A stretch of 47,353 bases of DNA from Gemmatimonadota bacterium (GCA_046758745.1 JBHIAV010000018.1:1-47353), one strand, 5' to 3'; counted from the first letter of the stretch, positions 1 to 47,353 are shown. Made by a program: numbers and translations. Notes: generated by a model from the sequence alone, not told the origin.

Positions 1-271
1 CCGGGGTGTCGGCGATCTCCACGGTGATCGGAACGCCCCCTACCCGGATCCGCTGGGTTCTCACGAGCCGGCCGGTCGCCGGGTCCACTCGAAGCTCTCC
101 GGACGCCTGCTCGGCGTCGGAACCCTCCCGCGTCGCGCGGGCTTCCCGGGCGGAGTCCCCGCCGGACGCCTCCCCGCACCCCTGCACAGCCGCGCCGCCG
201 CTCACCAGCGCGAGAAGCGCCGGAAGGAGCAGCCGAACGGCGGGCGTCCACCCGACTTCACCCTTCAGCAC
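1..271 (-). CDS. DUF192 family lipoprotein, 5' part (runs off window start)
   Basis: Hand translation: GTG at 271 after GAGG; hydrophobic stretch with lipobox-like VQGC; then ...IRVGGVPITVEIADTP, the typical DUF192 opening. Not in the ORF track. Confidence 0.75.
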   Translation of the reverse strand, partial: MLKGEVGWTPAVRLLLPALLALVSGGAAVQGCGEASGGDSAREARATREGSDAEQASGELRVDPATGRLVRTQRIRVGGVPITVEIADTP

Positions 272-472
272 AATCGCCTCGTTCCGCAGTCTGATCTCGC
301 GGCGTCGGTCACGACTGCGCCGCAAAATGGCCCCGTCGGGGCGGGGCGCAAGGCGCGGCAGCACTGGCAGGGCGGTCGCGGGAACCGAAGATTTCGCCCG
401 AGACCGGTCGCCGGCCGACCCTCGCCGCAGGATCGGGGCCCGCCCGCGACCCCTGCGCACCGGATATACCGC

Positions 473-1045
473 ATGGAAGAGCCCACGATCCCTCGGTCGT
501 CCCGCCACCCCGAAGCGGGGGACCCGGCCGGCGACCCGGAGGCGGCGAATCGGAGCGAGACCGGCGTGGTGGAGCTGGATCATACGGCGGACGTCGGGTT
601 CACCATCGAGGCCGACTCGCTCCACCGCCTCTTCGAGCTGGCGGCCACCGGTCTGGTACGGGCCACTGGCTGGGTGCCCACCGGCCGGAAGGAAGGGGCA
701 CCCGACGCGGCCGTGGAGGAAGAGGCCCCGTCGGCCGGGCGCGAGGGGCCGGCCGGGTGCGCCTCGGAGGCGATCCGGCTCGCCCGACCCGATCTCGAGC
801 GGCTTCTGGTGGCCTGGCTGCGGGAGCTCACCCACCGAATCGAGCAGAGGGGAGCGCCCGCCGCCATCCGCGCCCACGTGGTGGAGAGCGGGGATCCCGG
901 CCCTTCGCTTGAGGCCACCGTGAGCTGGCCGACCCTCGACCCGGGGCTGCAGCCGGTGCGAGAGATCAAGGGAGTCACCTACCACGGTCTACGCATCGCC
1001 CGTGAGGGCAAGCGCTGGAGCGCACACGTGGTGCTGGATGTCTGA
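473..1045 (+). CDS. Archease (RtcB-activating family)
   Basis: ELDHTADVG N-terminal motif, LLVAWLREL, and C-terminal EIKGVTYHGL...VVLDV. Confidence 0.92.
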   Translation: MEEPTIPRSSRHPEAGDPAGDPEAANRSETGVVELDHTADVGFTIEADSLHRLFELAATGLVRATGWVPTGRKEGAPDAAVEEEAPSAGREGPAGCASEAIRLARPDLERLLVAWLRELTHRIEQRGAPAAIRAHVVESGDPGPSLEATVSWPTLDPGLQPVREIKGVTYHGLRIAREGKRWSAHVVLDV

Positions 1046-1064
1046 TGCGGCCGATCCAGGCCGG

Positions 1065-1080
1065 CGGCACGCTCCGTGCA
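1065..1080 (+). promoter_or_regulatory. Candidate sigma-54 (-24/-12) promoter
   Basis: CGGCACGCTCCGTGCA vs consensus TGGCACG-N4-TTGCW with correct GG/GC spacing, 50 nt upstream of ATG 1131. Confidence 0.55.
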
Positions 1081-1130
1081 GACGATGCGGGCGGTGGATT
1101 CCGGGAGGAGCGGGCGAAAGGAACCACGCT

Positions 1131-1526
1131 ATGGCCCTCAGTTCGCGGCGCACCCTCGCGCTGGCCCTGCTGCCGATCACGGTCGCCGTTTCGAGCTGTC
1201 TGGTGGCGGCCGGGGCCGCGGCAGGCAGTGGGATCTACTTCACCACGCGCGGGGTTGAATCGATTATGCAGGGCAGCGTCGACCAGGTGACCGGCACCGT
1301 CACGCAGGCGTTTGAGCGACTCGGGGTGCGGCACAAGGGCCGAAGGGACGGCGACTCGGGCCGCGAAATCTACGGCCTGTCGGGCGGACACGACGTCACG
1401 GTCGAGCTGAGACGCGAAACGGCTCACGCGACCCGGGTCGAGGTACGGGTACGAAAGAGCGCGGTGGCCTGGGACAAGGAGATGGCGAAGAGGATCCTGG
1501 AGGAGATCGACTCGCTGCGAGGCTGA
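1131..1526 (+). CDS. DUF3568-like lipoprotein
   Basis: Signal peptide ending VSSC followed by LVAAGAAAG, and T.V.VRV...D...A..IL..I tail; AAGGA before ATG 1131. Confidence 0.65.
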   Translation: MALSSRRTLALALLPITVAVSSCLVAAGAAAGSGIYFTTRGVESIMQGSVDQVTGTVTQAFERLGVRHKGRRDGDSGREIYGLSGGHDVTVELRRETAHATRVEVRVRKSAVAWDKEMAKRILEEIDSLRG

Positions 1527-1588
1527 GCACTCTCGGAAACCCGTCTCTCCCCTCGGTCGTCCAGATAGATAGCGATGAGGAAGGAGCG

Positions 1589-2314
1589 ATGATCCTGCCG
1601 AATGTGCGTTCGTCTTTCGGTCGCGACGAAGCCGGATGGCTCGTCCACCTGCTCGGCGAGGAAGACGAGGCCCGGGTGCGCTACTGGGAGGCCCTTCTGG
1701 CCGAGCGCGGGATCGACGCGGTGATCGACGACCACCGCACGCTGGAGTGTATCCTCCGGCAGAGAGGGATCAGCCTCATTCCCCCCACGCTTTCTCTGTA
1801 CGTTCTTGTTCGGCATGCTCTGCTCCAGAGCGGGATCGGGAGCCGGACGCTGGCCGACTATCTGACCGCCCTCATTCTCGAGTTCGGTTACAAGGACCGC
1901 TCCACCCGGATCGCACCCGATGACAGCAAGCGGTACCACTACCTGGTGGACATCCTCGAGGATCTGTCGAGCGCCGAGGGACGCCGCGCGTTCCTCTTGA
2001 GGGTGCACCTCGGGAACTTCGCCCTATGGCTCTCGGGTCTCTTCCCGGATTACATCGTCGCCCGAGTGCACCGGAGAGGGGCCCCCGGCCTCGATTACTA
2101 CGACAGGATGGGTACGACCGGATTCCGCCTCGCCGCGGACGACCCCCACGCGCGAAGGCACGCTCTGGACTCGCTGTACCACCACACCGCGGAGTCCTTC
2201 GGCCAGGTGCGGCGCGCCCTCAACCGCTTCTCGGACCGGTTCCTCTTCCCGCACCCCGTGTCACCCGTGGACCGCTTCCTCAGACAGGTCGCTAACGACT
2301 TTCTCGACGCGTGA
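1589..2314 (+). CDS. Conserved hypothetical protein
   Basis: AGGAG RBS; 241-aa globular-looking ORF with HLGNFALWLSGLFPDYI motif. Confidence 0.8.
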   Translation: MILPNVRSSFGRDEAGWLVHLLGEEDEARVRYWEALLAERGIDAVIDDHRTLECILRQRGISLIPPTLSLYVLVRHALLQSGIGSRTLADYLTALILEFGYKDRSTRIAPDDSKRYHYLVDILEDLSSAEGRRAFLLRVHLGNFALWLSGLFPDYIVARVHRRGAPGLDYYDRMGTTGFRLAADDPHARRHALDSLYHHTAESFGQVRRALNRFSDRFLFPHPVSPVDRFLRQVANDFLDA

Positions 2315-2355
2315 GGCAGGCGGAGCAAGGCCCGCAGCGAGACCGATAATCGCTA

Positions 2356-2405
2356 TTGACCCCCTCGCTTCCGGTCGCCTATATTAGTCTCAACGTGTTG
2401 AGACT
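2356..2405 (+). promoter_or_regulatory. Sigma-70 promoter of fur with overlapping palindromic operator
   Basis: TTGACC(2356-2361)-N18-TATATT(2380-2385), then perfect inverted repeat AGTCTCAAC-GT-GTTGAGACT (2386-2405). Confidence 0.7.
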
Positions 2406-2460
2406 GGGTTGGCTCGCTGCGGCCGATCCTTCCTGAACGGAGACGGAAAGAGCGACGAAC

Positions 2461-2964
2461 ATGGAGAGCGTGCCGCTGGTCACCCCGCGACCGCCGCTCG
2501 GCTGCGCGGCGGTGATGATGGGGGTGTTTCGAGCCCAGCTTCGCGAACACGAGCTCCCGGTGACCCACCAGAGGGAGGCCGTCGCCCAGGTACTCTTCGA
2601 GTCGACCCGCCATCTCTCCGCGGACGACATCGCGGAGCGCCTTCGCGAGCGCGAAGAGCACATCGGCAAAGCCACCATCTACCGGACGTTGAACCTTCTG
2701 GTAAGGGTGGGGCTCGCCGCCGAGCACGACTTCGACGAGGGGTTCAAGAGATACGAGATGCAAGCGGGAGCGGCACATCACGACCACCTCATCTGCAGTT
2801 CTTGCGGTGCGGTTACGGAGTTTCAGCGGCCTGCCCTGGACCAGCTGCAGGCCGAGGTCGCGCAGGCACACGGTTTCGAGGCGCTCACCAGACAGCTCAA
2901 GATCTACGGGCTGTGCGCCTCGTGCGCCGCAGCCTCGGGGGATGGGCTGAGACGAGCCGTCTGA
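2461..2964 (+). CDS. fur: Fur family transcriptional regulator (start may be 2515/2518)
   Basis: T.QREAV, HLSADDI, ATIYRTL, HHDHLICSSCG and GLCASC motifs. Confidence 0.93.
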   Translation: MESVPLVTPRPPLGCAAVMMGVFRAQLREHELPVTHQREAVAQVLFESTRHLSADDIAERLREREEHIGKATIYRTLNLLVRVGLAAEHDFDEGFKRYEMQAGAAHHDHLICSSCGAVTEFQRPALDQLQAEVAQAHGFEALTRQLKIYGLCASCAAASGDGLRRAV

Positions 2965-2984
2965 GACCCGCCCGCCCCCTCCGC

Positions 2985-3539
2985 TTGACCCCTCGAGAGC
3001 GGCTGTGTCGTCTTCTGGCCGAACGTTCTCTTCGGATCGGGGACTTCGAGCTGACCTCCGGCCGGCGGAGCAACTTCTACATCGACTGCCGCGCCACCAC
3101 GATGCATGCCGAGGGGCTGGTGCTGATCGGCGAGGTGGCTCTGGATGTCCTCGACGGGGAGCGGCTGAGTCCGGACCTGATCGGCGGACTCACCATGGGC
3201 GCCGACCCGATCGCGTACGCCGTGGCGGCGGAGAGCTGGCGCCGCGGGCGGCAGATTCACGCCTTCTCCGTGCGCAAGCAGGCGAAGCGCCACGGGCACG
3301 GACGCAGAATCGACGGATGCTTCGAGCCCGGCGCGCGGGTGGTGGTCGTCGAAGACGTCATCACCACGGGCGGCTCAGCGCTGCAGGCCTGCGCGGCCGT
3401 CAGCGATGCGGGAGGAAGCGTCCTGGCCGTTCTGGCGCTGGTAGACCGGCTCGAGGGAGGGAGGGAGGCGATCGAGGCCGCCGGGCACCCCGTTCTGGTC
3501 ATGTTTGACGTGAACGCGCTCCGCGCTTGCGCACGCTGA
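2985..3539 (+). CDS. pyrE: Orotate phosphoribosyltransferase
   Basis: GDFELTSGRRSNFYIDCR, RKQAKRHG, PRPP-binding VVEDVITTGGS; probable TTG start at 2985 inside track ORF 2409..3539. Confidence 0.93.
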   Translation: MTPRERLCRLLAERSLRIGDFELTSGRRSNFYIDCRATTMHAEGLVLIGEVALDVLDGERLSPDLIGGLTMGADPIAYAVAAESWRRGRQIHAFSVRKQAKRHGHGRRIDGCFEPGARVVVVEDVITTGGSALQACAAVSDAGGSVLAVLALVDRLEGGREAIEAAGHPVLVMFDVNALRACAR

Positions 3540-3683
3540 GAAGGCCGTTGCCCACCGGTCCGACGTTCGGCCCGTCATGCGCGTCATGGCGCGATTGACT
3601 GAAACCCGGAGAGGGGCGGGGGTTATCATCCCCCGGCCGCGGTGTTAACATCAAATGAGGTCAATCGTCGGGAGCGAGGCGCT

Positions 3684-4271
3684 GTGATTACCTTTACCGA
3701 AGAAGCCAGGAAGCGCGTGCTCGAGTTTCTCGAGGCGGAAGACGAGCAGCTCGCGGTTCGGATCGCCATCCGTAACTCCAGTCCCCTCGCTCCGGAATAC
3801 GATCTCTCGCTCATCGAGCCGCATGAGCGGAACGTTGCAGACCGGGTGTTCGATCAGGGCGGCTTCGAGCTGGTCGTGGATGCGGAGAGCGCCGAGCTGC
3901 TGGAGGGGGCCAGTGTCGGCTGGGTGGAGACCCTGCAGGGCGGCGGCTTCAAGGTCGAGAGCCCGAACCTCAAGCCCCTCGGCTCGACGCCGCTCACGGG
4001 CGCCGTGGCCGAGCGCGTGACGACCGTGATCGAAGAGCGGATCAACCCCTCCATCGCCGCTCACGGCGGCCACGTCAGGCTGGTCGACCTGCGCGACAAC
4101 GTCGTCTACCTTCAGATGAGCGGCGGATGCCAGGGGTGCGGCATGGCGTCGGTGACGCTCAAGCAGGGGATCGAACGCATCCTCAGGGATGCGGTTCCGG
4201 AGATCGTGGAGATCCAGGATGTGACCGACCACGCGGCCGGCACCGATCCCTACTTCCAGCCGACCAAATAA
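3684..4271 (+). CDS. nfuA: Fe-S biogenesis protein NfuA (degenerate A-type domain + NifU-C domain)
   Basis: ITFTEEA N-terminus, INPSIAAHGG, GGCQGC (CxxC), DVTDH...PYF; GTG start after GAGG. Confidence 0.92.
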   Translation: MITFTEEARKRVLEFLEAEDEQLAVRIAIRNSSPLAPEYDLSLIEPHERNVADRVFDQGGFELVVDAESAELLEGASVGWVETLQGGGFKVESPNLKPLGSTPLTGAVAERVTTVIEERINPSIAAHGGHVRLVDLRDNVVYLQMSGGCQGCGMASVTLKQGIERILRDAVPEIVEIQDVTDHAAGTDPYFQPTK

Positions 4272-4307
4272 GGCGGCGAACCGGCCCGACCGACGCTCCG
4301 TCGGTGT

Positions 4308-5453
4308 TCAGCGCAGCACGGCGGCAAGCCCCGTCCTCGTGGGCATGCGATCCTGCGGGATGACGAGCGTTCTTCCTCCGTGCTGGATTGCCACCTCCGC
4401 CAGCTCGTCGAGCAGGTCCACCGCGTGCTGCCCGGGATCGGGACCGTTCTCCTTCAGCACCTCGACCACCCCCGTGCTGCGGTCGAGCTTGCCCCACACC
4501 CTCCGGTCCTTCTCCGTAAGGAGGAGCCGCACCCTCCCGGAGACGGCGTGGAACCCCGCCGCGGCGATGTCCGACTCCGCCTTTCCCCGCCCGTAGGACG
4601 CCTCCCAGAGCTTCACCGCCTCGTCGATCTCCCTTTCGACCGTCGCTCTCACGATCGGCCACGCCGCCTCGTGCAGCTGATCGACGTCCCACTCGATCAC
4701 GTTCCCCACGATCCCATCCTCGGCCAGGTTCCGAAGCCGACTGACCGAGCGGTAGATCGGGTGGTAGTAGTCGACCGCCGCCAGGATGAACGGCCCGGTC
4801 TCTCCGGCCAGGAGGTCCCGAACACCCGCGTCGACCTTCCGGAAGAACCGCGCAAGCTCGTCCTTGGCATCGTCGACGCCGACCCCGTGCCCGTGGTAGA
4901 CGGGTGCCGCGCCGCCGCCCCGCGGACTGTGGAAGCTGATCGGATCGCGCGTCACCTGCCTCCCCAACGCCTCCTGCAAGCTCCTCGGTACACCCGTGAG
5001 GTTCACCGCGGTGAGCCCGGTGGAGGCCCCCTCCCACAGGCGGACAGCCTTCTGGCTGAGAGCGAGAACCCAGAAGCGGTCCGGGGCCTGCAGGTACTCG
5101 ATGAGCGGCCGGGTCACGAAGGACGTGGCCACCACCACGAGCTCCGGAAACGAGACGGGGAGGCGGTACAGCCGCTGGAAATCGGGGGCCGCGAACACGG
5201 CCAGGCCATCCGCCTGGTGCCGCCAGAACTCCCCATCACCGATCAGCGAGGCCAGGGAGTCGAGCACGCGGCGGCCGGCCGCGGCCACATCGCCGCTCAG
5301 CAGCGCACGAGCCCGATCGAGGCTCGCGCGGAACCGAAGGGAATCGCCGTCCACCCCTCCCCCGGCCCGGTGAGTGGGGAGGTAAACGCTGATCGCCGGC
5401 GGGGCCGGCTTCTTCACAAGTTCCTTCAAGTTTTCGCGTCCGAAGTAATCCAC
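4308..5453 (-). CDS. Bacterial archaeo-eukaryotic release factor homologue (baeRF3-like)
   Basis: AISVYLPTHRAG, FWRHQADGLAVF, VLALSQKAVRLWEG, GRVRLLL and terminal GLAAVLR. Confidence 0.82.
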   Translation of the reverse strand: MDYFGRENLKELVKKPAPPAISVYLPTHRAGGGVDGDSLRFRASLDRARALLSGDVAAAGRRVLDSLASLIGDGEFWRHQADGLAVFAAPDFQRLYRLPVSFPELVVVATSFVTRPLIEYLQAPDRFWVLALSQKAVRLWEGASTGLTAVNLTGVPRSLQEALGRQVTRDPISFHSPRGGGAAPVYHGHGVGVDDAKDELARFFRKVDAGVRDLLAGETGPFILAAVDYYHPIYRSVSRLRNLAEDGIVGNVIEWDVDQLHEAAWPIVRATVEREIDEAVKLWEASYGRGKAESDIAAAGFHAVSGRVRLLLTEKDRRVWGKLDRSTGVVEVLKENGPDPGQHAVDLLDELAEVAIQHGGRTLVIPQDRMPTRTGLAAVLR

Positions 5454-5537
5454 CCAAAGCCTCCTTCCTTCACTACGATCCTCGCGGCGAGCATGGAGAG
5501 CCCTCCATCCGCCCTCTCCGGCGTGCCGGAGGCCGGC

Positions 5538-5873
5538 TCAACGGAAGAACGAGTGCAGGATCATGCCCACGACCGACATGACCAGGGCCCCGATGAACGC
5601 GGAGCCGAAACCGGACAGATCGAAGCCGGGTGTGAGCCGAGCGGCGAGGGAGAGCAACAGGGCGTTGAGGATCAGGTAGAAGAACCCGAGGGTGACGATG
5701 GTGATCGGCAGCGTCAGGAAGATCAGGATCGGCTTGAGGATCGCGTTTATCAGGCCGATGACCAGCGCGGCGAGCAGGAGGGAGCGGGTTCCGGAGATCT
5801 GGATGCCGGGCACCAACCACGCCGTCACGTAGAGCGCCGCCGCGTTGATGAGCCAGCTTAAGAGAAGCCTCAT
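5538..5873 (-). CDS. YvlD/DUF360 (holin-4-like) membrane protein
   Basis: All-hydrophobic 111 aa with INAILKPIL.FLTLPITIVTLGFF.LILNA. Confidence 0.9.
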   Translation of the reverse strand: MRLLLSWLINAAALYVTAWLVPGIQISGTRSLLLAALVIGLINAILKPILIFLTLPITIVTLGFFYLILNALLLSLAARLTPGFDLSGFGSAFIGALVMSVVGMILHSFFR

Positions 5874-6065
5874 GTGCGACCCTTCGATCGCCGTTTGGTT
5901 TCAACGCCACGGCGGGAACGCCCGCGGCCCGTAGAGCCCGATCCCGAAGGCCCGCCGCACCAGCGAGACCCGCGCACTCCCCGCCCCTCGCAGACCCGCG
6001 CTCCCGCGGTCCGAAAAGCCGGTTCTCCCCGGCCCGCCAGACCTCCACTCCGTGGCCCGAGCGGA

Positions 6066-9000
6066 TCAGAAGGCCGGCGAGAGGTGGAAGAGCGTGTACC
6101 AGCCCTTCTCGGGTCGGCCGTTCGGGTGCACGAAGTCGATTTCCCCGATGAGGAACCCGAACAGGTTGATCCGCGCCCCGACGCCGTAGCTGGTCACGGG
6201 ATCCCGGTCGATCCCGAGAAAGTCGAACCCCCCGTCCAGGATCCCCTGGTCCCCCGATGTCCACGCCACTCCGGCGTCGAAGAAGGTGAAGAACTCCACC
6301 GGCGGGGCGGCCGGAGAGGGAACGAGGCCGAAGAACCCGAAGACCGGCACGCGAAGCTCGATGTTGGCGACGGCCAGACGGCTTCCGAGCAACTGATCGA
6401 ACACCGGGCACGCCAGAGGATCCTCCTCCGGGGGGTCGCACTCGCTGACCTCGAACGAGCCGTCGTTGTAGCCCCGCACCAGGCTGGGATACCCGATGAA
6501 CAGCTGGCTCAGCCGGCGATCCTCGCCATCGTTCCCGTAGCGACCGAAATGCAGGATGCGCCCCGCCAGCGTGATCGGCCGGGCGGGCATGATGTAGCGT
6601 CGATAGTCGGCGAGCGCGGTGACGTAGTTCAGGCTGCCGAACGTGCCGGTCGCCTGAAACCGATAGCGCTGACCCAGGATCGGCCCGGTCCCGCCGAACA
6701 GCGTGTTGTCGAACACGAGAGCGGTGCTTGCCGTCCCGAGATTCAGGGACGAGATCGTGTCGAAGGGGGTGAGGTCAACCGTCTGCTCGTCCAGCAGCTG
6801 CCCGGTGCGCGGGTCGAAGATCCGCACCTCCCGCTCGGCGGCGAAGTCCACGTTCCGGAACCCCGCCGAGAACTCCACCCGCTGAGACCGGTTGAACGGG
6901 TAGGCGACCCCGAGCGATGCCTCCCGATTGATCTGCCAGAACCGGTCGGCCTGGTCGACGAACACGGTGTCCCCGCCGCTGGTCACCGTGAACCCGCTCG
7001 CGAAGCGGCGCGAGATGATGGGAAGCTGCCCGACCTGAGCGCCCCAGTTCCACCGCGAGCGCTGGTTCTGATACGCGAGGATCCCGGCCGAGGACCGCGC
7101 CACGTCCCCCTCGCCGCCGTTGACCTGGAGGATGGTCAACAGGTTCCGGTTCCCGAGCATGTCGCTGAAGTAGAGCGAGATGCCTCCGGAGATGAACGCT
7201 CCGAACTGATCGGCCCCCACGAAGAGGCTCGGCTGGCCCACGAAGTCGAGCCCGAGCGACGGGCTGTAGTCCGTGCGCTCGAACGTCAGCGTGTCGGCTA
7301 GCCCCAGCCTCGACTCGCGGAGCAGCGGGAGGACCAGCCCGGCCCCCCGGTCCTGCGGAGGAAGCACGGCCGGGCTCACCCCGGCGATCGGGCCGGAGAT
7401 CGGCTCCCCGCGTAGCACTTCGGGCGAGTCGGCCACGTGGAGGTTGTAGTCGCCCTCCTCGTACACGGTGTACACGAGCCGGTCCGTCGCCGCTGCGGAC
7501 GACAGGGCCGGGCTGAGGGAGGTGATCCCGCTCACGCCCGTGAACAGGTTCGTGACGCGGTACAGGTTCCCCCCGGCGAACTCGTAGCGATAGATGTTCG
7601 TGATGCCGCTCACGTCCGTGAGGAAGTACAGGCTCTGGCCGTCCGCCGACCACTGCGGGTTGATGTGCTTGCCGTTGCCGAAGACAGGAAGGGGTTGGAT
7701 CTCACCGGAGACCGCATCGACAAGAGCGAGCCGATAGTTGCCGTAGGCGAGCTCGTTCAGGTCGGTGGCGAAGCGATCGGTCACGAACGCGATGCTCGCG
7801 CCATCCGGGGACCAGGCCGGCTGGAGGTCCGCGTATACGTCGTCGGTCAGGCGGCGCGCATCCCCGCTCTCCACATCCACCACGAACAGATCCGTGACCC
7901 CACCCACCTGGGCCGAGAAGGCGAGGGAGCGCCCGTCCGGTGACCAGGTGGGCGTGAACACTTCCCCGAGTTCCTTCAGTTTGATCTCGCGCTCCGTCTT
8001 CCCGCTCTCCATGTCCAGCACGATGAGCACCGGTTGGCCCTTGCTCACGGCCGCGAAGGCGAATCGCCGCCCGTCGGCGCTCCACGCTCCCGCCGAGTTG
8101 ATGAACTGCAGGCTCTCGAAGTGCGGGTCCGTAGCGTTCTTCGTGAGGCGGCGCTCGATCTTGCCCGTCTCCGCGTCGGCGACGAACATCTCGATGGCGA
8201 AGAGGTCCTTCTCCGACAGGAAGACGATCCTGCTCCCGTCCGGGCTGAGCGCGGGACCTACATTGAGGCCGCCGCTTCCCGTCTCCTTCGAGATGAGGAC
8301 TCGGCCGAAGCGCTCCGCTTCCTCGGTATGCTCCTCGACCGCCGCGTACATCTCGCGGATCGACGCGTGCCATTCCGCCGATATCGAGTCGGGAGACATC
8401 TGGAGCACGGTGGCTATCGCGGTTTCCGCAACACCGGTGGTTCCGGCCAGCTTGAGGATCTTGCCGATCGCCTCATCGCCCCATCGGCCCGCCACGAAAG
8501 CCCAAAACGCCTGGCCGAAACGGTAGGGGAAGAACTTGGGGTTCGAGAGCCTCCGGATCGTCGGGAGCTCACAGCACTCCCGGGCCGCATCGCGGATCCA
8601 CATCGCCGTGTGCGGGTCCACCGGCCCGACGGAGAGGTACTCCGCCATCCCCTCGATGAACCACAGGGGAAGGAAGACGGCCGTGGGGATCCCTGTAAGC
8701 CCCGACCCGCCGGCCGGGTTCTGGCGCGTGATGTCGAACTGGAAGGCGTGCACCAGCTCGTGGCCGAGCACATGGTCCGACTCGGGCAGCGCGCTGGCGA
8801 AGGGCAGGACGATCCGTCGCTTGAACACCTCGGTCACACCGCCTGTGGACTCTCCGATGTTGCCGAAGATGGCGTTGGTCTGCTCGAAGTGCGGGTGGCT
8901 GGCGTACAGGATCAGGGGCTGCCGGCCTCCCAGCTCGTGATCCAGGAGCCGCGAGAGGCGGGCGTACCAGCGCTCCGCCATCCGGCCTGCCAGCTCGGCC

Positions 9001-9191
9001 GCCTTCGCCTCTTCGCCGTAATGGTAGATGTCGAAGTGCTCCGTCTTGAGCACCTCGAAGTCGAAGGACTCGTACTGGACCTTGTTGCGCCCGAAGTACT
9101 GCGCCACGGCAGCCGGAGGTTTCGCCAGGGCGAGCGCGGCCAGCCCGACGGCGATCACCAAGGGAATCCGACCACTCCGGTCACCGCGCAT
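6066..9191 (-). CDS. Secreted gluzincin-like peptidase + TolB/PD40 beta-propeller + Omp85-type barrel protein
   Basis: Signal peptide then QYFGRNKVQY; HELVH and WFIEGMAEY; repeated P.WSPDG; C-terminal LVRGY and FFDAG, terminal F; ATG at 9191 after GGAGGG. Confidence 0.85.
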   Translation of the reverse strand: MRGDRSGRIPLVIAVGLAALALAKPPAAVAQYFGRNKVQYESFDFEVLKTEHFDIYHYGEEAKAAELAGRMAERWYARLSRLLDHELGGRQPLILYASHPHFEQTNAIFGNIGESTGGVTEVFKRRIVLPFASALPESDHVLGHELVHAFQFDITRQNPAGGSGLTGIPTAVFLPLWFIEGMAEYLSVGPVDPHTAMWIRDAARECCELPTIRRLSNPKFFPYRFGQAFWAFVAGRWGDEAIGKILKLAGTTGVAETAIATVLQMSPDSISAEWHASIREMYAAVEEHTEEAERFGRVLISKETGSGGLNVGPALSPDGSRIVFLSEKDLFAIEMFVADAETGKIERRLTKNATDPHFESLQFINSAGAWSADGRRFAFAAVSKGQPVLIVLDMESGKTEREIKLKELGEVFTPTWSPDGRSLAFSAQVGGVTDLFVVDVESGDARRLTDDVYADLQPAWSPDGASIAFVTDRFATDLNELAYGNYRLALVDAVSGEIQPLPVFGNGKHINPQWSADGQSLYFLTDVSGITNIYRYEFAGGNLYRVTNLFTGVSGITSLSPALSSAAATDRLVYTVYEEGDYNLHVADSPEVLRGEPISGPIAGVSPAVLPPQDRGAGLVLPLLRESRLGLADTLTFERTDYSPSLGLDFVGQPSLFVGADQFGAFISGGISLYFSDMLGNRNLLTILQVNGGEGDVARSSAGILAYQNQRSRWNWGAQVGQLPIISRRFASGFTVTSGGDTVFVDQADRFWQINREASLGVAYPFNRSQRVEFSAGFRNVDFAAEREVRIFDPRTGQLLDEQTVDLTPFDTISSLNLGTASTALVFDNTLFGGTGPILGQRYRFQATGTFGSLNYVTALADYRRYIMPARPITLAGRILHFGRYGNDGEDRRLSQLFIGYPSLVRGYNDGSFEVSECDPPEEDPLACPVFDQLLGSRLAVANIELRVPVFGFFGLVPSPAAPPVEFFTFFDAGVAWTSGDQGILDGGFDFLGIDRDPVTSYGVGARINLFGFLIGEIDFVHPNGRPEKGWYTLFHLSPAF

Positions 9192-9299
9192 TTTCCCTCC
9201 GTCGATTCTGCCGTTCACGGTCCCCTGCGTAACTGGTCGTGTACCCGTTGCCGGCAGGCGAGTTTCTGACCCGTCTCTCCCCTTCTCCGAACGCGCGAG

Positions 9300-9500
9300 G
9301 CCGCGAGAGAGTTCTCCCGCTCCCCGCCGAAGCACAGGAAGACGAGAGGGGCGCCGAACACGTGCCTCCCGGTCACGTACCCGCGAGGAAGAACGTCACC
9401 GCGACGAGGAATCCGGTGAGGGCCGCGGCGAGCCCCGCTGCATTCGACCGGGGAGATGGAAGATACGGCCCAAAGAGGACCGGAACCAGCGCGGTGACGC
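9300..9500 (-). pseudogene. Possible frameshifted remnant of a membrane transporter C-terminus (sodium:solute symporter-like); boundaries approximate
   Basis: LVPVLFGPYLP..SNAAGLAAALTGFLVAVTFFLAG continues in another frame as YVTGRHVFGAPLVFLCF; no start seen. Confidence 0.3.
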
Positions 9501-9518
9501 GACAACGGACGCCATCCA

Positions 9519-9558
9519 CACCCGTGGGCTCGCGCCTGAGCACCCGTGGGCTCGCGCC
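9519..9558. repeat. Perfect 18-bp tandem direct repeat
   Basis: CACCCGTGGGCTCGCGCC at 9519-9536 and 9541-9558. Confidence 0.9.
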
Positions 9559-9593
9559 AGGACCACAGCTATCGAAGGAGGGCGGGAGACGGA

Positions 9594-10226
9594 TCAGCAG
9601 CTTCGGAGGATCCCGCCGTAGCGGGCCCTCACCCGTACGGCCGCGCGCAGGTCGGCGTACGGGCCAAGGTACACCCGCGTGAGCCCGTCGTCCCCCTCTT
9701 CGGTCCGCGCGCTTTGGCCCTCGGCGCGCAGCTTCCGCGCGAGATCCTCGGCGTTGCGGTTGTCGGAGAAGGCTCCCACCTGGACCCGGCTGCACGCAAG
9801 AAGCCCGGAGGCCTGCGTCACGACGATCCGGACCCGAGCGCTCCCGGCTCCCAGCATGCCGATCTCTCGCGCGGCGGCACGGGAGAGGTCGATGATGCGG
9901 CCACGCGCGAAGGGCCCGCGATCGTTGATGCGCACCTCGGTGGAGCGCCCGGTGTCCAGGTTGGTCACGCGCACGCGGGTATCGAAAGGGAGGGTCCGGT
10001 GCGCGGCGGTCATCGCCTCCATGTCGTACACCTCTCCGGACGCGGTGCGCTTGCCGTCGAAGCCCGGTCCGTACCAGGAGGCCTTCCCCGTCTCTTCCCA
10101 ACCCACCGGCACCGGGGTCATCGGCGGGGAACCCCGGCTGGCGCAGCCGGCCACCGCTGCGGCGGTGACCGCGACGAGCGCGAGACCGCGCGGCCGAGGC
10201 GAGGATCTCCGTATGGATGATACGAT
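9594..10226 (-). CDS. rlpA: RlpA septal lytic transglycosylase lipoprotein with SPOR domain (start uncertain)
   Basis: VAGC lipobox; [34 protein letters not shown]-terminal VQVGAF SPOR domain. Confidence 0.9.
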
Positions 10227-10416
10227 GGCGTACCGCTCCGCCGCGCGGGATGGCCTTGACGTTCCGCCCTTCCGAACCGCGGCCTGAGTAGAAGCCGTAG
10301 CCGACGGGTCCGCAACCCCGCAGCCTTTCGGGCGCCGCCGAGCCGAGCCATCTTGGGGTCCCCCACGACGCGACGGGGGTGCGGCGGACCCAGCAGGGAG
10401 AACGAGGGACGGGCGT

Positions 10417-12732
10417 ATGGCGACATCGGCGAATCTCGGGTTCCCCCGGATCGGGGCGAACCGGGAGCTCAAAAAGGCTACGGAGGCGTTCTGGGACGAC
10501 GGGATTCCGGCGGAGCAACTGCTCACGACGGCATCGCGGTTGCGTGCGGCTGCGTGGACGCTACAGCGAGACGCCGGGCTCACGCACATCCCGTCGAACG
10601 ACTTCTCGCTGTACGACCACGTGTTGGACGTCGTCGCCCTGCTCGGGGCGGTTCCCGACCGCTATGGGTGGGACGGCGGCGACGTGAACCTCGACACCTA
10701 CTTCGCCATGGCCCGCGGGAGCCAGAGCGGCAGGCTCGACGTGCCGGCGATGGAGATGACGAAGTGGTTCGACACGAACTATCATTACATCGTTCCAGAG
10801 TTCGGAGCGGATCAGACCTTCCATCTCGCCTCGTCGAAGCCCTTCGACGAGTACGCGGAGGCACGCTCGCTCGGCATCGAGACTAGGCCCGTTCTCCTGG
10901 GGCCGGTGAGCTTTCTCCTTCTCGGCAAGTCGACCGCGAGGGCGTTCGACCCCCTCGCCACCCACCTGGATGCCGTCGTGGAGGTGTACGCGGAGGTCGT
11001 CCGCCGGCTTGCGGCCATGGGGGCGGCGTGGATCCAGATCGACGAGCCGTGCTTCGTCGAGGATCGGAGCCCGGCCGAGATCGCCGCCCTCGAGAAGGCG
11101 TACCCTCGCCTCGCCGAGGCAGCGGGCGCGACCAAGCTGCTCATCCAGACTTATTTCGGTCATGTGGGGAACGCCTATTCCGCCCTGGCGGCGCTCCCCG
11201 TAGGGGGACTCGGCTTCGACTTCGTGCGGGGCGGCGCGAATCTCCGCAAGATCGAGGAGCACGGGTTTCCGAGGTCCATGCACCTCTCGGCCGGCGTGGT
11301 GGACGGCCGCAACGTGTGGATCAACAACCTCGAAGCCTCCCTCAAGCTGCTGGACGGACTCACGCAGCTCGTGGATGAAGATCGGTTGATCGTCGCACCC
11401 TCCTGCTCTCTCCTGCATGTGCCCCTCGACTCGGAGCGGGAGACGGGGCTGGACCACGAGCTGAGATCCTGGCTCGCGTTCGCGCGGCAGAAGCTCGACG
11501 AGATCGTCACCCTCTGCCGGGGCCTCGGCGCCGGTCGCAGCGCCATCTCGGAGCGGCTGGACGTCAACCGCGCCGCGCTCGCCTCCCGTGCCGCGTCGGA
11601 GCGCACGCACGACGCCGAGGTGCGCGAGCGGCTGGCGGGTCTCGACCCCCTGCGCAGCCGGCGGTCGGTTCCCTTCTCCGAGCGCGTGGAGGCGCAGCGG
11701 GAGCGGCTGAAGCTTCCGCCCTTGCCCACCACGACGATCGGCTCCTTTCCCCAGCACCCGGAGCTGCGGCGACAACGGCGGCGGCACCGGGCCGGGGAGA
11801 TCGGTCGGGAGGAGTACGAGGAATTCCTCGGCCGGGAGATCCACCGCGCGATCGAGGCGCAGGAGGAGGTGGGCCTGGACGTTCTGGTGCACGGCGAGCC
11901 CGAGCGCAACGACATGATCGAGTACTTCGCCGAGCAGCTCGAGGGGTACGCATTCACCCGTCACGCGTGGGTGCAGTCGTACGGCTCCCGCTACGTGAAA
12001 CCCCCCATCCTGTATGGCGACGTGCGTCGCCCGCGCCCGATGACCGTGCACTGGTGGCGATACGCGCAGTCGTGCACCGAACGGCCGGTAAAGGGAATGC
12101 TGACCGGGCCGGTCACCATGCTCCAGTGGTCGTTCGTGCGCGACGACCAGCCGCGCTCGGAGAGCTGCTTCCAGCTGGCGCTGGCCGTGCGCGACGAGGT
12201 GCGGGATCTCGAGGAGGCGGGCGCGACGATCGTCCAGGTGGACGAGCCGGCCCTGCGCGAGGGCCTGCCGCTGCGTGGGGAAGAGCGGGACGAATACCTC
12301 GAGTGGGCGGTAGCCGCATTCCGACTGGCGACCTCGGGCGTCCGACCGGAGACCCAGATCCAGACCCACATGTGCTACGCCGAGTTCAACGACATCATCG
12401 AGCATATCGACCGCATGGACGCCGACGTGCTCCTCATCGAGAACGCGCGGTCGGACGAGGTTCTCCTCGAGGTGTTTCGAGAGTACCGGTACGGGCGCGA
12501 CATCGGTCCCGGCGTGTACGACATTCACTCGCCGCGCGTTCCGCCCACCTCCGAAATGGCGGGCCGGATCCGCGCGTCCCTCAAGGTGCTGCCGGCCGAT
12601 CGGCTGTGGGTGAACCCGGACTGCGGGCTCAAGACGCGGCGATACGGGGAGGTGATTCCGGCTCTCGGCAACATGGTGAAGGCGGCACACCTCGTCCGGG
12701 AGGAAGTCGCGGCGCAGGCCGGCGCGGGCTGA
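10417..12732 (+). CDS. metE: Cobalamin-independent methionine synthase
   Basis: [28 protein letters not shown], Zn ligands HMC and NPDCG; 771 aa. Confidence 0.98.
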
Positions 12733-12733
12733 G

Positions 12734-13741
12734 GTGGACCCGACAGAACAGACGGGGTTGGGCGGGCGGCTGGGCCTGCGTGCGCTGGACTATCCGATCC
12801 CGAAGGCGGCCAACCGCTGGGCCTACATGCTGGGGGGGCTGACCGCCTTCTTCGTCGTCCTGCTGCTCGTCACAGGCCTCTACCTGGGTCAGTTCTACAA
12901 CCCGAACCCGATCGGCGCTCACGACAGCGTGCTGTACATCACCGCCCGGGCGCCCTTCGGCGACTGGGTGCGGAGCCTCCACTACTGGTCGGCCGGCGCG
13001 GTCACCGTGAGCGTCGCCTGTCATCTCTCCTACGTCTTCTGGCGTCGCTCCTACCGGAAGCCGCGAGAGCTGACCTGGTGGGCCGGCGTGAGCATGGTCG
13101 GCCTTCTCTTCCTCCTCATCGTCACCGGGACCGCGTTGAGGTACGACCAGGAGGGCTTCGAGGCGCTTGCGCACTTCGTCACCGGAGGAGAGCTGACGGG
13201 CACGCTCGGGACCTTCTTCACGCACGAGTTCACCCGAAGCACCACGCTCCTCTCGCGCATCTTCAGCCTGCACACGAGCCTTCTGCCCCTTCTCCTCGTG
13301 GCGCTCATGGCGGGGCACTTCTGGCTCATCCGACATCTGGGGGTTCACGCGGATTACGCCGAGACGGTCCCGTTCCGGACGCATGCGAGGCGGTTGGTCG
13401 GAGCCAGCCTGCTCGCCCTGGCAGCCGTGGGGTCGCTGGCCGCCCTGGCGCCCCAGGACCTCGGTTATCCCCCGGTGGCCGGGGTGGAGGTCACGAAGCC
13501 GTTCTGGCCCGTGCTGTGGGTATACGGGCTGGAGAACCTGCTCGGCGTGTGGGGTATGGTCGTCGGGCCGGCGGCGCTCTTCGCCTTCCTGATGGCCGTT
13601 CCGCTGCTGGATCGGAGGCCGGACGACATTCCCGGGGGGCACGGCTGGTTGCGGTGGGTGACGCTCCTCGTCGGATTGTCGGTGCTGGCACTCTGGCTGT
13701 ACGGCGCGTTCGGACCGATGCAACAGCATCTCGGTCGGTGA
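12734..13741 (+). CDS. Cytochrome b/b6-family membrane protein (atypical, no Rieske or c1 neighbour)
   Basis: Four heme His (SLHYW, ACHL, SLHT, AGHF) and YRKPRELTW; PEWY position reads PFWP. Confidence 0.85.
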   Translation: MDPTEQTGLGGRLGLRALDYPIPKAANRWAYMLGGLTAFFVVLLLVTGLYLGQFYNPNPIGAHDSVLYITARAPFGDWVRSLHYWSAGAVTVSVACHLSYVFWRRSYRKPRELTWWAGVSMVGLLFLLIVTGTALRYDQEGFEALAHFVTGGELTGTLGTFFTHEFTRSTTLLSRIFSLHTSLLPLLLVALMAGHFWLIRHLGVHADYAETVPFRTHARRLVGASLLALAAVGSLAALAPQDLGYPPVAGVEVTKPFWPVLWVYGLENLLGVWGMVVGPAALFAFLMAVPLLDRRPDDIPGGHGWLRWVTLLVGLSVLALWLYGAFGPMQQHLGR

Positions 13742-13804
13742 TGGGTCCCCGCGGGCGTCGGTGATGCGTCCCAGCCGGGAGAGGAGGGGAAGGAAGGTGA
13801 TGAG

Positions 13805-14377
13805 ATGAAGGGAGCGATCGTCCTGGCATCGCTGATAACGATTCGGGCCGTGCCGATCGCGGCACCGGTCCATGAGGAGGCGGTGCTCGAGAGCCCGCAG
13901 TCCTCCGTTGCGGCGGGCGACACCCTGGCGCTGCAAGGGAGCGATTTCGCCGAAGAAGAGGGCTACAAGCTGCGGCTGGTCGGAGCCCTACGCGAATACG
14001 AGCTGCGCGAGGTCAAGGCCGATGCGGAAGGGAAGTTCTCCCTCGATCTCGCCATGCCACGCAGCGTGACGGCCGGTCAGTATCAGCTCGTGGCCGTCGC
14101 CTCCGACGGCGACGTGGTCGCGAGGCTCGACATCACGGTGCTCGCGTCGAGACCCGCCGACGTCGAGGCCACCCGGAGCGAGCCGGCGGCCAGCGAGGAT
14201 ACGGAGCACGGCGGCGGCGCGGCCCTCGCACGATCCGACGACATCCGGATCGAGCGAGACCGGAGCGGCCTCGAGTGGGGCGTCATCGGCCTCCTCATCG
14301 GCGGCGCGGCAGGGCTCGGCGCGGGCATGCTCCGCTCGCGAAGTCGGGAAAGCGTGGGGGACGCCGCGACCGACTGA
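13805..14377 (+). CDS. Exported, C-terminally membrane-anchored hypothetical protein
   Basis: N-terminal signal peptide, beta-rich core, C-terminal WGVIGLLIGGAAGLGAGML + RSRSR. Confidence 0.75.
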   Translation: MKGAIVLASLITIRAVPIAAPVHEEAVLESPQSSVAAGDTLALQGSDFAEEEGYKLRLVGALREYELREVKADAEGKFSLDLAMPRSVTAGQYQLVAVASDGDVVARLDITVLASRPADVEATRSEPAASEDTEHGGGAALARSDDIRIERDRSGLEWGVIGLLIGGAAGLGAGMLRSRSRESVGDAATD

Positions 14378-14407
14378 CGGGCCGGCATCTCGAGGCACCA
14401 TGGCAGG

Positions 14408-14469
14408 CCGAGCGGGTTCGCGATCCCTCGGCGCGGGCAATCCGAGCGGGTTCGCGATCCCCTCGGCGC
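14408..14469. repeat. Tandem pair of REP-like palindromic repeats
   Basis: CCGAGCGGGTTCGCGATCCC(C)TCGGCGC at 14408-14434 and 14442-14469, each closed by CCGAG/CTCGG, between convergent genes. Confidence 0.8.
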
Positions 14470-14482
14470 CGGAGCGGCCTCG

Positions 14483-16456
14483 CTAACTCCCCTCGGCGTA
14501 GGCGATCCCGAGCGCGTAGCTCCCGGCCGGCACAGACCACAGCACGCGGCCCTCGGTGAGATCCACCGCCACGACGCGCGCCTCGCCGTCGACCGTCCCC
14601 TCGCAGGCCACGAACGCCGTGCGGCCGGCCGAATCGAGGACGACCCCGTGCGGGTGGTCGGCGTCGATCGGCACGCGAGCGCGCTCCTGCATCTTCGAGA
14701 CCGATACCACGGAGACGGAACGCTCCCGCCGGTTCGCCACCGCGAGAGTCCGCCCGTCCGGGGTCAGCGCGATCTGGGCCGGACCCGCTCCGACGTGCGC
14801 CGTGCCGATGATGCGGCCCCGTCCGTCGAAGGCCCGCACCGCGGCCGCCTCGTGGAGCGCCACGTAGAGCGCCTCACCGTCGGGGGACCACAGGAGGTTG
14901 AGGGGACGAAAGCGCGGAGAACCGGCCGGGCCGGATTCCGGATCCACGGGAAACCGCCCCATCTGCTCGAGCGACGAAGCGTCGAGGAGGACGACCTCAT
15001 CGGCCAGGCTGCAGGCGACCGCCACGCGGCGGCCGGCAGGGTCCACGGCGGCGTCGTGCGGTCCCGCACACACGATCGGCGCTGCGGTGACGGAGAGATC
15101 GGCGAGCTCCACGACCGCCACTCGACCCGGCGCCGTGGGAACGGCACGTTGGTAGTCGGGGATGAACGCCCGCCGCCCGTCCGGCGTGATCCCGATCCGG
15201 GCGGCGCCGGCGGTACCGAGCGAGACACGGCCCACCAGCCTGTCGCCCGGCAGCTCGAACTTCCACAGCGTCGGATCGCCGTGCGACAGCGTGGCATACC
15301 AGTGGTCGCCGGCCGGACTGACCGCCACTCCATGCGGCTCGTCGAGCTCACCGCGCCGCCGATCGAGGGCGAAGCGCGCCGCGATCCGACCGTCGCGTGC
15401 ATCCAGCCGAAGCACCTCATCGGTGAGCCCCGAGGTTACGTACAGCCTGCCCGGACCGGCGTCGGCCTCCTCCTCCGATCTTTCGCGGCCGTCCTCCGCG
15501 GTTCTCACGAAGGAGGACGCGGCCGCGGTCCCCCCGGGATCCCCACCCTCCCGCGCCCCCGCCCCGCTCCCGAGAGCGTACCTCCGGAGTAGGTACTCCT
15601 CGGCCGCCCGCCGCTCCCGCTCGCCCAGGGCGCGGTTGTAGATGAGGAGCTCCGCCAACTCGCCCTCGAAGAAGTCGCCCGTCGGCACCCCCTGGCGAAC
15701 GCCGTCGTGGTAGTACGTGTCCTCGTTGATCGCGCCGATCCCGATGTCCTCGTGGTGGAGGAAGACGCGGCCCACGCCGGTGGCGGTCCCCACTTCCCGG
15801 CCGTCGAGGAAGCCCACGAGGCGACCGCGGGGCTGGTCGAACAGCATCGTCGCCGCGTACGCCGCGCCGGGTCGAACGGGCGCCGTCACGCTCGCCGGGC
15901 CGAACGGCGTCGTCGCCCCGCGGTCGTCGTTCCACACGTTGAAGGCGCCGAGATAAAGCCTCCCGCCGTCGAGATACAGGTTGAACCCGCGGAGATCACC
16001 TCCCGCCTCGAAGAGCATCTGGCGGCGCTCCACGTCCTCCCCGGTTCGGAAGACAAGGAGGATCGTGCGCCCCGTGTAGGGGCCGCCCAGGTTCAGCTCC
16101 TCGGAGTCCGCGATGCCGAGAAGGTCGTCCCGGCCATCGAAGTCCACGAGCGGTCGGCCGTTGAGCCCATGGGCACCGGAACGCCAGGCGGGCCTCCGGT
16201 CGGGCGCCGGGTCCGTCGCCGGAACCCCGGGCGGATACGGTACCGGTGCGGCATGGTTCTGGTGGCCCGAGACATCGCGCCACTCGGCCACCGCGAACCC
16301 GACGCCGCTTCGCTCCTCTGTCCGAACGGCGGTGTCGGCCCGGAGCCACAGGACGGGGTCCGGCGGAGGCGTGGACTCGGATCCGCAGGCCGCCAGCAGG
16401 ACGACCGCGGAGATCCGTCTCGCTGCGGCCCGCCGCGGGGGAAGCGTCCGTTGCAT
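14483..16456 (-). CDS. Lipoprotein with LamG/ConA-like domain fused to a YVTN-type beta-propeller
   Basis: LAAC lipobox; LWLRAD, WRDVSG..NHA, FDG.DD, FEGELAELLIYNRAL; then repeated PH.VA.SPDG/TPDG blades. Confidence 0.8.
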   Translation of the reverse strand: MQRTLPPRRAAARRISAVVLLAACGSESTPPPDPVLWLRADTAVRTEERSGVGFAVAEWRDVSGHQNHAAPVPYPPGVPATDPAPDRRPAWRSGAHGLNGRPLVDFDGRDDLLGIADSEELNLGGPYTGRTILLVFRTGEDVERRQMLFEAGGDLRGFNLYLDGGRLYLGAFNVWNDDRGATTPFGPASVTAPVRPGAAYAATMLFDQPRGRLVGFLDGREVGTATGVGRVFLHHEDIGIGAINEDTYYHDGVRQGVPTGDFFEGELAELLIYNRALGERERRAAEEYLLRRYALGSGAGAREGGDPGGTAAASSFVRTAEDGRERSEEEADAGPGRLYVTSGLTDEVLRLDARDGRIAARFALDRRRGELDEPHGVAVSPAGDHWYATLSHGDPTLWKFELPGDRLVGRVSLGTAGAARIGITPDGRRAFIPDYQRAVPTAPGRVAVVELADLSVTAAPIVCAGPHDAAVDPAGRRVAVACSLADEVVLLDASSLEQMGRFPVDPESGPAGSPRFRPLNLLWSPDGEALYVALHEAAAVRAFDGRGRIIGTAHVGAGPAQIALTPDGRTLAVANRRERSVSVVSVSKMQERARVPIDADHPHGVVLDSAGRTAFVACEGTVDGEARVVAVDLTEGRVLWSVPAGSYALGIAYAEGS

Positions 16457-16522
16457 GCGAGAAACCTCGCCCCGCCGCCCCCCGCCCGAAAGTCGTGCCG
16501 GGCGACGGCGGCTACCCGGCGC

Positions 16523-18385
16523 TCAGAACGTCGGCTGAAGCACCCAGAGCCCGGTGTTGAGGTCCGAGACGTAGATGAGGCCACCCTCGAGCTGGGGCGC
16601 CCAGGTGCACGTCCCCGCGCCGCCGAAGCAGAAGGCTCCGGACCCGTACTGCACGGACGCGATCTCCCGTCCCTGACGCTCGAGCTGTCCGAGCAGCTCG
16701 CCCGTCACGTCGAGGGCGCGCAGTCCCATGCGATACCAAGCCAGATACAGGATGCCGCGCGCCTCGTCGAGCCAGAAGTTGTGCGGAGTGTCGCCGGGGA
16801 CGCGGAAGCTCGCTACCTCCGTCGGGTTTCGAAGGTCTTGCGCGTCCACCACGTGCATGATGCCCGGGGTGGCGAAGTCCTCTTCTCCGACGAACACGTA
16901 GCCCGCCTCCGGCCAGTACCATGCGTTGTGCGTCTGTCCCCCGAACGTCGGCACGCGCCCCACCTCGCGCGGACTGTGGGGGGAGCCGCCTGCGATGCCG
17001 CTCCCGACGTCCATGATCACCAGCCCCGCGTCCCAGTGCGACAGGAATGCGAGCCCGTCGCGAACGTACACGTCGTGCAGGAAGCTGGATCCGGCGTAGA
17101 AGCTGCTCACGATCCGGGGACCGGCCGGGTCCGAGACGTCGATGACGCGGAGGCCGCTGACGGGCGAGCTCCCGTCCACCACGGCATACAGGAAGCTCCC
17201 GTCGATCCACGTGTTGTGGATCCCAGGCGTGAGGTCGGCGGCCGTGAGGCGGGTGATCACCGTCGGATGGTGCGGATCGCTCGTGTCGAGCAGCGTGATG
17301 CCGTTCCGGCCGTCGTTCGAGACTTCGTGGGTCAGAACGGCGAGCGTCCCGTCGGCCCGGATCTTCACATCGTTCACCACCCGGGCATCCACCGAGACCG
17401 AGTCCGCAAGGGCGGGCGCTGCCGGATCGGTGATGTCCCACGCGAAGAGCCGATTCCCCAGCTGCGACGTCCCGCCCTCGGCGCGGCTTCCCCAGGTGCC
17501 GGTGTAGGCCACGTTGCCGTGCACCCACAGGTCGGAGGTGAAGCGGGCCGTCTGTTCCCCGTGACCGACCACCTGGAAGGCTCCGCCTTCGACCCCCCGA
17601 GGGACAACGTCGATGGCCGCTTCGTCGGAAGCCGCGCCGGAAAAGACGGTGACGGTGACCGGCCCCGGTTCGTAGCCGACGAACCGGCCGTCGGATCGGA
17701 TGAGGCCCGCCGACGCCGGCGTCAGGATCCAGTTGAGGGGCGGGGAGGCGATCACCTCGCCCGCGCTGTCGCGCGCCACCGCCACCCACTGCACCACATC
17801 TCCCTGGCGAAGCGGCCCCGCGACGGGGGTGAGCTCCACCGCCGCGACCGGCGAGCCCGGCGTGACGCTCACCGAGAAGCGAAGGGCCAGGCTGGCGAGG
17901 CCCTGCGCGCCGACCCGCGCCTCCAGCGACACCCGAAAGGCGCCGGGCGGCGTGCCGACGGGAAGGTCGATCGAGAGCGACACCGCCCGCGCGGCATCCG
18001 GGGCCAGCGTTGAGATCTCGCTCGGGCTCACCTGGAGGCCGGCCCCGAACAGCTCGATCCCGGCCTCCGTCTGCACCGGACCGCCGATCAGCTCGATCGG
18101 CCCAACCGTCAGGTCGCCCGTGTTGCGGAGCTCGACGGTGGCCTGTGTGGCTTCACCGAGGTCGATGGACGCGGGCTGAAACGCGAGGCGCTCGACTCCC
18201 GACCCGCCGGAGGGGCCATCGTCTCCGCATCCGGAAAGAGCCGCGGCCCCGGCCAGCAGCGCCGACACCGCCCATTCCCGGCAACGTCCCGACCCGCCGT
18301 GCCACGCTGGTGCGCGAGCACCTCTCGCCAAGAAGCCCTCCAAGGCACGCGTCCCTGGTTCTCGCCGGGCGCGACGGCCCCGCAC
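16523..18385 (-). CDS. LVIVD-repeat lipoprotein with Ig-like domains (start uncertain)
   Basis: LSGC lipobox; repeats GLRVIDVSDP, GLVIMDV, GLRALDV; HDVYV, HNAW, HNFW. Confidence 0.82.
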   Translation of the reverse strand: MRGRRARREPGTRALEGFLARGARAPAWHGGSGRCREWAVSALLAGAAALSGCGDDGPSGGSGVERLAFQPASIDLGEATQATVELRNTGDLTVGPIELIGGPVQTEAGIELFGAGLQVSPSEISTLAPDAARAVSLSIDLPVGTPPGAFRVSLEARVGAQGLASLALRFSVSVTPGSPVAAVELTPVAGPLRQGDVVQWVAVARDSAGEVIASPPLNWILTPASAGLIRSDGRFVGYEPGPVTVTVFSGAASDEAAIDVVPRGVEGGAFQVVGHGEQTARFTSDLWVHGNVAYTGTWGSRAEGGTSQLGNRLFAWDITDPAAPALADSVSVDARVVNDVKIRADGTLAVLTHEVSNDGRNGITLLDTSDPHHPTVITRLTAADLTPGIHNTWIDGSFLYAVVDGSSPVSGLRVIDVSDPAGPRIVSSFYAGSSFLHDVYVRDGLAFLSHWDAGLVIMDVGSGIAGGSPHSPREVGRVPTFGGQTHNAWYWPEAGYVFVGEEDFATPGIMHVVDAQDLRNPTEVASFRVPGDTPHNFWLDEARGILYLAWYRMGLRALDVTGELLGQLERQGREIASVQYGSGAFCFGGAGTCTWAPQLEGGLIYVSDLNTGLWVLQPTF

Positions 18386-18549
18386 TGCGAAACGTCCCGC
18401 CTTCTAACCCGACCGGAAGGGACCGTTCCACGCACGAACGGTGCATCCACGCCGACGCTCTCCGGGGAGGGGGAGGAGATGGAAGAATCCGGGACCGGAT
18501 CGGCGGGATCCGGTCCCGGAAGGAGGAGTCCGGCTACGTCGGGCGACGG

Positions 18550-19308
18550 TTAGACCGGGTAGAAGCGAAGCTGCAGCAGCTTCAGCCCGTTGTTGTCGTA
18601 ATCCCAGAAGTAGCCCTGGAAGCAGGGATCGAAGAGCCCCGTGGTGACCTCCACGGCGGGATCATCGAAATCGGGCGTATCCGCGATGCCGAAGCAGGCC
18701 GCCAGATCCGGATCGTCCTCCGGATCGATGAGGTACGTCCCGGAGAGCAGCTCGCTCGAGACGTTCTCGAAGCTCTGCTTCCCCTTCGTGCGCAGGGCGA
18801 CCCAGTTGTAGATGGAGCAGTAGATCTCGCCCGTGGCGTCGATGGCGCACGTCGTCGTCGTCGACGAGCCGCCGGGCTTGCCCAGCGCCCGTGCCCACAC
18901 CTCGTACTCGTACGAGACGTCCGGGGGCAGGGAGAAGACGGCCCCGTCCTGGTCCGTGGCGTTCGCGTCGAGCACGCCGAAGTCACCGGGGGTCAGGTAG
19001 ATCTTGTTCTTCTTGGCGACGGTGCTCCAGTTCTGGCTGCCGTCATTGGACCACAGCGCGACGAAGATCCGATTCCCGATCCCGTCGGAGCTCGTGGCGT
19101 CCATATCGGCCGTCTTGTCCTTCTGGACGCCGATGATGTTGAGGTTGTAGTGCTTTCCGGTCGGGGCGCCGTTTCCCTTGCCGCCCTTTCCGAAGGAGGC
19201 GGCCGTCGCGTCGGCCGTGGGAGCGGTCGTGTCCTGCTCACAGCCCGCGAGCGCCACGACGGCGAGCGCGGCCGCGATACAGGCCGTCCATCGATACGAG
19301 GGTTTCAT
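18550..19308 (-). CDS. Hypothetical lipoprotein
   Basis: GAGG RBS, ATG 19308, LAGC lipobox; GNGAPTGKHYNLNIIGV and terminal YFWDYDNNGLKLLQLRFYP. Confidence 0.8.
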   Translation of the reverse strand: MKPSYRWTACIAAALAVVALAGCEQDTTAPTADATAASFGKGGKGNGAPTGKHYNLNIIGVQKDKTADMDATSSDGIGNRIFVALWSNDGSQNWSTVAKKNKIYLTPGDFGVLDANATDQDGAVFSLPPDVSYEYEVWARALGKPGGSSTTTTCAIDATGEIYCSIYNWVALRTKGKQSFENVSSELLSGTYLIDPEDDPDLAACFGIADTPDFDDPAVEVTTGLFDPCFQGYFWDYDNNGLKLLQLRFYPV

Positions 19309-19386
19309 GAAACAGCCTCTCCGAAAAAAGGTGGATCCCATCCCCGTCATGGCGTCGGGGCAGCCGTGATTCCCGGCTTACCAGGA

Positions 19387-19402
19387 AGCCAGCCGCGTGC
19401 CA
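19387..19402 (-). promoter_or_regulatory. Candidate sigma-54 promoter
   Basis: Minus strand TGGCACGCGGCTGGCT, one mismatch to TGGCACG-N4-TTGCW, ~80 nt upstream of ATG 19308. Confidence 0.55.
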
Positions 19403-19751
19403 CATCTTTCGGGCGCGCCGTATCGCGTTGCCGGAAGGGGAGATGCCGGATCTCTTGCCGGGTGATCTTCCGCGCGGAAACGGGGGACCTGTCGCTCGTC
19501 TCCTACAGTGCGCCGTGCCCTCTCCGGGCGGCATCGCCACAGCGCGCCACGCCGGCGCGCAGAGGCAGCCGGAGTCGGCGAACCCGCGACCGCCGGCGGC
19601 GCGCGGGGGGCCCACTGGCCGCCTGCACCGCTGCCCCGATGCCGGGACGCAACCTTCGCGAAACGGAGGTGTTTCAGTGGTCGAGTGGGCCCGCGGCGCG
19701 GCCCGCGGGCTGCCAGGGAAGACAACGCCGGATACCCATGAGGAGGCAGCC

Positions 19752-21952
19752 GTGGAGGTTCGTCGTCGTCCGCTGTCCGCCGTGCTCTTCTTGCTTCTCG
19801 TCCACCTCTCCGTACCCTCCCGCGTCGCCGCTCAGCGCCACGACGCCGGGGCGAGCGGGCCCGACGAGGTGGAGATCCCGTACACGAGGTTCGTCCTCGA
19901 CAACGGGCTGACCCTGATCGTTCACGAGGACCGGAAGGCCCCGATCGTCGCCGTCAACGTCTGGTACCACGTCGGGTCCAAGAACGAGAGGCCCGGCAAG
20001 ACCGGGTTCGCGCACCTGTTCGAGCACCTGATGTTCAACGGGAGCGAGAACTACGACGACGACTACTTCCAGGCCCTCGAGCCTCTCGGCGCGACGGACC
20101 TGAACGGTACGACCAATCCCGACCGCACCAACTACTTCCAGAACGTCCCCACGCCCGCGCTCGACTTCGTCCTGTGGATGGAGTCGGACCGCATGGGGCA
20201 CCTCCTGGGCGCGGTGACCGAGGAGAAGCTGAACGAGCAGCGCGGTGTGGTACAGAACGAGAAGCGCCAGGGGGAGAACCAGCCGTACGGCGTCACCCGC
20301 CAGCTCCTCACCGAGAACACATATCCGGCGGGGCACCCGTACTCGTGGACGACCATCGGTTCGATGGAGGACCTCGACGCCGCGAGCCTCGAGGACGTGC
20401 ACGAGTGGTTCAAGACGTACTACGGTGCAGCCAACGCGGTGATCGTTCTGGCGGGCGACATCGACGCCGAGACGGCACGACGGAAGGTCGAGAGGTACTT
20501 CGGCGACATCCCGAGCGGCCCGCCCGTGGCGAAGCAGGAGCTGTGGATCGCCAAGATGACGGGCACGCACCGGCAGACGGTCCAGGACCGCGTCCCCCAG
20601 GCACGGATCTACAAGGTGTGGAACGTGCCCGAGTGGGGGTCGGCGGACGCCACGTACCTCGACCTGGTGAGTGACGTCCTCTCCTCGGGCAAGACATCCC
20701 GCCTCTTCAAGCGGCTCGTGTACGACGATCAGATCGCCAGCGACGTCTCCGCCTTCGTGTCGCCGCGTGAGATCGGCAGCCAGTTCCGGATCGTCGCCAC
20801 GGCCAGGCCGGGGGAGGATCTGGCCCGGGTGGAGCGGGCGATCGACGAGGAGCTGGAGCAGTTCCTGCGCGAGGGACCGAGTCCGCAGGAGCTGCGGCGC
20901 GTCCAGACCCAGTACCGGGCGAACTTCATCCGCGGCATCGAGCGGATCGGCGGCTTCGGCGGGAAGTCGGATGTCCTCGCGATGAACGAGGTGTACGGCG
21001 GCAGCCCGGACTTCTACAAGGTCACCAACCGGCGCGTGCGCGAGGCGACGGTGGCGGAGCTCAAGGACGCGGCGAACCGCTGGCTCTCGGACGGCGTGTA
21101 CATCCTCGAGGTCCACCCCTTCCTGCTTCCATCTTCCATCGCACGTGGCTGAGGCCGAACAACGCCACGCTGGTGATCGTCGGCGCGACCACCCTGGACG
21201 AGATCCTCCCGAAGGTCGAGCGGCGATTCGGAGACTGGAAGCCCGGCGACGTGCCGAAGAAGAACCTCGGGGAGGTGGCCCACAGGTCCGAGTCCGCGGT
21301 CTACCTGATGGACCGCCCCGGGGCCATCCAGTCGATCATCTTCGCCGGGCACGTCGCACCGCCCAAGGCCAATCCCCACGAGATCGCCATCGAGTCGATG
21401 AACCAGATCCTCGGCGGGCAGTTCATCTCTCGGGTCAACCTGAACCTGCGCGAGGACAAGCACTGGTCATACGGCGCCTTCACCTTCCTATGGGACGCCA
21501 AGGGGCAGCGGCCCTTCATCGCCTACGCCCCGGTGCAGACCGACAAGACGAAAGAGTCGATGGCCGAGGTCCTGAAGGAGCTGCGCGGCATCCGGGGGGA
21601 GATCCCGATGACGGCCGAGGAGCTGGAGAAGGCGAAGAAGAGCCTCACCCTCACCCTCCCCGGGCGGTGGGAGACGATGAGCGCCGTCGGGGGGTCCCTC
21701 TCGGAGATCGTCCGATTCGGCTTTCCGGATGATCACTTCGCGACGTACGCCTCACGTGTCCTGGCGCTGTCGCTGGCGGAGGTCGCCGAGGCGGCGCGGG
21801 ACGTCGTCCACCCCGACCGCTTGGTATGGGTCGTGGTCGGGGACCGTGAGAAGATCGAGGCCGGGATCCGGGAGCTCGGTCTCAGCGAGGTGAGGCTGAT
21901 CGACGCGGACGGCCGGCCGCTCGACGTCGAACGGCACACGACGGGGGGGTAG
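19752..21952 (+). pseudogene. M16 (PqqL-like) zinc protease split by an internal deletion/frameshift: 19752..21152 and ~21131..21952
   Basis: GTG 19752 after AGGAGG; signal peptide; HLFEH, NGTT, QNEKR; frame 1 ends shortly after LEVHPF and another frame resumes mid-domain at FHRTWLRPNNATLVIVG. Confidence 0.8.
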
Positions 21953-22157
21953 GCCACGGGCGACCGGCAGCCGCCCGCTCGCGCACGCCGTCCGCCGGCC
22001 GTCCACCGGCCGGCCAAGACTCTGGCCTTGGCCCGGAACGGGCCTTATATGTGGTGCCGACCTCTCGCGGTCGATACCGGCCGCCAGCGCGCCACAGCGC
22101 GGTGGCCGCCCCGGGAACCATGTCCCGTACCTGCACGCGACCCGAGAAGGGAGCCGC

Positions 22158-23924
22158 ATGGAGACGCTGGCCCACGACATCCTTCTGGTCGGCGGCGGTG
22201 GGGCGGGCCTCCGGGCGGCCATCGCGGCGGCCGAAGTGAATCCGGACCTCGGCATCGGCGTCATCTCCAAGGTCTATCCGATGCGGAGTCATACCGTCTC
22301 CGCCGAGGGGGGAGCGGCCGCCGTCATCAAGGCAGAGGACAGCCTCGACGCGCACGCTTACGATACGATCAGCGGCGGGGACTGGCTGTGTGACCAGGAC
22401 GCCGTCGAGCTGTTCGTAAGCGAGGCGCCGGACGAGATGCTTCGCCTCGAGCACTGGGGGTGCCCGTGGAGCCGCGATTCGGATGGCCGGATCGCCGTGC
22501 GGTCGTTCGGGGGGATGAAGATCGAGCGCACCTGGTTCGCGGCCGACAAGACGGGCTTCCATCTGCTCCACACCCTCTACCAGACATCCCTCAGGTACGC
22601 CCGTCTCGCGTATTATGACGAGTGGTTCGTGACGCATCTTCTGGTGGACGAGGGACGCTGCCAGGGCGTGGTGGCCCTCGAGATCGCCACCGGACGTGTG
22701 CAGGCGCTGCTCGCCGGGGCGGTGATCCTGTGCACGGGCGGGTTCGGACGCGTCTTCTCGTTCACCACGAACGCGAACATCAAGACGGGCGACGGCTGCG
22801 CGCTGGCCTATCGCGCGGGGGTGCCACTCAAGGACATGGAGTTCGTCCAGTATCACCCCACAGGCCTCCCCTTCACGGGCATCCTCATCACGGAGGCCGC
22901 CCGGGCCGAGGGGGGATGGCTCGTCAACAAGGACGGATACCGCTACCTGCAGGACTACGACCTCGGCGTCCCGCAGCCGAAGCCGGTGAAGCGATCGATG
23001 GAGCTCGGGCCGCGCGATCGCCTTTCGCAGGCCTTCGTCAAGGAGCGAGAGAAGGGACGCACGATCTCGACGCCGCACGGCGACGTGGTACACCTCGACA
23101 TCCGCCACCTCGGCTCGGAGATCGTGAACCGCAAGCTCCCCTTCGTCCGAGAGCTGTGCGTCAAATACCAGAACCTGGACCCGCTCGAGGAGATGATCCC
23201 GGTCCGTCCCGTCGTTCACTACATGATGGGCGGGATCCACACCGATCTCGACGGCGCCACCCCGCTGTCGGGGCTGTACGCAGCGGGTGAGGCCGCTTGC
23301 GTCAGCATCAACGGTGCGAACCGGCTGGGCTCCAACTCCCTCACCGAACTGCTGGTGTTCGGCGCGCGCGCCGGGCGGGCCGCGGCCGAGTTCGCCGCAG
23401 CCCATCCGGTGTCGAACCGCAGGGCGCTGTTCGCACAGGCGCTCGACGAGGAGCGGCGCCTCCAGAAGGAGCTGCTGGCCCGCAGCGGGGGCACGGAGCG
23501 CGTGGCGGTCCTCCGCTCGGAGATGCAGCAGGTGATGGAGGAGGGAGTGGGGATCTACCGGGACGAGGCGGGACTGCGGGCGGCGGCGGCGGCGATCGCG
23601 GGTCTCGGCGAGAGGTTCCGGAACGTGTCGCTGGACGACCATAGCCGCACCTTCAACACCGAGCTCATCGCCTGCCTGGAGCTGTCGTACATGCTCGACC
23701 TGGCGGAGACGATCATCCAATCCGCCCTGGCCAGGAAGGAGTCGCGAGGGGCGCACCAGCGCACCGACCATCCGGAGCGTGACGACCGGAAGTACCTCGC
23801 CCACTCGCTGGTGTACCGCACCGAGGAGGGACCTGCGAGGATCGAGTACCTGCCGGTGACCATCACGCGCTGGCCGGCGGCCGAGCGGGTGTATGGGCGG
23901 GAGTCGACGGCGGCGGCGACATAG
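22158..23924 (+). CDS. frdA: Fumarate reductase/succinate dehydrogenase flavoprotein subunit
   Basis: GGGGAG, covalent-FAD [38 protein letters not shown]. Confidence 0.95.
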
Positions 23925-24009
23925 GGGAAGTGACGGAAGCCGGCCCGGGTCGGTCGACGAGGCGGTGCAACGCGCGCCCTCGGCCACAAGAACAGGACGG
24001 AGGGACGAC

Positions 24010-24753
24010 ATGGCGGAATCGGTCACCCTGAGGGTTCGTCGCTATCGTCCCGAAGAGGAAGCCGAGCCGACCTGGGAGAGCTACGAGGTACCGTTCCGCG
24101 AAGAGTGGATGGTCCTCGATGCCCTCAACTACATCAAGGACCACGTCGACGGAAGCCTCTCCTACCGATGGGCGTGCCGCATGGGGGTGTGCGGGAGCTG
24201 CGGGATGACGGTGAACGGGGAGCCCACCCTCACCTGCGCCATCTACGTCGCGTCGCTCCTCCCCGGCCCGATCAGGGTCGAGCCGCTCCGCGGCTTCCCC
24301 GTCATCCGCGACCTGGTCGGCGATCTCACCCCTTTCCTCGACAAGCTCCGGCGCGTGAAGCCATGGATCATCCGGGACGACGAGAGGCCACTGGAGGAGG
24401 GCGAATACCGACAGACGCCGGAGGAGCTCGCCGAGTACCAGCAGTACAGCATGTGCATCAACTGCATGCTGTGCTACGCGGCGTGCCCGATCTACGAGCT
24501 CGAGCCCGATTTCATCGGACCCGCGGCGATCGCTCTCGCCCAGCGGTACAACCTGGACTCGCGGGACGAGGGGGCGGAGGAGCGGATGGACGTCCTCTCG
24601 CAGCACGACGGCATCTGGGCGTGTACCTTCGTGGGCGAGTGCTCGGTCGTGTGCCCGAAGAACGTGGATCCGGCCGGGGCGATCCAGCGGTACAAGGTCA
24701 CGGCGACCGCACAGTGGTTCAAGTCGCTCCTTCTGCCGTGGGGACGGCGGTGA
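24010..24753 (+). CDS. frdB: Fumarate reductase iron-sulfur subunit
   Basis: CRMGVCGSC...[28 protein letters not shown] 24010. Confidence 0.95.
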
Positions 24754-24853
24754 GATCCCGGCCCATCCTCGGCCGCACGCCCGGGGCGGCTTCAGCGGCC
24801 CGGGCCGACCATCCCCGCCGCTGGCCGTCGGATGGGGAGCCGTGGAGGCGGCG

Positions 24854-25273
24854 ATGGACCGGGTGAACGAGCGCTACCGTTTGTACCACCCGAAGTGGCA
24901 CCGGCGACGAATACCCATCTTCTGGTGGCTGGGGAAGGCGTCGTACACCAGGTTCATCGCGCGCGAGCTGACGAGCCTCTTCGTGGCGTATGCCGCGGTC
25001 GTGCTGGCGGTGCAGCTCCTCGCCCTGGCGCGTGGCGAGGCGGCGTATTCCCGCTTCGCGGCGTGGCTCGGCTCGGGCCCCGTGCTGGTCGCACACGGGA
25101 TCGTCCTGCTGGTCGTGCTCTTCCACACGATCACCTGGCTCAGTCTCGCGCCGAAGGCGCTGGTCATCCGCCTCCGCGGGCGCCGGCTGCCGGATCGGGT
25201 CGTGGTCGCGGGCCACTACACGGGCTGGGCGGCGGCTTCCGCGCTCGTCGCCTGGTTCCTGCTGGGGGGGTAG
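24854..25273 (+). CDS. frdC: Fumarate reductase membrane anchor subunit C
   Basis: WW...Y.RFI.RELTS, FHTITW.SLAPKA, three TM helices. Confidence 0.9.
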   Translation: MDRVNERYRLYHPKWHRRRIPIFWWLGKASYTRFIARELTSLFVAYAAVVLAVQLLALARGEAAYSRFAAWLGSGPVLVAHGIVLLVVLFHTITWLSLAPKALVIRLRGRRLPDRVVVAGHYTGWAAASALVAWFLLGG

Positions 25274-25275
25274 CC

Positions 25276-25626
25276 GTGCGAAGGTCGAGGGAGCCCTTTC
25301 TGTGGGCCATGTTCAGCGGCGGGGGGATGCTGAGCGCGCTCTTTCTCCCTGCGCTCATCGCCATCCTGTGGATCGCCGCGCCGCTGGGCTGGACGGAGCC
25401 GCTCGCCTACGCCGACCTCGCGGGCGTCGTCCGCGCCCCGCTCGCGCGGCTCTTCCTGTTCGGCCTCATCGCCCTCTCTCTCTTCCATTGGGCCCACCGG
25501 TTCCGCTACACGCTGTACGACGGCTTGCAGCTGTATCACCTGAACCGGCTCATCGCCGTCCTCACGTACGGGATGGCCTCGGCGGGGACGGGGATCGCCT
25601 TCTACATTGTCTGGTTTCTGTTGTGA
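25276..25626 (+). CDS. frdD: Fumarate reductase membrane anchor subunit D
   Basis: GTG 25276: RRSREPFLWAMFSGGGM, FHWAHR, typical of FrdD. Confidence 0.9.
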   Translation: MRRSREPFLWAMFSGGGMLSALFLPALIAILWIAAPLGWTEPLAYADLAGVVRAPLARLFLFGLIALSLFHWAHRFRYTLYDGLQLYHLNRLIAVLTYGMASAGTGIAFYIVWFLL

Positions 25627-25632
25627 GGAGTC

Positions 25633-26151
25633 ATGTCCACCGAGACGCCGCATTTCGAGCTCAAGCCCCTATCGCGCGAGGGGATCGAAGCCGCCCTGAA
25701 GAAGGCCGAGCGCTACCGGCTGCTGAACGAACCGTGGGAGGCGGAGAGCATCTGCCGGGACATCCTGGAGAACGACCCTGAGAACCAGGACGCGTTGATC
25801 GCCTTGATCCTCGCCCTTACCGATCAGATCCGCCTCTCCGCGTCGGCGGACGTGGGAAGCGTCCAGGAGCTCCTCCCGCGGCTGAAGGGGGAGTACGAGC
25901 GAGCCTACTACGCAGGGATCCTGGCCGAGCGCCGGGGCAAGGCCCTGCTCAAACGCGGTGCACCGGGCTCTGGACCGCTGATCTACGACTGGTTGCGCAG
26001 GGCGATGGAGCACTATGAGGAAGCCGAGCGGCTGCGCCCGCCGGGCAACGAGTCGTCCATCCTTCGCTGGAACACCTGCGCGCGGATCATCATGCGGCAC
26101 GAGCACATCAGGCCGGCGCCTCGCGAGCGCACGCCGACCTTCCTGGAGTAG
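25633..26151 (+). CDS. Conserved helical (TPR-like) hypothetical protein
   Basis: AGGAG RBS overlapping frdD stop; KAERYRLLNEP.EAESIC, YERAYYAG, LRWNTCAR. Confidence 0.8.
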   Translation: MSTETPHFELKPLSREGIEAALKKAERYRLLNEPWEAESICRDILENDPENQDALIALILALTDQIRLSASADVGSVQELLPRLKGEYERAYYAGILAERRGKALLKRGAPGSGPLIYDWLRRAMEHYEEAERLRPPGNESSILRWNTCARIIMRHEHIRPAPRERTPTFLE

Positions 26152-26177
26152 GGGTACCGCGGCCGGGCCGTGTCGGC

Positions 26178-28481
26178 ATGAAGATCGGTATCACGACGCG
26201 GGTCGCGGTCAGCAGCTTCGCCATCGTGCTGCTCACCGTCGGGGCGGCGATGTTCGTCGCCCTCTCGTCGACGCTGGGCTCCCTCCGACAGTCGATCGGC
26301 AAGGATCTGCAGGACCTCGCGGCGACCACGGCGGCCGAGATCGATAAAATCGTCGCCGGGAGCATGACCGAGCTTCGTATCCTCTCCCGGGCCGACGTCT
26401 TCGAGCAGGAAGACCCCGAGGCGATGGGCCGGTACCTGTCGGAGGCCGTCCGCGTGAGCCCGAGCTTCAGCCGACTCGTCGTTCTCGACCTGAGGGGCCG
26501 GATCCTCGCGTCGTCGGAGGCAGGGCGTCTGGGCGAGAGACCGCTGGCCGAGGACTCCGTGGCCACCGAGCTCTTTCGCCGACTGGTGATGGGAAGACAG
26601 GGGGAGGTTTTTTTTCGCGACGTTCACCCGGTGGACGAGGATGTCGAGCTGCTCCTGATGACCCCGATCACCGACGAGCAGAATGTGCTCGTGATCCGAG
26701 GGCTCCTCGCATCGCTCTCGCTGGACGAGCTGCGACAGCGCGTGGCCGAGATCGACCGGAGCACGATCGGACGGAAGGCGGCCTATCTGGTGAACCGCCG
26801 CGGTGAGGTGATCTTCACCCTCGATCCCGATGCGGTCCCTTTCCTTCCCCTTCCGGACGCGGCCGTCAGCCCCGGCCTGCGACAGCTGCTCGGGGGGGAG
26901 AAGGAGGGGTTCCTCCGCTATGTGGACCACGCCGGCGACCCCGTGCTGGCCGCGTACGCCGATCTGGCGGAGTACGGCGTGAACAGGGGAGGCGACTGGT
27001 CTCTCATCTCGGTCGCCCCGGAGGCCGAGCTCCTCGCGCCGGTGACGGCGCTTCGTAACCGGCTCCTCGTGGTGGGGCTGGGTGCGCTCCTCCTGGCCGC
27101 CCTCCTCACCGGCCTCGCCGCGCGCCGCGCCATCGCCCCCCTCGGCCGGCTCACCCGGGCGACCCGCGAGCTGCGCGATGGGGCTCGGGAAACGCGGGTT
27201 CGGATCGAAAGGCACGACGAGATCGGGCAGCTCGCCGGAGCCTTCAACGCGATGGCCCGCACGCTGGAGACGCAGCGCTCCACGCTTCGAGAGGCGACCG
27301 CGGAGCGGGAGCGATTCGCCGCCGTCCTCCGCGAGGCGAGGGATCTGGTGGCCATCGCGGATCCCCAGGGGCACCTGCTCTATCTGAATCGGGCGGGGCG
27401 CCGGCTCCTGGAGATCGGCGAAGAAGAGAGCCTGGACGGGGTCCGAGCGCGGGACCACTACACCGAGTCAGCGCGGCGGCTGATTGCGGTGCACGGCCTT
27501 CCGGCGGCGCTTCGTGACGGGGTGTGGTCGGGAGAGACGATGATTCGAAGCCGGCGCGGCGAGGAGATCCCGGTGTGGCAGACTCTCATCGCCCAGCGTG
27601 ACCAGGCCGGCGAGCTCGCGTACACGTCGGCGATCGCCCGGGATCTGCGCGAGCGCAAACGGCTGCATGACGAGCTGCTCCGAGCCCAGAGGAATGAGGC
27701 CGTGGGAGAGCTCTCGCGGGCCATCGCCCGCGACTTCGACAACCTGATCACCGCCGTCGTCGGTTACGCCGACCTCGCCCTGTCCTCCGTGCCGCCGAGC
27801 TCCCCGCTCCGCGCGGATCTGAAGGAGATCCGTCGGGCGGGCCGCCAGGCAGCCGCTCTGGCCGCGCAGCTGCTGGCCTTCGCCAGCCGGCAGGGCGATG
27901 CCCCTCGCCTCGCCGATCCGAACCGAGTGATCCTCGACCTCGGCCCGGTGCTTCGACGGCTGCTCGGCGGTGGCATCGAGCTGCTGATTCTGCCGGAGGA
28001 GGGGTTGGGGCCGGTCGCGATCGACCCGGCCCGGCTCGAGCAGGTGATCGTGAACCTGACACTCCGCGCGCGAGAGGCGATGCCGACCGGCGGCCGTCTG
28101 GTTGTCGAGACGAAGAAGGTCGCGCTGGACGAGCAATCCGCGAGCGGCGCTGCCGACGTGCCGTCGAGCCCACACGTGTTGGTCGCCGTGCGCGACACGG
28201 GCGAGGCGATGAACGAGGACGAGCTGGCGCACATCTTCGACCCGTTCCCAGGGGGCGCAGGGCCGAGATGGGAATCCGGTCCCCCTCTTTCGACCTCGCA
28301 CGCGATCGTCGCGCAGGCCGGCGGCCACATGCTGGCGTACAGCCTGCCGGGGGAAGGGAGCAGCTTCGAGATCTACCTTCCGGTTTCGGACGTGGAGGCG
28401 GACGCGCGGTCCGCGGCGGATCTCGGCGAGCCCCACGCGAGCGACCGCGAGACCATCCTCGTCTCGGAGGAGGAGAGCTAG
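26178..28481 (+). CDS. Cache-HAMP-PAS sensor histidine-kinase-like protein with degenerate catalytic motifs
   Basis: Two TM helices, HAMP DEIGQLA..FN.M, PAS; H-box reads IARDFDN, N-box NLTLRA, G2 ESGPPL; ends at a receiver-domain start ETILVSEEES. Confidence 0.85.
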   Translation: MKIGITTRVAVSSFAIVLLTVGAAMFVALSSTLGSLRQSIGKDLQDLAATTAAEIDKIVAGSMTELRILSRADVFEQEDPEAMGRYLSEAVRVSPSFSRLVVLDLRGRILASSEAGRLGERPLAEDSVATELFRRLVMGRQGEVFFRDVHPVDEDVELLLMTPITDEQNVLVIRGLLASLSLDELRQRVAEIDRSTIGRKAAYLVNRRGEVIFTLDPDAVPFLPLPDAAVSPGLRQLLGGEKEGFLRYVDHAGDPVLAAYADLAEYGVNRGGDWSLISVAPEAELLAPVTALRNRLLVVGLGALLLAALLTGLAARRAIAPLGRLTRATRELRDGARETRVRIERHDEIGQLAGAFNAMARTLETQRSTLREATAERERFAAVLREARDLVAIADPQGHLLYLNRAGRRLLEIGEEESLDGVRARDHYTESARRLIAVHGLPAALRDGVWSGETMIRSRRGEEIPVWQTLIAQRDQAGELAYTSAIARDLRERKRLHDELLRAQRNEAVGELSRAIARDFDNLITAVVGYADLALSSVPPSSPLRADLKEIRRAGRQAAALAAQLLAFASRQGDAPRLADPNRVILDLGPVLRRLLGGGIELLILPEEGLGPVAIDPARLEQVIVNLTLRAREAMPTGGRLVVETKKVALDEQSASGAADVPSSPHVLVAVRDTGEAMNEDELAHIFDPFPGGAGPRWESGPPLSTSHAIVAQAGGHMLAYSLPGEGSSFEIYLPVSDVEADARSAADLGEPHASDRETILVSEEES

Positions 28482-28548
28482 GCACGGCCCACCGCCGGCC
28501 TCCGAGCCGCTCGAGTCTCCGCTTCGCGGGGAACGCGGGAGCGTGAGG

Positions 28549-28758
28549 CTAGGAGAGCTGGATCGTGTCCTCGACCTGAAAGCGCAAGCCGATCGAGGGG
28601 ATGTCGAGCGTCACCTTGGCCTCGAGACCCTCGTCGCCCGACAGCGCTCCCGTGCGGACCGCCTCCCCGACGGCCTTCTCGATCTCCCGCTGCGCACCAA
28701 CGCCGAAGCGCTTCAGGAGCCGGCGGACCTCGAGGTTGAGCTTCTGTTCGTCCAGCAT
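28549..28758 (-). CDS. Small conserved protein (DUF6494-like)
   Basis: LNLEVRRLLKRFGVGAQREIEKAV pattern. Confidence 0.7.
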   Translation of the reverse strand: MLDEQKLNLEVRRLLKRFGVGAQREIEKAVGEAVRTGALSGDEGLEAKVTLDIPSIGLRFQVEDTIQLS

Positions 28759-28831
28759 ATCGAAGGTGCGGGATTCCTGGACCTAATCGAGCCGGCGGGC
28801 CCGACCCTGCGGAGCCGGCCGCGACCGGCAG

Positions 28832-28996
28832 CTAGAACAGCTCGTCGTTGACCGCGTTGAAGAAGTTCTGGATCGTCGGGCCCAGAAGCCGGACCGCGAC
28901 GATCACCACGATGGCGATGAGGGCGAGAAGGATAGCGTATTCGGCCAGGTCCTGGCCGGACTCGTCTTGCCACACTACCCGGGCGAGCGCACGCAT
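28832..28996 (-). CDS. flp: Flp/Fap family type IVb pilin (54 aa, absent from ORF track)
   Basis: Hand translation MRALARVVWQDESGQDLAEYAILLALIAIVVIVAVRLLGPTIQNFFNAVNDELF; G|xxxxEY motif; AGGAGG RBS. Confidence 0.93.
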   Translation of the reverse strand: MRALARVVWQDESGQDLAEYAILLALIAIVVIVAVRLLGPTIQNFFNAVNDELF

Positions 28997-29199
28997 TCGG
29001 TGACCTCCTGCTGGTCGTGTGAGGGCGAGCTGCCTGCAATATCCGTTCTCCGCCGCTCAAACGAAAGGCTGCGACGCGCGGTGGCGGGGTTTTCCGTGCG
29101 CCCGGGTGACGGCCGGAGCCTGCTTCACGTGAACAACTTTCGCGCCATGGGCGGTTTTCCGCCCGGAGCGGCGGCCCGGCGTCGGGACACACCTCCCGG

Positions 29200-30267
29200 C
29201 TAGTCCGCGTGGTTCAGGGCGCCGGGCTCGCTGCGCTCGAAGGGCCAGTGGTGCCGCAGGCTCACCAGCAGCGCGAGGTCCTCCTCCCGATCCTCGCCGA
29301 AGAAGATCTGCGCGCCCGCGGCGATGTCGAAGCTCGTCCCGGCGATATCCTTCAGGGAGATCACGAGGCCGGGGGTGATCGCATAGATCGCCTTCGAGGC
29401 GTCCTCCTGCAGCTCCTCGAACTCCGTATTGAGCTCGATGAGCGGGACCACCCGCTCGGTGGCGAAGAAGGAGAGCGCCACGTTCCATTCGATTGCCTCG
29501 AGCTCGCTCTCTCCCTCACCCCGTGGGATGACGAACTCCGCCTCCGCGTTCGTCTGTAGCTTGAACCGGCCGGGGCCGATCGCCCAGTCGGCGGCGAAAA
29601 AGGGAGCGACCACGTACTCCTCGCCCCCGCCGACCTCCTCGAGCCCGCTGGGGAGCGACCCTTCCAGGCCCGTGGCGAGGATGATGCCGTCGCCGACCTC
29701 GGGGTGGAGGAACTCGAACTTGGCGGCCCATCCGAGGTCGCCGAGACCGCTCTCGCCGGGCGCCTCCTCCGGGTCGGTGAAGATGAGCGGCTGCGTGAGC
29801 TCGAGCGCCAGCCAGTCCGTGAAGGCGTACTCGAACACGAAGACGTTCTCGTACCGTCGACCCTCCTCGTCCTCGCGTGCGAAGCGGGCGCCGAAATCGG
29901 ATCGGAGCTTCCGGTCGACGAACGCATGCTCGGTGACGAGCGGATCGATGAAGGCGCCTACGGCCGTCTCGTGGAGTAACATCCCCCCCACGGGGTCGTG
30001 GCCTGAGACCGGAGAGGTCGCAGCTGCGGGGGCCGCGTCCGGGACGGCCGGCGTGAGCCACAGCCGAGCTGCCGACTCCGAGAGCCACAGCCGAGCCGCC
30101 GTCTCCGAGAGCACCGACGCGCGCACGAGCCGCGCATCGAGTCCCTGCGCGGCCGCAGGGCCGCTCGCCCCGAGAAGGAGAGCGAGGACCAGGCTGAGCA
30201 CCCGCGCGTCCGGGCGTTTGGGCGCGCGGCCCTGCGTGGACCTGGCAACTCCGGTTCGTCTCGCCAT
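29200..30267 (-). CDS. Acidic outer-membrane beta-barrel, MetA-phenol-degradation/SphA-like channel
   Basis: Signal peptide; FEYAFTDWLALE, ESGLGDL, LPSG, alternating beta-strands; His-containing N-terminal segment; GGAGG RBS. Confidence 0.7.
   Translation of the reverse strand: MARRTGVARSTQGRAPKRPDARVLSLVLALLLGASGPAAAQGLDARLVRASVLSETAARLWLSESAARLWLTPAVPDAAPAAATSPVSGHDPVGGMLLHETAVGAFIDPLVTEHAFVDRKLRSDFGARFAREDEEGRRYENVFVFEYAFTDWLALELTQPLIFTDPEEAPGESGLGDLGWAAKFEFLHPEVGDGIILATGLEGSLPSGLEEVGGGEEYVVAPFFAADWAIGPGRFKLQTNAEAEFVIPRGEGESELEAIEWNVALSFFATERVVPLIELNTEFEELQEDASKAIYAITPGLVISLKDIAGTSFDIAAGAQIFFGEDREEDLALLVSLRHHWPFERSEPGALNHAD
30055..30108 (-). repeat. In-frame 27-bp tandem duplication (SETAARLWL/SESAARLWL)
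   Basis: Units at 30055-30081 and 30082-30108 differ at 2 positions. Confidence 0.9.
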
Positions 30268-30377
30268 CACACACCTCCCCCTCGTATCGGGACCCACCCG
30301 GCGGGCGGGCGGGCAAATCGGAACTGTCGGAAACGCTGGGAGCCCGCGGCGCGCTCGCCCCAGAATCCGGCCCTCAG

Positions 30378-30415
30378 GCTCGCCAAGGGGCCGCCGCACG
30401 GCGGTGCCGGCGAGC
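30378..30415 (-). terminator. GC-rich hairpin after the His/Cys-rich gene (attenuator or stability element; no U-tract)
   Basis: GCTCGCC...GGCGAGC outer stem and GCCGCC/GGCGGT inner stem. Confidence 0.4.
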
Positions 30416-30430
30416 GCGGCCGGGTCGGGC

Positions 30431-30964
30431 TCAGGATCCGATGCGGGGAGGCTTGTCTATGGCGGCGGGGAGAAGTCTCTCGTGCGTTGGCTGCGGCGCA
30501 CGCCGCTTCCGGACGCGCCGCGTCGCCGTAGCGGGACCGATCGACGACGCCGAGGGGACGCCGAGCCCGCCGAGGAGGGCGATGGTGAGGCCGTCCGGAA
30601 GAGGGTTGCCGGAGGAGGGACAGGTGCAGTCGATAGGGACACCGCTCCCTCGTCCGGCGGAATCGCCGTCGGTCCGCGTTCCGGGAGATGCGTGATGGCC
30701 AACCGGCGGGAAGGCCGTCGCCTCCCGGCGCTGGTGCCCCGCCTCACGATCCCCGGTGTGGGTCGCGTGCCTGTGGTGCGGGCAGCGGAAAGAGAGGACG
30801 GAGGAGTGCTCCAGTCCCGCGCAGAAGAGGGTCGGTGCCTCCAGCGCCTGCAGGAGCACCAGCGGCCCCACCAGGGCGCTCAACAGCACGCGGCCGGCAC
30901 CTCCCAACCCGCCTCTTCTGGCCAGCGATGCGATCGACATCCTCAACCCACGCGAAAGACGCAT
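30431..30964 (-). CDS. His/Cys-rich exported protein ending in a PP motif (DUF2946/CzcI-like)
   Basis: N-terminal hydrophobic segment; FC, CPHHRHATH, GHH, CTC; C-terminal IDKPPRIGS. Confidence 0.6.
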   Translation of the reverse strand: MRLSRGLRMSIASLARRGGLGGAGRVLLSALVGPLVLLQALEAPTLFCAGLEHSSVLSFRCPHHRHATHTGDREAGHQRREATAFPPVGHHASPGTRTDGDSAGRGSGVPIDCTCPSSGNPLPDGLTIALLGGLGVPSASSIGPATATRRVRKRRAPQPTHERLLPAAIDKPPRIGS

Positions 30965-31007
30965 TCCGGACCGCCGAGTATGGAAAACCGGGCTGGCCGC
31001 GTCAACC

Positions 31008-31442
31008 TCAGGGACTCTCGGCGTCCACCGACGCGAGCTCCTCAAGGATGGCCTCGGCCACCTGCTCCCCCATCTCCCTCAGATCCTCCCACTCGTGGAA
31101 CTGGTGCAGGATCCGGGGCCGTGTTCGCTCGACGCCGCCGTCGTCCCGGCGGAGGAGGACCGAGCTCGCGATGGCGGCATCGTACCGGCCCCGCTCGAGC
31201 TCGAGGACGCTCACCACATACTCCAGGCACACCTGTCCCTTCCCCAGCCTGTCCAGGCTTCGCAGGACCGGAACGTCGAGGGCGATCAGGCGCTCGGCGA
31301 TGAAATGCCGGAGCGTGCGGTCGGCGAGGGTGGGTTCCTCCGCCGAAGTGGTGACGATCACGACCTGCGCCTCGAGCGGTCGGACGACGGGCGAGGCGAG
31401 CGCTACAGCGAAGAGCACGGCTGGTCGGACGGCAACCCTCAT
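31008..31442 (-). CDS. Small secreted hypothetical protein
   Basis: GAGGGG RBS; signal peptide ending LEA-Q; 144 aa. Confidence 0.65.
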   Translation of the reverse strand: MRVAVRPAVLFAVALASPVVRPLEAQVVIVTTSAEEPTLADRTLRHFIAERLIALDVPVLRSLDRLGKGQVCLEYVVSVLELERGRYDAAIASSVLLRRDDGGVERTRPRILHQFHEWEDLREMGEQVAEAILEELASVDAESP

Positions 31443-31549
31443 TTTCTCGGCCCCTCATCCGGAATCCGGCGCGGCGTCTGCCCGCTCGCACGAACGGCTG
31501 ACCTTACAACACGCGTTCCGACGCCGCGTTCCGCCTGAGGCTTTCGTCC

Positions 31550-32347
31550 TCAGCGGCGCCAGGAGACGCCGATGCCCAGGAAGTAGTTGGGTTCCGGATC
31601 GTCGAGGCCCAGTCCGGCCCGCCAGTCGAGTTGCACATCCCGGCCGAAAAGCAGCGTGAGGCCCGCGTCGACGAAATGGGTGGTGGGGCCGCCCCCTCGC
31701 TCGGGAAAGAACCCGAAGTACTCGAGGAACGCGCCCCACCGCTCGGTCAGACCAAGGCCGACGGCGACGCTCCCGAAGAGCTCGTCGATTCGTTCATCTC
31801 CGTCGGCGCGGTTCTCGTACCCGAGATTGGAGCCGACGGAGACGCGATCGGAGAGCTCCCACGCCGCCGCGAGGATCGCCGACGGCTGGACCTCGTCCTC
31901 TCCTACCTCCTCGGCGCCGGTGGGCAGGATGAGCGCACCGAGTAGGGAAATGTCGGGGACCAGCCGGCTCGCCCCCGCGTCCCGCCTCAGAAATCTGACC
32001 TTGGCGCCCAGCGAGAGATCTTCCAGGCCGCTGGCGTGGCTGTCGGGCGCATCGATCACCGCAACGGAGTTGAGCCCGATGCGCGCCTCCAGGGGTTCGA
32101 GGACACCCAGTCGCACCAGGACTTCCCCGATCGAGTGCTGCTTCTCCGAGCTCAGGCGGGTGAACGTGTAGCCGCCCTCCAGCTGGAAGCGGCCGGGCGC
32201 AACCGTCGCGGCGCTCTCGGTGAAATCCGGCCGGTCGGTGATGATCGGCTCGCCCACTTCCTCTTGCGCGTCCAGCCGAACCGGTTCAGCCAGGCCGGTG
32301 AGAGCGGCCAGCACGGCGGCCGTAGCTCGAAGGCGGAGCTTCGTCAT
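31550..32347 (-). CDS. Outer-membrane channel, MetA-phenol-degradation/SphA ('transporter') family
   Basis: Signal peptide; TDRPDFTESA..V.PGRFQLEGG, SGLEDLSLGAK, LPTG, VQLD, terminal GVSWRR. Confidence 0.88.
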   Translation of the reverse strand: MTKLRLRATAAVLAALTGLAEPVRLDAQEEVGEPIITDRPDFTESAATVAPGRFQLEGGYTFTRLSSEKQHSIGEVLVRLGVLEPLEARIGLNSVAVIDAPDSHASGLEDLSLGAKVRFLRRDAGASRLVPDISLLGALILPTGAEEVGEDEVQPSAILAAAWELSDRVSVGSNLGYENRADGDERIDELFGSVAVGLGLTERWGAFLEYFGFFPERGGGPTTHFVDAGLTLLFGRDVQLDWRAGLGLDDPEPNYFLGIGVSWRR

Positions 32348-32401
32348 CTTCGTCGCTTCCGGTGGCTCGGGTCGCGCCCGCCGCCCGTAGGGGGGAGGCA
32401 G

Positions 32402-32440
32402 TTTAGAAAAGACTAAAGAATAAATTAGCCAGGTCTAATT
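32402..32440. promoter_or_regulatory. Two tandem DtxR/MntR-family operator palindromes
   Basis: TTTAG-AAAAGA-CTAAA (32402-32417) and AATTAG-CCAGGT-CTAATT (32423-32440); TTAG-N6-CTAA cores 22 bp apart in an AT-rich island. Confidence 0.78.
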
Positions 32441-32444
32441 ATCA

Positions 32445-32474
32445 ACGATACCAGGGCGGCCGCCGGCGTGTCAA
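32445..32474 (-). promoter_or_regulatory. Sigma-70 promoter for the 32347-29200 operon
   Basis: TTGACA(32474-32469)-N18-TATCGT(32450-32445) with extended TGn; predicted TSS falls in the operator at 32423-32440. Confidence 0.75.
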
Positions 32475-32863
32475 TCGGGGCGTGGCAGCCCGCGGGCATG
32501 CCGATCGGGGCGGGAAAAGCGGTGGGCGGGGTGCCGGCAGCGGCTTCGGGATCGGGGACGGTGGAGCTGGGCGAGTACCCGGACGTTGCCGCACCGGGGC
32601 TCCACCGCCCGCAGATCATCGGCGCCTTCGCTCCCCCGGCTGCCACCGGATGAATCCGTACCCTCTGCTCTCCGAACGCCCGGGTCGGGCGCATCTCCAC
32701 CGGTGGTTCGGCCAAAGGCGTCCAGTGCCTCTTGGAACGCCTCGACCAGTTGAGGCATCAGGAGGTACACCGGCGGCTCCTCGCCGGGGAAGCGAGCCAC
32801 ATAGCTATCCAGAAGCTGGTCCCTGCGGGCGATCTCGCGATCGCTCGCGCTCCCTTCATGCAT
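32471..32863 (-). CDS. Hypothetical protein
   Basis: Starts 13 nt after the PilX-like stop with a GAGG RBS; first ~55 aa look helical, the rest is low complexity. Confidence 0.35.
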   Translation of the reverse strand: MHEGSASDREIARRDQLLDSYVARFPGEEPPVYLLMPQLVEAFQEALDAFGRTTGGDAPDPGVRRAEGTDSSGGSRGSEGADDLRAVEPRCGNVRVLAQLHRPRSRSRCRHPAHRFSRPDRHARGLPRPD

Positions 32864-32876
32864 CCGAATCGTCCTC

Positions 32877-34052
32877 TTACATGCTCTCGAACCAGGTTCC
32901 CGGCATCTCGGAGTACTGGAGCGGGCCGGAGGTCATCCACTGCCTCGCGTCCCTCACGTTGCACGAGTTGTACTTGATCGTCTTGTTCCCGTTGCCGAGG
33001 TCGCTCACATTTGTCGACTCGCCAAGCAGGAGATTGAGTCCCGTGACCAGCGCGCCCTCGATCTCCGAGTAGCCGTTGGACCTATAGGCACCGCCGACGA
33101 GTATCAACCCATCCCAGTGCAGGGGGTCGAGGTTATTCTGAACCCATTGATCCTTGTTGTTGTTGCCGGTAAACGTCAAATCTCCTCGCACGATGAGCGT
33201 TCCCCGCCCGTTCAACGGACCCGTGGCTTGTGTTTGTTCTACCTCGTACACGGAGGACGGATTGTCAATGTAGATCACCGGCCACTCGTCGGCGGGAAGG
33301 CTGCCGAAGTCCGGCCAGCTGTTGGGCGGGATCGTGTAGTCGGGGGTGACCGCCGTGCCGTCCACGATCCCCTCCCAGTCGATGCCGCTGTCCTGTAGGA
33401 GCTGGAGCCCAGACTTCGAGTCGTCGATATTGGGATCCCCCTTCGGTACCAGATCCTCCCCTTTCCCTCCGCCTTTCTTCCCACCACCCCCCCCTCCGGA
33501 CTGCGTGTAGCCACCGGGCGGCACGGTCACGCCGGCCACCGAGGGCGCGGGCGCGCTGGGGCAATCAGCCGGGGTTGCATCATCGTGCCCCGAGATGATG
33601 CCCGAGGTCCCGTCCTTGAGGATACCCGCGCTCGACGTGAAGGCGGCTAGGGGCGAGAACAGGCCGGGGCTGGCGATGGCGATGGTGCGCACGGTCCGGG
33701 TGGACACGCCCCCCACGGGGGGGGCGTAGGTGCCGACCGAGGTGATCTGGTACAGCGTCTGGCCGACGGCGACGCTGAGGAACGGCTCGCCCCACACGGT
33801 GGCCGTGCCGTTGGTGAAGGCGTACGTGAGCGTGTCGGTCCCCGGAGCCTGGCTCCCGAGGTACTCGTAGAGGCCGGCGTTCGCCACCTGGTCGGCGTAG
33901 GCGCTCGCCTGGTGGTTGCCGCTTACCCGGTAGTCTGCGTCCGACAGGAGGAAACCGGCGGTGGCCAACGCCGTCAGCCCTACCAACACCAGCAGTGATA
34001 CGAGCAGGGCGAAGCCGCCCTCGCGGCTCGGCTGTGTCTCCCGGTCAATCAT
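32877..34052 (-). CDS. PilX-like type IV minor pilin
   Basis: Class III signal REGG|FALLVSLLVLVGLTALA without Glu5, then A..VANAGL; C-terminal GTLIVRGDL and W.GLILVGG repeats. Confidence 0.8.
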   Translation of the reverse strand: MIDRETQPSREGGFALLVSLLVLVGLTALATAGFLLSDADYRVSGNHQASAYADQVANAGLYEYLGSQAPGTDTLTYAFTNGTATVWGEPFLSVAVGQTLYQITSVGTYAPPVGGVSTRTVRTIAIASPGLFSPLAAFTSSAGILKDGTSGIISGHDDATPADCPSAPAPSVAGVTVPPGGYTQSGGGGGGKKGGGKGEDLVPKGDPNIDDSKSGLQLLQDSGIDWEGIVDGTAVTPDYTIPPNSWPDFGSLPADEWPVIYIDNPSSVYEVEQTQATGPLNGRGTLIVRGDLTFTGNNNKDQWVQNNLDPLHWDGLILVGGAYRSNGYSEIEGALVTGLNLLLGESTNVSDLGNGNKTIKYNSCNVRDARQWMTSGPLQYSEMPGTWFESM

Positions 34053-34467
34053 CGTGTCGTCTCTCGCTCTCTAGTTGGCGCTGCCCTGTTGGCAGGTTGC
34101 CCCTCCCTCCAATTTGCGGGCGCCCTCACTTGCCACGGGGGGACGGCCGCCAAGCCCGCGGTGGTCCAAAGCCGGATGCCGGATCTTCAACGGGCAACCG
34201 AGGGACCGCGCTCTCGCGTGCACGCTAGGGCTCGTTACGTGTTGTCCGATCAATGCTTATTCCCTGGCTCGTCCGTCTCCGTGTGGCGCGAAGCCCACAC
34301 GGGTCCGCCGGCCTTGCACGGCACATCGCCGCACAACATCGCGAAATGCAAAGAGTGCCCGAAGCGGCACCCGACAGGGTCACCGGTACGCCCTGGTCCG
34401 AGGGAGCGCGACCGAGGAAACGGGCGATCCCTTCGGCCGAATCCGATGGCCCGCGTGCGCCACGATC

Positions 34468-36702
34468 CTATCGCCAGGCCGGCCAGGCTCCCTCCCAGGC
34501 GAGGGAGAGGGCTGTCTCCCCATCGGTGAGTCCACGAGCAGCATCGATCCGGAGTTCGCCGGCGGCTCCGAATCCAGCCAATCGAAGGCCCACGCCCGCG
34601 TCGATGAGCAGCTCGGACGGGCCGGTGGCCGGTGAGCGCTTCCAGGCACGAGCGGCGTCGACGAAGACACCCAGCCCAAACGCGAGAGGCGGCGCGATCG
34701 GCCACCAGGCGTCGCCGCGCACTCCCCCGTACGCCACGATCCTACCGAACACCTCTCCCTGAATGACGCCCGACTCCAGAAGCGGATGGGCTCGGAGAAG
34801 GACGTCCCGCCCGGACCCCGTTCCGGCCCCGGGCCAGATGGAACGAGGCGCGGAAGGCGTGGCGAGGAGCACGCCCCCCTTCGCACCCGCGACCCAACCG
34901 TTGCGGAGACGAGCGGACCGACCTGCCAGCCCGAACTCGACGGCGGCGAAGGTCTCCTCCACTCCCAGCCCCTTCCAGCCCTCCCCCTCGAGCCGCACCG
35001 ACATCAGATCGCCGGCGGTCCGGAGCTCCAGGGAGGTGGACACGGCCACATAGCGTCCCCGCTCCGTCCAGCTATCTGCCGCGGCGCCGCCTTCCCACCG
35101 GACGTCCGCTCCGACCCAGCGAGCAAAGGAGATCCCTCCGCGGTACCGGGTCTCCTGGCGAATCGCTTCCCCGGAGGCGTCCGGGGCCGGTTCGCTTTCG
35201 CCCACACGGTACGACTCGCTCTGCCAGAGTCCCTCGACACGCCAAAGCCCCTTCAACCCGAATGCCCCCGGGACAGCCAGCTCCAGGCCGACCCGGGGCC
35301 GTCGCTCCGCCCACCGCCAGGAGCCGCTCCACAGCTCGCCCGCTCCCGAGGGCCCCGCCAGCCGCAAAACCACCTCGCGCGCGGGCAGGGAGCGCAGTGC
35401 GGTGGCCGCCAGCCCGAGAGGGGGATCGAGAAACACCGGACGTTCCACGACGGCGATCTCGACGTCGGCAACCCGCGGCCGCGTAGGAAGATAGGAGACG
35501 CGTCCGGCGGAGAAGGCGGGGAGCGAGCGAAGCCGTCGCTCCGTTCGCCGGAGAAGCGCCGGAGTTAGCAGGGCGTGCGCCGGTACCGCCAGGTGCTCCT
35601 GCACCGAACGGTAGCGTGTGCGCCGCAGACCGTACACGCGGACGAGCTCCGCTTGCGGCTCCCCCGCGCGGTTCCAGGCCTCGAGGGCCTCCACCTCCTT
35701 GCCCTGCATGAACCTGCTCGCTCCGAGGATTCGGGACGCGTGTTCGTCACCTGGCGTCAAACGCAGGGCGCGCGCGGCCAATCGCTCGGCCTCCTCCCAC
35801 CGCTTCCCCCGGAACCGGAGTCCCGCGAGCTCCCGCCACGGGGCCGCCGTGTGGGGACAGCCGGAAGCCGCGGCCCTGAGCACCGAATCCGCAGAAGAGG
35901 GATCCCGCCGGCGAGCCAGCTCTACACCTGCCCGAACCAACTCGGCGCAGTCGGCGGACGATGACAGAAGAGGCGCCGGCCCAACCGCCGGATCTGCCCG
36001 GCCGCCTGCCGGCTCAGCCGATTCGGGCGGGCGGGGTCGACCTCCGAGGGATCGCCAGCCAGAGGCCGATCGTTCCACGGCCTGGTGCGGCTGTTCGGCT
36101 GCCACACGGAGAGGCGGAAGGATGAGAAGCGACCAGCGCTCGGAAGGGACCCACATGCGCTCGAACTTCTCGGCCGCCAGCGTCATGAAGGGCGCCCACG
36201 CCGGATCGTGCAGAAGGACGGTGCTTCCTCGAACAGCGACGATCACGACATAGTGGAATCGGCCGGGACGCACCTCCAGCAGGACGATGACCGGCCGGCC
36301 GCGACTCACATGATGCGCGAGCTCGGCGATGTCACCCCGGAACGCCAGCGCCCGCCATCCCCTCCTTCTCACCTCACGGGCAAGGCTCTGTGTGGCGATT
36401 CCTCGCGTCTCCCCGCCGAGCAGGGAAGCGAACTCCGTGGGATCGGGGCCTGTACCGGCCCAGTACCGCATGGCCATCGCTGCGGCCGCGGCCCCGCACA
36501 GGGCCTCGCTTTGCGGTAGGTACGGTACATCGAGAATCCGAAGTGCCTCGTGCAGCGTGGCTGAGAACGCCGGGCCCGCCTCAGGAGCTGTCTGCGGCGT
36601 GCGAGCCGCAGCGGGGGTCGGCATCAGGGATGCCTGCACGAGCAGGAGGGCCGCGAACCACGCCTGCACCGGCCATGCTCGAGACGAGCGGCCGCTACGC
36701 AA
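34468..36702 (-). CDS. C39-like cysteine peptidase (PA2778-like) fused to TPR, POTRA and Omp85-type barrel
   Basis: Signal peptide; VPYLPQSEALCGAA (Cys), FHYVV (His), LHDP (Asp); TPR helices; POTRA-like VYGLRRT...RRL..LPAF...IAVVER; barrel LLRAHP, FVDAA, DAGVGLR. Confidence 0.82.
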   Translation of the reverse strand: MRSGRSSRAWPVQAWFAALLLVQASLMPTPAAARTPQTAPEAGPAFSATLHEALRILDVPYLPQSEALCGAAAAAMAMRYWAGTGPDPTEFASLLGGETRGIATQSLAREVRRRGWRALAFRGDIAELAHHVSRGRPVIVLLEVRPGRFHYVVIVAVRGSTVLLHDPAWAPFMTLAAEKFERMWVPSERWSLLILPPLRVAAEQPHQAVERSASGWRSLGGRPRPPESAEPAGGRADPAVGPAPLLSSSADCAELVRAGVELARRRDPSSADSVLRAAASGCPHTAAPWRELAGLRFRGKRWEEAERLAARALRLTPGDEHASRILGASRFMQGKEVEALEAWNRAGEPQAELVRVYGLRRTRYRSVQEHLAVPAHALLTPALLRRTERRLRSLPAFSAGRVSYLPTRPRVADVEIAVVERPVFLDPPLGLAATALRSLPAREVVLRLAGPSGAGELWSGSWRWAERRPRVGLELAVPGAFGLKGLWRVEGLWQSESYRVGESEPAPDASGEAIRQETRYRGGISFARWVGADVRWEGGAAADSWTERGRYVAVSTSLELRTAGDLMSVRLEGEGWKGLGVEETFAAVEFGLAGRSARLRNGWVAGAKGGVLLATPSAPRSIWPGAGTGSGRDVLLRAHPLLESGVIQGEVFGRIVAYGGVRGDAWWPIAPPLAFGLGVFVDAARAWKRSPATGPSELLIDAGVGLRLAGFGAAGELRIDAARGLTDGETALSLAWEGAWPAWR

Positions 36703-37084
36703 CGAGGATGAGGATCAGGACGAGAAGGCCGATGATGATCGCAGTGGTGGAGATGACGACCTTCTTCTCGCCACCCGCGAGGACCGCCTCCACCCGACTA
36801 GCCTCGGAGGCCACCCGCCGCAGCTCTTGGCCCTCGAGGGTGCCAACGGCGTCCTCCGCACGGGCAAGATCAATCCCGTAGCGTTCGGCCACCGCGCTCA
36901 CCTCGGTACGCCCCAGGGTCTGCCGGATCGCCTCTCGATCCGCTTCGCTCTCGGATGCCTTCTGAGCAACGGCGCTCTGAAGCTCCGACTCCTCAAGGAC
37001 GTGTGCCTGCTGAGCCGGCAGCAGGCTGGGGAGCGCACCTACCGCCAGGAGTCCGATTGCCGCACTCGCCACAGGTAACTGCAT
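36695..37084 (-). CDS. PA2779-like exported precursor with AGG motif and hydrophobic tail
   Basis: GGAGG RBS, ATG 37084; signal peptide; LEGQEL...LAGG followed by EKKVVISTTAIIIGLLVLILILVA; overlaps the peptidase start. Confidence 0.8.
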   Translation of the reverse strand: MQLPVASAAIGLLAVGALPSLLPAQQAHVLEESELQSAVAQKASESEADREAIRQTLGRTEVSAVAERYGIDLARAEDAVGTLEGQELRRVASEASRVEAVLAGGEKKVVISTTAIIIGLLVLILILVA

Positions 37085-37193
37085 TTCACTCCTCCAGAGA
37101 CTCGGGGGGAATCGTGTAACGAACCCGGGGCTCTCCAAACCACGAGCACGCCGCGCAACGCCGGCCGCCACGGGTGCAACTCCCGTACGCTGC

Positions 37194-37625
37194 TTGGCAG
37201 CGCACGGATCTATCCCTGTAAGTGACAGCGCCCAGAAGCGTTACACAGATTCGGAATGGCTCTCTGACCTGCCGGTGCGTTCTGTAGGCCCGCCAGACCC
37301 TGCCGGCGATCTGCAAAGTTTGCGGAAGACGTGGCCGACGAGGGAGAGCCAGGGCAGCGGCACGTCTCCGCTCCGGGCCGAGCCGCGCAAGAAGGGTCAA
37401 AGCCCCGAAGAGATCGAGCGCGAGAGCGAGGCGGGGCATCGCGCGCCCGAGTTGCGCCTGCCCGACGTAGCGTGCGATCGGCTACATGTGCTCGGACGGG
37501 AGCTGTACACCGATGATGGCCAGCCATATGGGGATGGCTGCCACGTGATGCTCACCGCCCAAGAGGGTGGAGATCGGTGGACTTACTGCGCCGACGGCAG
37601 GTTCGGGTTCACGGGATCGACATAA
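37194..37625 (+). CDS. Hypothetical ORF or remnant
   Basis: Open frame only; no family recognised. Confidence 0.2.
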   Translation: MAAHGSIPVSDSAQKRYTDSEWLSDLPVRSVGPPDPAGDLQSLRKTWPTRESQGSGTSPLRAEPRKKGQSPEEIERESEAGHRAPELRLPDVACDRLHVLGRELYTDDGQPYGDGCHVMLTAQEGGDRWTYCADGRFGFTGST

Positions 37626-37679
37626 TCGCGGATGGGCGGGAGAGCTGGGCCTTGCCCGAGGGCGGGAAACAGGCCGTTC

Positions 37680-38222
37680 TTATTCAACTCGCTCCCAGAA
37701 GTCGGTGAACTCCCCTTCAATGGTCGCGGTGATCTTGTCGCCCTCGAAGATCACCGTAGGCTCTTGATAGAGCGGAAAGACAACCTCGATGAGTCCGTTT
37801 TCTGTCGTCACAGGCGACGAGCCACTTGGGCCGGACAGATCGTAGCTTAGCCCGCCGCCGCCGATCTCATCGTTCACCATGCGGTAGATGCTCGTCTCGC
37901 TGTACTCCGTAGCGGTCAGCGCGTAGTTGGCGATGTAGGAAACGGAGTAACGCCGACCTTCGGCATCGCTCACCATGATGTTGAAGTTTCTGTAGTTCTT
38001 CGTGTAGGTGATTAGTCCTACCACATCTGGCGGCTCTTGCGTGGTACCGTCCGGCAACTCGCGCGAGACCAGGCGGTACGTGCCCTCGATGCTGAACGAT
38101 TCGCCCTGTTCCGTTGTTGCTGCCTCTTCGGCGGTGGATTGCTGCTCTTCAGCAGGAGCACACGCGGCAAGGACCATTGTGGCAGAAAGCACCAAGCCGA
38201 CAAGCGGGTTGCGCGGCATCAT
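37680..38222 (-). CDS. Lipoprotein with lipocalin-like domain
   Basis: GAGG RBS; LAAC lipobox; IEGTYRLVS start and terminal WERV. Confidence 0.75.
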   Translation of the reverse strand: MMPRNPLVGLVLSATMVLAACAPAEEQQSTAEEAATTEQGESFSIEGTYRLVSRELPDGTTQEPPDVVGLITYTKNYRNFNIMVSDAEGRRYSVSYIANYALTATEYSETSIYRMVNDEIGGGGLSYDLSGPSGSSPVTTENGLIEVVFPLYQEPTVIFEGDKITATIEGEFTDFWERVE

Positions 38223-38498
38223 CGGAACCTCAAGGGTCGAGAGGGTCGGCAGCAACAGCCGAAATGTTGATGGGGCCGACACTGACTATTTTACCGCCGC
38301 GCGAGCAGCTTCGCGAATCAAGCTTTGCGCCCTCGCCCACAACCCCCCCAGCTCCCGCTCGATCCCTCGGACCCTTTCTACCGGCCTCCGCCGCCTACCT
38401 GGAAACGGGCGGCGTCGCGACCGGCGTGGGAGCTGGCGGCCTGCTGCATGCCCTGGCGCGGAGGCTGGAGCAAGAGGCCGAAGTAGCGACCACTCTCC

Positions 38499-40772
38499 TT
38501 ATCGGTTGTCATCGTGCCGCCTACCGTACCGAGCGTTGATCTCCCGAATCGCCTCAGGATCTCCGACGATGCTCAGCCGGTCGCCCTCTCGAAGTATCGT
38601 GTCGCCGTGAGGGACCAGAATGACCGGGTGGCGGTGTATCAGGGCGACCAGGCTAGCCTGGTGGAGGTCGGCTTCACGCAGGGGGCGACCGATGAGGACG
38701 GCCGAAGGCGTGTTCTGTTGTAGTCGCAGCGAAAGAAACCGCTCGTTTCGCAGAATGGCCTCTTTGAGGTGCTGCTCGTCCGGAACAGACAGCCACTCGT
38801 CCATGAAGTCCTCTTGGGCCACCCGCGCCACGATCTCTGCCAGAATTCGCAAGTGGTTTCCCGGGCTTGGCTCAGGGCTGACCAGGAAAAAAACGGCGTG
38901 AATCCGCTCCCCGTGGGTCCGGGCGAATGTGAACTGGTCGCCCACCGTCACCTGAATGCCCACCAGTGAGCGCATGATCACCATGGCAGGCCTGTTGACT
39001 TCGTGAAGGCGGAGATGCGGAAGCGCCGCTCCGTGTGAGGCCACCGTGGTCCCCGCCCGTATTCCGTGCAGAAACCCTGTGGCGAGCCGTTCCGCGCTGA
39101 CCGGCAGGCGCTGAGAGAGCAGCACCGCTGCTGTCCGAGCTGCGTCCGCAAATGTGGCTTCGGCTGGAAGGTCGACGGGGAAGGCTCCCGCAATGACCTC
39201 ATCGAACGGATCGACCGCGGGCAAACCCTCCTCCTTGAGGAATCCCCGCAGCTCCAGATCCGCACTCTCGAAGCGCCGCTGTCCGAGGCGATCGAACCAG
39301 TGGAAGAGGGCGCCATCGCGTGCGACCCGCTCACGCGCATAGTAGAAGTACCAGGTCAAGCAAACCGCGACCAGTCCGATCGAGAACAGAATGGGCATCA
39401 AGCCCATCTCGGCGATAAGCAGAAACGGAACTAGCAGCCCCACCACTTGAAAGCCGGGATAGAGGGGCGAGCGAAAACCCGGATCGTACGCTCTGAGACC
39501 GCTCTCCCGCATGACGATGACGGCGAGGTTCATCAGCGCGAAGATCAGCAGCAGGAATGCACTGGCCAGCTTCGCAATGCTCACGACATCCAACACTACG
39601 ATGAAAAAGATCATCGACGCTGCCGTCGTGGCGATCGCCAGCGTCGGGGTCTTGAAGCGCCCGACATTCGCGAAGCTGGGCGATATGAGCTGGTCGCGCG
39701 CCATGGCCAGTGGATAGCGAGACGCCGCCAATATTCCCGCGTTTGCAGACGCCGACAGCCCGGCCAGAGCGGGCAGGACAACCAAAGCAAGAGCCACGTG
39801 GCGCGGCACCCAGTGGAAGAAGGCAGTCCCCGCCGTCGCGAATGGTGTCAGATCGCCATGCAAGGCGTCCGGATCGATCGCCGCCACCATCAGGTAGACG
39901 CCGAACAAGTAGATCAGGGAGGCCGTCAGCAAGCCGAGGAAGATTCCAAGCGGGATGGTCCGGTCCGGAGTACGAACCTCTTCGGAAACGCTGGCCACCT
40001 TCAAGGGTCCCGCGAACGAGATGAAGACGAGGCCCATCGTCGCGACCAGGCCCTCGACGCCCAACGGCATGAAAGGCGTGAAACTTCCTTTCATCATCCT
40101 GGAGGCTGGTTGCCCGAAGATGCTGAAGAGTCCCTGCATGACGAACAGCGCCAGGAAGCCCAGCACGACGGCAACCAGGTACCGCTGGAGGCGGCTCGAC
40201 TCCTTCGCTCCGACAACGTTCACCAGTGCGAATATCAGCGTCAGCACGACCGCCAGGGTCTTGATCGGAAGATGCACGAACAGGACCAGGTACGCCCCCA
40301 TGCCGATGAGCGCGAACGCGCTCTTGAGCACCAGTACCAGCCAAGTACCGATGCCGCCGACAGTGCCCACCATCGGCCCAAGGCTTCGATCGAGGAAATA
40401 GTAGGTGCCGCCCGCCCGGGGCATGGCCGTGGAAAGTTCCGCGACACTGAGCGCGGCGGGCAGGACAAGAAAACCGGAAAGGAGGTATGCCAGCACGACG
40501 GAAGGGCCGGCGTTGGCGGCAGCGAGACCGGGAAGCAGAAAGAAGCCGGAGCTGAGCATCGGCCCAAGGCCGATGACGTAGACATCGAAGAGGGTGAGCT
40601 CTTTCCTGAGCTGTTGACGGCCGCTGGATGCCACGGCGCCTCGCTGTCGCGGAATGGAGGAGGTTCGGCCGACGATCGTTGCGGCGGCGAGACCGCGGAC
40701 CGGAGGCTCCGCCACGGCCTGCTTGGGTGGCCGCTGGTCGGCAGCCTGCTTCTCCGCCGCTCCGAGCCGCAC
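38499..40772 (-). CDS. APC-family amino acid/cation permease fused to PTS EIIA-like and RCK_C (TrkA-C) domains
   Basis: SSGFFLLPG, AELSTAMPRAGG, EEV, ASRYP.AMARD; AALPHLR and HLRILA (EIIA); VPHGDTILREGDRL (RCK_C). Confidence 0.9.
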   Translation of the reverse strand: MRLGAAEKQAADQRPPKQAVAEPPVRGLAAATIVGRTSSIPRQRGAVASSGRQQLRKELTLFDVYVIGLGPMLSSGFFLLPGLAAANAGPSVVLAYLLSGFLVLPAALSVAELSTAMPRAGGTYYFLDRSLGPMVGTVGGIGTWLVLVLKSAFALIGMGAYLVLFVHLPIKTLAVVLTLIFALVNVVGAKESSRLQRYLVAVVLGFLALFVMQGLFSIFGQPASRMMKGSFTPFMPLGVEGLVATMGLVFISFAGPLKVASVSEEVRTPDRTIPLGIFLGLLTASLIYLFGVYLMVAAIDPDALHGDLTPFATAGTAFFHWVPRHVALALVVLPALAGLSASANAGILAASRYPLAMARDQLISPSFANVGRFKTPTLAIATTAASMIFFIVVLDVVSIAKLASAFLLLIFALMNLAVIVMRESGLRAYDPGFRSPLYPGFQVVGLLVPFLLIAEMGLMPILFSIGLVAVCLTWYFYYARERVARDGALFHWFDRLGQRRFESADLELRGFLKEEGLPAVDPFDEVIAGAFPVDLPAEATFADAARTAAVLLSQRLPVSAERLATGFLHGIRAGTTVASHGAALPHLRLHEVNRPAMVIMRSLVGIQVTVGDQFTFARTHGERIHAVFFLVSPEPSPGNHLRILAEIVARVAQEDFMDEWLSVPDEQHLKEAILRNERFLSLRLQQNTPSAVLIGRPLREADLHQASLVALIHRHPVILVPHGDTILREGDRLSIVGDPEAIREINARYGRRHDDNR

Positions 40773-41053
40773 GAGGGGTCGGCCAGTGCCACGCCCGGCT
40801 CGTTGCAGCGTACGGCTACGTGCCCTCGGGCACGGGCGGATGCATGTACGTGAACGCGCGGAAGCGCCGTCTACTGGCCAGCCGGGCTACGCGAGTTCCA
40901 GATTGCGATGGTCGAGAGCCATGAACGTTAGCTGTTCCTCGTACACCGCCACCCGTTTGCCCGCTGCAGGCTTCGACGGTGCTGTTGTCACCTTGAATGC
41001 TGTGGGCTAACGTCCTGGCTGTTTCGCCCTTGCCAATATGGACAAATGAATAC

Positions 41054-41371
41054 ATGAAAACAACATCGTATCTCTGGCCCGAGGGAGCCCCACGGCAAGA
41101 TGAGGCACTACCGACCGTCCGCCTGCGAGGCGAGTGGGCCTTCCTGACCAACCATTCCCACGTGCTGATTTGTATCGCGCAGGATCTGGCGTCTCGGACA
41201 CGAGACGTGGCAGCACAGGGGGGGATCACTGAATGGGCCGTGCAGCGCATTATAGCCGAGCTCCCGCCGACGGTGCCGGGAAACGGGAGTCCGGCGCGTG
41301 CCACTTACCCGGCCGAGCTCGCCGCCCGCCGCGCGGTTCAGTTCGGCCAGGGCGGCCAGCTGGCGGACTGA
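41054..41371 (+). pseudogene. Truncated winged-helix (ArsR/MarR-like) regulator
   Basis: [15 protein letters not shown]...RDVA...[14 protein letters not shown]; similarity stops near 41262 and the usual wing (..GY...R.GRRN.Y) is missing. Confidence 0.7.
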
Positions 41372-41372
41372 C

Positions 41373-41852
41373 GTGGAGATTCGAGAGATCGAGCTGCCCG
41401 GCGTCGGGATGAAGTACGCCCTTCGGACGGAGGAGGGGGGGTGCCTCACCATCATCATCCACCACACGGGGCACCGCGAGATCTACTTCTTCGAGAAGGG
41501 CGCCGAATTTCCTTCCTCGGCCAAACGATTCACCGACGTGGAGGGACGGCAGCTCGGCGCCATACTGAGCGGGGCGTATTACCAGCCGGTCGGCGAGGCA
41601 TCGTTGGAGACGGTGCTCGGCCAGCTGACCGTGAACTGGTACCGGGTCTCCGAAGACAGCCGCTTCGCAGGTCGCACGATCGGTGAGTTGGAGATCCGCC
41701 GCCATACCGGCGCCAGCGTCATCGCCGTGATCCGGGAGGGGCGCCCCGCGGTCACCAACCCCAGCCCCGAGGAGCAGATCGAGGTCGGCGACACGCTGAT
41801 GGTCATCGGCTCGCGCGAGCAGATCGAGAGCTTCCGCTCGTTCGCCGGCTAG
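41373..41852 (+). CDS. khtT: K+/H+ antiporter regulatory subunit
   Basis: IRE.ELPGVGMKY, IIHHTG.RE, LGAILSG; RCK_C TGASVIAVIR...NP. Confidence 0.9.
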   Translation: MEIREIELPGVGMKYALRTEEGGCLTIIIHHTGHREIYFFEKGAEFPSSAKRFTDVEGRQLGAILSGAYYQPVGEASLETVLGQLTVNWYRVSEDSRFAGRTIGELEIRRHTGASVIAVIREGRPAVTNPSPEEQIEVGDTLMVIGSREQIESFRSFAG

Positions 41853-41862
41853 CGACCCCCGC

Positions 41863-43023
41863 ATGGCCGGAGACCTGCTTGGCCTGGCGACCCTCCTCCT
41901 CGCCCTCGCCGGGGCCGGCACACTGCTCAAGCGAATCGGCCTGTCCGCGATCCCAGCGTACATCCTGCTCGGCATGGCTGCCGCGACGCTGCACCCGCCG
42001 GCGGGGGTCGTGCGGTTCATGGAGGCGATCGGCATCGCCCTCCTCCTCTTCTTCGTCGGTCTCGAGTTCTCCATTCTGCGGCTGCGCCGCGAGGCAAGGC
42101 GACTCGCCGCCGCGGGCGGAATGGACCTGGCCGTGAACTTCCCTGTGGGACTCGTCGGCGGCTTGCTTTTGGGCTGGGAGCTCCCTGCCGCCTTCCTGTT
42201 GGGGGCCGCACTTTACATCTCGAGCTCCGCCATCGTGGCCCGGAACATCACACTGCTGCGGAGGGCTGCCTTCCCGGAGACGGAAGTGGCACTCGGCGTG
42301 CTGGTGGTGGAAGACCTCATCATCGCCATGATCCTGGCCGGAATCGCCCTGTGGGCATCCGTGCCCGGTCAGCCCCACTCCCCCCTTATGACAGGGACCG
42401 GCATCATCGGCCTCGTCCTCATCCTCACGGTCCTGGCGAGACCGCTCAGCGGACTGCTGGACCGCCTGGGGATGGCGCTGGACGACGAGTCCCTCCTCCT
42501 CTCGATCTCCGGAGTGCTCCTGGTCTTCTCTGGCGTCGCACTCGCGGTCGGGCTGTCGGAGGCGATAGGGGCCTTCGCAGCGGGTCTCCTGGTCGGAGAC
42601 ACGCGACTCGTCAAGCGGGTAGAGGGGCTGCTGAGCCCGTTTCAGGACCTCTTTGCGGTCCTCTTCTTTTTCGCCTTCGGTTTGACGATAGACATCCGGC
42701 AGCTCGGTGCCGTCTGGCTACCCGCTCTCGCCCTTGCCGCGTTCGCCCTCCTCTCGAAACTGATCGGGGGGCATCTGATCGGGCGCTCCGTCGGACTGCC
42801 GTTGGCGTCGCGGGTGAGTCTGGGCTTCACGCTAACGCCGCGGGGGGAGTTCTCCCTGATCGTGGCGGCGTACGGCGCAGCGATCGGTTATCACGACCTG
42901 GCGCCGCTGGTCGCCATGGTGGTGATGCTCCTCGCCATCGCTGGAACTCAGCTCACGCAGGCCGGACCGCGCATCGGGCAGCTGTTGGCGCAACGCCTCG
43001 CGCGCGCCGAGACTGAGGTCTAG
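41863..43023 (+). CDS. khtU: CPA2-family cation:proton antiporter
   Basis: LLLFFVGLEFS, YISSSAI, LVVEDL, IGAF.AG, PRGEFS; directly after khtT. Confidence 0.87.
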   Translation: MAGDLLGLATLLLALAGAGTLLKRIGLSAIPAYILLGMAAATLHPPAGVVRFMEAIGIALLLFFVGLEFSILRLRREARRLAAAGGMDLAVNFPVGLVGGLLLGWELPAAFLLGAALYISSSAIVARNITLLRRAAFPETEVALGVLVVEDLIIAMILAGIALWASVPGQPHSPLMTGTGIIGLVLILTVLARPLSGLLDRLGMALDDESLLLSISGVLLVFSGVALAVGLSEAIGAFAAGLLVGDTRLVKRVEGLLSPFQDLFAVLFFFAFGLTIDIRQLGAVWLPALALAAFALLSKLIGGHLIGRSVGLPLASRVSLGFTLTPRGEFSLIVAAYGAAIGYHDLAPLVAMVVMLLAIAGTQLTQAGPRIGQLLAQRLARAETEV

Positions 43024-43274
43024 TCGATCCCGGCATCGACCTCTGCGGACTGCCGGAGGGGTGCTGGGACTGATCGTCGGCGGAGTCACGGGAGGGGTTG
43101 TCGGCGCCCTCGTCCTCCGCGACGAGAGGTGGAAAGCCCACCCGAATGAGGAGCGATTGGGGCGGCAACGGAAGACCGCCGGTTGGAGGGCAGTCTCCCA
43201 TCGGATCGCCGGCGCGGCGCTCGTGTCCGCCCCTGCAGCCTTCCGCTTGAGCTCAGACGGCGACCCGTTCGAGG

Positions 43275-44147
43275 TCACGACTGGCCGACGGGACCTTCCG
43301 AATGGGCCGAAGCGGCGGTGAGACGCCGCCGCACCCATCGCTCCCCGGGCCTCCATGCAGCCAGCACCGCGATCGTCAGCGTCAGCAGCGCCAGATGCTG
43401 CGTGAGGGCCGATGTGGCGAACAGGGCGGTGGGACGGTTTCCGAGGGCGTGCAATCCCACCACGACCCACAAGTTTCGGGTGATGAGGAAGACGCCGGCC
43501 AGCGCCGCGCCCGCTGCAAACACCCCCAGCAGATCCGGCGCGAAGCCGGCCAAGGGCATCCCGGCCACGATCCGGTTGGGGATGTGGGAGAGGGAGAAGA
43601 CCGCCTGCGAGGCCACCAGCGCCGCGGTGATCAGTCCCGTTCGGCTGGAGATGAGGCGGCGAAATCTGCGGGCGAGCTGCGGAAGGAAGAAGCCGCGGAA
43701 GATCGTCTCCTCCACCAGCGCGTTCCCCAGGAGCTGGGCCAGGAGAGCGCCCAGCATGACGCTCGCCCCCCGGCTTGACCAGTCGCCGTTCCACGCCAGA
43801 ACGTGACCGCGGGCCAGCTCGGACGCGGCGATGAGGAGCTGTACCGATGCCCACACTCCCAGCACGATCGCGATGGCGGGGAAGAGCGCCCGGCGATCCC
43901 AGTAGACGTCCACCAGCCCGAGCCGTCCCACCCGCAGGATGCCCAGGCCGACCACCAGAACGAACATCAGGCCGGACCCGACGAGCGTCGCACGGACCCA
44001 TCCGTGGGTCGCCCGGGCAAGTGTCTCCGGCCAAGGAAGCGAATACAGGACGTTGTTGAGCAGGATGCTGGTGAGGACGACGAGGGCGGCGACGACCGCC
44101 AGCGTCCCCCACGAGACCTCGGGGCCTTTCAGGAGGAAGCGGTACAC
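43275..44147 (-). CDS. CPBP/Abi (CAAX) intramembrane metalloprotease
   Basis: EETIFRG, FSLSH, LHALGN; multiple TM helices; GTG at 44147 inside track ORF 43275..45416. Confidence 0.88.
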   Translation of the reverse strand: MYRFLLKGPEVSWGTLAVVAALVVLTSILLNNVLYSLPWPETLARATHGWVRATLVGSGLMFVLVVGLGILRVGRLGLVDVYWDRRALFPAIAIVLGVWASVQLLIAASELARGHVLAWNGDWSSRGASVMLGALLAQLLGNALVEETIFRGFFLPQLARRFRRLISSRTGLITAALVASQAVFSLSHIPNRIVAGMPLAGFAPDLLGVFAAGAALAGVFLITRNLWVVVGLHALGNRPTALFATSALTQHLALLTLTIAVLAAWRPGERWVRRRLTAASAHSEGPVGQS

Positions 44148-44185
44148 CGCCCCCTGACCGGGGGCGGGCCTGTTCTCCGCCGAGC

Positions 44186-45337
44186 TCAGGCGGTCCCTGC
44201 CCGCACCTGCCGGCTGCCCAGAAGGTTGAGCTTGTACCTTCTGATGGTATCCGCCGTGATGACCGAGCCGGTCGGACTCCGAAAGAAGAGCGCGTCGAAG
44301 GGACACTGCACGATGCACGCACCGCATTGCACGCATCGCTCGATCCCCGGAAGCGTCGCCACGTCTCGCTCCCGATCGACCTCGAAGACGTCCGTGGGAC
44401 ACACCTCTTCGCAGCAGCCGACTCCCCGGCACCGCTCCGCGGCCAGAGCGATCCGTAGCCGCCGGTCCGCGTGGAGCCCGCTCTTGAACACAGGGGTGCT
44501 CCCGGTCAGATCGAGGCTGAGGATCAGCACCACGACGAGCGAGCCAAGCCCCCAGCGGAAGGCCGGCGACCAGGAGAGCTCGCCGACCAGGAGCAGGTAG
44601 CCGACCAGTCCCACCATGAAGAGGCCCCACAGGAGGAGCGGGGCGCCCTGCTCGCCGAAGTCGAAGAAGACGAACCCGACGCTCTTCCCCGTGCGCCGCA
44701 GGCGTCCCTGGTAGAGAGGAAAGCTCAGGAACATGACAAGGGAGATCCCCCACACGAGGGCTACGAGCGGGAGCACTCCCTGCCTCCAGAAGGGCAGGGC
44801 CACGACGCCGAGGAGGGAGAGGGGAAAGGCCCAGGCCACCGCCATCTCCAGCCGCTGCCGCCGCGCGAAGGTCACCGTGCGCATCTCCGGGCTCTTCACG
44901 AGTCCCGCGTCCAGGAAGGCGGGGATCGACCGTGCCTCCACCGGTCCCCAGACGACTTTCCAGCGCGTCTTCCGGTGGATGACCCTTCCCTCGATCCCGG
45001 TGGCGGCGAGCTGCGGGAGGATCACCTGCCGATGGTCGACCAGGTCCTCGATGCCGCTGGTTTTCAGGACCGAAACCACGTCGTGGTTCGTCAGCAGCCC
45101 GCCCGTTGCCGCGCACCAGACGTTGACCCCGCGGCTGTTCGCGACGAGCAGGTAGGCGTCGATCCCCTGCAGCGCGCGCTTCAAACGCTCCACCGTAAGC
45201 CAGAAGTTGCATGTCAGGAAGACCGGCGAGGTCGGGCCGGGATCCCCGATCGTGATGATGCCCGTCCTGCACGGAAAGGGCAGGACGCGCAGAAGGGTCT
45301 GGAGCGCGGTGATGGCGAAGAAGCGGAGACGGCTCAT
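44186..45337 (-). CDS. HgcAB-like fusion: corrinoid-binding domain + TM helices + ferredoxin
   Basis: SPVFLTCNF.LT, cap helix GVNVWCAATGG (NVWCAATGG at 45098-45124), ILPQL.ATG, WGPVEA; ~4-5 TM helices; CRGVGCCEEVCP and CVQCGACIVQCP. Confidence 0.92.
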   Translation of the reverse strand: MSRLRFFAITALQTLLRVLPFPCRTGIITIGDPGPTSPVFLTCNFWLTVERLKRALQGIDAYLLVANSRGVNVWCAATGGLLTNHDVVSVLKTSGIEDLVDHRQVILPQLAATGIEGRVIHRKTRWKVVWGPVEARSIPAFLDAGLVKSPEMRTVTFARRQRLEMAVAWAFPLSLLGVVALPFWRQGVLPLVALVWGISLVMFLSFPLYQGRLRRTGKSVGFVFFDFGEQGAPLLLWGLFMVGLVGYLLLVGELSWSPAFRWGLGSLVVVLILSLDLTGSTPVFKSGLHADRRLRIALAAERCRGVGCCEEVCPTDVFEVDRERDVATLPGIERCVQCGACIVQCPFDALFFRSPTGSVITADTIRRYKLNLLGSRQVRAGTA

Positions 45338-45340
45338 TCC

Positions 45341-46003
45341 TCACGCTCCACCAGGCTTTCGAGCCACCAACTCGCAGAGCCCCCCCAGCGGGCCCGCCCT
45401 GATCGATTCCACGCACAGGCCGGCATCGCTCACTCTGGCGGGCAGGTTGGCGATGGGACGCGTGGTCTGCTGTGTAACGATGTACGCAAGGGCCGCGAGG
45501 GGAACCCGGATCGCGAGCTGCGCGATGCGGCCGAGAGCGCTGTGCGCCCTTACCTCATCCGCCACGAGAAGCAGGCCGCCGGGCTTCAGGATGCGGGCCG
45601 CCTGCCTCAGCGCGTAGCTGAGCTCGTCCTCGCTCAGCTCCGAGAAGCACAGTCCGCTCGCCACCGCATCGTAGCTCCCGCCTTGCTCTTCGTCCAGCTC
45701 GGCCACACCTACCTCCGCCAGCTCGACGCAGTCGGCGAGGCCGGCAGCCGACACCCGCCGGCGTGCGATCTCGAGCATCTCCGGGTTGACGTCGATCCCC
45801 TTCACCGTCGCTCCCCGCAAGGCGATGGGAAGCGTCAGCGCACCGGTCCCGCAGCCCACGTCGAGCACCCTGTATCCGAGCTCGACGCGGCTCGCAAGGC
45901 GACGGTACGCCTTTCCGAGGCGCCCCAGGGCAAGAAGACGAATGCCCAGATCGTACCGGCGCGGCGCGGACTCCAGGATCCGCATGAGGACGTAGGTGCT
46001 CAC
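45341..46003 (-). CDS. cpaM: Class I SAM-dependent methyltransferase (corrinoid protein-associated, CpaM-like)
   Basis: VLDVGCGTG, ILKPGG; N-terminal STYVLMRILESAP.RYD.GI, which I recall as the CpaM family signature; 3 nt upstream of the HgcAB-like gene. Confidence 0.75.
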   Translation of the reverse strand: MSTYVLMRILESAPRRYDLGIRLLALGRLGKAYRRLASRVELGYRVLDVGCGTGALTLPIALRGATVKGIDVNPEMLEIARRRVSAAGLADCVELAEVGVAELDEEQGGSYDAVASGLCFSELSEDELSYALRQAARILKPGGLLLVADEVRAHSALGRIAQLAIRVPLAALAYIVTQQTTRPIANLPARVSDAGLCVESIRAGPLGGLCELVARKPGGA

Positions 46004-46137
46004 CGATTCATCCGTGGCTCCGGATGAGGCTGGGCCACGAGCGGAACCGCCATGGTCCGCACGCTTGCTCCCTCTTCGGCGTTACACGTGGTCATTCAGC
46101 CAGTCCGCCACGACCTGGACCGTTTCCGGGAGGCCGT

Positions 46138-46520
46138 TCACCCCTCTGTCGGCGCGGGCGCGTGTTCGGTGGGGATCTTCGCCGGTACGGCTTGGGCCGA
46201 CCTTCCGACGTAGGGAGGCTCTCCCACCAGCATCTCGTACAGCACACACCCAAGGGAATAGACATCACTCGCCGCACTCGGCTCACGATCGGCAGACGCC
46301 TGCTCGGGACTCATATAACAAGGAGTCCCATCGACAGACCCGGCTCGGTCAGCCTTCCTCCGCCCGCCGCACTGCCCGCGAGCCCGATCCCGAAGTCGGC
46401 TACGAGCGGACGACCCTTGCTCAGGAGGATGATCGCGGGCTTGATGTCCCGATGGATCACGCCTTGCTCCTGTGCTGAATGGAGTGCCTCAGCTACGTCG
46501 GTCGCGATCCTCACAGCTTC
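46138..46520 (-). pseudogene. Ser/Thr protein kinase internal fragment, frameshifted
   Basis: [13 protein letters not shown], then after a frameshift near 46328 [30 protein letters not shown]; 5' half absent. Confidence 0.9.
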
Positions 46521-46842
46521 AGACGTCAGCTTTGGCTCGGCTCCGCTTGCTGCCTCGCTCCTGCGCGACGCGCTCCGCCAGGAAGACCTTGAGCAAGCTT
46601 TGATAGGGAACGTCGCGCTCGTTCGCGAGCGTCTTGAGTTCCTCAAGCAGCGCTTTGGGCAAGCGAAGCGATATCGTCTGGGTGGACGGCTTGAGCGCAG
46701 GGAAGGAACCCGAAACTGACTTCTCCCAATCGAAGTAATCGACGACATCATGCTCGGCCCAGAAGTCCCTCTCCTCATCCTCGGTGCGGAACCTAGGCAT
46801 ACTCTCCTTCACCACTGGCTTCTTCTTACTACGCGCGCTCAT
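46519..46842 (-). CDS. brnA: BrnA/CopG-type antitoxin
   Basis: PRF.TEDEERDFW.EHD, TISLRLP, A.ERDVPYQSLLK; overlaps toxin stop. Confidence 0.9.
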   Translation of the reverse strand: MSARSKKKPVVKESMPRFRTEDEERDFWAEHDVVDYFDWEKSVSGSFPALKPSTQTISLRLPKALLEELKTLANERDVPYQSLLKVFLAERVAQERGSKRSRAKADV

Positions 46843-47134
46843 ACACCCTCCGCTCACGGCGACTCATAGGTCGCGCCGAGATCACGCGGATCAGGGTTCC
46901 GCGGATGGTGAACACGATTGTCAGCCGCCTGCCACCGGCCGTCTGCCCGAGAGCCGCAAACCGCGCCTCATCCTGGGCGTGCTTCGGGTCCGGGGCAATG
47001 ACTACGGGTCGTTGGAAGAAGAGCTGCTCACACTCAGCCGCTGAGACCTGGTGGCGCTCCCGGTTCTTCTGGATGTTGTCGGCATCCCATTGAAAGCCGG
47101 TACACGCCTTGAGTTCCTCGGGCCACTCACCCAT
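46829..47134 (-). CDS. brnT: BrnT family ribonuclease toxin
   Basis: GFQWD..N..KN..RH.VS, E.RF..LG, IVFTIR, IRVISAR.MS.RER..YE. Confidence 0.93.
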   Translation of the reverse strand: MGEWPEELKACTGFQWDADNIQKNRERHQVSAAECEQLFFQRPVVIAPDPKHAQDEARFAALGQTAGGRRLTIVFTIRGTLIRVISARPMSRRERRVYERA

Positions 47135-47182
47135 TGTGACAGTATATGATGAATATATACGTATGGCAACAGTATTCTGTAC

Positions 47183-47290
47183 GTCCAACGTTCGGCGGCT
47201 CACCTGCGGGCCGCGTCCGCTTACGCAGGTGCAACTTTCGCCTGCGACAAGCCGTAGGCGTGGCCCACCAGGTGCAGCCGCGTGTTAGCG
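47183..47290 (-). mobile_element. Integron attC recombination site (108 bp)
   Basis: Minus strand: R'' CGCTAAC, L'' GCTGCACC, long imperfect hairpin, L' GGTGAGC (one base shorter, giving an extrahelical base), R' GTTGGAC = GTTRRRY. Confidence 0.82.
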
Positions 47291-47298
47291 GGCGTTGC

Positions 47299-47353
47299 GG
47301 TACAACCCGGGTACATAGGTGACAGATGTCCGGGCACATGGGTGACACTTCTC
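47299..47353. mobile_element. Terminal repeat region of an IS481-family-like element (cut by window end)
   Basis: GGTACA then two copies of CCGGGYACATRGGTGACA (47307-47324, 47330-47347), the tandem subterminal pattern of IS481-type ends. Confidence 0.65.

Follow-up and report, generated by a model that had tools for sequence, protein, structure and literature searches.

The window analysed in this work (i.e., the whole stretch of 47,353 nucleotides) carries two ORFs on its minus strand at 34468-37084, exactly where the preliminary description had placed them, and the stop of the gene for a small protein overlaps the TTG start of the gene for a large fusion protein by 8 nt (Table 1); an overlap of the two had also been claimed. 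Homology searches returned 229 full-length homologues of the fusion protein (36-46% identity across at least 90% of the query) and 196 homologues of the small protein, which puts the locus far beyond chance, and the genome itself holds one copy of each gene. A sigma-70 promoter scan of 34000-37700 gave 0 sites, and the sigma-54 pattern TGGCACN5TTGCW, with up to 2 mismatches, occurs 13 times in the window against 11.3 expected, with no occurrence at 37085-37400. The hairpin found 3′ of the fusion gene is weak evidence of a terminator, since the consensus scan gave 1 site where 1.5 are expected by chance. The stretch is present in 4 DNA runs, all from a single study, and no RNA run is listed.

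Table 1. Features of the two-gene locus; nucleotide coordinates are counted from the first letter of the window and residues along each protein.
Feature	Residues	Coordinates	Strand	Basis
Small partner gene, PA2779/DUF6627-like	129 aa	36695..37084	-	ORF and translation, profile matches
Shine-Dalgarno-like GGAGGAG, 4 nt 5′ of the small-gene ATG at 37084		37089..37095	-	read from sequence
Small protein: signal peptide (inferred Sec), h-region AAIGLLAVGAL, ending ...LPA/QQ	1-24	37013..37084	-	sequence, homologues
Small protein: four-helix domain, putatively periplasmic	25-103	36776..37012	-	AF2 helices
Small protein: predicted docking surface of the four-helix domain	26-43 and 72-90		-	co-fold interface list
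Small protein: Gly104-Gly105 (LAGG), proposed cleavage site	104-105	36770..36775	-	homologue columns, loci, model
Small protein: hydrophobic tail, EKKVVISTTAIIIGLLVLILILVA	106-129	36698..36769	-	sequence, model, column counts
Fusion gene, from TTG	744 aa	34468..36702	-	ORF and translation
Fusion: signal peptide (inferred; RSGRSSR, WFAALLLVQASL, AAA/R)	1-33	36604..36702	-	sequence, AF2
Fusion: C39 papain-like peptidase domain	57-196	36115..36534	-	PF13529 and PF03412, profiles, conservation
Fusion: catalytic-position codons	Cys69; His150; Asp166	36496-36498; 36253-36255; 36205-36207	-	
Fusion: disordered Pro/Ala/Gly/Ser/Arg-rich linker	200-247	35962..36105	-	AF2 pLDDT
Fusion: TPR-like helical repeats, predicted partner-binding groove	248-344	35671..35961	-	profiles, model
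Fusion: single POTRA, beta-alpha-alpha-beta-beta	350-420	35443..35655	-	secondary structure, TamA alignment
Fusion: Omp85-type beta-barrel	421-744	34471..35442	-	Foldseek, VIA-align, profiles
Fusion: long internal barrel loop (LLRAHPLL, Arg637 invariant)	615-652		-	model, conservation
Terminator-like hairpin, ~100 nt 3′ of the fusion-gene stop		34353..34372	-	consensus scan

Architecture of the two proteins

The fusion protein (AF2 model with pLDDT 86.3 and pTM 0.81) starts with a probable signal peptide, modelled as a helix at residues 10-26 followed by a disordered stretch, and continues into a C39 domain matched by both PF13529 (45.6 bits, cut-off 24, E 1.4e-11) and PF03412 (31.7 bits, cut-off 22, E 1.5e-7), with a C39 Pfam match in 54/54 family members. 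The intact C39 triad of the preliminary description holds, in that Cys69, His150 and Asp166, whose roles are assigned from their position in the domain, are conserved in 54 homologues (0.98, 1.0 and 1.0, respectively), together with Gln64 (0.98). Solved structures matched by the family profile at this domain include the ComA peptidase domain (9.2e-7), PCAT1 (4.7e-4) and a LahT-type peptidase (5.1e-4). Since the catalytic positions are conserved and the nearest solved relatives are true double-glycine peptidases, the C39 domain is likely to be an active enzyme.

In the linker that follows, AF2 pLDDT falls below 50 at residues 203-223, 229-237 and 239-247. The TPRs claimed earlier are upheld at residues 248-344 by profile matches to TPR proteins and by six helices in the AF2 model, every Pfam TPR match being under its curated cut-off, and the region contains a Cys252/Cys282 pair with a conservation of 0.98. 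The single POTRA superposes on POTRA3 of TamA (model residues 343-741 against 159-577 of 4c00); the Pfam POTRA models give no match in the fusion or in its family members.

That the C-terminus might be something other than an Omp85 barrel is excluded, at the level of the model, by its structural matches, which are to TamA, BamA and FhaC. Foldseek gave TamA as top match (8us2_A, E 1.4e-12), and VIA-align scored Z 22.4 against BamA 8xnb_A (rmsd 3.7, 289 aligned), Z 22.2 against TamA 4c00 (rmsd 5.3, 348 aligned) and Z 22.1 against the TamA barrel 4n74 (rmsd 3.7, 276/314 aligned). The family profile also matches B. thetaiotaomicron BamA (3.6e-5) and TamA (4.4e-4). PF01103 gives no match in this fusion at E <= 1 and matches 16/54 family members at E <= 0.01, and the four PF01103 matches in the genome do not include the fusion protein. 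Of the predicted structure expected earlier, the Omp85 fold and the one POTRA stood, whereas DSSP counts 15 strands (between 443 and 737) in place of 16, with residues 428-441, which align with the beginning of the BamA barrel, modelled as helix. Omp85 proteins typically carry an Arg motif in loop 6 and (F/G)xDxG in strand 13, and Arg637 and Phe680-x-Asp682 (the latter invariant across the family) are, from their sequence, candidate counterparts of these motifs.

The small protein has the PA2779-type layout (i.e., a probable signal peptide, a helical domain and a C-terminal hydrophobic helix), and its AF2 model (pLDDT 76.3) has helices at residues 25-57, 60-69, 73-80, 85-103 and 110-128. Its hydrophobic N-terminus, and homologues that start with MR followed by a hydrophobic stretch and A-x-A, suggest that it is exported by Sec; the n-region of this particular member is without a basic residue. 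The motif LEGQEL...LAGG followed by a 24-residue tail, pointed out before, is present in the translated sequence. In the model the Gly-Gly sits in an exposed loop (104-109) after a 19-residue helix, and it is kept in 79 of the 80 related loci compared throughout this work (the best 80 of 366 confirmed relatives), the remaining locus being not evaluable. In 50 aligned homologues the columns before and at this site read L-4 in 50/50, A-3 in 44/50, G-2 in 49/50 and G-1 in 50/50, and the hydrophobic positions upstream of it are -4, -8, -11, -15 and -18. In the classical double-glycine leader these are -4, -7, -12 and -15, a pattern that the spacing seen here fits only partly.

The tail is made up of EKKVV, ISTT and AIIIGLLVLILILVA, and it ends in ...LILVA with no basic residue after the helix. 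In the close homologues, STT and the run of I/L/V reach 44-50 of 50; over the whole set of 80 loci, I, L and V replace one another freely in the tail, and its length varies too. The invariant Gly-Gly could be a structural hinge instead of a cleavage site, and a literature search returned no report of cleavage for any member.

Pairing, relatives and predicted docking

A PA2779-like gene lies beside the fusion gene, on the same strand, in 80/80 related loci (77 upstream and 3 downstream), which bears out the idea of a dedicated two-gene system. No other neighbour is conserved in more than 18/80 loci by all-against-all ORF clustering, a clustering polluted by high-GC shadow ORFs. Members of the fusion family occur in 366 or more species-level genomes, the majority from Acidobacteriota and some from Eisenbacteria and Gemmatimonadota-like lineages, and the system is accessory, with a match in 8/24 genomes of the same family and 0/16 of the sister family. 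A tblastn search with the C39 domain against plasmids gave no match. What looked like natural partner-peptidase fusions in two loci (L005 and L021) were rejected and read as frameshifts or assembly errors, because the tail of L021 lies in another frame. Relatives without the full architecture include proteins of ~470 aa (TPR-POTRA-barrel) and of 160-200 aa (C39 only); these were rejected as split systems and are probably gene-call fragments, since most of the ~470-aa forms begin at an internal Met without a signal peptide and two of the short ones match the first part of a longer protein almost exactly.

The kinship to the PA2778/PA2779 pair proposed in the preliminary description stands as regards homology (of the C39 domain and of the small partner) and the adjacency of the two genes, and fails at the curated cut-offs: the fusion scores 71.1 bits against NF033920 (PA2778 family; E 9.4e-20, model positions 2-166 of 255), where 150 are needed, and the small protein 36.1 bits against NF033919 (PA2779 family; E 6.1e-9), where 40 are needed. 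Of 41 genomes searched, 9 gave a match, and 2 of these reach the latter cut-off. DUF6627 (PF20332) gives the small protein 14.7 bits (E 0.034), under the Pfam cut-off of 27, whilst a close homologue bears the NCBI name ‘PA2779 family protein’ and the Atlas structural neighbours include PA2779/DUF6627 clusters (TM 0.67-0.80); a fold search with the small protein gave 0 matches at E <= 0.001. The 255 positions of NF033920 cover the C39 domain and the region following it, without POTRA or barrel, whereas the ~400 extra residues here add both. A literature search returned only incidental mentions of the PA2778/PA2779 family, which is uncharacterised, and no description of a C39-TPR-POTRA-Omp85 fusion.

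The type Vd layout suggested earlier is retained for the order of enzyme, POTRA and barrel, but as a frame it has lost some of its force, since the enzyme domain of the prototype, PlpD, is reported to remain periplasmic (in passages of PMC11116518). The N-terminal enzyme of the fusion is a C39 peptidase, with no patatin match in the fusion or in its family members. PlpD and other patatin-like Omp85 proteins (formerly type Vd) also unite enzyme, one POTRA and Omp85 barrel in a single chain, and the topology of PlpD, with a 16-strand barrel and a periplasmic enzyme domain near the POTRA (as the same passages have it), would apply here as well. The fusion, however, has a C39 cysteine peptidase and TPR where PlpD has a patatin lipase, it comes with a dedicated small partner, and its barrel is best matched by TamA and BamA, with no PlpD barrel structure among the matches listed.

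A Sec-exported periplasmic C39 peptidase is also combined with an outer-membrane beta-barrel in FapD/FapF of the Pseudomonas functional amyloid system, where FapD is catalytically required and GG motifs are the suspected cleavage sites (from a portion of PMC5557850). In that system, as described there, peptidase and barrel are made as two proteins, the barrel (FapF) is trimeric, 12-stranded and autotransporter-like and not an Omp85, and the cargo consists of amyloid subunits; no Fap genes were seen near our pair. The double-glycine systems of the ComA/PCAT1/LahT type share the peptidase family by profile, as well as a helix followed by L-x-G-G, but the fusion is probably extracytoplasmic and has no ABC transporter part. 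In C39 ABC-exporter systems the bacteriocin-type leader is short, N-terminal and without a Sec signal, whereas the small protein has a Sec-type N-terminus, a ‘leader’ of ~80 residues and its GG at 104-105 of 129. A short motif and a hydrophobic helix at the very C-terminus, removed by a partner protease, are common to GlyGly-CTERM/rhombosortase, PEP-CTERM/exosortase and LPXTG/sortase, as described in the literature, and the same logic is proposed for the fusion pair, which differs in having one substrate per protease where those systems have many, a soluble-domain C39 in place of an intramembrane enzyme, and no basic tail.

An ESMFold2 co-fold of the full-length pair gave an ipSAE of 0.66, compared to 0.06 for the best of 3 controls; the score is reached by 116/157 solved complexes and 2/215 mismatched pairs, counts that are only roughly valid here because own alignments were used. 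Between the three runs at least 80% of the contacts are shared, partner pLDDT is at least 71, and the model supports binding of the two proteins to each other. The confident contacts join the helical domain (partner residues 26-43 and 72-90) to the TPR (257-332) and POTRA (357-426 overall, with interface residues listed at 357-360 and 399-422), and the prediction thus points to the soluble domain of the partner, not its hydrophobic tail, as the part gripped by the fusion protein. In addition, partner residue 127 touches barrel residues 671-672. The expectation of an AGG peptide in the active site was not borne out, as no partner residue, GG104-105 included, was confidently placed on the C39 domain. 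Conservation at the predicted contact residues does not exceed that elsewhere in the same domains (p 0.27 and 0.17), and an underpowered covariation analysis of 77 gene pairs gave no excess for the 25 best contact pairs (p 0.39).

Possible roles of the pair

N-termini that resemble signal peptides, a POTRA joined to an Omp85 barrel and the conserved Cys252/Cys282 pair argue for a system working outside the cytoplasm, in agreement with the preliminary description. By analogy with PlpD, the exported fusion would be embedded in the outer membrane by its barrel, with POTRA, TPR and C39 pointing into the periplasm, whilst the small protein, exported by Sec, would remain attached to the inner membrane through the hydrophobic helix at its C-terminus. 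We hypothesize, holding the chances to be about evenly balanced, that the fusion is a protease anchored in the outer membrane and turned toward the periplasm, which docks its dedicated partner and cleaves it behind the Gly-Gly, parting the helical domain from the tail. The TPR groove and POTRA would dock the helical domain, as modelled in the co-fold; the C39, on its flexible tether of ~45 residues, would then cut after Leu-Ala-Gly-Gly, in the loop before the tail; and the ~80-residue domain, kept by or passed to the barrel protein, would be parted from the 24-residue membrane tail. The periplasmic patatin domain of PlpD is a precedent for the location (PMC11116518, in the passages cited above), and FapD is one for a C39 peptidase that is active in the periplasm alongside a barrel of the outer membrane (PMC5557850, likewise). 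Reaching from an outer-membrane anchor across the periplasm to a substrate in the inner membrane is geometrically demanding, however, and counts against this proposal.

On this docking-and-cutting interpretation the pair looks like an unstudied cell-envelope processing module, and the named but unstudied PA2778/PA2779 pair gains a testable mechanism (i.e., TPR-POTRA docking, then the LAGG cut). Omp85 proteins are machines that insert or translocate proteins, and to their scaffold the fusion family adds a Gly-Gly cysteine protease, a docking module of its own and a dedicated partner. That the scaffold can carry a periplasmic enzyme instead is known from PlpD (PMC11116518, same passages). The two-gene system lets one ask what the role of a one-POTRA Omp85 barrel fused to an enzyme is, and whether C39 peptidases serve as envelope sorting enzymes. 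It is hard to resist the further speculation, improbable as we hold it to be, that the two genes suffice to move a protein out of the inner membrane and on to the outer membrane or cell surface, by capture, cut and hold or translocation. The TPR-POTRA would capture the helical domain, the tethered C39 would cut after the Gly-Gly and its thioester intermediate might, as in a sortase, transfer the freshly exposed C-terminal Gly to an acceptor close to the outer membrane, and the one-POTRA barrel would hold or translocate the released domain. If true, we would be dealing with an Omp85-based sorting or secretion system of a new kind, whose processing enzyme is built in.

Other roles for the same parts have to be weighed against docking and cutting. 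As the preliminary description has it, the N-terminal ~80 residues could be a long leader, docked on TPR-POTRA, from which the C39 frees the tail as a 24-residue hydrophobic peptide, to be inserted into the outer membrane or exported by the barrel; we consider this unlikely, albeit not negligible. The classical double-glycine product does lie C-terminal to the GG (as in a passage of PMC5557850), and the tail is both the most conserved part among close homologues and without the cluster of basic residues by which a C-terminal anchor is normally fixed in the inner membrane; leader-like docking would also fit the predicted interface, including the contact of residue 127 with the barrel. A 20-residue I/L/V helix, on the other hand, should stop in SecYEG and stay in the inner membrane, at a distance from the barrel, and a tail so variable in length and in its I, L and V residues is what one would sooner expect of an anchor than of a specific effector. 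Handling of alpha-helical peptides is not known for Omp85 proteins, and no immunity or modification gene is conserved nearby in the 80 loci. Similarly unlikely, in our opinion, is a stable envelope tether or regulated switch, with the partner mostly uncut, joining the outer-membrane protein via TPR-POTRA to the inner membrane, and severed by the C39 only on a signal, or a partner acting as docked inhibitor or regulator. With catalytic set and GG both fully conserved, cutting would seem to lie at the heart of the function, the ~80-residue domain with TPR-POTRA may, by a rough estimate, be too short for the periplasm, and the 80 loci show neither a sensor nor a regulator gene conserved next to the pair. 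Such a tether would nevertheless agree with a confidently predicted binding that involves neither active site nor GG, with the accessory distribution of the system, and with the presence of a PA2779-family gene, next to OmpA and flagellin, among the candidate strong constitutive promoters of Pseudomonas stutzeri (in an extract of PMC10155442), which hints at an abundant, structural-type protein.

Surface translocation of the passenger is disputed even for the prototype PlpD, whose enzyme stays in the periplasm (PMC11116518, in the passages cited), and a type V-like autotransporter, with the 45-residue linker threading the barrel, the C39 shown or released at the surface against external targets and the small protein as periplasmic chaperone, plug or immunity factor, seems to us, taken as a whole, quite improbable. 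It would account for the enzyme-POTRA-barrel order, which is that of the original type Vd (same source), for the disordered linker that AF2 places between C39 and TPR, and for the appearance of PA2778, in a TraDIS screen, among candidates for T6SS toxins, accompanied by a small protective gene on its downstream side (10.1101/733030, in the part concerned). However, the partner with its conserved GG probably resides in the inner membrane or the periplasm, there are shorter relatives that end with C39 or C39-TPR and lack a barrel (many of them maybe gene-call fragments), and the conserved pairing is better explained by enzyme and partner sharing a compartment. Hardly credible, finally, is that the GG and helix of the tail form a GlyGly-CTERM-type sorting signal cut by a rhombosortase, leaving the C39 with some other substrate. 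The genome does encode, on another contig, a rhombosortase-like protein (TIGR03902, 88.7 bits against a cut-off of 84), and the tail has the GG and hydrophobic layout. The signal is tripartite, though, with a Gly/Ser-rich motif, a hydrophobic stretch and basic residues (according to a section of PMC6219818), and the basic cluster is absent from the small protein, for which an NCBIfam scan at E <= 1 gave PA2779_fam and RIFIN only and no GlyGly-CTERM model. Moreover, rhombosortase substrates are many to one protease, whereas the small protein is single-copy and always adjoins the C39 gene.

The C39-Omp85 fusion and its nearest relatives

The fusion protein P0001 and its small partner P0002 are of a kind already known yet uncharacterised, and their barrel-bearing form appears to be new. 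Closest to them stands the PA2778/PA2779 pair of families, named in NCBIfam and itself unstudied, below whose cut-offs both proteins score and which has no barrel, whereas P0001 has one. In the available text of the sources, PA2778 appears only as a candidate in a T6SS TraDIS screen (10.1101/733030), PA2779 is mentioned only for lying next to bswR (PMC3985676), and a PA2779-family gene is listed among candidate strong promoters (PMC10155442). Full-text searches on Omp85 with C39 and POTRA, and on the DUF6627, PA2778 and PA2779 families, turned up no account of the fusion. As far as the accessible parts go, the Omp85 subfamilies named are metalloprotease-, WD40- and patatin-Omp85, C39 not being among them (PMC11116518), and the main text of the 2014 superfamily survey nowhere mentions TPR, peptidase, C39 or tetratricopeptide, its supplementary tables carrying domain profiles that could include a C39-Omp85 architecture (PMC4104836).

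Every coordinate and named feature of the preliminary description was found at the locus (see the table). Pfam C39 models match P0001 above cut-off and also hit all 54 aligned family members, and the family profile retrieves, among solved structures, the ComA peptidase domain (9.2e-7), PCAT1 (4.7e-4) and a LahT-type protease (5.1e-4), together with TPR proteins, Bacteroides thetaiotaomicron BamA (3.6e-5) and TamA (4.4e-4). The catalytic set is conserved (Gln64, Cys69, His150 and Asp166, 0.98-1.0). Cys252 and Cys282 of the TPR part form a pair conserved to the same degree, in keeping with an oxidising compartment. The AF2 model, built on 54 sequences, has a pLDDT of 86.3 and a pTM of 0.81.

The barrel is mostly missed by standard models, PF01103 matching 16 of 54 relatives and not P0001 itself. 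The preliminary description had staked its reading on an Omp85 fold of the C-terminus, and this expectation was borne out, since the P0001 model is matched by TamA, BamA and FhaC. DSSP counts 15 strands in the model, where the preliminary description foresaw 16. Foldseek returned 241 matches at E <= 0.001 with TamA and BamA ranked at the top (8us2_A, E 1.4e-12), and VIA-align gave Z 22.4 for Deinococcus radiodurans BamA (rmsd 3.7, 289 aligned), 22.2 for Escherichia coli TamA (rmsd 5.3, 348 aligned) and 20.0 for FhaC (rmsd 4.5, 333 aligned). In the TamA alignment, residues 343-741 lie on chain positions 159-577, that is, on POTRA3 and the barrel.

Features of the two genes, of their modelled products and of other genes discussed
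Feature	Location	Strand	Basis
P0002 gene, 129 aa	window 36695-37084	minus	
P0001 gene, 744 aa	window 34468-36702	minus	
Terminator-like hairpin 3' of P0001	window 34372-34353	minus	scan, weak
C39 domain	P0001 residues 57-196		AF2
Disordered linker	P0001 residues about 200-247		AF2
Six TPR-type helices	P0001 residues 248-344		AF2
POTRA, beta-alpha-alpha-beta-beta	P0001 residues 350-420		AF2
Helix	P0001 residues 428-441		AF2
Barrel, 15 DSSP strands, long loop 615-652	P0001, up to residue 737		AF2
Modelled helices	P0002 residues 25-57, 60-69, 73-80, 85-103, 110-128		AF2
Modelled loop	P0002 residues 104-109		AF2
Rhombosortase-like gene	contig C85:4789-5253 (locus L087, window's own genome)	minus	TIGR03902
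391-aa pilin-like ORF	window 32877-34052	minus	
757-aa permease-EIIA-2-TrkA-C ORF	window 38499-40772	minus	
713-aa CAAX-protease ORF	window 43275-45416	minus	
1089-aa beta-propeller ORF	window 6066-9335	minus	
C-terminal Omp85 domain of the 1089-aa ORF	window 6177-6950		PF01103

The small partner and the distribution of the pair

P0002 matches NCBIfam PA2779_fam with 36.1 bits (E 6.1e-9; cut-off 40) and Pfam DUF6627 with E 0.034, and it lies among DUF6627/PA2779 clusters in a protein atlas. A word-index search gave 196 homologues of 103-154 aa, one carrying the NCBI name 'PA2779 family protein'. Searched against solved structures, the AF2 model of P0002 (50 sequences, pLDDT 76.3) gave no match at E <= 0.001; it has the LAGG motif in the loop that precedes the tail helix. 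Around the proposed cleavage site, the 50 aligned sequences have Leu at -4 in 50, Ala at -3 in 44, Gly at -2 in 49, Gly at -1 in 50 and Gln at +1 in 42, followed by an almost fixed tail of V-T-I-S-T-T and then a run of I, L or V. In a wider set of 80 genomes the GG is retained in 79, while the remaining locus is frameshifted and could not be scored, and the tail varies among I, L and V as well as in length. Judging by its sequence, P0002 would be exported by Sec and anchored through this tail; in the window copy the n-region holds no basic residue, and none follows the tail.

The full-length architecture of P0001 occurs in 229 proteins of 409-1302 aa, and the POTRA-barrel part alone retrieves 743 cluster representatives at E <= 0.001; among the 150 such matches listed, most are 630-760 aa long with the barrel C-terminal. 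The pairing is strict: in the best 80 of 366 stretches encoding a P0001 relative, with one genome per species, a PA2779-like ORF stands on the same strand in all 80, directly upstream in 77 and downstream in three (L060, L066 and L077), and clustering of all ORFs found nothing besides the pair in more than 18 of these 80. Relatives come mostly from Acidobacteriota/Vicinamibacterales, with six from Candidatus Eisenbacteria and one each from Krumholzibacteriia and Gemmatimonadaceae. A single copy of each gene is present in the genome that the window comes from (87% complete). Of 40 related genomes, 8 of the 24 in its own family and none of the 16 in the sister family were hit by the small-protein model; the pair is therefore accessory and patchy. 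At two loci from long-read MAGs (L005, 2365-4998; L021, 2500-4944) partner and peptidase share one frame without a stop. These candidate natural fusions look like indel errors, because the hydrophobic tail of L021 sits in another frame.

Predicted docking and the likely course of processing

Co-folding of P0001 residues 34-744 with P0002 residues 25-129 scored 0.66 (0.66, 0.65 and 0.66 in three runs) against 0.06 for the best control; among solved complexes 116 of 157 attain that mark, and among mismatched pairs 2 of 215 do, a calibration only rough because our own alignments were supplied. At least 80% of contacts agree between runs, with a partner pLDDT of at least 71. The confident interface joins the TPR part (257-332), the POTRA (357-426) and a barrel turn (671-672) of P0001 to residues 26-43, 72-90 and 127 of P0002. 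The confident contacts include no part of the C39 domain, nor do they include Gly104-Gly105; the model therefore supports the TPR-POTRA platform as the place where the helical domain of the partner docks, and shows no cleavage pose. The interpretation in the preliminary description, in which the C39 domain matures a hydrophobic peptide that the protein's own barrel inserts or exports, is partly supported, and the hoped-for AGG in the active site was not seen. Two independent checks added nothing in favour of the interface: conservation is no higher there than over the rest of the domains concerned (p 0.27 and 0.17), and in 77 gene pairs covariation is not raised among the 25 best contact pairs (p 0.39).

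Under the mechanism that we favour, both proteins would be exported from the cytoplasm, the outer membrane would hold the barrel while the POTRA, TPR and C39 parts face the periplasm, and P0002 would be held at the inner membrane through its tail until the flexibly tethered C39 domain cuts it after the GG. We give about an even chance to such a periplasm-facing P0001 docking its partner and parting the helical domain from the tail in this way. The best functional precedent is FapD/FapF, a periplasmic C39 peptidase with an outer-membrane barrel, as described in the accessible part of its source (PMC5557850).

Four rival readings carry less weight. That the tail peptide is itself the product, handled by the barrel, seems unlikely. 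A stable tether or switch, cut only occasionally, would suit an interface lying away from the C39 domain, and is rather improbable beside so conserved a catalytic set and GG. Display of the C39 domain at the cell surface is very doubtful: in PlpD, the best structural analogy for P0001, the enzyme domain is reported as periplasmic in the available text (PMC11116518). Processing by a rhombosortase is scarcely credible, even with a rhombosortase-like gene in the same genome (TIGR03902, 88.7 bits, curated cut-off 84), which lies on another contig.

Surroundings of the pair

The ATG of P0002 is preceded, 4 nt upstream, by GGAGGAG, and P0001 starts at a TTG with an 8-nt overlap with the TAG stop of P0002. 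The hairpin downstream of P0001 is weak evidence of a terminator, because the scan gave 1 site where 1.5 were expected. A search for a sigma-54 promoter yielded none here. Neighbours in the window include MetE, succinate dehydrogenase, M16 peptidases, a histidine kinase, transporters and a PilX-like protein, and none of the surrounding window genes shows a link to the pair. Just downstream, and not conserved alongside it, lies the 391-aa ORF, with a pilin-like N-terminus (GFALLVSLLVLVGL...), a Gly/Lys-rich stretch and no Pfam match at E <= 1e-5. The 757-aa ORF joins amino-acid permease, PTS EIIA-2 and TrkA-C domains in one chain, a regulatory tail unusual for a transporter, and the 713-aa ORF ends in an Rce1-like CAAX protease domain (3.3e-15) after a long N-terminal part without a family match. 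The 1089-aa ORF combines PD40/WD40-like beta-propeller repeats (5.5e-30) with its C-terminal Omp85 domain (32.1 bits); it resembles the WD40-Omp85 subfamily of the 2014 survey and is a second domain-fused Omp85 protein within the window, beside P0001.
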